Assembly (NCBI GenBank): GCA_950097015.1
Contig: CATNEN010000038.1
Span: forward strand, 31,682,001 to 31,746,000
Reading direction: 5' to 3'
Source of the DNA: Macrostomum hystrix
Lineage: Eukaryota; Animalia; Platyhelminthes
Length of the DNA stretch: 64,000 bases
Below are positions 1 to 64,000 of this stretch, piece by piece; within the stretch, counting starts at the first letter, position 1, and each line of letters starts with the position of its first letter. Made by a program: the position numbers and the translations under genes. The notes below the pieces were generated by a model that worked only from the letters and a program-made list of their open reading frames with translations, searched no databases and had not been told where the DNA came from.

Positions 1-1720
1 TCTCTCTCGTGTCTCATCTCTCTCGTGTCTCATCTCACCCGTGTCTTATCTCTCTCGTGTCTCATCTCTCCCGTGTCTCATCTCTCTCGTGTCTCATCTC
101 TCTCGTGTCTCATCACTCTCGTGTCTCATCTCTCTCGTGTCTCATCTCTCCCGTGTCTCATCTCTCTCGTGTCTCATATCTCCCGTGTCTCATCTCTCTC
201 GTGTCTCATCTCTCCCGTGTCTCATCTCTCTCGTGTCTCATCTCTCCCGTGTCTCATCTCTCTCGTGTCTCATCTCACCCGTGTCTTATCTCTCCCGTGT
301 CTCATCTCTCCCGTGTCTAATCTCTCTCGTGTCTCATCTCACCCGTGTCTTATCTCTCTCGTGTCTCATCTCTCCCGTGTCTCATCTCTCTCGTGTCTCA
401 TCTCTCCCGTGTCTCATCTCTCTCGTGTCTCATCTCTCTCGTGTCTCATCTCACCCGTGTCTTATCTCTCCCGTGTCTCATCTCTCCCGTGTCTAATCTC
501 TCTCGTGTCTCATCTCACCCGTGTCTTATCTCTCTCGTGTCTCATCTCTCCCGTGTCTCATCTCTCTCGTGTCTCATCTCTCTCGTGTCTCATCTCTCCC
601 GTGTCTCATCTCTCTCGTGTCTCATATCTCCCGTGTTTCATCTCTCTCGTGTCTCATCTCTCCCGTGTCTCATCTCTCTCGTGTCTCATCTCTCCCGTGT
701 CTCATCTCTCTCGTGTCTCATCTCTCTCGTGTCTCATCTCACCCGTGTCTTATCTCTCTCGTGTCTCATCTCTCCCGTGTCTCATCTCTCTCGTGTCTCA
801 TCTCTCTCGTGTCTCATCACTCTCGTGTCTCATCTCTCTCGTGTCTCATCTCTCCCGTGTCTCATCTCTCTCGTGTCTCATATCTCCCGTGTCTCATCTC
901 TCTCGTGTCTCATCTCTCCCGTGTCTCATCTCTCTCGTGTCTCATCTCTCCCGTGTCTCATCTCTCTCGTGTCTCATCTCACCCGTGTCTTATCTCTCCC
1001 GTGTCTCATCTCTCCCGTGTCTAATCTCTCTCGTGTCTCATCTCACCCGTGTCTTATCTCTCTCGTGTCTCATCTCTCCCGTGTCTCATCTCTCCCGTGT
1101 CTCATCTCTCTCGTGTCTCATCTCTCTCGTGTCTCATCTCACCCGTGTCTTATCTCTCTCGTGTCTCATCTCTCCCGTGTCTCATCTCTCTCGTGTCTCA
1201 TCTCACCCGTGTCTTATCTCTCTCGTGTCTCATCTCTCCCGTGTCTCATCTCTCTCGTGTCTCATCTCTCCCGTGTCTCATCTCTCTCGTGTCTCATCTC
1301 ACCCGTGTCTCATCTCTCTCGTGTCTCATCTCACCCGTGTCTTATCTCTCCCGTGTCTCATCTCTCCCGTGTCTCATCTCTCTCGTGTCTCATCTCACCC
1401 GTGTCTTATCTCTCTCGTGTCTCATCTCTCCCGTGTCTCATCTCTCTCGTGTCTCATCTCACCCGTGTCTTATCTCTCTCGTGTCTCATCTCTCCCGTGT
1501 CTCATCTCTCTCGTGTCTCATCGCTCCCGTGTCTCATCTCTCCCGTGTCTCATCTCTCTCGTGTCTCATCTCTCCCGTGTCTCATCTCTCTCGTGTCTCA
1601 TCTCTGCCGTGTCTTATCTCTCTCGTGTCTCATCTCTCCCGTGTCTCATCTCTCTCGTGTCTCATCTCTCCCGTGTCTCATCTCTCTCGTGTCTTATCTC
1701 TCCTGTGTCTCATCTCTCCC
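1..1720. repeat. 16-bp minisatellite (CGTGTCTCATCTCTCY)n with a 704-bp higher-order duplication
   Basis: Rare variants recur at +704 (CATCAC at 111 and 815; CTAA at 317 and 1021). Confidence 0.95.
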
Positions 1721-2001
1721 CTGGTTAAAAACTCAATAAAAAATTCAATTCCTTAGCTTTTTACCGACTCCCAGTTTTGTAGTTTCATTTGTTGATCTCG
1801 GATTATTGAAGTAGCTGGTAAATAAATTGATATTTTAAATAAATTTTCACTGACCGCTTTTGAGGCAGTGCTCGGATTACATTCGTAAGTAGTGAAATAT
1901 TGTGAATATAGTGATGGTCATGTGCGAATTACGAGTACATGCCATTTAGTTCTATTTTAAGTTATTTCAAATCGTAATTCAGCGATTTTTATAAATCGAC
2001 T

Positions 2002-5000
2002 TTACAACTGAATGTTTAAAATTTCCTTCTTTCCCATGGCTGCTTCCAGGGAAATGCTGATTTGGTCGAATGTCTAAAAAAGAAACATGATTTTATTCGG
2101 CTTTTTATCAGACAGATACTGCGAAAAAACAACAGACAGGCAGACACTCACAACAGACAGGCAGTCACTTACAACAGACAGGCAGACACCCACAACAGAC
2201 AGACAGACACCCACAACAGACAGGAAGACACCCACAACAGACAGGCAGACACTCACAACAGACAGGCAGACACCCACATCAGACAGGCAGACACCCACAA
2301 CAGACAGGCAGACACCCACATCAGACAGGCAGACACCCACAACAGACAGGCAGACACCCACAACAGACAGGCAGACACCCACAACAGACAGGCAGACACC
2401 CACAACAGACAGACAGACACTCACATCGCAGTGTTTAGCTGGCAAGATGTCTGTCGTGCAGTTGAGCAGTCTCCAGAACTTTCCTACACCTGGCAGTAGG
2501 AGATTCTCAGTCACCGGTGTCCGTTTTACATATCCAAAATGGCTTCCCCTCTCGGCTGTGAAATTGGATAATTTTCTAGGTACATTTTAAAAAAGCACAT
2601 GATATTTATAGTTCAGTAAAGACTTACCTAGCCAACTGCACAGTAGTCCAACTTGAATGGTGACAAAGACGCCAATCAGTGGTATCCAAACGTAACTTAT
2701 AGAGTAGATGTACTCAGCCAGGAATCTGAGCAGTTCAATGTAAGTCACGCGAGTTTAATCGAGAATGCACAAATGTCAATAAATTTTCCCGCACGTTGTT
2801 TAACGAAAAAGTTATAGCAAAAAACTTTAACTTCTAATGCTAGTAGGCTCAGTTAAAACGAGAAAATTCTACATTCTTCTATACGCAAAATCCATATATA
2901 GAATGGACAGACACCCAGACAGAATGGATAGACAGACACCCAGACAGAATGGACAGACACCCAGACAGAATAGACAGACACCCAGATAGAATCGACAGAC
3001 ACCCAGATAGAATAGACAGACACCCAGATAGAATAGACAGACACCCAGACAGAATAGACAGACACCCAGATAGAATAGACAGACACCCAGATAGAATCGA
3101 CAGACACCCAGATAGAATAGACAGACACCCAGACAGAATGGACAGACACCCAGACAGAATAGACAGACACCCAGATAGAATCGACAGACACCCAGACAGA
3201 ATAGACAGACACCCAGATAGAATCGACAGACACCCAGATAGAATCGACAGACACCCAGATAGAATAGACAGACACCCAGATAGAATAGACAGACACCCAG
3301 ACAGAATGGACAGACACCCAGACAGAATAGACAGACACCCAGATAGAATCGACAGACACCCAGATAGAATAGACAGACACCCAGATAGAATAGACAGACA
3401 CCCAGATAGAATAGACAGACACACAGATAGAATGGACAGACACCCAGATAGAATAGACAGACACCCAGACAGAATAGACAGACACCCAGATAGAATGGAC
3501 AGACACCCAGATAGAATAGACAGACACCCAGATAGAATAGACAGACACCCAGATAGAATAGACAGACACACAGATAGAATGGACAGACACCCAGATAGGA
3601 TGGACAGACACCCAGATAGAATAGACAGACACCCAGATAGAATAGACAGACACACAGATAGAATGGACAGACACCCAGATAGGATGGACAGACACCCAGA
3701 TAGAATAGACAGACACCCAGATAGAATGGACAGACACCCAGATAGGATGGACAGACACACATATAGAATGGACAGACCAGCCAAAGTGATTGCTGTGTGA
3801 TGCTGACTTTACCCAATCGGCTGTGTCAGTGGCGCTCCTGCAGCTGTGTTTGGAGTTGATGTCCCTTCAATCGCCGCATTGTAGTTAACGACTGTCGAAT
3901 CCAACCAGATGTCGCTTCCATTGAAACTAGCAGCGCTGACATTGTCAAACAGTTGACAGCCGGTTATATTGCCGGGTAGTTTTACCAGCTGCCTATTGCT
4001 GACGTACGACCCGGCGCCGATCCAGACACCGACAGCGACGCCAACGATCGGACTGACAGCGGCCCCAAACCAGTTGGCCCTAGGAAACAAGCAAGCCAGG
4101 AGAATAAGACCCAAACTGGGGCCCGCAGCTGCCCCGAGAAATGTTGACACGGCTTGAATTATGGTGCCACCCAGCTGAGCAACTAGATAAGCGATGCCGG
4201 TGCCGATCAAACCGAACACTGCCACCAGAGCTTTCGCCGCTATTGTGGCCTGGCCTTCAGTTAGCTGCAAGTTTTTGTCGTAGGTAAGATTGTTGTAACC
4301 TCTCCTGATCTGTCAGGATGTCACTCTCCTGATCTGTCAGAATGTCACTCTCCTGATCTGTCAGGATGTCACTCTCCTGATCTGTCAGGATGTCACTCCC
4401 ATAAACTCTCAGGATGTCACTCCATAAACTGTCAGGATGTCACTATCCTGATCTGTCAGGATTTCACTCTCCTGATCTGTCAGGATGTCACTCCCATAAA
4501 CTGTCAGGATGTCACTCCCATAAACTGTAAGGATGTCACTTCCCTGACATCTCAGGATGTTACTCCCATAAACTCTCAGAATGTCACTCCATAAGCTGTC
4601 AGGATGTCACTCCCATAAACTCTCAGGATGTCACTCCATAAACTGTCAGGATGTCACTCCCATAAACTGTCAGGAAAGCACTCGCTGATCACTGAGGATC
4701 TAGTCTATCTGGAATCACAAGCAGGGGATCTACATTCTTGCAGGCGTAGGGTCGCAGCAGGTCTGTCCAGGCGATGGTTGACGCGGAGCTGAGCGCAGAG
4801 GAGACACTCGACAACGCAGCGGCCAGCAGAGCTGAAGTGAACAGTCCAGGAAATCCGGGTGCATTCATTCGCTCCATCACATAGTAGGTGACAATCTGGT
4901 TTGTGTCAGCCCAGCCGACCGCGTGAATGTCACAGGCCACGGAAGCGTAGCGGCTAAATAATGCCATGCCAACCAGACTGCATGCGCTGACCATCACACA

Positions 5001-8000
5001 ATGGCCCGCCAGGCCAAGGAACAAACTCCTGGAGCGGTTATTAAACATTGAAATTATTTAATAGGCTCATCTGCAACTAATACTAACACGTATAAGCAAG
5101 TAAAACGACCAATTAAAAGAAACGACCTCCTAAAACCAACTGAAACGAACAACTAAAACCAACTAAAACGAACACCTAAAACCAACTGAAACGAACAACT
5201 AAAACCAACTAAAACGAACACCTAAAACCAACTGAAACGAACAACTAAAACCAACTAAAACGAACACCTAAAACCAACTAAAACGAACACCTAAAACCAA
5301 CTGAAACGAACAACTAAAACCAACTAAAACGAACACCTAAAACCAACTGAAACGAACAACTAAAACCAACTAAAACGAACACCTAAAACCAACTGAAACG
5401 AACAACTAAAACCAACTGAAACGAACAACTAAAACCAACTAAAACGAACACTTAAAACCAACTGAAACGAACAACTAAAACCAACTAAAACGAACACCTA
5501 AAACCAACTGAAACGAACAACTAAAACCAACTAAAACGAACAACTAAAACCAACTAAAACGAACACCTAAAACCAACTAAAACGAACACCTAAAACCAAC
5601 TGAAACGAACAACTAAAACCAACTAAAACGAACAACTAAAACCAACTAAAACGAACACCTAAAAGCAAATAAAACGAACACCTAAAAGCAAATAAAACGA
5701 ACACCTAAAAGCAAATAAAGCGAACACCTAAAAGCAACTAAAACGAACACCTAAAAGCAAATAAAACGAACACCTAAAACCAACTGAAATGACTACCTAA
5801 AAGCAAATAAAACGAACACCTAAAAGCAACTAATACGAACACCTAAAAGCTAATAAAACGAACACCTAAAAGCAACTAAAACGAACACCTAAAACCAAAA
5901 GAAACGAACACCTAAAACCAAATAAAACGAACACCTAAAACCAAAAGAAACGAACACCTAAAACCAAATAAAACGAACACCTAAAAGCAACTAAAACGAA
6001 CACCTAAAAGCAACTAAAACGAACACCTAAAAGCAACTAAAACGAACACCTAAAAGCAAATAAAACGAACACCTAAAAGCAACTAAAACGAACACCTAAA
6101 AGCAACTAAAACGAACACCTAAAAGCAACTAAAACGAACACCTAAAAGCTAATAAAACGAACACCTAAAAGCAACTAAAACGAAAACCTAAATGCAACTA
6201 AAACGAACACCTAAAACCAACTGAAACGAACACCTAAAACCAACTGAAACGAACACCTAAAAGCCTAAATTTTATTGGAAATCAACTTCTCTTGGCCTCA
6301 CATTCTTGCTGCTTTAAGATTTGGCAGGGCGCTGATTCGCTGCACAGCGGCTTGACTAACTCCAACAGAGGACAGCCAGTACACGGCAGTGCCGACCGTC
6401 ATACCCCACATTGAATGCCTCTCTCGCGGATCCAGAGTCAATGATGGAATCTGCATGCGACCATAGTCTGTGTTCAACTGCCACATTGCGCCGACACCGC
6501 CCGAGTCAACGACCGCCTGTTTTGAGTCATTTTGTGAGCTGGAACAGTTTCTTGAAGAATCCTCTCAGGACAAAAAAGTCCTACCTTGATGGCCACTGAC
6601 AGAACGCCTGTCAGCATGATGCCAGCTTGGATAGCATCGACCCAGACCACAGCCTTCATGCCGCCTAGCATTGTATAAAATGTGCCAATTAGGCCGCAGG
6701 CAGCGATGACGTACTCACGACGGACAGCGTTGTTTGTGACTGCGATAGGTTTGCAAATAGAAATTAAACAAAACTGTTGTAGCCGCGTCTTGGAATTTTC
6801 TTGCAGCACCCACCCACCTCCAATAATAACCACCTCACTGACTGCAGCGCCCACCCCACCTCCAATAATAACCATCTCACTGACTGCAGCACCCACCCCA
6901 CCTCCAATAATAACCATCTCACTGACTGCAGCGCCCACCCCACCTCCAATAATAACCATCTCACTGACTGCAGCGCCCACCCCACCTCCAATAATAACCA
7001 CCTCACTGACTGCGGCACCCACCCCACCTCCAATAATAACCATCTCACTGACTGCAGCGCCCACCCCACCTCCGATTAAAACCACCTCACTGACTGCGGC
7101 ACCCACCCCACCTCCAATAATAACCATCTCACTGACTGCAGCGCCCACCCCACCTCCGATTAAAACCACCTCACTGACTGCAGAGCCCACCCCACCTCCG
7201 GCTAAAACCACGCCACTGATTGCAGCACCCACCCCACCTCCAATAATAACCATTTTACTGACTGCAGCACCCACCCCACCTCCCCAGCCATCCAGTCAGA
7301 TGGCCGATATACTAATTGTATTCACATGCCAGCAGAACAATGATTTACCTTTCTCAGTAGCCGTACAAGGTGCAAATGTTGCCATTCCAGCGTACATGGT
7401 CTAAAACACAGTAAAGTCTATTCCCGCTTTCATTCTGACGCATGAAAAATATGCAATTTACAAGTACTTTAATACACAAAAAAGTGCTTACCATAATTAT
7501 CAGACTTAAGACAGTGCCGACAGAACGAGCCGCTTTTGATTTGAACCGTTTCTCCAGATACTGGAACGATAAAATGTTAATAATTTAGTAAAATCGCAGA
7601 AATAGTAGACTTAATGACTTGTTCTATTCATTATCTTGTGCATTATTTGATAGCGATAATTGGGTTCGATGTGCAGCCGACAGCACAGCCGCGGCTATTG
7701 CGCTGCGCATAAGTAGGCTGCGTACGGCTGTTCAGTCCATGGACTGGGGGAGATGCCACACTTAAACCGCAATTACCCAAGCTAATGGTGGTTCCCATTT
7801 TAACAGCTGGGTGAATTGAAGCAATGCAGAGTTCAGTGTCTTGCTAAAAGACAGAAATTTCTAGTTTTAGGAGTCGAAAATGGAACCCTCGAACTTCTTT
7901 AGTGCCTTAAATAATTCTGGCAGCAATTTCAAACCTCGGTAAAAAATTTCTTCCTGTCAGTATGTCACTCCCCTAAGCTGTCAGGAAGTCACTCCCCTAA

Positions 8001-9044
8001 GCTGTCAGGAAGTCACTCCCCTAAGCTGTCAGGATGTCACTCTCCTGATCTGTCTGGCTGTCACTCCCCTAAGCTGTCAGGATGTCACTCCCCTAAGCTG
8101 TCAGGATGTCACTCCCCTAAGCTGTCAGGATGTTAATCCCCTAAACTCTCAGGATGTCACTCGCCAAAACTCTCAGGATGTCACTCTCCTGATTTGTCAG
8201 GATCTCACTCTCCTGATCTGTCAGGATGTCACTCCCCTGATTTATTAGGATATCAATCCCCTGATCTGTCAGTATGTCCCTCTCCTGATCTGTCAGTATG
8301 TCACTCTCCTGATCTGTCAGTATGTCACTCTCCTGATCTGTCAGGATGTCACTCTCCTGATCTGCCAGGATGTCACTCTCCTGATCTGTCAGGGTGTCAC
8401 TCCCCTGATCCGTCAGGATGTCACTCTCCTGATCTGTCAGTGTGTCACTCTCCTGATCTGTCAGGATGTCACTTCCCTAAGCTGTCAGGATGTCACTCCC
8501 CTAAGCTGTCAGGATGTCACTCTCCTGATCTGTCCGGGTATCACTCTGATCTGTCAGGATGTCACTCCCCTAAACTGTCAGGATTTCACTCCAAAAAATG
8601 TCAGGATGTCACCCCCCTGATCCATCAGTCTTCACTCCTGAAAGTTGATATTGCTGCAAGTACATGTATATAGTCTATGGTCCAATCGCTCACCTCGAAA
8701 GCGCTGGTCAGCCGCAGCGGGTAGAACAGCGGCACAAACAGCAATGCAGAACCAACATAGGCAGCGCAGACGCCAATCAGGTGAAAATGAAAGCCGATGC
8801 CGTTCAGGTAGATTTCAGCCGGTTGGCCCAGTATGAGGATAGCAGAAAGGAAACTAGCCACTAGGGACACGGATACAGGTAGGAGGCGCATGCTGCGATC
8901 TCCCATCAGATACTCGGCTGTAGTCTTCTGGCGTCCCCCGGATACGGCAAAGTAGATCCCAACTGAGCAGGAGATGAGCAGGGATATGGCCAGAATGGCA
9001 TAGTCGGCCCAATGGAAGCTATTGTTTGTTTGCTGAAGTGCCAT
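2002..9044 (-). CDS. SLC5-family sodium/solute symporter (SLC5A5/6/8/12-like), 10 exons
   Basis: Exons (minus): 9044-8694, 7560-7492, 7400-7349, 6739-6585, 6516-6302, 5028-4734, 4264-3813, 2725-2628, 2555-2425, and a last exon ~2073-2002 (alternative acceptor at 2118). All are GT-AG and phase-consistent. Family motifs: DYAILAISL..GIYF, EYLMGDRSM..LPVSVSLVASFLSA..LGQPAEIY, YLEKRF, YTMLGGMKAVVWVD, SQAAVQR, PGFPGLF..ALSSVSS. Confidence 0.93.
2130..2424. repeat. 21-bp intronic minisatellite (CAACAGACAGGCAGACACCCA)n
   Basis: Seen directly; begins at the splice donor of the last SLC5 intron. Confidence 0.95.
2898..3778. repeat. 21-bp intronic minisatellite (ATAGAATRGACAGACACCCAG)n
   Basis: Seen directly. 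Confidence 0.95.
4300..4675. repeat. ~24-bp minisatellite (TGTCAGGATGTCACTCTCCTGATC)n
   Basis: Seen directly; same family as 7955-8620. Confidence 0.95.
5100..6265. repeat. 23-bp A-rich minisatellite (CTAAAACCAACTRAAACGAACAM)n
   Basis: Seen directly. Confidence 0.95.
6803..7285. repeat. 45-bp intronic minisatellite, ~10 copies
   Basis: CCCACCCCACCTCCAATAATAACCATCTCACTGACTGCAGC units. Confidence 0.95.
7700..7895 (-). mobile_element. SINE family B (CORE-SINE-like) fragment
   Basis: The minus strand reads TGTCTTTTAGCAAGACACTGAACTCTGCATTGCTTCAATTCACCCAGCTGTTAAAATGGG, resembling the CORE domain. It shares CCCAGTCCATGGACTGAACAG with the copy at 22120. Confidence 0.7.
7955..8620. repeat. ~24-bp minisatellite (TGTCAGGATGTCACTCYCCTRAKC)n
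   Basis: Seen directly. Confidence 0.95.
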
Positions 9045-9679
9045 TGCTAAATGCTTGTTCAATAGATTTGATTGTCAGTCAAATTTTCGAAGCCTTTTTC
9101 AAAACAATCTAGCTTTATACACAATAAGTTTAACCAGAGCTTTTATCTTATCGGAACTTAAATAGTCAAATATTAACATGTATAGTCTAAGTCTCCTCAA
9201 TTCGATCGAGTATAATTAGGCAGATAAGCGACGTAAGATATCAGGTAATTATTCTCTCAAAAGTTTAGTTTGGGGTCAGTTATATAGAATTAAGTGTGGT
9301 CGCCTGTCTGAAAAACCTGTTGTAACCAGTTACTAGTTTTGTTGATCTGTTGGTCAGTGCCTTTTTTGATTCGTAATATTGCTACCGCTTATAATTTGTA
9401 TTGTAACTAAATATCCGATTGCTAGCCGAATATAAAATATAGCAAGTTACTAACTCCACAGTTTAAATAATTACTCGTTGTCAAACAGTTTTATATAGTT
9501 GTGCTTAATCGCATTTAAATATTATTCTAATTTAAGTGCTTAATTCATGATAAGAAAGGCATAAGAGTGAAGCTTTTTTAACGCTGTAAATAAATTGACC
9601 TGCTGAAAATAAATCAGAAGTACATGTACCTCTCGAAAACTAAATTCAAGAGCTGGTGGATGCTATTGCTGCTGATTTA

Positions 9680-9845
9680 TTGTTAGACACAATTAACTGT
9701 TAGATACGATGAACTGTTAGACACGATTCACCTAATTTTGTCTAACGAATTGTTAGACACGATAAACTGTTAGACACAATGTACCCCTTGTTAGACACGA
9801 TAATCTGTTAGATACGATAACCAGTTGGACACGATGAACTCTTAG
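9680..9845. repeat. Degenerate 17-bp array (TGTTAGACACGATGAAC), related to 12331-12592
   Basis: Seen directly. Confidence 0.8.
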
Positions 9846-10469
9846 ACCAATTTGCATGACAATCGCCTTATTTTTGCTATTCATACATTTTTCTTAAAAC
9901 TTAGTGGCTGCTAAAAAAATTGATAACACCTCATAAAGAAATGAACATATATATTTGTTTTTTATTATTAATTCTGTTTTTATTCAAAAGTAAAATAATA
10001 TAACATTTAAAACATAGGCATACGATACAAAATCGTTAAAGAACAAAAAAAATTCTGGTGAATCGGTTTGAATAGTCAATAGTAAAACAAAATATTCAAT
10101 ACTTAAAAAACGTGACTAAAGTTGTTTATTTTGTCAATACTTAATTGCCGGACAAAAGATGCTAGTAGAGAAATATATAAAGAAGAATACTTCACTATTT
10201 TCGTTATTATTTTTATCTACGAATCATTTGATTATTTAATTTAAGTGGTGCAGGCGCGACAAAGGACTGGAAAATTAAAGTACATTAACTAAAGAAATGA
10301 ATATTAGAAAATAAAATTAATAAAATAAAGAAGCATTAGACGGGTAAAATAAATAAAATATGAAGTTCTAGTGCATTATATATTTGTTTATTTATGCAAA
10401 ATTAATCTTTAGGACTTGTTTTATTTACTATATAGTATAGTTAGATATTCGAAGCACAGTTAGGAAGCA

Positions 10470-10545
10470 ATTTGTGTCCTTAAGTGAGGCGCACTAAATT
10501 CCTTAGTGCTTCAGTTCACCCAATTATAGTAGAATTGGTACTGCA
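10470..10545 (+). mobile_element. Degenerate CORE-like SINE fragment
   Basis: TTTGTGTCCTTAAG..GTGCTTCAGTTCACCCA resembles family B. Confidence 0.4.
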
Positions 10546-10801
10546 GCATCGTTGTATTTTAAATTGGGTCTGTTTAAAATTAGTCTATTATAATGAATAT
10601 TAAAAAAGCTATTAACTAAATACTTTTAAAGATAAAATTAATTTACGGTTTTTTTAAAAAAAGAAGTGAGGTAAACAAACGAACAAAACGCTCACGAATT
10701 TAAAATTATTACGTCTATCGGAAGTATTTTTTCGGTTACAATTGTGTACAAAGCAGCGAGAATAGGGTGTGGACTAATTAAGTGATTGAATATCGCTTTC
10801 G

Positions 10802-13800
10802 TTATCGAAAATCTATAGTAGCGGCGGCACTTGAGCAGCGCTCAAAAGCCCGACTGTCCGAGCTGCTCGAAGTGGCGCCCTTCGACGAGGCGGCGTATTC
10901 TCCTCCAGCCGCTGATGCAGCTGTGACGGAGCGGCCAATGTCGTTTGTACTTCTCGAAGCGTCAAGAACTTGTGGCGGCGGGGGCGGTGGCGGTGGCGGC
11001 GGTAGAAGCGGTGGCGACGGATGCCGGAAGCTGCTGACCCGCTCCGGCACTGGCGGTGGCGGCTGATAAGGCGGCTCGCCCGACAACAACAATCTGGCGG
11101 CGTCGCGCACCGCCTGTCGAATGGTCTTCAAGAAGTCGTCTCTGGCTTCGGCGGTACTGGATTGAGAATGGTTGAGTGTTCGCGTGGTTTAAGAATAAAT
11201 CCAGGACCACTAGAAGGAGTGGAAGGGATGGGAGACTACATTTCTTAGAAAAATACACTATGTAGAAAGGAAGTTTTTTCAGCACAAATTTAATGACTTT
11301 GATGACTGAAGGCGGATCAATCGCTCACCTTTTGATAATTGGGGTCAGTGGCAGAGCGCGTTAACGCGTTTGCCCCTCGCACCAAGGTCCCTAAGCTCGA
11401 TTCCGCGGCGAGGCCACATTCATTTGGGGCGCAGCCGCGGAGAGAAGGCTTAGTGGCTTGTCGTGTAATTTACGCCATTGAAGGCCAACCTCAAGGCACA
11501 GTGAGAGTGCACACTGCCTGACGATTAGAAAGTCAGGGCAGATGTACACACCTGTGTGAGTGTGTGCTCAGGAGTCAGCGGAATGGGCAGAATTGCCTCC
11601 TCGCTGGCTGCTGGTCAAGTGTCAACAAATGATGTACCGTTGCCTGCAGCCCTCTAGCAAGTATAATTATTATCATTGATCATGGCATTCTTATTTATAG
11701 CTTCATCGACTTCTGTCAAGCTTTTTAGTGAAAACATCGATTTCATATTCACTTTTTCTCAACATACCTGTGCCAGAAAAACTGATCCTGAACCAACAAA
11801 ACTACTCGTAAAGTGGACCCTTGGTAGCTCGTAGAATAAAAAAAACCTGACTTTTATTTTTTCCGGAATCACAGAATTAGCATCGTAGATATATTCAACA
11901 ATTCTCGTCGTGGTCTTGTCTGGTGGCAAAAACTACCAAATATCGGAATGCATTTTCTGCCTACTAAATTTCATCGTGTAACTATTTCTGCTATTATTGT
12001 TTATTACATTGTTAACTATTGTTGTTGAATCAATATGGATTCGTCAGAGGTTTATACAGAGAAATGGACCAATCCGTTTGGATGTACAACCCATGTAAAA
12101 TCACAGCTAGTTAGATTTTGCACTAACCTATTCGACAGTTGATACAATTTCTCCATTCTGTTATCCTCCAAAGAGGCCAGGTGCACCAGATCCCACAGGT
12201 AGGTCCGCTGGGCGTCGTTAGAGAGGCCGCAGCGGACCTGAACGTCCGTAGCCGGTATGACAGTTTGAAATCGAATCAAGTCGTAGTTTCGCATGGCGGC
12301 CTGTGAGGTAGAAACAAACTGTGGGGTGTACTGTTAGACACGATGAACTGTTAGATACGATGAACTGTTAGACACGATGAACTGTTAGACACGATGAACT
12401 GTTAGATACGATGAACTGTTAGACACGATGAACTGTTAGATACGATGAACTCTTAGATACGATGAACTGTTAGATACGATGAACTGTTAGATACGATGAA
12501 CTGTTAGACACAACGAACTCTTAGATACGATGAACTGTTAGACACGATGTACTCTTAGATACGATGAACTGTTAGACACGATGAACTGTTAAATTCGATT
12601 AATTTTTCCTTACGTCTAGTCAAAAGTGGCGAGTCCACTCACAGATAGGGCAATAAGTTTTCCCTTGGAACTTGACTACCTTTCACACGTTGAGGATAAT
12701 TAACCTACCCTGGCTGAGTCCTCGGTCGGTCTTGGTTCTTGGCAGAGCAACACAACGGCGTGGCGAAACACGAAGCAACTGGTGCACATGTGCTGCTGCT
12801 GGTCAGTCTGACCAACGCTAAGACTTTCGACAGAATTCAACCATTCGACTGTGCCAAACATTCTCAACTCGCCGATGCTCAGGTCCACGGGCTGAGGGAA
12901 ACGTTTTCAAAATTACTCTTTTGTTATGTAGCCTATTTCTGATTTCTGATTTCATTTCTGTTCCCTACTTTTGAGAAATTCAATTCAGACACGAGATCAG
13001 CCTCTAAAATCTCTCAGGTAGTCCAATGCATGAATTCCTTCAGCCTTCAAGAAACGCCTAGGGGTATCTTGTCAAACATCACCTCTTATGTATCTCCTCG
13101 GGTATATTGATAGGTAACTCCTCACGTATCTCCCCAGGTATCTGCTCATATATCTTCACAGATATATTTAGGTAACTCCTAAGTTATCTCCTCATATATC
13201 TCCTCAGGTGTCTCCTCAGGTACTCTCTCATGTATCTCCTCAGGTTTCTCCTCAGGTATGTTCTCAGTTATCTTCTGGGGTACCTTCTCAGATGTACTGT
13301 CAGGTACCTAATTTGGTATCTCCTCAGGTATCTTCTCAGGTACCTCATTCGGTATCTCCTCAGGCATCTCCTATTGTATCTTTTCAGGTATCTCCTCGGG
13401 TATTTACTTGAGTCTGCCTAGATTATAGTTTCAAATCTGGTTAGTTTTACCGGTTTGTGCGGGTAGACCTGTCGAAAAAGGTCGGCCAATTCGTCGAATG
13501 TCGCTCCGAAGTCATGCCGAATCTGCTGCATTTCGTTCACGTGACTTGCCACCGGTTGAATGCATCGAATAGCCTCTAAAATATTTTTGTGATTAATTTG
13601 TGAGTGCGGAAGTACTTGAGTGCGGAAGTACTTGAGTGCGGAAGTACTTGAGTGCGGAAGTACTTGAGTGCGGAAGTACTTGAGTGCGGAAGTACTTGAG
13701 TGCGGAAGTACTTGAATGCGGAAGTACTTGAGTGCGGAAGTACTTGAGTGCGGAAGTACTTGAGTGCGGAAGTACTTGAGTGCGGAAGTACTTGAGTGCG

Positions 13801-16800
13801 GAAGTACTTGAATGCGGAAGTACTTGAGTGCGGAAGTACTTGAGTGCGGAAGTACTTGAGTGCGGAAGTACTTGAGTGCGGAAGTACTTGAGTGCGGAAG
13901 TACTTGAGTGCGGAAGTACTTGAGTGCGGAAATACTTGAGTGCGGAAGTACTTGAGTGCGGAAGTACTTATGTAAAGTATTACAAACAACATTTCAACTT
14001 GTGTTTAAAAATGTTTAAAGCTCACCACTGAGCCGTCTCTGCTCTTCGCTACCCTGCTGTGCCAAGCTGTGCAGAGCCTCCAGTATCGCCGGGTACTTGG
14101 CTATCCTCTGCACCGGGGCCTGCATCAGCGAGTTGATGTCCGCGCCGGCCTCGCAGGCCGAAACCGACTGCAGGTGCGGATCGGCGTCACCGGATGAGCC
14201 GTTGGAGCTCTGTTGTTGGAGAAACTGCATCACTGCTGCCGTGTCACTGCCTGCAGTGTGATACAAGCGTACGACTTTTTTAAATTATGACAATAACTAC
14301 TCGTATTAGTAGTAAATTAGTTCCAACCAGGCATGGAGACCAACCCGAATCTAACAACTTGATGCAGGCGAGGCTGTGGGCGCAGAAGGCGCTGTAGAGC
14401 TTGAATTGGTCCTGATAGTGCACGAATGCGGAAGCCAGGCTTAGTAGAGATTTCTGGAATTTAAATTATTGTGCATTGTTTTTTGCGGTAAAGATAAAAC
14501 AGGACTGATGCAACACAAGAACTGACTGAACATCCCCACTGACACCTCACTCCCAGAACTGACACCCACTTTCAGAGCTGACACCTCACTTTCAGAGCTG
14601 ACACCTCACTTTCAGAGCTGACACATATTACATAATAATAATAGTAATTTCAGGAGAGCTGTGGAAAATGGCACATCATTTGGTGACAGTAGAGCCGCAG
14701 CCAGCGAAGAGGCAATTCTGCCCTTTTTGATGTCTCCTGAACACACAGATACCGAACGCAGACACATGCTCACACAAGCCCCGACTTTCTCATCGCCAGG
14801 CAGTGTACACTTCACTGGGCCTTGGAGGTTGGCCCTCAAGGGTGCAAATTGCACGACAAGCCCCCATTAAGCCTTCTCTCCGCGGCTGCGCCCCAAATGA
14901 ATGTGGCCTCGCCGCGGAATCGAGCTTAGGGACATTGGTGCGAGAGGCAAATGCGTTGACCGCTCTGCCACTCACCCCCTCCCTATTACAGAACGGACAC
15001 CCTATCAGTCTCCGCGCACCTTGACATCTCCACCGGAGGCTCCGCTGCTGCTCAAGGCGTGCAGGAACTCGGCATGAAAGGCCGCCAGCCCAGCAACCAC
15101 CTCCGCCAGCTGGCGCAGCTCCCTTGGCGGAGACGGAGGCGAGAACCAATCGCACAGCGGTTCCAGGTAGCGCACAGACAGTGCCCGCAGGCAGTCGACG
15201 TAGACTCGCTCAGTTTCTAGCAGCTCCAGCGTAGCCATTCTCAGACGATTGTCAACGGTTTGTCGGAATAACGAAGGATCACCGACGGCTGCCGGGGCGT
15301 GGGTGGACGAGGCGGATGAATTCGACTGGCACTGACTGCCAGTGTCCGGCGATGATGACACCACGTTTGCCTGGCGGTGGAGTTCAATTTGCTCTTCGTT
15401 TCATTAACTAGAAAGATTATTTTACAGGTCTTACGACCGATCACTCCCTCCCTAGGCTCTGCGACCCTCCGCTCCACTCCTGCGTACAGTCCAGACATCC
15501 ACCAACCTCACTCCCTAGGCTGTGTGACCCTCCGCTCCACTCCTGCGTACAGTCCAGACATCCACCAACCTCACTCCCTAGCCAAGCGACCCTCAGCTCC
15601 ACTCCTGCGTACACACATAATTGTCTTATATTTCAAGCGACTGAGAACCATATCTACCTGTCGCTTTAACTGTTGAGCTCGCCGGGTCGCCGATTCCCCG
15701 GCATCGATGGTTGCCGACGGCTGCAGTCTGGAAGTTCTGCCCTGCTGTATTTTTGAACCCATCAGTTGATTCTGCTGCTGCTGCTGCTGTCGACTAGACC
15801 GAACTAGCAGAGACAAACTGGCCGACTTTTCAAATAGGTCCTCAATGTAGACCATATCCAACTGAGCCACTAGTCTATCATTGACGGCCACCAGTTCGTC
15901 GCCAGGCACCAAGCCGGCCTCGTCCGCCGAGCTTCCGGGTTCGATTCCGGCTACGTAGACGCAGAGAAACTCCCTGCCGTTGGCCGGGTCGCGCTGTAGC
16001 TCAGCTTCGGCTGTCAGGCCGAAATGACGAGCCCCCGGACGCTTCGACATTCGACATAGGCGGCGCTGCTTCTCGCACAATTCAGCGAATTGTAAGTCCT
16101 TCGTGGGGAGAGCGGATGGAATGAGTGAATCCCAATGAACCTGAGTGAATCCCAATGAACCTGAGTGAATCCCAATGAACCTAAGTGAATCCCAATTAAC
16201 CTGAGTGAATCCCAATGAACCTAAGTGAATCCCAATTAACCTGAGTGAATCCCAATTAACCTGAGTGAATCCCAATGAACCTAAGTGAATCCCAATGAAC
16301 CTGAGTGAATCCCAATGAACCTAGGGTGAATCTTCTCGCAGACTAACCGGATTTTCTGCGAGTAGCAATCTGCCAGGCAAAGATACTGCCACACCATCCG
16401 GTCTCGGCCAGGTAAGATCGTAGCTGCACCAGTCCAGACCGCCGCACTCGCGACAGACAGATTGTAATAGTTCGATGACTCGGGTGGTGTCGTTTATGCC
16501 GACAATTGTGGTCTAATTGGATGATGAAAAGATTCAGATCGTTTACCTTGCCCGTACAATGGCGTCACTATAATAGCCAATTATAGCAAACAGTCAATTC
16601 CACGAAAAGCATGTCTCCCCCAGCGCGTTTTGTCAAGATAAGAGCGTCTAGTTTGTCTGATTTTGGGGTTCTATGGTCGCTGACGAGTGTACATTTGTGC
16701 TTCACTCTATCTTGTTTTCTGCGTCTGATTTTGGGGTTCTATGGTCGCTGACGAGTGTACATTTGTGCTTCACTATATCTTGTTTTCTGCGTCTGATTTT

Positions 16801-19800
16801 GGGGTTCTATGGTCGCTGACGAGTGTACATTTGTGCTTCACTCTATCTTGTTTTCTGCGTCTGATTTTGGGGTTCTATGGTCGCTGACGAGTGTACATTT
16901 GTGATCCACTCTATCTAGTTTTCTGCGTCTGATTTTGAGGTTCTATGGTCGCTGACGAGTGTACATTTGTGCTTCACTCTAACTTGTTTTGTGCGTCTGA
17001 TTTTGGGGTTTTATGACCGCTGACGAGTGTACATTCGTGTTCTGTCCTGCCTCGTGCCTACATTTTCCGGGTCATAAAAGGACGTAAAATGGATTAATTT
17101 TATTACACGCTTCATTTCGACATCTTGAAAATTAACTTTAACATGCTTGCCTCTCCTGATGGTAGCCGAATGCTGACAGTTCGACGCTGGAACACCGGAT
17201 TTTGCTGCTGTTGTTGCTGTTGCTGCTGCTGCTGTGGCTGCTGTGGGGGAAGCGGCTGCGGCGGTGAAGCTGACTGTAGCTGTTGATGCTCTTGCTGCGG
17301 CACTGGCTGCTGCTGGTATTGGTTCAAAAACTCTGCAGGTGGTGCAGACGAGTGTCTAGTAAACTGCTGCTGATGCTGCTGTTGTGGTATGTTGGACTCC
17401 TCATTATGTGTGTTCCACGGCAGTGTTGACTGTTTTTGCTGTTGCTGCTGCTGCTGTTGCTGCTGCTGTGGCTGTGGCGTACTAATAGCAGATTTTTGCG
17501 TCCATGGCGTGTCCTGGCCGCTTCCCCCGCCTCCGCCTGCGCCAGCGGCGCGGTGCTGCAGAGTGGCCGTTGTCAATGGAAACCGGGCGCACACGAGCGC
17601 ATGAAATGAAGTGACATTTAAAGGGCCGATCCGGCTGAGTAGTTGCTTCGATGGCTTGGACACGCTCGAGAGTATGTTCTGAATATGAAAACAGTATGGT
17701 TTTGGAAAACAGCACATGGTAAGAGATCTTCTTTAGAAAATCTTGAAGCTTCTCACCTTCGGATTGGGCATCTCGTTGCCAAGCAGCGAAGCCAGGTAGC
17801 AACGATACCTATATAATTCCACCATCAATCGTTCAACATTCTCTTCCCATTGCTCGATGTCTCTAGTGATTGTCTGCCGACTGCGGGCATCTCGAACTGC
17901 CGACAGTTGGAGCTCGGCCATTGTACGCATTTTCCCATCCTAGACAGTTGAGGATGCAATGATAAACGATCAGCTGAATGCATTGTTAACAGTAGAAAGA
18001 TTAAGATTTTTTCTCGCCAAAGTGGTTTTTAAGAGGTCTTCGACAAGAATCGCTGAATATGTCGACGAGGCTGAAAACTTTGATCCACATGGCGGACTTT
18101 CACGAAAATCGGCCATTCGGTTTGGGTATTTGAAATAGCCCCAAGGTCTTTCTACTGTAACTAATGTACACACCCATGATGTACACGAATCACAAACCAA
18201 ATCCACGCTGCACTCCAGCTTGGCAATCTCGGAGCGCAACAAGCGCGCCGTGTCCATTTTGCCGCGCTGCCTGGCGAACAGCGAGGCGCACGCGGTGTGC
18301 AAAGCCGCCACCCAGGCGTCCATCTCCTCCTTGCTCGTGGCCTGCAATAGATACGCGTCACCGAAAGCTGTGCTCAGGGAGAGCACGTGCTCACGCTTCG
18401 GATGCTCAGGCATAGCCTGGGCGATGCAGCCCTCGATGACTGCAATAAACAATGTTGGGCCATTAAGTTAGTCACAGTCGACTAAATTGAACCGTTCCAA
18501 ATCTATTAAAAAAGTAAAAAAAGATCATGCTATTATCAGCTTGGTATGTTCTGCACAGCCTGTAATGTCTGCATCCTGCCTGAATTTATGCAACTCCAGA
18601 TCTGTCATCTGCCTGACGTTAATCTACTGAAGGTGTGTCTTCTGCCTGACGTTAATCTACTGAAGGTGTGTCTTCTACCTGACGTTAATCTACTGAAGGT
18701 GTGTCTTCTGCCTGTGGTTAATCCACTGAAGGTGTGTCTTCTGCCTGACGTTAATCTACTGAAGGTGTATCTTCTGCCTGACGTTAATCTACTGAAGATC
18801 TGTCTTCTGCCTGACGTTAATCTACTGAAGGTGTGTCTTCTGCCTGACGTTAATCTACTGAAGGTGTGTCTTCTGCCTGAGGTTAATCCACTGAAGGTGT
18901 GTCTTCTGCCTGACGTTAATCTAGTGAAGATGTGTCTTCTGCTTGACGTTAATCTACTGAAGGTGTGTTTTCAGCCTGAGTACTGCGATTTAAGGAGGCC
19001 ACTCACTCAAACAGAGCCTCGGATGCGACAACTCCATCGATGCTCCAGGAGTGCCTCCGACCACGCTAGCATCTTGATAGTCAGCGGCTCCTATTGCGGC
19101 CGCCATTGAAGCTGGCAGAGCCAGAGACAGAGAAGAAGCGCCAGTTGAGTCGGATTTGTGCAGCATCAGGACGGTGCCCCGAAGGCTTGCCCAATAGGGG
19201 CGCCATTTGCGGTGCGGCGCGGTCTCAACACGCCGACGCTTGTGTACAAGCCAGTGCTTCACGTTGAGCCAGCTGGTTCAAGGAGTTGAGTTATGTTGAG
19301 GTCTAATCAGACATCAGTGGTTGAGTAGAGGTGAGGTCTCAGACATCAGTGGTTGTAGAGTAGAGGTGAGGTCTAATCAGACATCAGTGGTTGTAGAGTA
19401 GAGGTGAGGTCCCAGACATCAGTAGTTGAGTAGAGGTGAGGTCTCAGACATCAGTGGTTGAGTAGAGGTGAGGTCTCAGACATCAGTGGTTGTAGAGTAG
19501 AGGTGAGGTCTCAGACATCAGTGGTTGTAGAGTAGAGGTGAGGTCTCAGACATCAGTGGTTGTAGAGTAGAGGTGAGGTCTCAGACATCAGTGGTTGTAG
19601 AGTAGAGGTGAGGTCTCAGACATCAGTGGTTGAGTAGAGGTGAGGTCTCAGACATCAGTGATTGTTGAGTAGAGGTGAGGTCTAATCAGACATCAGTGGT
19701 TGAGTAGAGGTGAGGTCTCAGACATCAGTGGTTGTAGAGTAGAGGTGAGGTCTAATCAGACATCAGTGGTTGTAGAGTAGAGGTGAGGTCTCAGACATCA

Positions 19801-21723
19801 GTGGTTGTAGAGTAGAGGTGAGGTCTCAGACATCAGTGGTTGTAGAGTAGAGGTGAGGTCTCAGACATCAGTAGTTGAGTAGAGGTGAGGTCTCAGACAT
19901 CAGTGGTTGAGTAGAGGTGAGGTCTCAGACATCAGTGATTGTTGAGTAGAGGTGAGGTCTCAGACATCAGTGGTTGTAGAGTAGAGGTGAGGTCTCAGAC
20001 ATCAGTGGTTGTAGAGTAGAGGTGAGGTCTCAGACATCAGTGGTTGTAGAGTAGAGGTGAGGTCTCAGACATCAGTGGTTGTAGAGTAGAGGTGAGGTCT
20101 CAGACATCAGTGATTGTTGAGTAGAGGTGAGGTCTAATCAGACATCAGTGGTTGAGTAGAGGTGAGGTCTCAGACATCAGTGGTTGTAGAGTAGAGGTGA
20201 GGTCTAATCAGACATCAGTGGTTGTAGAGTAGAGGTGAGGTCTCAGACATCAGTGGTTGTAGAGTAGAGGTGAGGTCTCAGACATCAGTGGTTGTTGAGT
20301 AGAGGTGAGGTCTCAGACATCAGTGGTTGAGTAGAGGTGAGGTCTCAGACATCAGTGGTTGAGTAGAGGTGAGGTCTCAGACATCAGTGGTTGAGTAGAG
20401 GTGAGGTCTCAGACATCAGTGGTTGAGTAGAGGTGAGGTCTCAGACATCAGTGGTTGAGTAGAGGTGAGGTCTCAGACATCAGTGGTTGTAGAGTAGAGG
20501 TGAGGTCTCAGACATCAGTGGTTGTAGAGTAGAGGTGAGGTCTCAGACATCAGTGGTTGTAGAGTAGAGGTGAGGTCTCAGACATCAGTGATTGTTGAGT
20601 AGAGGTGAGGTCTAATCAGACATCAGTGGTTGAGTAGAGGTGAGGTCTCAGACATCAGTGGTTGTAGAGTAGAGGTGAGGTCTAATCAGACATCAGTGGT
20701 TGTAGAGTAGAGGTGAGGTCTCAGACATCAGTGGTTGTAGAGTAGAGGTGAGGTCTCAGACATCAGTGGTTGTTGAGTAGAGGTGAGGTCTCAGACATCA
20801 GTGGTTGAGTAGAGGTGAGGTCTCAGACATCAGTGGTTGTAGAGTAGAGGTGAGGTCTCAGACATCAGTGGTTGTAGAGTAGAGGTGAGGTCTAATCAGC
20901 CATCAGTGGTTGTAGAGTAGAGGTGAGGTCTCAGACATCAGTGGTTGTAGAGTAGAGGTGAGGTCTCAGACATCAGTGGTTGTAGAGTAGAGGTGAGGTC
21001 TCAGACATCAGTGGTTGTTGAGTAGAGGTGAGGTCTCAGACATCAGTGGTTGAGTCGCCACTGTCTGTAGAAAGTTCTTTAGTGTTCTCAAAGCTCACCC
21101 GGTCTTTCTGACGGCGCAGTCGAATCTCTCGGTCCTGTCGAAAGCTGCCGCGGTCTCCTTCTCCGACTGTCCCAGACCGTGGCCGGTGAGGCTGTCAGCT
21201 GATTCGCTGTTGTCGTCCAGCTCGTTGGTGTCCGCCGTACTCCAAGCTGACTGCAAATGTTGTGATGATTTGCGAGATTTCTGATCCATGCTGGACATTG
21301 GCAGGGAATCTACAGTAGCTGAAAAATTCTTCAAAGCAACTGCGAAGACGCAGTCACACGGGTGCTAAGATATGCCTTAGAATAGATTAGCAATCTTTTC
21401 AGTTTGAAGGGAAGTAAAAGCTTTTATGTTGCAACTTTTACTATATTTTCTAACCCCTCTCGAGTATAAGGTAGCTTGTCTGGTCAGACGGGTGGGGATT
21501 GGATAGGAGTTTAGTTTTCCGCGTCTCTACAATGTGATTCTATCTTATTTCTCGTCAACTCGACGGTTGTATAGTCCGGTAGCGAATCACAAGGACACCT
21601 TTTTTCCCAATCTCTCCCTCACTCTCCCTCTCTCTCTGTTTAGCTTAAGCGTTCCGTATAATTTCCAGCAGCATTCCCATATTTCCATAGTCCAGTAGGG
21701 CGTGTGACAGCCTTCCCCAAGCG

Positions 21724-21760
<37 letters not shown>

Positions 21761-24700
21761 TGTTGCTTGACGATAATATCCATTTGCAAAGAAGGCGAGG
21801 CGAGGCGCAGGGCCATTGTGTGGGCTATGGGACCCTCGTGGGAGGCAGCACATGCCGTCGCGGTAAATGTTCCAGAGACCATGCCGTGTGCGTTGTCTAG
21901 GATTCCAGGGGTTGAAAGTGAACTTGGGCCCAACAATGTTTTATTATCAATGGTATAGTCCCTATAGGGGCCGCGTTTTTTAAACCAGAAATCTCTTCTC
22001 CTTTTCAAGCAGGTCGCGTAGCATTGCGTATTTGAAGGGAATATCTGGCAGAAGGCGAGAAACTAAAGTGCTAGTGTGTGCTTGAATGCCAAGGTATATG
22101 CTGATATGTATGATTTAAAGTTCGACGTGGGTTCGATTCCCGACTCCTGAAAGGAGCCATTTGTGTCTCTTTAACTCTGCGTTGCTTCAGTTCACCCTGC
22201 TGTCAAATAGGAGCTGGGGTAATTGAGGGTGGGTGTGGCGTCTATCCCAGTCCATGGACTGAACAGCGGTACGCAACCTTCATCAGGCATAATAATAATA
22301 ATATGCGGTAGTGTGTTCAAAACTCACACGAAAGTATACAGCTAGGTTACATTGTGAGCAGTTTGAAGAGAAATCCAAATGCCTCAACTTAATTTAATGC
22401 AACTAAGGCAGCAGAAAATTGTTAAATTAATTATATCCTGTCGCGTACCTCAAAACGCCCGGAGATCTGTCGAGAACGGCTTTGAGATCGCGATGATTGC
22501 TGCTGTTGCTGCATCATTAATCTGCTGCTACTGCTGCTTCCAACAATTGCGGCTGAAAATGTGCAAGCGAGATAATTTTATGTAAATTCAGTTTAAAAAC
22601 GTTGAGAAATTTGTTAATTTATCAATTTATTCGGTCAAATTTTCTGTTTAGAACCATTGGCTACAGAAGAGCAAGCACTAATAAATATTCTATTTTCCCT
22701 TGCGAGTTCAGTTCGCGGCAACTTTGCCCCTAAAATTTGACGAATCGATTTGTCAAGAAGAAATATCAGTTGGGATGATTAATATCCTGAGGTGAGAAGG
22801 TTTCAGTATCCTGAGGTGACGAGGGTTCAGTATCCTGAGGTGAGGATAGTTCAGTATCCTGAGGTGAGGAGGGTTCAGTATCCTGAGGTGAGAAGGTTTC
22901 AGTATCCTGAGGTGACGAGGGTTCAGTATCCTGAGGTGAGGATAGTTCAGTATCCTGAGGTGAGAAGGTTTCAGTATCCTGAGGTGACGAGGGTTCAGTA
23001 TCCTGAGGTGAGGATAGTTCAGTATCCTGAGGTGAGGAGGGTTCAGTATCCTGAGGTGAGAAGGTTTCAGTATCCTGAGGTGACGAGGGTTCAGTATCCT
23101 GAGGTGAGGATAGTTCAGTATCCTGAGGTGAGGAGGGTTCAGTATCCTGAGGTGAGGAGGGTTCAGTATCCTGAGGTGAGGAGGGTTCAGTATCCTGAGG
23201 TGAGGAAGGTTCAGTGTCCTGAGGTGAGGAGGGTTCAGTGTCCTGAGGTGAGGAGGGTTCAGTATCCTGAGATGAGGGGGGTTCAGTATCCTGAGGTGAG
23301 GAGGGTTCAGTATCCTGAGGTGAGGGGGGTTCAGTATCCTGAGGTGAGGAGGGTTCAGTATCCTGAGGTGAGGAGGGTTCAGTATCCTGAGGTGAGGATA
23401 GTTCAGTATTCTGAGGTGAGGAGGGTTCAGTATCCTGAGGTGAGGAGGGTTCAGTATCCTGAGGTGAGGAGGGTTCAGTATCCTGAGGTGAGGAGGGTTC
23501 AGTATCCTGAGGTGAGGAGGGTTCAGTATCCTGAGGTGAGGAGGGTTCAGCATCCTGAGGTGAGGAGGGTTCAGTATCCTGAGGTGAGGAGGGTTCAGCA
23601 TCCTGAGGTGAGGAGGGTTCAGCATCCTGAGGTGAGGAGGATTCAGTATCCTGAGGTGAGGAGGATTCAGTATTCTGAGGTGAGGACACTTCAGTATCCT
23701 GAGGTGAGGAGGGTTCAGTATCCTGAGGTGAGGAGGGTTCAGTATCCTGAGGTGAGGAGGGTTCAGTATCCTGAGGTGAGGAAGGTTCAGTATCCTGAGG
23801 TGAGGATAGTTCAGTATTCTGAGGTGAGGAGGGTTCAGTATCCTGAGGTGAGGAGGGTTCAGTATCCTGAGGTGAGGACACTTCAGTATCCTGAGGTGAG
23901 GAGTGTTCAGTATCCTGAGGTGAGGAGTGTTCAGTATCCTGAGGTGAGGAGGGTTCAGTATCCTGAGGTGAGGAAGGTTCAGTATCCTGAGGTGAGGATA
24001 GTTCAGTATTCTGAGGTGAGGAGGGTTCAGTATCCTGAGGTGAGGAGGGTTCAGTATCCTGAGGTGAGGATAGTTCAGTATCCTGAGGTGAGGAGTGTTC
24101 AGTATCCTGAGGTGAGGAGTGTTCAGTATCCTGAGGTGAGGAGTGTTCAGTATCCTGAGGTGAGGAGTGTTCAGTATCCTGAGGTGAGGAGTGTTCAGTA
24201 TCCTGAGGTGAGGAGTGTTCAGTATCCTGAGGTGAGGAGGGTTCAGTATCCTGAGGTGAGGAGGGTTCAGTATCCTGAGGTGAGGAGTGTTCAGTATCCT
24301 GAGGTGAGGAGGGTTCAGTATCCTGAGGTGAGGAGGGTTCAGTATCCTGAGGTGAGGAGGGTTCAGTATCCTGAGGTGAGGAGTGTTCAGTATCCTGAGG
24401 TGAGGAGGGTTCAGTATCCTGAGGTGAGGAGGGTTCAGTATCCTGAGGTGAGGAGGGTTCAGTATCCTGAGGTGAGGAGGGTTCAGTATCCTGAGGTGAG
24501 GAGGGTTCAGTGTCCTGAGGTGAGGAGGGTTCAGTATCCTGAGGTGAGGAGGGTTCAGTATCCTGAGGTGAGGAGGGTTCAGTATCCTGAGGTGAGGAGG
24601 GTTCAGTATCCTGAGGTGAGGAGGATTCAGTATCCTGAGGTGAGGAGGGTTCAGTATCCTGAGGTGAGGAGGGTTCAGTATCCTGAGGTGAGGAGGGTTC

Positions 24701-25146
24701 AGTATCCTGAGGTGAGGAGGGTTCAGTATCCTGAGGTGAGGAGGATTCAGTATTCTGAGGTGAGGAGGGTTCAGTATCCTGAGGTGAGTAATTTCTTAAT
24801 TTCCTGAGGTGAGGTTCCCTAATTTATAAGGAAAAAATAATATAATTTGGAATTAACAAAGATTTTACCTTCCACAGTTGAATCGCTTGTAGCCGGCAAT
24901 CTCAAACTACCAACTCGCTTTGGCTGCTGTTGCTGCTGTTGCTGTTGCTGCTGCTCAACCTGGCGATTATCAAGCCCACCCAACAAGCGATCTAATGTTC
25001 TGCGGTCGATAGCGATATCCGCATTTTCCTCCTCATCGTCCATGTCTAAATTTGGTTGTAGTTGCTGCTGCTGATGCTGCTGCTGCTCGTGGTGAAGCGA
25101 CCTGGCTTCCATTGATCGACTTCTACCGGCTGCGAAACCTCGATGG

Positions 25147-25181
<35 letters not shown>

Positions 25182-27291
25182 ACGATAACGTTGGTCGGTG
25201 TGGCTGTGATGCTGGTGACTGCTATCAGTGCCGTCGCAAGTGCAATTTCTAGCCGATTTTGATGTTGAGGGCGATATCTGACAATTTGTTTTGAGTACAG
25301 TTTCAAGGAATATTTGCTAGTAGCTATATTCTTTTTATTTTATAACCAGGTAGCGAGAGCTTTGGACTGAGAATTCTGGAGTTTTCATCTCAGAAAATTT
25401 GTCTCATTAAAAAAGGCATTTTCTTGTTACTTCTTGCTTACAATAAATGACTTTTAATCAGGCCCAACTGAGCAAAGTTTAACTAGCTATCTACCTTACA
25501 TCTTTATTAAGGATTTTCGTTTTCCCTCTTCTTTTCGGGTTTTTAGTTTCTCCCGGTTTTCCGTTTTTTATTTAAGATTGCCAGATTTCATGTTGTTCCC
25601 AGTTTTTTCCGGCTTTTTTTCTCCGGGTTTTCGGTTTTCTCCGGGTTTTTAGTTTCTCCGGGTTTTTAGTTTCTCCGGGTTTTTAGTTTCTCCGGGTTTT
25701 TAGTTTCTCCGGGTTTTTAGTTTCTCCGGGTTTTTAGTTTCTCCGGGTTTTCGGTTTTCTCCGGGTTTTCTTTTTTCTCCGGGTTTTTAGTTTCTCCGGG
25801 TTTTCGGTTTTCTCCGGGTTTTCTTTTTTCTCCGGGTTTTTAGTTTCTCAGGGTTTTCAGTTTTCTCCGGGTTTTCTGTTTCTTTCTAGTTTTCCAGATT
25901 TCATGTTTTTCCCGGTTTTCTTCTTTTCCGGCTTTTCTGTTTTCTCAGGGTTATAAGTTTTCTGAATTTCATGTTCTGGGTTTTCAGCACTTCCGGGATT
26001 TCAGAAATCCAGTTTTCCTTGTTTTCAGTATACCAGCTTTTTTAAAAGATTTTCTTGGTTTTCGCTACATAAAATAAGACCCACATATTTTCGGTTTTAA
26101 CTCATGCGTGTTTTTTTAGTTTTGTGTTGGCTTTTGGCGTCCGTAAATAGACAATGAATTAATTATTTTAATAGTTCAAAATATTACTGAGGTATGAAAC
26201 TGTTTGTTGGAATTTCTTTTAGAAAAACATTTTTTTAATACTGAATATGTTTGTGTGCGTTAGGCCTAAATTTGGCTTTTTTGTTTGCTAATTACGAAGT
26301 ATTCTATGCAGACATCTTTATGTACTGTAAAGTTAATACGCTACTGTTAGTAGGCATATACGGACATGCTTTTCACACCAATCGATTCTAAGCCAGACAA
26401 GCCGCAGTGCAAAGGGGGCGCGGAAAAATGCGAACTGGAAACATGAAATAAAATGAGAGGAGCGAGAGAGAAACGGGAGTTTCGGGAAGCTGGATGGAGT
26501 GCCCCCCCGACTAACCTGATTATCGCCCTGCATTAGCCGCCCAAATTGATTTTGCCAAGCCTCCGACTAGAAATGAAATTATGAGCTTGGCGGGACTGAT
26601 GTTTTGTTTGCTCCAGATCCCAACTCAACATTCTGACTGCCTTTTTTCTGTTGTTTTGCTCTGGATGCTCGTTTTCTGGTTCGTTTTAGATTTTGTTTTT
26701 CTGGGCTGAAACTTTTTTGATTGATTGATTGGTTGGTTATTGATCTGACTGGTTGGCGAAATGCGGTCACGGGACTGATTGGAATATAGAACAGAAGGCT
26801 TGACACATTGTATCTACTCTATTCTGTTATATTCTATTCTATCCTGCAGTTATCCAATAGCTCAATCCTACTAACCCAATCACAAACCTACTCACCCCAC
26901 CACGAACCTACTCACGCCACCACGAACCTACTCACCCCACCACGAACCTACTCAGCCCACCACAAACCTACTCAGCCCACCACAAACCTACTCAGCCCAC
27001 CACAAACCTACTCACAAACCTACTCGCCCCACCACAAACCTACTCACACCACCACAAACCTACTCACAAACCTACTCACCACACAAGAAACCTACTCACC
27101 CCACCACAGACCAAAACCATAAAAATGTGAGCACATTAATAATGGTCTGCTCAGCGCGCACTTATTAAATCAGGGAGTTTTATCAGCTTTCTGGTTCCTG
27201 AAAAAAGTTACATTGAAACTATAGCAGCACAATGCCCTGGGCGGATAAATAATTCAAGCTGTCACTGCCATACAGACAGAGAAACATTGCC

Positions 27292-27325
<34 letters not shown>

Positions 27326-29469
27326 AGAGGAAGTGAGCTCTGGGAAGAAAAATAGACCCGGTTCTATTTGGCATTGCTAATGAGTGTGACGGCCACATCT
27401 CGGAAATGACTCAGTGCTGTCTGTGGTCATAAATTCAAACAACTATAAGCTGGCGAGCTTTCGTGCTCCATTTCTGACGAAATTCTGGGATTCCCAGACA
27501 GGCTCATAAAACTTTATAGAGAATGACCGTTTTGGAAGACCCAAATTTATATCTGTGTGCCTTTTCGGTGTTTTTGGCACTTCCACATATTTGCATGTCC
27601 ATATTTGCATGCGATTTTGTCTAATCAAGGTACCAGATTTTTTTATGTGAGTATGCGAAAATCACTACATTACTGACTCTGGTTAGGTTAGTAGGTTTCT
27701 GGTGGGTGAGTAGGTTTGTGGTGGGGTGAGTAGGTTTGTGGTGTGGTGAGTAGGTTTGTGGTGGGGTGAGTAGGTTTGTGGTGTGGTGAGTAGGTTTGTG
27801 GTGGGGTGAGTAGGTTTGTAAGTAGGTTTGTGGTGGGGTGAGTAGGTTTGTGGTGGGGTGAGTAGGTTTGTGGTGGGGTGAGTAGGTTTGTGGTGGGGTG
27901 AGTAGGTTTGTGGTTGGGTGAGTAGGTTTGTAAGAAGGTTTGTGGTGGGGTGAGTAGGTTTGTGGTGGGGTGAGTAGGTTTGTGGTGTGGTGAGTAGGTT
28001 TGTGGTGGGGTGAGTAGGTTTGTAAGAAGGTTTGTGGTGGGGTGAGTAGGTTTGTGGTGGGGTGAGTAGGTTTGTGGTGGGGTGAGTAGGTTTGTGGTGG
28101 GGTGAGTAGGTTTGTGGTGTGGTGAGTAGGTTTGTGGTGGGGTGAGTAGGTTTGTGGTGGGGTGAGTAGGCTTGTGGTGGGGTGAGTAGGTTTCTGGTGG
28201 GTGAGTAGGTTTGTGGTGGGGTGAGTAGGTTTCTGGTGGGTGAGTAGGTTTGTGGTGGGTGAGTAGGTTTCTGGTGGGTGAGTAGGTTTGTGGTGGGTAA
28301 GTAGGTTTCTGGTGGGTGAGTAGGTTTGTGGTGGGGTGAGTAGGCTTGTGGTGGGGTGAGTAGGTTTGTGGTGTGGTGAGTAGGTTTGTGGTGGGGTGAG
28401 TAGGTTTGTGGTGTGGTGAGTAGGTTTGTGGTGTGGTGAGTAGGTTTCTGGTGGGGTGAGTAGGTTTGTGGTGGGGTGAGTAGGTTTGTGGTGGGGTGAG
28501 TAGGTTTGTGGTGGGGTGAGTAGGTTTGTTAGTAGGTTTGCGGTGGAACAGTTAGATTTCAGAGAATGGCTGCTGGTAGCGAGACAGATAATTAGTTTGT
28601 GAGAGAAAGGTAGATTTGCTGAGACAAAAAAGATAAAATATTGATTCGGCCAAACCCCAAGGCCAATACTTTCATGATAATGAAATAAAGTTGAGCCGCG
28701 CTATTGAATATGTAACCCCAAAGGAATGTATCGAATCATTCTGCGGGGTACAAAAGTTGTGCTTGTCACGCAAATTTCATTTAATTGAACGCAGATCAGG
28801 GACGAAATTGAAATGGGACATCTGGGGTATTCGATTCGCGATATGTTAGTACTTTGCCTCTCTTTCAAACAGCTGGCTGAGGGAATCGTTTTTTTGGGGG
28901 GGGGGAATTTCCCTCGCCCCTTCGCCATTTCTATCTCTCCTGTCCCCTCCATTCGACTGGCGATTTGGGAATCGTGTTTCAAAACCAGTTTCAAAGATCG
29001 AAGCTAGCTAGGAGAGCAGATCGAGACAGACACTCAGACAGGAGCGGATTGGGATGGGAGAGATGGGAACAGAACAGTTTGAGCTTTCATCGATTCTGCC
29101 GCAGACGGTTCCGAGCGGCGAGAGAGAGGGAGAGAGAGGGAGAGAGAGGGAGAGAGAGGGAGAGAGAGAGGGAGAGAGAGAGAGCAACTTTCGATCATTC
29201 CGAATTCCAAGCAGCATACACTGGCGGTGCCACTTTTCGCTCTTCTGTCTGCTCAAAAACCAGCCCCCAAAACGGCCAGCGGCTCAACCCACTGAGCAGC
29301 CTTCAACCTCTATTAGTACAAAGCAGGGGAGGTCCGCGAGAGGGAGCAGTTCGGGGGGAGAGGGAAAACAGTTTGTGGGACTGCCGGCATCCACTTACTG
29401 GCAGCGCTGAGGGACTGGGTGCTCTCAACGAGGCGAATGAAGCCGACTTCTTGTAGGCTGCCGACACTG

Positions 29470-29503
<34 letters not shown>

Positions 29504-32500
29504 ATAGCTAGACAAGGAAGTCTGAAGCGAGAATCGAGGAAAAACATTTTTTCGACAGAAAGTCATCGAGCGAATGGGCTGGGAATTTAGGGATTTTCAG
29601 GGATCAACATGATGAATAGGCAAACTATTTTAGTTTTAACATTAAACCCTTTATCTAAGCGAATGAACGCTACTGCTAATAGATCTAACTCGGTGTCTCA
29701 AACATTATACACTTTTTGTTGTATAGTTACTGTTCAGACGAGTATCTATTTGACTTTCGATTAAATAGCAGAGCTACGGTAAACAAACTGCTCGTAAACT
29801 GTTACAACTTGGAAATAGAAAACGATACATTCTCTTGTCTCTCATCTCTCCACTCTTTTCTCTCTTTTCTCTCCTCTCTTGTCTCTCATCTCTCCTCTCT
29901 TTATCTCATCTCTCTCCTCTCTTTTCTCTCATCTCTTGTCTCTCATCTCTTGTCTCTCATCTCTCCACTCTTGTCTCTCATCTCTCCTCTCTTTATCTCA
30001 TCTCTTGTCTCTCATCTCTCCTCTCTTGTCTCTCATCTCTCCTCTCTTTATCTCATCTCTTGTCTCTCATCTCTCCTCTCTTGTCTCTCATCTCTCCTCT
30101 CTTTATCTCATCTCTTGTCTCTCATCTCTCCTCTCTTGTCTCTCATCTCTCCTCTCTTTATCTCATCTCTCTCCTCTCTTTTCTCTCATCTCTTGTCTCT
30201 CATCTCTCCTCTCTTGTCTCTCATCTCTCCTCTCTTGTCTCTCATCTCTCCTCTCTTTTCTCTCATCTCTCCTCTCTTGTCTCTCATCTCTCCTCTCTTT
30301 TCTCTCATCTCTCCACTCTTGTCTCTCATCTCTCTCCTCTCTTTATCTCATCTCTCTCCTCTCTTGTCTCTCATCTCTCTCCTCTCTTTTCTCTCATCTC
30401 TCCACTCTTTTCTCTCATCTCTCCACTCTTTTCTCTCATCTCTCCACTCTTGTCTCTCATCTCTCTCCTCTCTTTATCTCATCTCTCTCCTCTCTTTTCT
30501 CTCATCTCTCTCCTCTCTTTTCTCTCATCTCTCTCCTCTCTTGTCTCTCATCTCTCCACTCTTTTCTCTCATCTCTCTCCTCTCTTGTCTCTCATCTCTC
30601 CACTCTTTTCTCTCATCTCTCCACTCTTTTCTCTCATCTCTCCACTCTTTTCTCTCATCTCTCCACTCTTTTCTCTCATCTCTCCACTCTTTTCTCTCAT
30701 CTCTCCACTCTTTTCTCTCCTCTCTTCTCTCTTTTCTCTCCTCTCTTCTCTCTCATATCTTCTCGCTTCTCTCTCCTCTCTTCTCTCTTGTCTCTCATCT
30801 CTCTTCTCTCTTCTCTTTCTCTCATCTCTCCTCTCTCATCTCTCCTCTCTTGTCTTTCCTTTCTCCTCTATAATCTTTCATCTCTTCTCTCTTTTCTCAC
30901 ATCTCTTTTTTTCTTCTCTCTCCTCTCTCTCTTCTCTATTAACTCCTCTCTACCCCAGTCACCTCACTCCAGTTTTCTCCTTTCTCCCCGCCTTGTTCCT
31001 AACTGAAAACTTAAACAGTAATTTTCAATTTCGTTGTTTCTTTAACTTTCATTCTTCCGACTGCCTCGATAGTCACTGCCATCAGGATAAGGCAAGTCCC
31101 AGGAGGCTTCTAATTTTAAGGACCATCCTTTCTTGAACGCACCGGGTAGCAGCAGTCGCGAAATCTTCTGGCGTCAATTGGCGACGTGAAATTCAGGCCC
31201 CAGTCACAGTTCTGAGCAAGGTCCTTCCAGTGCACGAAGCACTCATTGGCTTGGTAGACTGGGGTTCCTGCTCATGAGAATGCGAATGAGAATGCGAATG
31301 AGAATGCGAATGAGAATGAGAATGCGAATGAGAATGCGAATGAGAATGAGAATGCGAATGGGAATGCGAATGAGAATGCGAATGCGAATGAGAATGAGAA
31401 TGCGAATGAGAATGGGAATGCGAATGAGAATGAGAATGCGAATGAGAATGGGAATGCGAATGAGAATGCGAATGCGAATGAGAATGAGAATGCGAATGAG
31501 AATGAGAATGGGAATGCGAATGAGAATGAGAATGCGAATGAGAATGCGAATGAGAATGAGAATGAGAATGCGAATGAGAATGAGAATGCGAATGAGAATG
31601 CGAATGAGAATGAGAATGAGAATGAGAATGAGTATGAGAATGAGTATGAGAATGAGAATGAGAATGAGAATGAGAATGAGTATGAGAATAAGAATGAGAA
31701 TGAGAATGAGAATGAGAATGAGAATGAGAATGAGAATGAGAATGAGAATGCGAATGAGAATGAGGATCAGAATGAGACCTCACCCGGGTAGCTCACGGTC
31801 GCCTCAAACAGTTTCAACGCGTTTCGGCTGTAAGCAGTGACCTGGTACACCCTGGTCGGACCCTCGCTCAGGCAGGTGATGTTGATGGGCACAACGTCAT
31901 CAGAGACCCGTTCCCAGCCAAGCTCATTGTCCTGAACTCGGAACACTTCAGCCCACAGCCTGCGGATGGTTGTTTTGAGATCTTCAGTTACAGATCTTCA
32001 GTTACAGATCTTCAGTTACAGATCTTCAGTTACAGATCTTCAGTTACAGAACTTCAATTACAGATCTTCAGTTACAGAACTTCAGTTGGAGAACTTCAGT
32101 TGACAAAGCTTGGGTGAAAACACTGGTATGTACTTTAAATTTATGTATTGAAATAAGTGCCTTCCTTATCGCCCTCATAACTGTAAACCAATGAGGATGT
32201 GAAGAAAATATAAAGAAAAGTGCTGCATTCTGTATAGCATATAAATACTATTCATAGTCTATCTCTATCTCTCTGTGACTTTCTCTTTAGCCTTCCGCAG
32301 GCGCTCAGTGTCACTATGCATGAGGTCTGGTGTTTATTAAGTCCCAAAAATTCTTAGCAACTGCGTAGGAAATGCCTACGATGCCTGCGGAATATATTGA
32401 ATTGGCTGGAAAATTATCCCAAGCATAGGGATTAGGGTCAGGATTTAGTAACTGTCAGCTCCTAAAAATGGGCAGAAATATTTGCATAAGTATTTACTGT

Positions 32501-33625
32501 GCTTATATTTTGTAGCTGTGCACAATGATTATGGTATTCAGTATTTAGGTCATAGGATTCTGTGTTTAGGTCATGGGGTTCAGTATTTAGGTCATAGGAT
32601 TCTGTGTTTAGGTCATAGGGTTCAGTATTTAGGTCATAGGATTCTGTGTTTAGGTCATGGGGTTCAGTATTTAGGTCATAGGATTCTGTGTTTAGGTCAT
32701 GGGGTTCAGTATTTAGGTCATAGGATTCTGTGTTTAGGTCATGGGGTTCAGTATTTAGGTCATAGGATTCTGTGTTTAGGTCATGGGATTCTGTATTTAG
32801 GTCATGGGATTTTGTATTTAGGTCATGGGATTCTATATTTAGGTAATTGGGATTCTGTGTTTATGTCATGGGATTCTGTATTTAGGTCATGGGATTTTGT
32901 ATTTAGGTCATGGGATTCTATATTTAGGTAATTGAGATTCTGTGTTTAGGTCATGGGGTTTAGTATTTTGGTCATGGGATTCTGTATTTAGGTCATAGGA
33001 TTCTGTATTTAAGTCACTGGAATTCTGTATTTAGGTCATAGGATTCTGTGTTTAGGTCATGGGGTTTAGTATTTAGGTCATGGGATTCTGTATTTAGTAC
33101 ATGGGATTCTGTATTTAGGTCATGGGATTCTGTATTTAGGTCATGGGATTCTGTATTTAAGTCACTGGAATTCTGTATTTTGGTCATGGGGTTTAGTATT
33201 TAGGTCATGGGATTCTATATTTAGGTAATTGAGATTCTGTGTTTAGGTCATGGGGTTTAGTATTTTGGTCATGGGATTCTGTATTTAGGTCATGGGATTC
33301 TGTATTTAGGTCATGGGATTCTGTATTTAGGTCATGGGATTCTGTATTTAGGTCATGGGATTCTGTATTTAGGTCATGGGATTTTGTATTTAGGTCATGG
33401 GATTCTGTATTTAGTACATGGGATTCTGTAATCGATCAACCTGAGCAGGTGGGTATCCTTCTTAGGCGCCCATCCGCTGGTGGACTCGCCAGCTGACAGG
33501 ATCGTCACGACCCCGGCTCTGCCGCTACCGCCGGCGCCGTCGCCACTTAAAAACCGTCGACCACCGTTGGCGGAGCTCGCCGCTAGAGCCTGCTGAGCCT
33601 CACTGCCGCAGATATTGTTGCCCAT
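10802..33625 (-). CDS. sif: Still life / Tiam1-family Rac guanine nucleotide exchange factor, long (type-1-like) isoform: MGN myristoylation signal, EVH1, PH, coiled region, RBD, PDZ, DH, PH
   Basis: Exons (minus): 33625-33441 ([15 protein letters not shown]), 31959-31784 ([21 protein letters not shown]), 31267-31143 ([26 protein letters not shown]), [unresolved], ~25277-24869, 22552-22449, 21339-21099, 19272-19007 and 18439-18198 (PH: [35 protein letters not shown]), 17939-17757, 17678-17151, 16512-16348 (RBD), 16098-15613 (PDZ), 15370-15020 ([10 protein letters not shown]), 14453-14345, 14250-14026 (PVQRIAKYP), 13575-13451 (HVNE), 12891-12709, 12300-12128, 11156-10802 ([18 protein letters not shown]). 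Phase is not resolved across 31143-25277 or 22449-21339. Confidence 0.9.
11341..11680 (+). mobile_element. SINE family A (tRNA-like head), full-length copy in the last sif intron
   Basis: A-box TGGCAGAGCG, B-box-like AGCTCGATTCC, a body shared with the other copies, a 3' hairpin region and an AT-rich tail. Confidence 0.85.
12331..12592. repeat. 17-bp minisatellite (CTGTTAGAYACGATGAA)n
   Basis: Seen directly. Confidence 0.95.
13085..13410. repeat. Degenerate 12-bp array (TCTCCTCAGGTA)n
   Basis: Seen directly. Confidence 0.85.
13601..13968. repeat. Near-perfect 16-bp minisatellite (GAGTGCGGAAGTACTT)n
   Basis: Seen directly. Confidence 0.95.
14633..14980 (-). mobile_element. SINE family A copy, possible 7-bp TSD TATTACA
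   Basis: Reverse complement of the family A consensus, with a (TAA)n tail at the left end. TATTACA occurs at 14626-14632 and 14984-14990. Confidence 0.85.
15445..15612. repeat. ~63-bp unit, ~2.7 copies, includes the splice donor
   Basis: CCCTCCGCTCCACTCCTGCGTAC-type segment at 15465, 15528 and 15590. Confidence 0.9.
16122..16332. repeat. 20-bp minisatellite (TGAGTGAATCCCAATGAACC)n
   Basis: Seen directly. Confidence 0.95.
16655..17035. repeat. 68-bp tandem repeat, ~5.6 copies
   Basis: GTCTGATTTTGGGGTTCTATGGTCGCTGACGAGTGTACATTTGTGCTTCACTCTATCTTGTTTTCTGC starting at 16655, 16723, and so on. Confidence 0.95.
18600..18975. repeat. 33-bp minisatellite
   Basis: TCTGCCTGACGTTAATCTACTGAAGGTGTGTCT units. 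Confidence 0.95.
19298..21055. repeat. 32-38-bp minisatellite (GAGTAGAGGTGAGGTCTCAGACATCAGTGGTT[GTA])n
   Basis: Seen directly. Confidence 0.95.
22120..22305 (+). mobile_element. SINE family B (CORE-SINE-like) copy
   Basis: B-box GGGTTCGATTCCC, CORE-like TTGCTTCAGTTCACCCTGCTGTCAAATAGG, palindrome CAGTCCATGGACTG, (TAA)n tail. Confidence 0.72.
22784..24815. repeat. 24-bp minisatellite (CAGTATCCTGAGGTGAGGAGGGTT)n
   Basis: Seen directly. Confidence 0.95.
25600..25880. repeat. ~17-bp array (CTCCGGGTTTTTAGTTT)n
   Basis: Seen directly. Confidence 0.9.
26870..27110. repeat. 20-bp array (CACAAACCTACTCACCCCAC)n
   Basis: Reverse complement of the array at 27690-28545. Confidence 0.9.
27690..28545. 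repeat. 20-bp array (GTGGGGTGAGTAGGTTTGTG)n
   Basis: Seen directly. Confidence 0.95.
29835..30930. repeat. CT-rich ~21-bp minisatellite / low-complexity tract
   Basis: TCTCTCATCTCTCCTCTCTTG units. Confidence 0.93.
31143..33625 (-). CDS. sif: N-terminal myristoylation + EVH1 exons of the sif-like GEF (mostly missed by the ORF track)
   Basis: Three phase-consistent exons: 33625-33441, 31959-31784, 31267-31143. The translation matches the Still life type-1 EVH1 pattern ([35 protein letters not shown]). Confidence 0.88.
31274..31777. repeat. Hexamer microsatellite (GAGAAT/GCGAAT)n filling sif intron 2
   Basis: Seen directly. Confidence 0.97.
31979..32101. repeat. 14-bp array (GATCTTCAGTTACA)n
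   Basis: Seen directly. Confidence 0.9.
32530..33430. repeat. 21-bp minisatellite (TATTTAGGTCATGGGATTCTG)n
   Basis: Seen directly. Confidence 0.95.
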
Positions 33626-33649
33626 GACTTACGGCCAGCTGGGGGAGGG

Positions 33650-34002
33650 TGAGAATGAGAATGAGAATGAGAATAAGAATGAGAATGAGAATAAGAATGA
33701 GAATGAGAGTGAGTATGAGTATGAAACTGAGAAAAAAATTGAGAATGAAAAGGAGAATAAAAATGAGAATGAGAATGAGAATGAGAATGAGAACGAGAAT
33801 GAATATGAGAATGGGAATGAGAATAAGAATGAGAATGAGAATGAGAATGAGAATGAGAATGAGAATGAGAATGAGAATGAGAATGAGTATGAGAATGAGT
33901 ATGAGAATGAGAATGAGAATGAGAATGAGAATGAGTATGAGAATAAGAATGAGAATGAGAATGAGAATGAGTATGAGAATAAGAATGAGAATGAGAATGA
34001 GA
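33650..34002. repeat. Hexamer microsatellite (GAGAAT)n just upstream of the sif ATG
   Basis: Seen directly. Confidence 0.95.
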
Positions 34003-34877
34003 AAGCTGATAAAATTAAGTTGAGAAAGAATTTGATTCGGAATGAGATTAAGAATGAAAACTTGTTTGAAAGGCTTAATTTTGTGAAAAAAATAATATCT
34101 TACCAGTCGTACCGTAAAGTTGTTACTAAATTCGTAAAATTTCAAGTATAAGTTAGCTAGAGTTCTTTATTTCAGGTCATGGAGTTCATTTTCTTTCTGA
34201 ATTAATTATTGCTAAACGGTGTGTAAGTCTTTCTTTGGTTTAAAAAATGACTAATCCCTCATTGCACATGTTTAAAAAGCGAAACCCTGGCAGTGCATTG
34301 GCAATGCGGTGCAGAGAGCCAGGACCAATCACAGACTTCTAACGCCCGCCCACCCCAGTCAGACAACCCCAAGTTCGCTTTCACAGTCAATTTTTGTCTT
34401 TACACTCGCACACTATGTACAGTCGCAAAAATACCAGCAGCAGAAAGTCTTTTCGATTTCTCTTTTATGCTTGAAAATATTTGGGGGGAGGAGACAGCTA
34501 ACCCTCTTCCCAGCAACTGCACCCGTTCCCAACAGCAAAATCCATTTCCCTGTCCTGTCCTGTCTTCTCTTCCCTTATCCTTATGTCCTCTTGTGTTCCT
34601 CCAATATTTTGCTTAACTTCTAAAACCCGTGATCTAGCTCCCAATGTGGCCATGGTGTCATACATAGTGTTATATACTCTTAGTATTATATGATAGCTAC
34701 ATTTTTTTCTGACTGCTAATAGCTTAGACACTCGAGAATTTGAAAAACTTGAAAACTACTCGTCTGCTTAGAAATATTATTGCTTTCAGTACAGACTAAT
34801 TTGTTAAAATAAGCGGTTGTGCTTTTAAAAGTCGTAATTATTAATATAATGGTTTTTTACCACTTCCATAACGGAAT

Positions 34878-36742
34878 GTGAGTGAATACTAGAGTGACGG
34901 TGAGAGTGACTGCTAGAGTGACTATGAGAGTGACTGCTAGAGTGACTGTGAGAGTGAATTCTAGAGTGACTATGAGAGTGACTGCTAGAGTGACTATGAG
35001 AGTGACTGCTAGAGTGACTGTGAGAGTGAATTCTAGAGTGATTGTGAGAGTGAATTCTAGAGTGACTGTGAGAGTGAATTCTAGAGTGACTGTGAGAGTG
35101 AATACTAGAGTGATTGTGAGAGTGAATTCTAGAGTGACTGTGAGAGTGAATACTAGAGTGACTGTGAGAGTGAATGCTAGAGTAACTGTGAGAGTGAATA
35201 CTAGAGTGACAGTGAGAGTGACTACTAGGGTGACTGTGAGAGTGAATACTAGAGTGACTGTGAGAATGAATACTAGAGTGACTGTGAGAGTGAATTCTAG
35301 AGTGACTGTGAGAGTGAATGCTAGAGTGACTGTGAGAGTGAATACTAGAGTGAGAGTATTCTAGAGTGACTAGAGTGACTGTGAGAGTGAATTCTAGAGT
35401 GACTGTGAGAGTGAATACTAGTGTGACTGTGAGAGTGAATGCTAGAGTGACTGTGAGAGTGAATACTAGGGTGAGAGTATTCTAGAGTGACTAGAGTGAC
35501 TGTGAGAGTGAATTCTAGAGTGACTGTGAGAGTGAATACTAGAGTGACTGTGAGAGTGAATTCTAGAGTGACTGTGAGAGTGAATTCTAGAGTGATTGTG
35601 AGAGTGAATTCTAGAGTGACTGTGAGAGTGAATTCTAGAGTGACTGTGAGAGTGAATACTAGAGTGATTGTGAGAGTGAATTCTAGAGTGACTGTGAGAG
35701 TGAATACTAGAGTGACTGTGAGAGTGAATGCTAGAGTAACTGTGAGAGTGAATACTAGAGTGACAGTGAGAGTGACTACTAGGGTGACTGTGAGAGTGAA
35801 TACTAGAGTGACTGTGAGAGTGAATACTAGAGTGACTGTGAGAGTGAATTCTAGAGTGACTGTGAGAGTGAATACTAGAGTGACTGTGAGATTGAATTCT
35901 AGAGTGTCTGTGAGAGTGAATACTAGAGTGACTGTGAGAGTGAATGCTAGAGTGACTGTGAGAGTGAATACTAGGGTGACTGTGAGAGTGAATACTAGGG
36001 TGACTGTGAGAGTGAATACTAGAGTGACTGTGAGAGTGAATGCTAGAGTGACTGTGAGAGTGAATACTAGGGTGACTGTGAGAGTGAATACTAGGGTGAC
36101 TGTGAGAGTGAATACTAGGGTGACTGTGAGAGTGAATACTAGGGTGAGAGTATTCTAGAGTGACTAGAGTGACTGTGAGAGTGAATTCTAGAGTGACTGT
36201 GAGAGTGAATTCTAGAGTGACTGTGGGAGTGAATACTAGAGTGACTGTGAGAGTGAATTCTAGAGTGACTGTGAGAGTGAATTCTAGAGTGACTGTGAGA
36301 GTGAATACTAGAGTGACTGTGAGAGTGAATACTAGGGTGACTGTGAGAGTGAATACTAGAGTGACTGTGAGAGTGAATACTAGAGTGAGAGTATTCTAGA
36401 GTGACTGTGAGAGTGAATTCTAGAGTGACTGTGAGAGTGAATTCTAGAGTGACTGTGGGAGTGAATTCTAGAGGTACTGTGAGAGTGAATACTAGAGTGA
36501 CTGTGAGAGTGAATACTAGGGTGACTGTGAGAGTGAATACTAGAGTGAGAGTATTCTAGAGTGACTGTGAGAGTGAATTCTAGAGTGACTGTGAGAGTGA
36601 ATACTAGAGTGACTGTGAGAGTGAATTCTAGAGTGACTGTGAGAGTGAATACTAGAGTGACAGTGAGAGTGAATACTAGAGTGACTGTGAGAGTGAATTC
36701 TAGAGTGACTGTGAGAGTGAATTCTAGAGTGACTATGAGAGT
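34878..36742. repeat. 24-bp minisatellite (GAGAGTGAATWCTAGAGTGACTGT)n
   Basis: Seen directly. Confidence 0.95.
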
Positions 36743-37419
36743 AAATCTTTATAATTAAGATATTGCGCAAGTGATATCAGATGAAATACAAAATAAAGTT
36801 AGCTTAGATCAACTATGATTAACACTTATCATTGCGAGACAAATGTAAATACGAATCCAGTGAGCACAACTCAGAACCTACGAGAACTCGTATGAGTACT
36901 AGCGGCATCTTATCTAATGAAGTCTTTCAGAATCAGGCAGCCAGAAACCAGGTTGCTGAGGGCTTGTGTGCTTAAGCCTAATTGAGTCCAGCCAGATAGC
37001 TGATCAGTCAGCTGACACAGACTGGCCAAATCGATTGACCTACTGAGGCAGTTAACTTTACTCGGCCTATCAGACTTAATTCTAAATTCGAGCGGTTCAA
37101 TATCAGTAATTGAAGAGCTGCCTATGACTTGGGGCAGTGAGATTTTTACAAATAATTTAAGATTTGCGATTTCAAGCGAGACAAGTTCGTAAAATGCTAT
37201 AAATACACGTGAGATTTGGGATGCCCCGAAATGGGATAAATTTGTAGTGATGAGATTAAAGCCTTTAAAACTGTATTAAGGCTAGCTGCTGATACTACTT
37301 GTGCGAGTAAGTAGTTGCATATATATTCTGAAAATTATCAGAAATTATTCTCAAATTTATTATCTCAGGGCGATTGTGGAATCTGTCCAGAGTTTTGTTG
37401 GGATTTAACAAAACTTTTA

Positions 37420-39420
37420 GTAGGATCTGACTGAAATTGTGGGATCAGACTGAAATTGTGGCATCTGACTGAAATTGTGGGATCTGACTGTAGTTGTGGG
37501 ATCTGACTGAAAATATGGGATCTGACTGAAATTGTGGGATCTGACTGAAATTGTGGGATCTGACTGAAATTGTGGGATCTGACTGTAGTTGTGGGATCTG
37601 ACTGAAATTGTGGGGTCTGACTGAAATTGTGGGATCTGACTGAAATTGTGGCATCTGACTGAAATTGTGGGATCTGACTGTAGTTGTGGGATCTGACTGA
37701 AATTGTGGGATCTGACTGTAGTTGTGGGATCTGACTGAAATTGTGGGATCTGACTAAAATTGTGGGATCTGACTGAAATTGTGGGATCTGACTGAAATTG
37801 TGGGATCTGACTGTAGTTGTGGGATCTGACTAAAATTGTGGGATCCGACTGAAAATATGGGATCTGACTGAAATTGTGGCATCTGACTGAAATTGTGGCA
37901 TCTGACTGAAATTGTGGGATCTGACTGTAGTTGTGGGATCTGACTGAAATTGTGGGATCTGACTGAAAATATGGGATCTGACTGAAATTGTGGCATCTGA
38001 CTGAAATTGTGGGATCTGACTGAAATTGTGGGATCTGACTGTAGTTGTGGGATCTGACTGAAAATATGGGATCTGACTGAAATTGTGGCATCTGACTGAA
38101 ATTGTGGGATCTGACTGAAATTGTGGGATCTGACTGTAGTTGTGGGATCTGACTGAAATTGTGGGATCTGACTGAAATTGTGGGATCTGACTGAAATTGT
38201 GGCATCTGACTGAAATTGTGGGATCTGACTGTAGTTGTGGGATCTGACTGAAATTGTGGGATCTGACTGAAATTGTGGGATCTGACTGAAATTGTGGCAT
38301 CTGACTGTAGTTGTGGGATCTGACTGAAATTGTGGGATCTGACTGAAATTGTGGGATCTGACTGAAATTGTGGGATCTGACTGAAATTGTGGGATCTGAC
38401 TGAAATTGTGGGATCTGACTGAAATTGTGGCATCCGACTGAAATTGTGGGATCTGACTGAAATTGTGGCATCTGACTGAAATTGTGGGATCTGACTGTAG
38501 TTGTGGGATCTGACTGAAATTGTGGGATCTGACTGAAAATATGGGATCTGACTGAAATTGTGGCATCTGACTGAAATTGTGGCATCTGACTGAAATTGTG
38601 GGATCTGACTGTAGTTGTGGGATCTGACTGAAAATATGGGATCTGACTGAAATTGTGGCATCTGACTGAAATTGTGGCATCTGACTGAAATTGTGGGATC
38701 TGACTGTAGTTGTGGGATCTGACTGAAATTGTGGGATCTGACTGAAATTGTGGGATCTGACTGAAATTGTGGCATCTGACTGAAATTGTGGGATCTGACT
38801 GTAGTTGTGGGATCTGACTGAAATTGTGGGATCTGACTGAAATTGTGGGATCTGACTGAAATTGTGGCATCTGACTGTAGTTGTGGGATCTGACTGAAAT
38901 TGTGGGATCTGACTGTAGTTGTGGGATCTGACTGAAATTGTGGGATCTGACTGAAATTGTGGGATCTGACTGAAATTGTGGCATCTGACTGAAATTGTGG
39001 GATCTGACTGTAGTTGTGGGATCTGACTGAAATTGTGGGATCTGACTGAAATTGTGGGATCTGACTGAAATTGTGGCATCTGACTGTAGTTGTGGGATCT
39101 GACTGAAATTGTGGGATCTGACTGAAATTGTGGGATCTGACTGAAATTGTGGGATCTGACTGAAATTGTGGGATCTGACTGAAATTGTGGGATCTGACTG
39201 AAATTGTGGCATCCGACTGAAATTGTGGGATCTGACTGAAATTGTGGGATCTGACTGTAGTTGTGGGATCTGACTGAAATTGTGGGATCTGACTGAAATT
39301 GTGGGATCTGACTGAAATTGTGGGATCTGAATGAAATTGTGGGATCTGACTGAAATTTTGGGATCTGACTGTAGTTGTGGGATCTGACTGTAGTTGTGGG
39401 ATCTGACTGTAGTGGTGATC
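37420..39420. repeat. 19-bp minisatellite (GGGATCTGACTGAAATTGT)n
   Basis: Seen directly. Confidence 0.95.
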
Positions 39421-39698
39421 CAACTATAAGCTTTGAGAATCGGAGTTCAAAATTGGGCATATTTCAGCTAGAAAATGCTTTTTAAGCAAGTTGACAGGAG
39501 CAAGTTTGAGCAATGATAGCAATGACAGGGTAAATATTTTTTGAGTCGTTGAAACGAAGTCCACTTGAGAGTTGAGCTAACTTAAATTTCAAAAAATAAA
39601 TAATTAAGTATGGCTAACGCACGTTCGTATGTACGGGCCATAAATACTTTTGGTTAGCTAGCCAAGTAACTCACTAAACGGAAAAAGAGCAAGCAAGA

Positions 39699-41881
39699 AT
39701 GCTGAAATTCTTCTTTAAAATTTTACTACTAATTATCTATATTTGCGTTAAGTTTGATCAAAGCAGCGGCATTGTCTGTCGTCGACCGTTTGTTGCCGTC
39801 AGCAACAGCAGCAGCATCAGCAAGTGTCTGCTGCCACCGAATGCGTCTCACAGGTATAATATAATGATAATCATAATTGCAGGAGGGCTGCGCGCAATGG
39901 CACATCATTTGGTGACACTAGACCCGCAGCCAGCGAGGAGGCAATTCTGCCCATTCCGCTGACTCCTGAGCACACACGCACACAGATACTGTACACAGAC
40001 ACACACGCACACAGATACTGTACACAGACACACACGCACACAGATACTGTACACAGACACACACGCACACAGATACTGTACACAGACACACACGCACACA
40101 GATACTGTACACAGACACACACGCACACAGATACTGTACACAGACACACACGCACACAGATACTGTACACAGACACACACGCACACAGATACTGTACACA
40201 GACACACACGCACACAGATACTGTACACAGACACACACGCACACAGATACTGTACACAGACACACACGCACACAGATACTGTACACAGACACACACGCAC
40301 ACAGATACTGTACACAGACACACACGCACACAGATACTGTACACAGACACACACGCACACAGATACTGTACACAGACACACACGCACACAGATACTGTAC
40401 ACAGACACACACGCACACAGATACTGTACACAGACACACACGCACACAGATACTGTACACAGACACACACGCACACAGATACTGTACACAGACACACACG
40501 CACACAGATACTGTACACAGACACACACGCACACAGATACTGTACACAGACACACACGCACACAGATACTGTACACAGACACACACGCACACAGATACTG
40601 TACACAGACACACACTCACACAGATACTATACACAGACAGACACGCACACAGATACTGTACACAGACACACACGCACACGGGGCGCAAATTGCACGACAA
40701 GCCGACCAAGCCTTTCTCTTTCTTGGGGTCGGTGGCAGAGCGGTTAACGCGTTTGCCTCTCGCACCAAGGTCCCTGAGCTCGATTCCGTGGCGAGGCCAC
40801 TTTCATTTGGGGCTCAGTCGCGGAGAGAAGGCTTGGGGGCTTGTCGTGCAATTTACGCCCTTGAGGGCCAACTTCCAAGGCACAGTGAAATGTACACTGC
40901 CTGACGATGAGAAAGTCAGTGCAGATGTACACACCTGTGTGAGCGTGTGCCTGCATACGGTATCTGTGTGCGTGTGTGCTCAGGAGTCAGCGAAATGGGC
41001 AGAATTGCCTCCTCGATGGCTGCGGGTCTAGTGTCACCAAATGATGTGCCATTGCCCGCAGCCCTCCTGAAATTATTTTTGTTATTATCATTTTTTCATT
41101 AAGCCTTTCTCTCCGCGGCTGTGTCTCAAATGTCTCAAATGAAAGTGGCCTCGCCGCGGAATCGAGCTTAGGGACCTACTACCTAGGTGCGAGAGGCAAA
41201 CGCGTTAACCGCTCTATCACCGACCCCTTTCCCAGGTTGACCTGGTGTGCTGCGAATCGTTATTGCTGGAATCTCGGCGCTCGCATGATCACCGACCCCA
41301 ACGCGGCTGTCAATCTTCTTCTAGGAGGCGACAAGCCGCTGTGGTCTTGGCTGGGAGTGTCCGATCTTGCCGAGGAACGCGGCAAAGAGCGCTCCGGTTG
41401 GCGTTTAGTTGTCATTGGCAAGGCCGACTCCGAGACGCAGTTCCCAGCCGACTATGCCGGATGGGGCCAGGAGCCAAACGACGCTGTGACGGGCTGGGAG
41501 AATTGCATCGAAGTCAATACGATCAGCGGCCAGCTCAACGACAAGACCTGCTCAGATTTAAATTCATTCATTTGCGAAGCAATCATCGGCCAGAAGGAGT
41601 TGTCTTCGTTGAACAGTTTAGGCGTCTGGCGGCGGGTTGATTTCAATCGGCGACATTACAACGCGCAATCGGAGTATTGCCATTCGGGGGACAGTCAGGT
41701 AGATTCTATTCAACGATGCCTTCAACTGGCTGTCAGCCACTCATATCCTAGTAGCGGACTATTGTTCAACAGGCGGTCCGGAGCCTGCAGGCTTGTTGAG
41801 TTCACCGGGGATGTAGAAGCTGAACAGAGCATTGAACTCGATCCAGACTGGATAAAAGTACTCCTGAAGGATTCTCAATGA
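39699..41881 (+). CDS. Secreted C-type lectin domain protein (EPN motif) with a possible degenerate C-terminal PAN/apple-like segment, 2 exons
   Basis: Exon 1 39699-39853 carries a hydrophobic signal-like N-terminus and ends CAG|GT. Exon 2 41236-41881 is in phase (AG+G=Arg). Motifs: LTWCAANRYC, WLGVSD, WGQEPND, ENC, LNDKTC, FICE. Confidence 0.88.
39971..40680. repeat. Near-perfect 29-bp minisatellite inside a SINE (CACACACGCACACAGATACTGTACACAGA)n, ~24 copies
   Basis: Seen directly; corresponds to the SINE's internal GT-rich segment. Confidence 0.97.
40725..41100 (+). mobile_element. SINE family A inner copy nested in the outer copy, 12-bp TSD AAGCCTTTCTCT
   Basis: Full head-to-tail copy. 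The TSD is at 40708-40719 and 41101-41112. Confidence 0.9.
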
Positions 41882-41981
41882 AGCAGTTGTTTTTTCTATT
41901 AAATAAAAACACCAAAATGAATCGAGAATCGACATTTTTGTCCATCTCATTTTGTCAATCGTTTTTAATTTTCTAAAGATC

Positions 41982-42395
41982 TCTCATGAGATTCCAACAG
42001 ATCTCATGAGATTCCAACAGATCTCATGAGATTCCAACAGATCTCATGAGATTCCAACAGATCTCATGAGATTCCAACAGATCTCATGAGATTCCAACAG
42101 ATCTCATGAGATTCCAACAGATCTCATGAGATTCCAACAGATCTCATGAGATTCCAACAGATCTCATGAGATTCCAACAGATCTCATTAGATTCCAACAG
42201 ATCTCAAGATTCCAGCAGATCTCATGAGATTCCAGCAGAACTCATGAGATTCCAGCAGATCTCATGAGATTTCAACAGATCTCATGAGATTCCAACAGAT
42301 CTCATGAGATTCCAGCAGATCTCATGAAATTCCAGCAGAACTCATGAGATTCCAACAGATCTCATGAGATTCCAGCAGAACTCATGAGATTCCAC
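41982..42395. repeat. 20-bp minisatellite (ATCTCATGAGATTCCAACAG)n with a 12-bp palindrome per unit
   Basis: Seen directly. Confidence 0.95.
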
Positions 42396-42695
42396 AGGTC
42401 AAGAGGAAGCGCTACTGACTGAGTTTCTGGAATTCAAATTAGCTTTCAAGAATGCATTCCTAAATCTTTACTTGAAGCAGTTCTCTTAAGAAGAAATGTA
42501 CTAAGCATGTTTATTTGCTTCTAGAAGCAAAAACTTATTTATAACTGGGCCTGTTTCCAAATCCAGGCGAACAATCTCTACCTACTGGAACCAATTATAG
42601 ACCAATAGACGATGTTTGAAGTGCCATAGATTTTAGAAACTTAATGCGCTGAAAAATTACCACAAAGAAATTTCATCAAAAGACAGAGACTAGAA

Positions 42696-45600
42696 ATGGA
42701 TTCAGTATCAATTTGGAAACAGATATTATTAACCCTGCTTCTAGTTTGTCTATCCATTCTGCTGCCTCTAGCAGTCTTACTAGTGATAGCTTATTTCTAC
42801 GCGCTTAGAAATCGGTCCAAGGTGGTTGACATTGCCAGCCAGCTGCGTGACGATCAGTTCAAAGGCAGGACGGTGCTACTGACTGGCGGCAGCAGTGGCA
42901 TTGGTATGGAGTGCGCTGTGCAGCTCGCTAGCAGGGGCGCTACCGTCTGGCTGCTAGGGAGGTGAGAATTGAGTTTTATCGTGAGGATTTTACCGGATTC
43001 TACCCCCGAGGATTCTAACTCCGAGGATTCTACCCCCGAGGATTCTAACTCCGAGGATTCTACCCCCGAGGACTCTACCCCCCGAGGACTCTACCCCCCG
43101 AGGATTCTAACCCCCGAGGATTCTACCCCCGAGGATTCTACCCACGAGGATTCTAACCCCCGAGGATTCTAATCCCCGAGGATTCTAACCCTCGAGGATT
43201 CTACCTCCGAGGATTCTACCCCCCGAGGATTCTATCCCTCGAGGATTCTACCCCCGAGGATTCTATCCCCCGAGGATTCTACCCCCGAGGATTCTATCCC
43301 CCGAGGATTCTACCCCCGAGGATTCTACCCACGAGGATTCTAACCCCCGAGGATTCTAATCCCCGAGGATTCTAACCCTCGAGGATTCTACCTCCGAGGA
43401 TTCTACCCCCCGAGGATTCTATCCCTCGAGGATTCTACCCCCGAGGATTCTATCCCCGAGGATTCTACCCCCCGAGGATTATATCCCCGAGGATTCTACC
43501 CCCCCCCCGAGGATTCTAATCCTCGAGGATTCTACCCCGAGGATTCTACCCCGAGGATTCTATCCCCGAGGATTCTACCTCCGAGGATTCTAACCCTCGA
43601 GGATTCTACCTCCGAGGATTCCAACCCTGAGGATTCACCATGAGGATTCTACCTTCGAGAATTCTTACCTTAAGAGTTATTCCATCAAGAATTCTACCTC
43701 ATTCTGACCTAAGCATTCTACCCTCACAGGTTAGGATTTGAGGACTTAAGGATTTAATCCCCTTAAAGGCAGAATTTTTCCAGGTAATTCTACCCTGAGG
43801 ATTTCACTCCTAGACAGACTCTACCCAAACTACTCAGATCGCTAGATCGTGGCGAAGAGGCGGTGAGGGAAATCCGGAATCGAACCCAGAACGGCCGGCT
43901 GCTAGTTCGCCAGCTCGATTTGTCCAGCCTGATTCAAGTGGCTCGATTCTGTGACCAATTCTGCGCGGAAGAATCCAATGCCCAGATTGACATTCTGGTG
44001 AACAATGCCGGCGTATTCTCGCCGCCCTACAGTCGCACTGTCGAAGGTCTAGATCCCAGTTTAGCCAGCAATCACCTGGGTCACTACCTCTTAACCTGTC
44101 TGCTGATGGTTCGCGGCCGTCTGTCAACAAATGCCAAACTGATTCTGGTCACTGGGGCCATGTACAAAGACGGTTGCCGAGACGCTGCTGCCTGGAATCA
44201 ACTGCCAGCTTGTGAAGCTGATTATAGCGGTTTGCAGGTGATTATTTTTAAATCTGATAATCCTCCTAATCCTACTCAAATAATCACTATAACCGCAAAT
44301 CTCGTTAAAATACTCATTGAATCCTAAATCTCATATTGGAAAATCATTTAAATCCCAAATGCCCTTCAGAACATCCTTGATATATAAAAAATCCCATTCA
44401 CAGAATCATTGAAATCCCTAATCCCAAGTAATTATTCACAACATTTCTTAAATCAACACAGATAATACTTAAAATCTCAAATCCTTACTAATAGAATCTC
44501 AAATCATTACTAATAGAATCTCAAATCCTTACTAATAGAATCTCAAATCATTACTAATAGAATCTCAAATCCTTACTAATAGAATCTCAAATCCTTACCA
44601 ACAGAATCTCAAATCATTACTAATAGAATCTCAAATCATTTCTAATAGAATCTCAAATCCTTACTAATAGAATCTCAAATCATTACTAATAGAATCTCAA
44701 ATCCTTACCAACAGAATCTCAAATCATTACTAATAGAATCTCAAATCATTTCTAATAGAATCTCAAATCCTTACTAATAGAATCTCAAATCCTTACCAAT
44801 AGAATCTCAAATCATTACCAATAGAATCTCAAATCATTACCAATAGAATCTCAAATCATTACTAATAGAATCTCAAATCATTTCTAATAGAATCTCAAAT
44901 CCTTACTAATAGAATCTCAAATCATTACTAATAGAATCTCAAATCATTACTAATAGAATCTCAAATCCTAACTAATAGAATCTCAAATCATTACTAATAG
45001 AATCTCAAATCATTACTAATAGAATCTCAAATCCTAACTAATAGAATCTCAAATCATTACTAATAGAATCTCAAATCCTTACCAATAGAATCTCAAATCA
45101 TTACCAATAGAATCTCAAATCATTACCAATAGAATCTCAAATCCTTACTAATAGAATCTCAAATCATTACTAATAGAATCTCAAATCATTACCAATAGAA
45201 TCTCAAATCATTACCAATAGAATCTCAAATCATTACTAATAGAATCTCAAATCCTTACTAATAGAATCTCAAATCCTTACTAATAGAATCTCAAATCATT
45301 TCTAATAGAATCTCGAATCATTTCTAATAGAATCTCAAATCATTTCTAATAGAATCTCAAATCATTTCTAATAGAATCTCAAATCATTACTAATAGAATC
45401 TCAAATCCTTACTAATAGAATCTCAAATCATTTCTAATAGAATCTCAAATCCTTACTAATAGAATCTCAAATCATTTCTAATAGAATCTCAAATCATTTC
45501 TAATAGAATCTCAAATCATTACTAATAGAATCTCAAATCATTTCTAATAGAATCTCAAATCATTTCTAATAGAATCTCAAATCATTACTAATAGAATCTC

Positions 45601-48600
45601 AAATCCTTACTAATAGAATCTCAAATCATTTCTAATAGAATCTCAAATCCTTACCAACAGAATCTCAAATCCTTACTAATAGAATCTCAAATCCTTACTA
45701 ATAGAATCTCAAATCATTACTAATAGAATCTCAAATCGTTACTAATAGAATCTCAAATCATTACTAATAGAATCTCAAATCATTTCTAATAGAATCTCAA
45801 ATCATTACTAATAGAAAATCAAATCCTAACTAATAGAATCTCAAATCCTAACTAATAGAATCTCAAATCCTTACTAATAGAATCTCAAATCCTTACTAAT
45901 AGAATCTCAAATCATTTCTAATAGAATCTCAAATCATTTCTAATAGAATCTCAAATCATTACTAATAGAATCTCAAATCCTTACTAATAGAATCTCAAAT
46001 CATTTCTAATAGAATCTCAAATCATTACTAATAGAATCTCAAATCCTTACTAATAGAATCTCAAATCATTACTAATAGAATCTCAAATCCTTACTAATAG
46101 AATCTCAAATCATTACAAATAGAATCTCAAATCCTTACTAATAGAATCTCAAATCCTTACTAATAGAATCTCAAATCCTTACCAATAGAATCTCAAATCC
46201 TTACTAATAGAATCTCAAATCCTTACTAATAGAATCTCAAATCCTTACTAATAGAATCTCAAATCCTTACTAATAGAATCTCAAATCCTTACCAATAGAA
46301 TCTCAAATCCTTACTAATAGAATCTCAAATCCTTACTAATAGAATCTCAAATCCTTACTAATAGAATCTCAAATCCTTACTAATAGAATCTCAAATCCTT
46401 ACTAATAGAATCTCAAATCCTTACTAATAGAATCTCAAATCCTTACTAATAGAATCTCAAATCCTTACCAATAGAATCTCAAATCCTTACTAATAGAATC
46501 TCAAATCCTTACCAACAGAATCTCAAATCCTTACTAATAGAATCTCAAATCCTTACTAATAGAATCTCAAATCATTACTAATAGAATCTCAAATCATTAC
46601 TAATAGAATCTCAAATCCTTACTAATAGAATCTCAAATCCTTACCAATAGAATCTCAAATCCTTACTAATAGAATCTCAAATCCTTACCAACAGAATCTC
46701 AAATCCTTACTAATAGAATCTCAAATCCTTACCAATAGAATCTCAAATCCTTACTAATAGAATCTCAAATCCTTACTAATAGAATCTCAAATCCTTACCA
46801 ATAGAATCTCAAATCCTTACTAATAGAATCTCAAATCCTTACCAACAGAATCTCAAATCCTTACTAATAGAATCTCAAATCCTTACCAATAGAATCTCAA
46901 ATCCTTACTAATAGAATCTCAAATCCTTACTAATAGAATCTCAAATCCTTACTAATAGAATCTCAAATCCTTACTAATAGAATCTCAAATCCTTACTAAT
47001 AGAATCTCAAATCCTTACCAACAGAATCTCAAATCCTTACTAATAGAATCTCGAATCCTTACTAATAGAATCTCGAATCCTTACTAATAGAATCTCGAAT
47101 CCTTACTAATAGATTCTCAAATCCTTACTAATAGAATCTCGAATCCTTACTAATAGAATCTCAAATCATTTCTAATAGAATCTCAAATCCTTACTAATAG
47201 AATCTCAAATCATTACTAATAGAATCTCAAATCCTTACTAATAGAATATCAAATCCTTACTAATAGATTCTCAAATCCTTACTAATAGAATCTCAAATCC
47301 TTACTAATAGAATCTCGAATCCTTACTAATAGATTCTCAAATCCTTACTAATAGAATCTCGAATCCTTACTAATAGAATCTCAAATCATTTCTAATAGAA
47401 TCTCAAATCCTTACTAATAGAATCTCAAATCATTACTAATAGAATCTCAAATCCTTACTAATAGAATATCAAATCCTTACTAATAGAATCTCGAATCCTT
47501 ACTAATAGATTCTCAAATCCTTACTAATAGAATCTCGAATCCTTACTAATAGAATCTCAAATCATTACTAATAGAATCTCAAATCCTTACTAATAGAATA
47601 TCAAATCATTACTAATAGAATCTCAAATGTATTAAATCCCATTTAGAGAATCACAAAAGCAGTCTCAAATATAACTCTAAATTAAGCTTTAATGTCTCAA
47701 AGTTAGCGGCCCTCCAGCCCCCCAGTTCTCTGATTGGTTAAACTATTTCTCTCGTGTTTTTCTTGCCCTCCTTTACCCTGCCGCGACTCCGCTTAGCCCT
47801 GACCCCAACCTCCCCCACCCAACCTCCCCAATCCCGTGCGGCACGTGATTGGTCAGTCCCGAATTATAATTTGAAACGAATCTAGAGCATTTAATGTGCT
47901 CACGGATGATAATAAAAATGTTAATAATTTCAGGAGGGCTGCTGGCAATGGCACACCATTTAGTGACACTAGACCCGCAGCCAGCAAGGAGGCAGTTCTG
48001 TCCATTTCGCTGACTCCTGAGCACACACGCACACAGGTGTGTACATATGTCCTGACTTTCTCATCGTCGTGCAGTGTACACTCTCACTGTGCCTTGGAGG
48101 TTGGCCCTCAAGGGCGTAAATTGCACGACAAGCCCCCAAGCCTTCTCTCCGCGACTGAGCCCCAAATGAAAGTGGCCTCGCCGCGGAATCGAGCTCAGGG
48201 ACCTTGGTGCGAGAGGCAAACGCGTTAACCGCTAATCTACTCACATTTTGCCAAAAGCCGAGCGCACATTGTCGATGAGGATTAAAACATTCAAGTACGA
48301 GCTAATGAAAGCTTTTTTTAAACTTTAACATCTTGCAGGAAGAAGAAAAACTTTTTGCCAAGCGAAAATAACTTTTTAGAAACAGTCTGATAAACCAGAT
48401 AGTCTACACGTAAGACATAAAGAGAAAAAGCAACAAAATAATAATGTGTCTTGTCCCACTTAAAGGACAAAGTAATGCGAACATATTGTTTTGACGGTAG
48501 AAAAATAATAAGTCACTTTCTGCGCAGAAAAGTTAAGCAGACCAGACAGCAAGTGCACGAAATGTTACAGACTTATTCGAACAAATCAATTCGATCTTTC

Positions 48601-51181
48601 TCTGCTTGTGTTGTGCTCTGGGAAAGTCTGGGAAAATAAGAAAAACAACTAGAGAGACCTCACTGGAAAATTTGCTCTGCGCTTGCTAACTAGCGTTCTC
48701 GGGGGATTTGCAGCATTTTTATGTGGATCTAGTGAGATTCTAGTAGGATCTAGTGAGATTCTAGTAGGATCTAGTGAGATTCTAGTAGGATCTAGTGAGA
48801 TTCTAGTAGGATCTAGTGAGATTCTAGTAGGATCTAGTGAGATTCTAGTAGGATCTAGTGAGATTCTAGTAGGATCTAGTGAGATTCTAGTAGGATCTAG
48901 TGAGATTCTAGTAGGATCTAGTGAGATTCTAGTGAGCTTCTAGTAGGATCTAGTGAGATTCTAGTAGGATCTAGTGAGATTCTAGTGAGCTTCTAGTAGG
49001 ATCTAGTGAGATTATAGTAGGATCTAGTGAGATTCTAGTAGGATCTAGTGAGATTCTAGTAGGATCTAGTGAGATTCTAGTAGGATCTAGTGAGATTCTA
49101 GTAGGATCTAGTGAGATTCTAGTAGGATCTAGTGAGATTCTAGTAGGATCTAGTGAGATTCTAGTAGGATCTAGTGAGATTCTAGTAGGATCTAGTGAGA
49201 TTCTAGTAGGATCTAGTGAGATTCTAGTAGGATCTAGTGAGATTCTAGTAGGATCTAGTGAGCTTCTAGTAGAATCTAGTGAGATTCTAGTAGGATCTAG
49301 TGAGATTCTAGTAGGATCTAGTGAGATTCTAGTAGGATCTAGTGAGATTCTAGTAGGATCTAGTGAGATTCTAGTGAGATTCTAGTAGGATCTAGTGAGA
49401 TTCTAGTAGGATCTAGTGAGATTCTAGTAGGATCTAGTGAGATTCTAGTAGGATCTAGTGAGATTCTAGTAGGATCTAGTGAGATTCTAGTAGGATCTAG
49501 TGAGATTCTAGTGAGATTCTAGTAGGATCTAGTGAGATTCTAGTAGGATCTAGTGAGATTCTAGTAGGATCTAGTGAGATTCTAGTAGGATCTAGTGAGA
49601 TTCTAGTAGGATCTAGTGAGATTCTAGTAGGATCTAGTGAGATTCTAGTAGGATTTAGTGAGATTCTAGTAGGATCTAGTGAGATTCTAGTAGGATCTAG
49701 TGAGATTCTAGTAGGATCTAGTGAGATTCTAGTAGGATCTAGTGAGATTCTAGTAGGATCTAGTGAGATTCTAGTAGGATCTAGTGAGATTCTAGTAGGA
49801 TCTAGTGAGATTCTAGTAGGATCTAGTGAGATTCTAGTAGGATCTAGTGAGATTCTAGTAGGATCTAGTGAGATTCTAGTAGGATCTAGTGAGATTCTAG
49901 TAGGATCTAGTGAGATTCTAGTAGGATCTAGTGAGATTCTAGTAGGATCTAGTGAGATTCTAGTAGGATCTAGTGAGATTCTAGTAGGATCTAGTGAGAT
50001 TCTAGTAGGATCTAGTGAGATTCTAGTAGGATCTAGTGAGATTCTAGTAGGATCTAGTGAGCTTCTAGTAGAATCTAGTGAGATTCTAGTAGGATCTAGT
50101 GAGATTCTAGTAGGATCTAGTGAGATTCTAGTAGGATCTAGTGAGATTCTAGTAGGATCTAGTGAGATTCTAGTAGGATCTAGTGAGATTCTAGTAGGAT
50201 CTAGTGAGATTCTAGTAGGATCTAGTGAGATTCTAGTAGGATCTAGTGAGATTCTAGTGAGCTTCTAGTAGGATCTAGTGAGATTATAGTAGGATCTAGT
50301 GAGATTCTAGTAGGATCTAGTGAGATTCTAGTAGGATCTAGTGAGATTCTAGTGAGATTCTAGTAGGATCTAGTGAGATTCTAGTAGGATCTAGTGAGAT
50401 TCTAGTAGGATCTAGTGAGATTCTAGTAGGATCTAGTGAGCTTCTAGTAGGATCTAGTGAGATTCTAGTGAGATTCTAGTAGGATCTAGTGAGATTCTAG
50501 TAGGATCTAGTGAGATTCTAGTAGGATCTAGTGAGATTCTAGTAGGATCTAGTGAGATTCTAGTAGGATCTAGTGAGATTTTAGTAGGATCTAGTGAGAT
50601 TCTAGTAGGATCTAGTGAGATTCTAGTAGGATCTAGTGAGATTTTAGTAGGATCTAGTGAGATTCTCTATCGATATTTCATGGTGCTAAATGTGGCTTCA
50701 CCTTCTAGGCAATAAAACAGCTAAATCAATAACAATATCCCGCAAGGCCTACCGCAACTCGAAGCTTGCCATCTGTCTATTTGGCCTGGCGCTGCATCGC
50801 CATCTTCGAGCAACTGACAGCGGCGCCAAGGTGTTCCTTGTACATCCCGGTGTTGTTGGCACCAACATAAGCCGTCATCTACTACTTGGCCTACCAAATT
50901 TCGTCCGCTCATGCGTGCTCAAAATTGCAGAATCGTTCATGCTGAACAGTTTTGAAGGCTGTCAGGGCATCTTGGCTTGCTCGGCTGATCAGGACTCGAG
51001 CCTGCCTAGCGGCGCCTATTTTCACAGCTGCCAATTAGAGGCATGGGAAGAGTTCGTGCTGAATGAGGATCTCGCACTGGCAGCCTGTCGGGAGAGCGCT
51101 AGACTGGTTTGTGACTGCCTGAAAGACGGTCGGATCGCCGAGGAACTACGACGATGCGGCATTAATGGCGGCGAAAATTGA
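42696..51181 (+). CDS. Short-chain dehydrogenase/reductase, retinol dehydrogenase 11-14-like, with N-terminal membrane anchor, 3 exons
   Basis: Exons 42696-42961, 43838-44237, 50747-51181, phase-consistent. Motifs: TGGSSGIG, LDLSSL, IDILVNNAG, NHLGHYLLT, YRNSK (YxxxK), VHPGVV. Confidence 0.92.
42983..43680. repeat. ~15-16-bp array (GAGGATTCTACCCCC)n
   Basis: Seen directly. Confidence 0.93.
44470..47627. repeat. 22-bp minisatellite (AATAGAATCTCAAATCCTTACT)n
   Basis: Seen directly. Confidence 0.97.
47905..48234 (-). mobile_element. SINE family A copy, slightly 5'-truncated, in intron 2 of the SDR gene
   Basis: Reverse complement of family A; ends at ..CGCGTTAACCGCT. Confidence 0.85.
48725..50666. 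repeat. 21-bp minisatellite (GGATCTAGTGAGATTCTAGTA)n
   Basis: Seen directly. Confidence 0.97.
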
Positions 51182-51227
51182 AAATCCTGAAGATTAAACT
51201 TTTTTTTTATTATTTAGGTTTCCCTCA

Positions 51228-51430
51228 TATCGAAATTTGATTGGCCAACAAATATGGATCCGTTGCTATTTTTAGAAGCAGTTTCGTCACCACTCACATC
51301 GAAATTTGATTGGCCAACAAATATGGATCCGTTGCTATTTTTAGAAACAGTTTCGTCACCACTCACATCGAAATTTGATTGGCCAACAAATATGGATCCG
51401 TTGCTATTTTTAGAAACAGTTTCGTCACTA
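51228..51430. repeat. 69-bp unit, ~3 copies, just downstream of the SDR stop codon
   Basis: ATCGAAATTTGATTGGCCAACAAATATGGATCCGTTGC.. occurs three times. Confidence 0.9.
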
Positions 51431-51720
51431 CTAATGTCTTGCACGTGACTTGGCTTGAACAATAAAGTAGTTTTTTCAGACTTTTACTTTAATCCCAAGA
51501 ATCGACAAAAAGAACACTAAACTTGTTAAATGTCACACACTTAATAATGTGAACGTACCCTTGAATTTTTTACTTTTTAACCAGGATAAAATCACATAAA
51601 ATTCAGGGCCATGTTTTATTAAACTTATTAGAGCTTAGTAAAAGTGCTATTAAATTACTATGTACTTTAACTCAGCATGAAACACTACTTCCTTTCCATC
51701 GCCCTCGAGTTGAGAAGTCA

Positions 51721-52470
51721 TGTCCTGCGTGTCTGTCTGTCCTGGGTGTCTGTCTGTTCTGCGTGTCTGTCTGTCCTGGGTGTCTGTCTGTCCTGCGTGT
51801 CTGTCTGTCCTGGGTGTCTGTCTGTTCTGCGTGTCTGTCTGTCCTGGGTGTCTGTCTGTCCTTAGTGTCTGTCTGTTCTGGGTGTCTGTCTGTCCTGGGT
51901 GTCTGTCTGTCCTTAGTGTCTGTCTGTCCTGGGTGTCTGTCTGTCCTTAGTGTCTGTCTGTCCTTAGTGTCTGTCTGTTCTGGGTGTCTGTCTGTTCTGC
52001 GTGTCTGTCTGTCCTGGGTGTCTGTCTGTTCTGGGTGTCTGTCTGTCCTGGGTGTGTTTGTTCTGGGTTTCTGTCTGTCTGTCCTGGTTGTCTGCCTGTC
52101 CTGGGTGTCTATCTGTTCTGGGTGTCTGCCTGTCCTTAGTGTCTGTCTGTTCTGGGTGTCTGTCTGTCCTGGGTGTCTGTCTGTCCTGGGTGTCTGTCTG
52201 TTCTGGGTGTCTGTCTGTCCTGGGTGTCTGTCTGTTCTGGGTGTCTGTCTATCCTGGGTGTGTTTGTTCTGGGTTTCTGTCTGTCTGTCCTGGTTGTCTG
52301 TCTGTCCTTAGTGTCTCTCTCTTCTGGGTGACTGTCTGTCCTGGGTGTCTGTCTGTCCTGGGTGTGTCTGTCCTGGGTGTCTGTCTGTCCTGGGTGTCTG
52401 TCTGTCCTGGGTGTCCGTCTGTCCTGGGTGTCTGTCTGTCCTGGGTGTCTGCCTGTTCTGGGTGTCTGTC
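51721..52470. repeat. 17-bp array (GTCCTGGGTGTCTGTCT)n
   Basis: Seen directly. Confidence 0.95.
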
Positions 52471-52751
52471 TTTGCTGGTTTTCTGTCTAAGTTGATTTTT
52501 ATTCCTTCAAAGAGTAAGCAGGCCAAGATCAGTTTATTCGTGGCACAATGAGAAACATATATTTAAGAGCCAAATGAAAAGTTTCATATTTGCTTAAATC
52601 AGGTATAAGTGGACTGTGCTTGTCACATTTGCTGTTTAAAAATGATTTTTTCCGTAAAAAATGCTTTGTTCCAAAACATACTATTGTAAATTTCAATAGG
52701 ATAAGTTTGTCACTGAAACCGAACAGCAGCAGGATACGGAACCCAGTCTCG

Positions 52752-55215
52752 TTACTTCTTTACTTTAGCTCCACTAGCGGACGACCTGGCTTCCTTCCAG
52801 AACTCATCGAAGTTGCTGTTGTCCAATGTCACAAAGATATTCATCTGCAGAACGGGATCATTTAAAATTGTTCTTCTCTTCATCCACTCAACTCTACTCC
52901 ATTCACGCCTACTCTACCCACTCTAAACCACCAACTCTAGTCTACACACTCTACTCCATTCACTCTACTCCATTCACTCTACTCCATTCACTCTAATCCA
53001 TTCACTCTAATCCATTAACTCTAATCCATTCACTCTACTCCATTAACTCTATTCTACCCACTCTACACCACCCACTCTAGTCTACACACTCTACTCCACT
53101 CACTCTACTCCACTCACTCTACTGCATTCACTCTACTCCACTCCCTGTACTCCATTCCCTCTACTCCATTCACTCTACTCCATTCACTTTACACCATTCA
53201 CTCTACTCCATTCACTATACTCCATTCACTCTACTCCACTCCCTGTACTCCATTCCCTCTACTCCATTCACTCTACTCCACTCACTATACTCCACTCCCT
53301 CTACTCCATTCACTCTACTCCATTCACTTTACACCATTCACTCTACTCCATTCACTATACTCCATTCACTCTACTCCATTCACTCTATTCCATTCACTCT
53401 ACTCCAGATTCTTTAAAAGTTTACTAGACCTAAAATTTTTCAACTGACCTCTGCCTTGACCATCTTTCGAACTTCTGGAATATCATCCGGAGAGCGAAAC
53501 AGAGGCAGTATTACCGGTCTGCAGATTGAAGAAGTGGAACCAGGCGTTCAATATTGGACGTGCTACGGCAACGCATTCAGTCACTAAATAGAGTAACGTA
53601 GACCTAGATCGGGAGTGACCTAGATTGGAAGGGACCTATATTGGGAGTGACCTAGATTTGGGAGTGACCTGCAATTGAGTGTGACCCAGATTAGGAGTAC
53701 CATAGATTGGGAGTGCCCTAGATCGGGAGTGCCGTAGATTGGGAGTGACCTAGATTGGGAGTGCCTTAGATCGGGAGTGCCATAGATTGGGAGTGCCCTA
53801 GATTGGGAGTGCCTTAGATCGGGAGTGCCGTAGATTGGGAGTGACCTAGATTGGGAGTGCCCTAGATTGGGAGTGCCCTAGATTGGGAGTGCCCTAGATT
53901 TGGGAATGACCTAGAATGACCTAGAATTGAGTGTGACCCAGATTATGAGTGACATAGATTTAGAGTACTTTAGAAGACAATCTAGGGCACTTTAGATTAG
54001 GAGTGCCCTAGATTGGGAGTGCCCTAGATTTGGGATTGACCTAGAATGACCTAGAATTGAGTGTGACCCAGATTATGAGTGACATAGATTTAGAGTACTT
54101 TAGAAGACAATCTAGGGCACTTTAGATTAGGAGTGCCCTAGATTGGGAGTGCCCTAGATTGGGATTGCCCTAGATTGGGAGTGACCTAGCTTGATTAGGA
54201 TCGACTTAGATTTGGAGTGACCAAGATCGGGAGTGACCTAGATTGATTGAGTTAAAATTAGTAAGCTAACAGGAATCAATAAAGCATAATTAAGTGCTCA
54301 CTGCAACGGTCCAGGATTCGTATTCTTTTCCGCTCCCTTTTGGTAGAATGCGTTTAGAGTGTACCTTACGGCCACACCCGGAATTCGGGTCCTGGTGCGG
54401 AACACTTTCATAGAATTCAGGAAAGGCACCTTTCTGTGCTGCCATACTTTGATGCAGCTTGTCCAGCGGTTGAGATTTTCCGGCTAAAATAAGTATGGAA
54501 ACGTTTTAATTATAATAGTGTGAGCTTTCAGCTACTATTAGTAGCGAGTGTAAAAACAATACTGCCTTTTTAGTAAGCACGAATGAAAAAGCTAATGAGA
54601 TGAGTAAGTAAGAATTTTTAGAGTAAAAAGGAGCAGAATTAAGCACGTGACTTGGAGTTGGGAAGTTAGAAATAAAAGTACATTCTGAGAATCTGCATGC
54701 AGAGAGAGAGGAGTGATACTAAAGACATTGTGAGCCAACCATTATCGCACGAAAAGCTTAGTAACGTATGGAGAAAATAAGAATGTCGTGCCGATCGAAC
54801 AGATTGCAAAGAGGACAGTAACACATGACGAAAGTTTATAATATCGTAAACAGGATGAAAGGAAGGAAGGAAGGTAGGTAGGATTGGTGAACATAAATTA
54901 TAGACAGGCTGTTTGCATAGGTACAAAGGTAGCTAACCTCATAGGCCTCCTCCTTGGAAATATTCATCAGAACCGGTTTGGCCTGATACCAGAAGTGCCT
55001 GTATCGAAAACTTATCAACACCCAATTTCTCTGCTTGTCCAAGAACTCCATCGTCGATGGCATGTTGAGCACATCAATGCCTTTGCTGCTATTGTTGCTT
55101 TCAAGCCGTTGCTTACTGTTTCTGGTAGATATTAGCTGGGATTGCTGATCCTCCTCGTCACTGAGTTGTTCGGCATTATCTGCCATTAGACCAAAGCTGC
55201 TGCAGCTAGTACGGG

Positions 55216-55258
<43 letters not shown>

Positions 55259-56440
55259 GTTGATGCCACTGTTGCGGCCATTAAGCTTGTGAGTCGAATG
55301 CACAGACCTCAGGGCCATCATTTGTCGGTTCCTTTCTGTAAGCGCACCTGAGTAATAAGGAAGAGATGGTTTCCGAAGGGTTTAATTTAAATCCTTAAAA
55401 TCCCAGGATTGTTACGTGGTCCGTGCAGTCTCTCCACAACGCGATTGGTCCATAGCCCTGCCCCTCCACCCCCCTACGCAACAAGTCGATTGGTCTGGAA
55501 GCTTAGTCCATCCACCTCCCTACGCTACAACACGATAGGTCTGGAAGTTTAGTCCATCCACCTCCCTACGCTACAACACGATTGGTCTGGAAGCTTAGTC
55601 CATCTACCTCCCTACGCTACAACACGATTGGTCCGGAAGCTTAGTCCATCCACCTCCCTACGCTACAACACGATTGGTCCGGAAGCTTAGTCCATCCACC
55701 TCCTTACGCTACAACACGATTGGTCCGGAAGCTTAGTCCATCCACCTCCCTACGCTACAACACGATTGGTCTGGAAGCTTAGTCCATCCACCTCCCTACG
55801 CTACAAGACGATTGGTCTGGAAGCTTAGTCCATCTACCTCCCTACGCTACAACACGATTGGTCCGGAAGCTTAGTCCATCCACCTCTCTACGCAGCAACA
55901 CGATTGGTCCTGAAGCTTATTCCAACCAACTCCCTACGCAGCAACACGATTGGTCCGGAAGCTTAGTCCTTCCACCTCCCTACGCAGCAACACGATTGGT
56001 CCGGAAGCTTAGTGCATCCACCTCACTACGCTACAACACGATTGGTCCGGAAGCTTAGTGCATCCACCTCACTACGCTACAACACGATTGGTCCGGAAGC
56101 TTAGTGCATCCACCTCCCTACGCTACAACACGATTGGTCCGGAAGCTTAGTCCATCCACCTCACTACGCTACAACACGATTGGTCCGGAAGCTTAGTCCA
56201 TCCACCTCCCTACGCTACAACACGATTGGTCCGGAAGCTTAGTGCATCCACCTCCCTATGCTACAACACGATAGGTCCGGAAGCTTAGTCCATCCACCTC
56301 ACTACGCTACAGCACGATTGGTCCGGAAGCTCAGTCCATCCGATAATATACTCACGAAAACCAAGTAAGTCGTCGAAGTGAATGTCGAACTCTTTGACTT
56401 GAGTCCTTCGCCCGCTTTGTTGGGCCTGCTTGTTGGGCAT
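52752..56440 (-). CDS. Unknown ~280-aa protein, 5 exons, weak TIR-like features
   Basis: Exons 56440-56356, 55347-54938, 54483-54302, 53518-53449, 52844-52752 join in frame with GT-AG sites. Poly-Ser tract present; C-terminus PVILPLFRSPDDIPE..FDEFWKEA. Confidence 0.6.
52885..53405. repeat. 14-bp array (CACTCTACTCCATT)n
   Basis: Seen directly. Confidence 0.93.
53600..54245. repeat. 16-bp array (GATTGGGAGTGCCCTA)n with a 130-bp duplication
   Basis: GATTATGAGT at 53941 and 54071. Confidence 0.9.
55490..56340. repeat. 46-bp minisatellite
   Basis: CCACCTCCCTACGCTACAACACGATTGGTCCGGAAGCTTAGTCCAT units. Confidence 0.95.
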
Positions 56441-56771
56441 GGCAAGACAACGACACAATACGTGCTTCGAATATCAGGAAAAACTAATTTGAAAACTCTC
56501 TTTAAGAGAAAATATCTTAAATGAATTTAAATGACTTTTCTTCAGTAGAAAAGCTGTATAAGTCCATCGTTTTAGTTGAACAGTTTAGGAATTTTGTGAA
56601 CGTTTTTGCCATAGACAAAACTTGGGTGCGTCAGATCTAGAATATAAATTTGCGGTTCGAATCCCTTTAAACTTCTTATTACATATTAAACTTAAACATG
56701 CTATAGATTTATCTAGATTTAAGATAGATAGACGATATATAAATACAGACAACATTTAGATAGAAGATACA

Positions 56772-59700
56772 TAGACAGTCAGTATTCAAGACAGTCAGTA
56801 TTCAAGACAGTCAGGATTGAAGACAGTCAGTATTCAAGACAGTCAGTATTCAAGACAGTCAGGATTGAAGACAGTCAGTATTCAAGACAGTCAGTATTCA
56901 AGACAGTCAGTATTCAAGACAGTCAGGATTGGAGACAGTCAGGATTGAAGACAGTCAGTATTCAAGACAGTCAGTATTCAAGACAGTCAGGATTGAAGAC
57001 AGTCAGTATTCAAGACAGTCAGTATTCAAGACAGTCAGGATTGAAGACAGTCAGTATTCAAGACAGTCAGTATTCAAGACAGTCAGTATTCAAGACAGTC
57101 AGGATTGGAGACAGTCAGGATTGAAGACAGTCAGTATTCAAGACAGTCAGGATTGAAGACAGTCAGTATTGAAGACAGTCAGGATTGGAGACAGTCAGGA
57201 TTGGAGACAGTCAGGATTGGAGCCAGTCAGGATTGAAGACAGTCAGTATTGAAGACAGTCAGGATTGGAGACAGTCAGGATTGGAGACAGTCAGGATTGG
57301 AGACAGTCAGGATTAAAGACAGTCAGGATTGGAGACAGTCAGGATTGGAGACAGTCAGGATTGAAGACAGTCAGGATTGGAGACAGTCAGGATTGGAGAC
57401 AGTCAGGATTGGAGACAGTCAGGATTGAAGACAGTCAGGATTGAAGACAGTCAGGATTGGAGACAGTCAGGATTGGAGACAGTCAGGATTGGAGACAGTC
57501 AGGATTGGAGACAGTCAGGATTGGAGACAGTCAGGATTGGAGACAGTCAGGATTGGAGACAGTCAGGATTGAAGACAGTCAGGATTGAAGACAGTCAGGA
57601 TTGAAGACAGTCAGGATTGGAGACAGTCAGGATTGAAGACAGTCAGGATTGGAGACAGTCAGGATTGGAGACAGTCAGGATTGAAGACAGTCAGGATTGG
57701 AGACAGTCAGGATTGGAGACAGTCAGTATTGGAGACAGTCAGGATTGGAGACAGTCAGGATTGGAGACAGTCAGTATTGGAGACAGTCAGGATTGGAGAC
57801 AGTCAGGATTGAAGACAGTCAGGATTGGAGACAGTCAGGATTGAAGACAGTCAGGATTGGAGACAGTCAGGATTGAAGACAGTCAGTATTGGAGACAGTC
57901 AGGATTGAAGACAGTCAGGATTGAAGACAGTCAGGATTGGAGACAGTCAGGATTGGAGACAGTCAGTATTCAAGACAGTCAGTATTCAAGACAGTCAGGA
58001 TTGGAGACAGTCAGGATTGGAGACAGTCAGTATTCAAGACAGTCAGGATTGGAGACAGTCAGGATTGAAGACAGTCAGGATTGAAGACAGTCAGGATTGA
58101 AGACAGTCAGGATTGAAGACAGTCAGGATTGAAGACAGTCAGGATTGGAGACAGTCAGTATTGAAGACAGTCAGTATTGAAGACAGTCAGGATTGGAGAC
58201 AGTCAGGATTGAAGACAGTCAGGATTGGAGACAGTCAGGATTGGAGACAGTCAGTATTGGAGACAGTCAGGATTGGAGACAGTCAGGATTGGAGACAGTC
58301 AGGATTGAAGACAGTCAGTATTCAAGACAGTCAGGATTGAAGACAGTCAGGATTGGAGACAGTCAGGATTGAAGACAGTCAGGATTGGAGACAGTCAGGA
58401 TTGAAGACAGTCTGGATTGGAGACAGTCAGTATTGGAGACAGTCAGGATTGGAGACAGTCAGGATTGAAGACAGTCAGGATTGGAGACAGTCAGGATTGA
58501 AGACAGTCAGGATTGGAGACAGTCAGGATTGAAGACAGTCAGTATTGGAGACAGTCAGGATTGAAGACAGTCAGGATTGAAGACAGTCAGGATTGGAGAC
58601 AGTCAGGATTGGAGACAGTCAGTATTCAAGACAGTCAGTATTCAAGACAGTCAGGATTGGAGACAGTCAGGATTGGAGACAGTCAGTATTCAAGACAGTC
58701 AGGATTGGAGACAGTCAGGATTGAAGACAGTCAGGATTGAAGACAGTCAGGATTGAAGACAGTCAGGATTGAAGACAGTCAGGATTGAAGACAGTCAGGA
58801 TTGGAGACAGTCAGTATTGAAGACAGTCAGTATTGAAGACAGTCAGGATTGGAGACAGTCAGGATTGAAGACAGTCAGGATTGGAGACAGTCAGGATTGG
58901 AGACAGTCAGTATTGGAGACAGTCAGGATTGGAGACAGTCAGGATTGGAGACAGTCAGGATTGAAGACAGTCAGTATTCAAGACAGTCAGGATTGAAGAC
59001 AGTCAGGATTGGAGACAGTCAGGATTGAAGACAGTCAGGATTGGAGACAGTCAGGATTGAAGACAGTCAGTATTGAAGACAGTCAGGATTGGAGACAGTC
59101 AGGATTGAAGACAGTCAGGATTGGAGACAGTCAGGATTGGAGACAGTCAGTATTGGAGACAGTCAGGATTGGAGACAGTCAGGATTGGAGACAGTCAGGA
59201 TTGAAGACAGTCAGTATTCAAGACAGTCAGGATTGAAGACAGTCAGGATTGGAGACAGTCAGGATTGAAGACAGTCAGTATTGGAGACAGTCAGGATTGG
59301 AGACAGTCAGGATTGAAGACAGTCAGGATTGAAGACAGTCAGGATTGAAGACAGTCAGGATTGAAGACAGTCAGGATTGGAGACAGTCAGGATTGGAGAC
59401 AGTCAGGATTGAAGACAGTCAGGATTGAAGACAGTCAGGATTGAAGACAGTCAGGATTGGAGACAGTCAGGATTGAAGACAGTCAGGATTGAAGACAGTC
59501 AGGATTGGAGACAGTCAGGATTGGAGACAGTCAGGATTGGAGACAGTCAGGATTGGAGACAGTCAGGATTGGAGACAGTCAGGATTGGAGACAGTCAGGA
59601 TTGGAGACAGTCAGGATTGAAGACAGTCAGGATTGAAGACAGTCAGGATTGAAGACAGTCAGGATTGGAGACAGTCAGGATTGAAGACAGTCAGGATTGG

Positions 59701-62080
59701 AGACAGTCAGGATTGGAGACAGTCAGGATTGAAGACAGTCAGGATTGGAGACAGTCAGGATTGGAGACAGTCAGTATTGGAGACAGTCAGGATTGGAGAC
59801 AGTCAGGATTGGAGACAGTCAGTATTGGAGACAGTCAGGATTGGAGACAGTCAGGATTGAAGACAGTCAGTATTCAAGACAGTCAGGATTGAAGACAGTC
59901 AGGATTGGAGACAGTCAGGATTGAAGACAGTCAGTATTGGAGACAGTCAGGATTGAAGACAGTCAGGATTGAAGACAGTCAGGATTGGAGACAGTCAGGA
60001 TTGAAGACAGTCAGGATTGAAGACAGTCAGGATTGGAGACAGTCAGGATTGAAGACAGTCAGGATTGGAGACAGTCAGGATTGAAGACAGTCAGTATTGG
60101 AGACAGTCAGGATTGAAGACAGTCAGGATTGAAGACAGTCAGGATTGGAGACAGTCAGGATTGGAGACAGTCAGTATTCAAGACAGTCAGTATTCAAGAC
60201 AGTCAGGATTGGAGACAGTCAGGATTGGAGACAGTCAGTATTCAAGACAGTCAGGATTGGAGACAGTCAGGATTGAAGACAGTCAGGATTGAAGACAGTC
60301 AGGATTGAAGACAGTCAGGATTGAAGACAGTCAGGATTGAAGACAGTCAGGATTGGAGACAGTCAGTATTGAAGACAGTCAGTATTGAAGACAGTCAGGA
60401 TTGGAGACAGTCAGGATTGAAGACAGTCAGGATTGGAGACAGTCAGGATTGGAGACAGTCAGTATTGGAGACAGTCAGGATTGGAGACAGTCAGGATTGG
60501 AGACAGTCAGGATTGAAGACAGTCAGTATTCAAGACAGTCAGGATTGAAGACAGTCAGGATTGGAGACAGTCAGGATTGAAGACAGTCAGGATTGGAGAC
60601 AGTCAGGATTGAAGACAGTCAGTATTGAAGACAGTCAGGATTGGAGACAGTCAGGATTGAAGACAGTCAGGATTGGAGACAGTCAGGATTGGAGACAGTC
60701 AGTATTGGAGACAGTCAGGATTGGAGACAGTCAGGATTGGAGACAGTCAGGATTGAAGACAGTCAGTATTCAAGACAGTCAGGATTGAAGACAGTCAGGA
60801 TTGGAGACAGTCAGGATTGAAGACAGTCAGTATTGGAGACAGTCAGGATTGGAGACAGTCAGGATTGAAGACAGTCAGGATTGAAGACAGTCAGGATTGA
60901 AGACAGTCAGGATTGAAGACAGTCAGGATTGGAGACAGTCAGGATTGGAGACAGTCAGGATTGAAGACAGTCAGGATTGAAGACAGTCAGGATTGAAGAC
61001 AGTCAGGATTGGAGACAGTCAGGATTGAAGACAGTCAGGATTGAAGACAGTCAGGATTGGAGACAGTCAGGATTGGAGACAGTCAGGATTGGAGACAGTC
61101 AGGATTGGAGACAGTCAGGATTGGAGACAGTCAGGATTGGAGACAGTCAGGATTGGAGACAGTCAGGATTGAAGACAGTCAGGATTGAAGACAGTCAGGA
61201 TTGAAGACAGTCAGGATTGGAGACAGTCAGGATTGAAGACAGTCAGGATTGGAGACAGTCAGGATTGGAGACAGTCAGGATTGAAGACAGTCAGGATTGG
61301 AGACAGTCAGGATTGGAGACAGTCAGTATTGGAGACAGTCAGGATTGGAGACAGTCAGGATTGGAGACAGTCAGTATTGGAGACAGTCAGGATTGGAGAC
61401 AGTCAGGATTGAAGACAGTCAGTATTCAAGACAGTCAGGATTGAAGACAGTCAGGATTGGAGACAGTCAGGATTGAAGACAGTCAGTATTGGAGACAGTC
61501 AGGATTGAAGACAGTCAGGATTGAAGACAGTCAGGATTGGAGACAGTCAGGATTGAAGACAGTCAGGATTGAAGACAGTCAGGATTGGAGACAGTCAGGA
61601 TTGAAGACAGTCAGGATTGAAGACAGTCAGGATTGGAGACAGTCAGGATTGAAGACAGTCAGGATTGGAGACAGTCAGGATTGGAGACAGTCAGGATTGG
61701 AGACAGTCAGGATTGGAGACAGTCAGGATTGGAGACAGTCAGGATTGAAGACAGTCAGGATTGGAGACAGTCAGGATTGGAGACAGTCAGGATTGGAGAC
61801 AGTCAGGATTGAAGACAGTCAGGATTGGAGACAGTCAGTATTGAAGACAGTCAGGATTGGAGACAGTCAGGATTGAAGACAGTCAGGATTGAAGTCAGTC
61901 AGGATTGAAGACAGTCAGGATTGGAGACAGTCAGTATTGAAGACAGTCAGGATTGGAGACAGTCAGGATTGGAGACAGTCAGGATTGGAGACAGTCAGGA
62001 TTGAAGACAGTCAGGATTGAAGACAGTCAGGATTGGAGACAGTCAGGATTGAAGACAGTCAGGATTGAAGACAGTCAGTC
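56772..62080. repeat. 5.3-kb 16-bp satellite (GACAGTCAGGATTGRA)n with higher-order structure
   Basis: Seen directly; recurring ORF blocks at offsets 656, 1552 and 2048. Confidence 0.97.
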
Positions 62081-62739
62081 AGGATGAGGCAAGCAAATGC
62101 GATTGTTTTTGAGTCGCAAAGTCCTTTAGTGCAGCTCTCAGGACTTTGGTTTAGGAGATGCACTCTTCAACTCAACCTAAAGTCGCTATTGGACAAGAAG
62201 AAGGAGCTTCAGAGGAGAGTTGAGGCAAAATTAGTTTGATCCACAGCTGCCACAGGCTAGCGAGATTAAATTGGTGGGAGTGCGTGCACCAAAGCTTCAA
62301 CCCCTAAGCCTCTTATACTGCGGCTTACAATTTGTAGAGGCCTTACTTATATGCACAGCATTAGATTTATATTGCCCTGAGAGAGCGGTCAATTCACGCT
62401 GCTGCTGCTGTTGCTGCTTTTGCCCTTAGCTTGTTGTCAGAATCTTACGCTGTTACATCCCTTTCTTTCTCGTTTCTTCACTATTCTTGGTTGCTAGCCG
62501 AACAGAATCTGTAACCTACCGATTGGTATGGAAGCTGTTTAAAATTAACAAACTGAAATTACTGCTGACAGCTAAGATAGAGCTGTTGTGCGGTCAGCAG
62601 AACCGCAACTCACTGCTCCGATTTGTAAGTTTACCGAGTAGTGCACATTTTTTGCTTGTTATGTTTCTTTTGATTCGTGATGAGAACATTGTGTAGCTCC
62701 AGAGTACACTTTGTTTTCCACCATTTTCCTTTCTGTTTT

Positions 62740-63190
62740 CTCCCCTCTGAACTCTCCCTTCTTGATTCTCCCCTCTGAACTCTCCTCGCTCCATTCTTCC
62801 CATCTGTATTCTACCCTCCCATCTCCCCTCTGTAGTCTCCCATCTGTATTCTACCCTCCCATCTCCCCTCTGTAGTCTCCCATCTGTATTCTACCCTCCG
62901 ATCTCCCCTCTGTAGTCTCCCATCTGTATTCTACCCTCCCATCTCCCCTCTGTAGTCTCCCATCTGTATTCTACCCTCCCATTTCCCCTCTGTAGTCTCC
63001 CATCTGTATTCTACCCTCCGATCTCCCATCTGTAGTCTCCCATCTGTAGTCTCCCATCTGTATCTCCCTCTGTATTCTCCCTTCTGTATTCTCCCCTATG
63101 AATTCTCCCTTCTTGATTCTCCCCTCTGAGCTCTCCTCTCTCTATTCTTCCCATCTGTTTTCTCCCCTCTGTATTCTACCCCCTGTATTG
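62740..63190. repeat. 40-bp pyrimidine-rich minisatellite
   Basis: CATCTGTATT recurs at 62801, 62841, 62881, and so on. Confidence 0.92.
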
Positions 63191-63639
63191 TGACAGGTTT
63201 TTAATGCAAGTTGCACTAAATATTGTTTTAGCATTGTTGCTATGTGATATAGCAATTAACAATAATATTCTGTCTTTAAAAAAAATCATCTAAAAAAGTG
63301 TTTTTACCTAATTGGCTCCAGCTACAAAGTCACCGCTGTACATCTGACTATGCCCTGGGAATAGCACTTTGTGTGTAGTTTGAAATAAGACACTACCCAC
63401 AGGTTGAGTCTGAGCTTGGCAACCGACTCAACCTTTTTTGAGCAGCCTGGCAAATAAACCCGCCTCATGGGAATTGAGTGGCAATTAATATGATTTCCTC
63501 GAAATATTTTGGCATATTGGATTTCGGCTAATTTAGCTTTGTGTACTTTTAAACGATGCCTATAAATTGTTGTGCTCTACTGCCGTTACTTCAAAATGTC
63601 ATGGATACGCGAAGGACGTTGCTGAACCTCATACTGCAT

Positions 63640-63855
63640 GACACAGGAGGATATTGGGAGACACTGGGGGATATTGGGAGACACCGGGGGATATTGGGAG
63701 ACACCGGGGGATATTGTGAGACACTGGAGGATATTGGGAGACATTGTGGGGTATCAGGAGACACTGGGAGATATTGGGAGACATTGTGGGACATTGGGAG
63801 ACACTGGGGAGATATTGGGAGACATTGTGGGACATTGGGAGACACTGGGAGAGAT
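63640..63855. repeat. ~20-bp array (GACACTGGGRGATATTGGGA)n
   Basis: Seen directly. Confidence 0.9.
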
Positions 63856-64000
63856 AAAGTAAAAGACTAAGCTATTACTGGATGTCTAAGAGAGTTAAGA
63901 GGGACCGCTGAATCGCAGATCCCCAGGGCTGTTTCTGCTAGTTTGGGCTGGGCATTGGTTTCTGCGGTGCTTGAAGGTTGTGAATAATTTATGAACCAAT

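What the first reader, a model, noticed from the sequence alone, without database searches (positions are those of the whole stretch)
39846..41237. An intron that is a SINE: apparent precise intron creation by insertion at a CAG|GT target site
Seen: the only intron of the lectin gene (39854-41235) begins with GT followed directly by the AT-rich tail of an antisense family-A SINE. It ends with the SINE's tRNA head (..CGACCCC, 41227) followed by just TTTCCCAG. The flanks are TCTCACAG|GT (39846-39855) and TTTCCCAG|GT (41228-41237), 8/10 identical and placed where a target-site duplication would lie. Splicing from the first GT to the second AG regenerates one uninterrupted copy (..CAC AGG TTG ACC.., H-R-L-T-W). 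One of the two differences (A>C) adds a pyrimidine to the acceptor side. Only ~10 nt of the intron are not attributable to SINE sequence. Established: TSD duplication of AG|GT is a known route of intron gain, mostly described for DNA-transposon introners. Inference: here a Pol III retroposon acted as an intron generator, and the family may do so elsewhere in the genome.
Basis: partly seen in the sequence, partly recalled or inferred. Interest (0 to 1): 0.9.

Follow-up and report, generated by a model that had tools for sequence, protein, structure and literature searches.

The report
SINE insertion turned into lectin intron
In the flatworm Macrostomum hystrix, a short jumping element (a SINE) landed inside the coding sequence of a normally intron-free lectin gene, and the 10-base duplication it made put AG|GT at both ends, so it can be cut out as an intron; this route of intron gain is known but rarely documented, and the exact splice here is not yet proven by RNA.

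Summary
The intron 39854-41235 is an antisense tRNA-like SINE. It is flanked by TCTCACAG|GT and TTTCCCAG|GT, which match at 8 of 10 positions and fit the family's 10-16 bp target-site duplications.

The outer SINE also carries a nested, oppositely oriented second SINE with its own 12-bp duplication. It also carries a 24-copy 29-bp array grown from a SINE-internal motif.

The genome is Macrostomum hystrix Machtx_v2. All 18 best paralogs of this lectin family (more than 100 loci) are single open frames. Two of them read ..CAG AGG CTG ACC TGG.. (Q-R-L-T-W) straight across the homologous site. A pre-existing intron is therefore practically excluded.

Both coding pieces are intact, and variants seen in other samples are mostly synonymous. 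Contigs from RNA-like runs match exon 2 only from 41236, the predicted acceptor edge. The genomic run instead continues into the SINE.

Several things remain unproven or count against the reading:
- No read across the donor-acceptor junction was seen.
- The exact 41236 edge is not what a ..CAG|G join predicts.
- The donor is weak.
- A 125-bp hairpin may mask the branch site.

AGGT is not enriched beside SINE heads, so these introns arise by chance plus selection, not by targeting. The scan has already noted ten or more similar cases elsewhere in this genome.

The parts
39699..39853 (+). Exon 1 coding part: ATG, signal-peptide-like N-terminus, C-x2-P-F and K-C motifs, N-A-S site; ends with AG of the split codon (phase 2)
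   Evidence: ORF. The C..PF motif aligns to paralog HMM positions 22-31 (weak, E 0.05). N-x-S-x-[R]-L-T-W is in register with paralogs L008/L014.
39846..39855 (+). Left copy of the outer SINE's target-site duplication, TCTCACAG|GT; supplies the donor GT
   Evidence: Family TSDs are 10-16 bp.
39854..41235 (+). The intron (1382 nt), GT..AG
   Evidence: The acceptor edge 41235|41236 coincides with the edge of RNA-like contigs. The donor is inferred.
39856..39998 (-). Outer SINE, 3' part: degenerate (ATT)n tail (39856-39879) and body (consensus positions 366-227)
   Evidence: 96.4% identical to the consensus of 29 young copies. Inverted repeat with 40935-41088.
39971..40679 (.). 29-bp tandem array, 24.4 copies, 99% matches; the unit is a SINE-internal segment (CACACACGCACACAGATACTGTAC..)
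   Evidence: TRF; the repeat finder. It replaces consensus positions about 137-226 of the outer SINE.
40680..40719 (-). Outer SINE, middle piece (consensus 136-99), cut by the nested insertion
40708..40719 (+). Left TSD of the nested SINE (AAGCCTTTCTCT), followed by 5 extra nt (TTCTT)
40725..41100 (+). Nested full-length sense SINE (head 40725-40800, (ATT)n-like tail to 41100)
   Evidence: 95.6% identical to the young consensus with no gaps. 29 genomic copies are 93-95% identical to it.
41101..41112 (+). Right TSD of the nested SINE (AAGCCTTTCTCT)
   Evidence: An X1 contig covering 41059-41163 without differences spans this junction.
41101..41227 (-). Outer SINE head part (A/B-box region), antisense; ends ..CACCGACCCC
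   Evidence: 8 mismatches and 4 gaps over 110 consensus positions.
41205..41232 (+). Putative branch site TTAAC (A at 41208, 27 nt before the AG) and a 79%-pyrimidine tract; the first 19 of its 24 nt come from the antisense SINE head, the last 5 from the right TSD copy
   Evidence: Read from the sequence; inference only. Predicted to lie inside a roughly 125-bp duplex with the nested SINE's head.
41228..41237 (+). Right copy of the outer SINE's TSD, TTTCCCAG|GT; supplies the acceptor AG
   Evidence: 8 of 10 positions identical to the left copy.
41236..41881 (+). Exon 2: third base of the split codon, then 214 codons (C-type lectin domain plus a family-specific Cys-containing C-terminal domain), stop at 41879-81
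   Evidence: Pfam Lectin_C, E 4.8e-7. 155 bits to the paralog HMM, positions 48-248. Present in runs X1-X5.
41902..41907 (+). AATAAA poly(A) signal-like hexamer, 21 nt after the stop
   Evidence: inference.
39821..39829 (+). Alternative in-frame donor CAA|GTGTCT (exon would end at 39823); would delete the C-L-L-P-P-N-A-S-H stretch, including a Cys
   Evidence: Raised only as a possible explanation of the exact 41236 edge.

Best explanation
An old copy of an abundant tRNA-like SINE inserted, in antisense orientation, into the coding sequence of a previously intronless C-type-lectin-like gene of Macrostomum hystrix. The mechanism was target-primed reverse transcription, and the target was ..GCG TCTCACAGGT TGACC.. 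.

The 10-bp target-site duplication left AG|GT on both sides of the element. The left copy gives the donor GT, followed by the A/T-rich antisense tail. The right copy gives the acceptor AG. The antisense head supplies a TTAAC branch-like motif 27 nt upstream and most of a C/U-rich tract.

Removing the sequence from the first GT to the second AG restores exactly the pre-insertion reading frame (..N-A-S-H-R-L-T-W-C..). The gene therefore survived, and the insert became its only intron.

Later a second SINE nested into the first one and a 29-bp SINE-internal unit amplified 24-fold. This grew the intron to 1382 nt.

Shown: the anatomy, the TSD, the intronless state of the paralogs, intact coding pieces, and an RNA-like contig edge at the acceptor. 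Inferred: use of the 39853|39854 donor, the branch site, and the order of events.
For: Anatomy and TSD. Family TSDs are 10-16 bp and the tail is (ATT)n. The focal copy reads, in sense, ACCTGGGAAA|head ... tail|ACCTGTGAGA.

Genome identity: G000 has 220,453,370 bp in 42 contigs, which equals Machtx_v2.

Intronless family: 103 matches, mostly single open frames of 245-290 aa. The 18 best paralogs each run from Met through the signal peptide, CPAPF..C..N-x-S..W-C in one frame. L008 and L014 read TCG CAG AGG CTG ACC TGG across the site, against the focal flanks TCT CAC AG|G TTG ACC TGG.

Colinearity: exon 2 maps to paralog HMM positions 48-248, and the exon 1 C..PF motif maps to positions 22-31.

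Age and constraint: the outer SINE is about 5% and the nested one 4.4% from the young consensus. Under neutral decay of that size, my simulation gives P(no stop) of about 0.15-0.20. The separate Poisson estimate gives P(no frameshift) of about 0.10-0.25.

Variants in other samples: 4 synonymous changes, 3 conservative replacements and one in-frame 3-nt deletion.

RNA-like evidence: X2 and X3 have 41-63 Mb of contigs. Their SINE-to-unique depth ratio is about 80 times lower than in the genomic run X1. The source project holds only one short-read gDNA sample beside many RNA samples. Contigs from X2 and X3 match exon 2 only from 41236 onward, whereas the X1 contig continues into the SINE to 41187.
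Against: - No read or contig was seen joining 39853 to 41236. No run on record as RNA was listed, and the single read-laying run could not include exon 1 because of the 29-bp array.
- A cis-spliced or empty-site sequence (..CACAG|G) shares CAG with the intron end and should match from 41233, not 41236. The exact edge suggests at least one upstream partner that does not end in G (see the notebook entry under 'unexplained').
- About 1600 nt of the X2 contig are unaccounted for.
- The donor CAG|GTATAA matches the metazoan consensus at only 4 of 7 scored positions. An alternative in-frame donor, CAA|GTGTCT, scores the same.
- The putative branch site and most of the pyrimidine tract are predicted to be buried in a roughly 125-bp duplex with the nested SINE's head (MFE -321 kcal/mol, z -19).
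- Exon 1's similarity to the family is statistically weak (E 0.05).
- The age estimate mixes subfamily differences with post-insertion change.
Confidence: 0.65

Rival explanations
1. The SINE insertion is real, but the insert is not removed as predicted. The gene would then be a disrupted or decaying copy. Alternatively, it would be expressed only as other forms: an alternative donor at 39823, a 5'UTR donor, spliced-leader trans-splicing onto the 41236 acceptor, or intron retention. The AG|GT symmetry would then be a coincidence without function.
For: - The junction was never observed.
- The RNA-like contigs' edge at exactly 41236 does not fit a ..CAG|G join.
- The donor is weak and an equally scoring in-frame alternative exists.
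- 10-20% of M. hystrix genes are SL trans-spliced (PMC10468722).
- A long duplex is predicted over the branch region.
- AGGT next to SINE heads occurs at chance frequency.
Against: - Both coding pieces are intact despite roughly 5% divergence of the insert.
- The conserved Cys and the N-x-S register with paralogs are kept only by the predicted junction.
- Variants are mostly synonymous and the one indel is in frame.
- Exon 2 is present in RNA-like runs without the adjoining SINE head.
- An SL ending in ..ATG would also not give an edge at exactly 41236.
Confidence: 0.27
2. A short intron already existed at this position and the SINE landed inside it. The AT-rich start and the TTTCCCAG end would be remnants of that intron.
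For: Another agent judged one other SINE-intron case in this genome to be of this kind (s1-843772; unverified).
Against: - All 18 best paralogs, and most of the 103 family matches, are uninterrupted at this site.
- After subtracting SINE sequence, only GT and TTTCCCAG remain (10 nt), and both belong to the TSD.
- The 24-nt AT-rich start matches the family's (ATT)n tail in length and motif.
Confidence: 0.03
3. The flanking direct repeats come from another process, such as double-strand-break repair or a small tandem duplication containing AGGT, and the SINE sequence arrived independently.
For: DSB repair and AGGT tandem duplication are recognised intron-gain models (PMC3443670).
Against: - The repeats abut both termini of the SINE exactly.
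- Their length (10 bp) lies within the family's TSD range.
- The tail-to-TSD and TSD-to-head geometry is the same as in 25 other copies.
Confidence: 0.02

Closest known systems
Intron gain by transposon insertion into AGGT, with the target-site duplication giving both splice sites (model reviewed by Yenerall & Zhou 2012, PMC3443670; cases listed there from Oryza, Zea, Drosophila, Oikopleura)
   Same: The geometry is exactly that of the model: AG|GT is duplicated on both sides of the insert, and splicing restores the original coding sequence.
   Different: The insert here is a Pol III-type SINE moved by LINE machinery in a flatworm. The element also appears to contribute the branch-like motif and most of the pyrimidine tract. 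The intron later grew through a nested SINE and a minisatellite. Splicing is not yet shown directly.
Introners: TE families that create introns on a genomic scale (Gozashti et al. 2025 PNAS, PMC12130899: 1,093 families in 201 species; about 82% TIR DNA transposons, about 5% non-LTR retrotransposons)
   Same: A repeated mobile element makes up an intron in a coding exon. TSD-derived splice sites are used. Other agents' notes report further cases in the same genome.
   Different: That paper's text mentions no SINE and no flatworm. This family has thousands of ordinary non-genic copies and no AGGT target preference. It therefore looks like an ordinary SINE that occasionally yields a spliceable insertion, not a specialised introner. 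Genome-scale intron creation was not tested here.
Rice catalase intron attributed to a retroposon insertion (Iwamoto et al. 1998, cited as reference 54 in PMC3443670)
   Same: It is listed there as evidence for intron gain by transposon insertion in Oryza. From my own memory, which I did not check, the insert was SINE-like.
   Different: It is a plant gene. I could not read that paper, so the details are unverified.
Alu exonisation in primates (antisense Alu supplies a pyrimidine tract and AG)
   Same: An antisense SINE provides splice-acceptor-proximal signals. This rests on my own knowledge and was not tested here.
   Different: The outcome is the opposite: Alu pieces become exons inside existing introns, whereas here a SINE inside an exon becomes an intron.

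Membership tests
SINE (non-autonomous non-LTR retroposon, tRNA-derived) | Short, non-coding and highly repeated | tested here: met
   About 366-nt consensus. 2,466 first-look candidates in the genome, of which the 40 scored are 92-95% identical. Five heads in this 64-kb window. SINE-to-unique depth in the genomic run is of the order of 1e4.
SINE (non-autonomous non-LTR retroposon, tRNA-derived) | Variable-length target-site duplications and a simple-repeat or A-rich 3' tail (TPRT hallmarks); 5'-truncated copies | tested here: met
   TSDs of 10-16 bp in 25 of 31 full-length copies examined, (ATT)n tails, and often 1-4 extra nt at the 5' junction. Truncated copies at 47906-48233 and in L040.
SINE (non-autonomous non-LTR retroposon, tRNA-derived) | tRNA-derived head with internal Pol III A and B boxes | tested here: inconclusive
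   TGGCAGAGCGG and AGYTCGATTCC match the textbook A-box and B-box consensus at about 10 of 11 positions each (my reading). ARAGORN finds no tRNA. The Rfam tRNA model gives no hit even at E<=10. The fold is not better than shuffles.
SINE (non-autonomous non-LTR retroposon, tRNA-derived) | Partner LINE sharing the 3' end | not tested
U2-type GT-AG spliceosomal intron | GT..AG termini in a phase that keeps the reading frame | tested here: met
   GT at 39854-55 and AG at 41234-35, phase 2. The flanks join to the paralog-like N-x-S-x-R-L-T-W-C.
U2-type GT-AG spliceosomal intron | Branch site and polypyrimidine tract upstream of the AG | tested here: inconclusive
   TTAAC lies 27 nt upstream and a 79% pyrimidine tract is present. 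Both are motif-level only, and both are predicted to sit within a long duplex.
U2-type GT-AG spliceosomal intron | Removal from mature RNA at exactly these sites | tested here: inconclusive
   RNA-like contigs of X2 and X3 match only from 41236, while the genomic X1 contig runs into the SINE. The donor side was not covered, and the edge is 3 nt off what a ..CAG|G join predicts.
Introner (intron-generating TE family) | Many introns of one genome consist of copies of the same element | not testable with these tools
   There is no annotation and no further genome letters were available. The only support is unverified notes of other agents reporting ten or more cases. None of the 29 random young copies sits in an evident exon. 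The in-window copy at 14632-14978 lies inside a larger intron of a Tiam-like gene.
Introner (intron-generating TE family) | Insertion absent from homologous, uninterrupted sites | tested here: met
   Paralogs only. No ortholog was available.
Introner (intron-generating TE family) | Target or sequence specialisation for splicing | tested here: not met
   AGGT within 4-14 nt of the head end occurs at 56 sites, against 46 (TGGA), 57 (ACCT) and 57 (GATG). The base before AGGT shows no pyrimidine excess (27 of 56).
C-type lectin-like domain protein | Lectin_C domain above the Pfam threshold | tested here: met
   PF00059, 30.9 bits against a cut-off of 22.6, E 4.8e-7, residues 1-114 of exon 2.

The most novel reading that the evidence does not exclude
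This SINE family may be a genuine retroposon 'introner' of Macrostomum. Antisense copies would arrive carrying a ready branch site (TTAAC from the A-box region) and a C/U-rich end. Their (AAT)n tail would give an A/T-rich donor context. Any insertion whose 10-16-bp TSD happens to contain AG|GT in a coding exon would then be spliceable at once. Older-subfamily sense copies would offer GG|GTGAGT in the head. Chance hits (about 4% of insertions carry AGGT in the TSD zone), filtered by selection, would have added many introns to this genome, including in otherwise intronless gene families.
Probability: 0.35. Interest if true: 0.8.

Novelty: new member of a known kind. Interest (0 to 1): 0.55.

Why it matters
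How new spliceosomal introns arise is a long-standing question. Clean cases in which both the inserted element and the uninterrupted homologous site can be seen are rare in animals. Known introners are mostly DNA transposons of protists, fungi and a few marine animals.

A Pol III SINE that yields spliceable insertions in a laboratory flatworm would give a tractable system. M. hystrix has an inbred line, a genome, and RNA-seq and Iso-Seq data. That system could address a question the 2012 review left open: why some insertions are spliced, and whether the cause lies in targeting, in the element's sequence, or in chance plus selection.

This locus adds three things:
- a gene family that is otherwise intronless, so the polarity (gain, not loss) is clear;
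- evidence that AGGT is not a preferred target;
- an example of how such an intron then grows, by a nested SINE and a minisatellite.

Tried and rejected

2. The look-up of sequencing runs listed no run on record as RNA. That X2-X5 are RNA is my inference.

3. The search for homologous proteins with exon 2 returned nothing at E<=1e-10. The search of protein representatives found only distant relatives, the best at 1e-21. No ortholog was therefore available for an empty-site test, and paralogs had to serve.

4. The two exons were always handled as separate references.

5. A genome-wide census of SINE copies with AGGT in the TSD, tested for spanning ORFs, could not be done. Only site counts could be compared.

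6. Split lectin paralogs were checked for further family-A insertions. None interrupts a coding sequence. One paralog (L051) has a 1.3-kb interruption that is not family A.

7. The in-window SINE at 14632-14978 was tested as a possible second SINE intron. It lies about 38 nt inside a larger intron of a Tiam-like RhoGEF gene, so it is not a replicate.

8. A MITE or foldback reading of the inverted heads was rejected. Single copies have no terminal inverted repeats, and TSD length varies. The inverted repeat arises from nesting of two oppositely oriented SINEs.

9. The species' own splice-site consensus was not derived. The donor was scored only against the general metazoan consensus.
Full report
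**What is there**

An ORF starts at ATG 39699 and runs to ..TCT CAC AG at 39853. GT follows at 39854-55. The sequence from 41228 reads TTTCCCAG|GT, and TTG ACC TGG.. opens a 214-codon frame that ends at 41881. The split codon is AG|G, so the intron is phase 2.

Exon 2 carries a Pfam C-type lectin domain (PF00059, E 4.8e-7).

**Anatomy of the intron**

The intron is more complex than 'a SINE'. Other copies in the window (11341-11677 on the plus strand, 14632-14978 on the minus strand, 47906-48233 on the minus strand) and 29 genomic copies define the element. In sense it reads GGGGTCGGTGGCAGAGCGGTTAACGCG..(about 366 nt)..CCCTCCTGCA(ATT)n.

Measured against that element, the intron consists of the following parts:
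- 39856-39998: the 3' part of an antisense copy (tail 39856-79), 96.4% identical to the young consensus.
- 39971-40679: a 29-bp array of 24 copies at 99% identity. Its unit is a SINE-internal segment. It replaces about 90 nt of the SINE body.
- 40680-40719: a further antisense piece of the same copy.
- 40725-41100: a complete second SINE in sense orientation. It is flanked by its own 12-bp duplication, AAGCCTTTCTCT (40708-19 and 41101-12).
- 41101-41227: the antisense head of the first copy.

So there is an outer antisense SINE, later hit by a nested SINE and by a minisatellite expansion.

Contigs of the genome-like short-read run X1 cover 41059-41163 and 41187-41793 without a difference. The junctions are therefore real.

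**Is it a SINE, and is the 10-mer a TSD?**

In 25 of 31 full-length copies examined I found flanking duplications of 10-16 bp. The tails are (ATT)n, and there are often 1-4 extra bases at the 5' junction. Truncated copies exist. These are the hallmarks of LINE-mediated retroposition.

In sense orientation the focal copy reads ..ACCTGGGAAA|GGGGTCGG ... tail|ACCTGTGAGA... This is a 10-bp duplication with two differences, at the short end of the family range. For an insert about 5% diverged, that number of differences is what one expects.

The head has A- and B-box-like motifs. However, neither ARAGORN nor the Rfam tRNA model recognises it. 'tRNA-derived' is therefore plausible but not demonstrated.

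**Which genome**

G000 has 220,453,370 bases in 42 contigs. These are exactly the figures given for assembly Machtx_v2 of Macrostomum hystrix, inbred line SR1 (Wiberg et al. 2023, PMC10468722, supplementary Table S2). The species name first reached me as a lead from other agents' notes.

**Gain or pre-existing intron?**

Exon 2 finds 103 matches in the genome. Most are single open frames of 245-290 aa. The 18 best paralogs each encode Met, signal peptide, C-P-x-P-F..C..N-x-S..W-C-S-A-N-R-x-C in one uninterrupted frame.

A profile of these paralogs places exon 2 at positions 48-248 and the exon 1 C..PF motif at positions 22-31. The exon 1 match is weak (E 0.05).

Anchored on the W-C motif, the focal N-A-S-H-[R]-L-T-W is in exact register with N-M-S-Q-R-L-T-W of L014. 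At the DNA level, L008 and L014 read TCG CAG AGG CTG ACC TGG, where the focal flanks read TCT CAC AG|G TTG ACC TGG.

The homologous site is thus uninterrupted throughout the family. Nothing of the intron is left once SINE and TSD are removed. I therefore consider a pre-existing intron practically excluded. The caveat is that the closest paralog is only about 40% identical, and no ortholog could be found.

**Is it spliced?**

This is the weak point. No run on record as RNA was listed.

X1 behaves as genomic DNA. It has 197 Mb of contigs, a SINE-to-unique depth ratio of about 3e6 to 81, and its contig runs from exon 2 into the SINE head.

X2 and X3 behave differently:
- They have only 41 and 63 Mb of contigs, although the depth at this locus is 10.9 and 3.7.
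- Their SINE-to-unique depth ratio is about 80 times lower than in X1.
- They differ from the reference at about 1% of exon-2 positions.
- In the source project, every M. hystrix sample other than the SR1 DNA samples is RNA. These include single wild-caught worms.

I therefore take X2 and X3 to be RNA of wild worms. This is an inference, because the run ids are coded.

In both runs the contig that carries exon 2 stops matching exactly at 41236, the predicted first base of exon 2. This fits use of the acceptor.

Two things do not fit the simple prediction. First, a join to exon 1 (..CACAG) or an empty allele would share CAG with the intron end, so the match should start at 41233. A spliced leader ending in ATG should give 41235. 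Second, about 1,600 nt of the X2 contig lie somewhere I could not see.

An upstream partner not ending in G would explain the edge. One candidate is the alternative in-frame donor CAA|GTGTCT at 39823|39824, which scores the same as CAG|GTATAA. However, that donor would delete a conserved Cys and the N-x-S site. I leave this unexplained (notebook).

**Indirect evidence that the gene stayed functional after the insertion**

- The outer and nested SINEs are about 5% and 4.4% from the consensus of young copies.
- If the coding pieces had decayed neutrally by that amount, my simulation gives no stop with probability 0.15-0.20. The separate Poisson estimate gives no frameshift with probability 0.10-0.25. 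Jointly this is a few percent.
- The family's conserved cysteines are retained.
- The seven substitutions seen in X2 and X3 are four synonymous and three conservative changes, and the one indel is 3 nt and in frame.

This evidence is suggestive, not conclusive. Part of the 5% may be subfamily difference rather than post-insertion change.

**How it would work**

The TSD supplies the two dinucleotide pairs. The element seems to supply most of the rest of the acceptor:
- The antisense A-box region gives TTAAC, with its A 27 nt before the AG.
- The antisense head end (..CCGCTCTATCACCGACCCC), continued by the TTTCC of the right TSD copy, gives a 79% pyrimidine tract.
- The antisense tail gives an A/T-rich start after the GT.

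All of this is at motif level. Against it, the nested inverted SINE is predicted to pair with the outer head in a duplex of about 125 bp that reaches to 8 nt from the AG (MFE -321 kcal/mol, z -19). Such a duplex could hinder recognition of the branch site.

**Does the family target AG|GT?**

No. Exact head ends followed within 4-14 nt by AGGT occur 56 times in the genome. The control tetramers TGGA, ACCT and GATG occur 46, 57 and 57 times. The base before AGGT shows no pyrimidine excess.

Spliceable insertions would therefore be chance events (about 4% of insertions) that selection lets through. They are not the product of a specialised introner.

**Elsewhere in the genome**

Other agents of this scan report ten or more SINE-as-intron cases in the same genome, and one case judged to be an insertion into an older intron. 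These are unverified leads.

None of the 29 random young copies lies in an evident exon. The SINE at 14632-14978 sits inside a larger intron of a Tiam-like RhoGEF gene.

**Comparison with what is known**

The AGGT/TSD transposon model is established as a proposal with indirect support in Oryza, Zea, Drosophila and Oikopleura (PMC3443670). The latest introner survey lists non-LTR retrotransposons as about 5% of classified families, but its text mentions neither SINEs nor flatworms (PMC12130899). I found no paper on SINEs or introners in Macrostomum.

This locus is therefore a new member of a known kind. It is valuable for its clear polarity (an otherwise intronless family) and for showing later growth of the intron. 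It still lacks the junction read.

**Procedural note**

Exons were treated separately, by reference.

Noticed in passing
window 37423-39409; 41982-42394; 42995-43665; 36000-36746: The lectin gene is boxed in by long minisatellites: 19-bp x 105 just upstream of its putative promoter, 20-bp x 21 just after its 3' end, and 15-bp and 24-bp arrays nearby. Together with the 29-bp array inside the intron, this suggests a locally high rate of tandem-repeat expansion.
   Followed up: no
window 40725-40840 with 41100-41227; 39861-40014 with 40935-41088: The two oppositely oriented SINEs give the pre-mRNA two long complementary pairs (154 nt at 91%, and about 125 nt nearly perfect) in a crossing arrangement. 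This is a strong candidate source of double-stranded RNA and a possible modifier of splicing.
   Followed up: partly
window 14632-14978 (minus strand), with the exon ending near 15017: A family-A SINE in sense orientation sits about 38 nt downstream of the donor (AAG|GTGCGC) of an intron that splits the DH domain of a Tiam-like RhoGEF gene, with CC-Ex, PDZ and RhoGEF Pfam hits. Heads of this older subfamily start GGGGTGAGT, which is a consensus 5' splice site.
   Followed up: partly
L051 (G000:C34:4374800-4378800), minus strand: One lectin paralog is interrupted by about 1.3 kb between the lectin domain and the C-terminal domain. The insert is not family A. The upstream edge lies in a tandemly duplicated GTGTGCCAGGTGGGTTCC motif, which contains CAG|GT. 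This may be another insertion- or duplication-made intron.
   Followed up: partly
G000 contigs C38 (about 26.9-32.2 Mb), C39, C3, C25, C7; loci L002-L020: There are more than 100 mostly intronless genes of about 250 aa. Each has a signal peptide, a C-type lectin domain and a conserved Cys-containing C-terminal domain without a Pfam match. They are clustered in arrays. Only distant relatives exist in the public protein libraries, so this looks like a lineage-specific expansion.
   Followed up: partly
window 41236 (runs X2, X3): RNA-like contigs end or stop matching at exactly 41236 rather than 41233. One of them has about 1,600 further letters of unknown origin. This could point to an alternative donor, trans-splicing or a different wild allele.
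   Followed up: partly
window 41800-41960 (run X1): Contigs of all four runs end between 41793 and 41853. The genomic run shows zero depth beyond 41808, although the region is unique in the assembly. The cause is unknown; it may be filtering, a polymorphism or nearness to the 20-bp array.
   Followed up: no
window 39640-39646: An ATAAATA motif lies 59 nt upstream of the ATG. It is a possible TATA box of the lectin gene.
   Followed up: no
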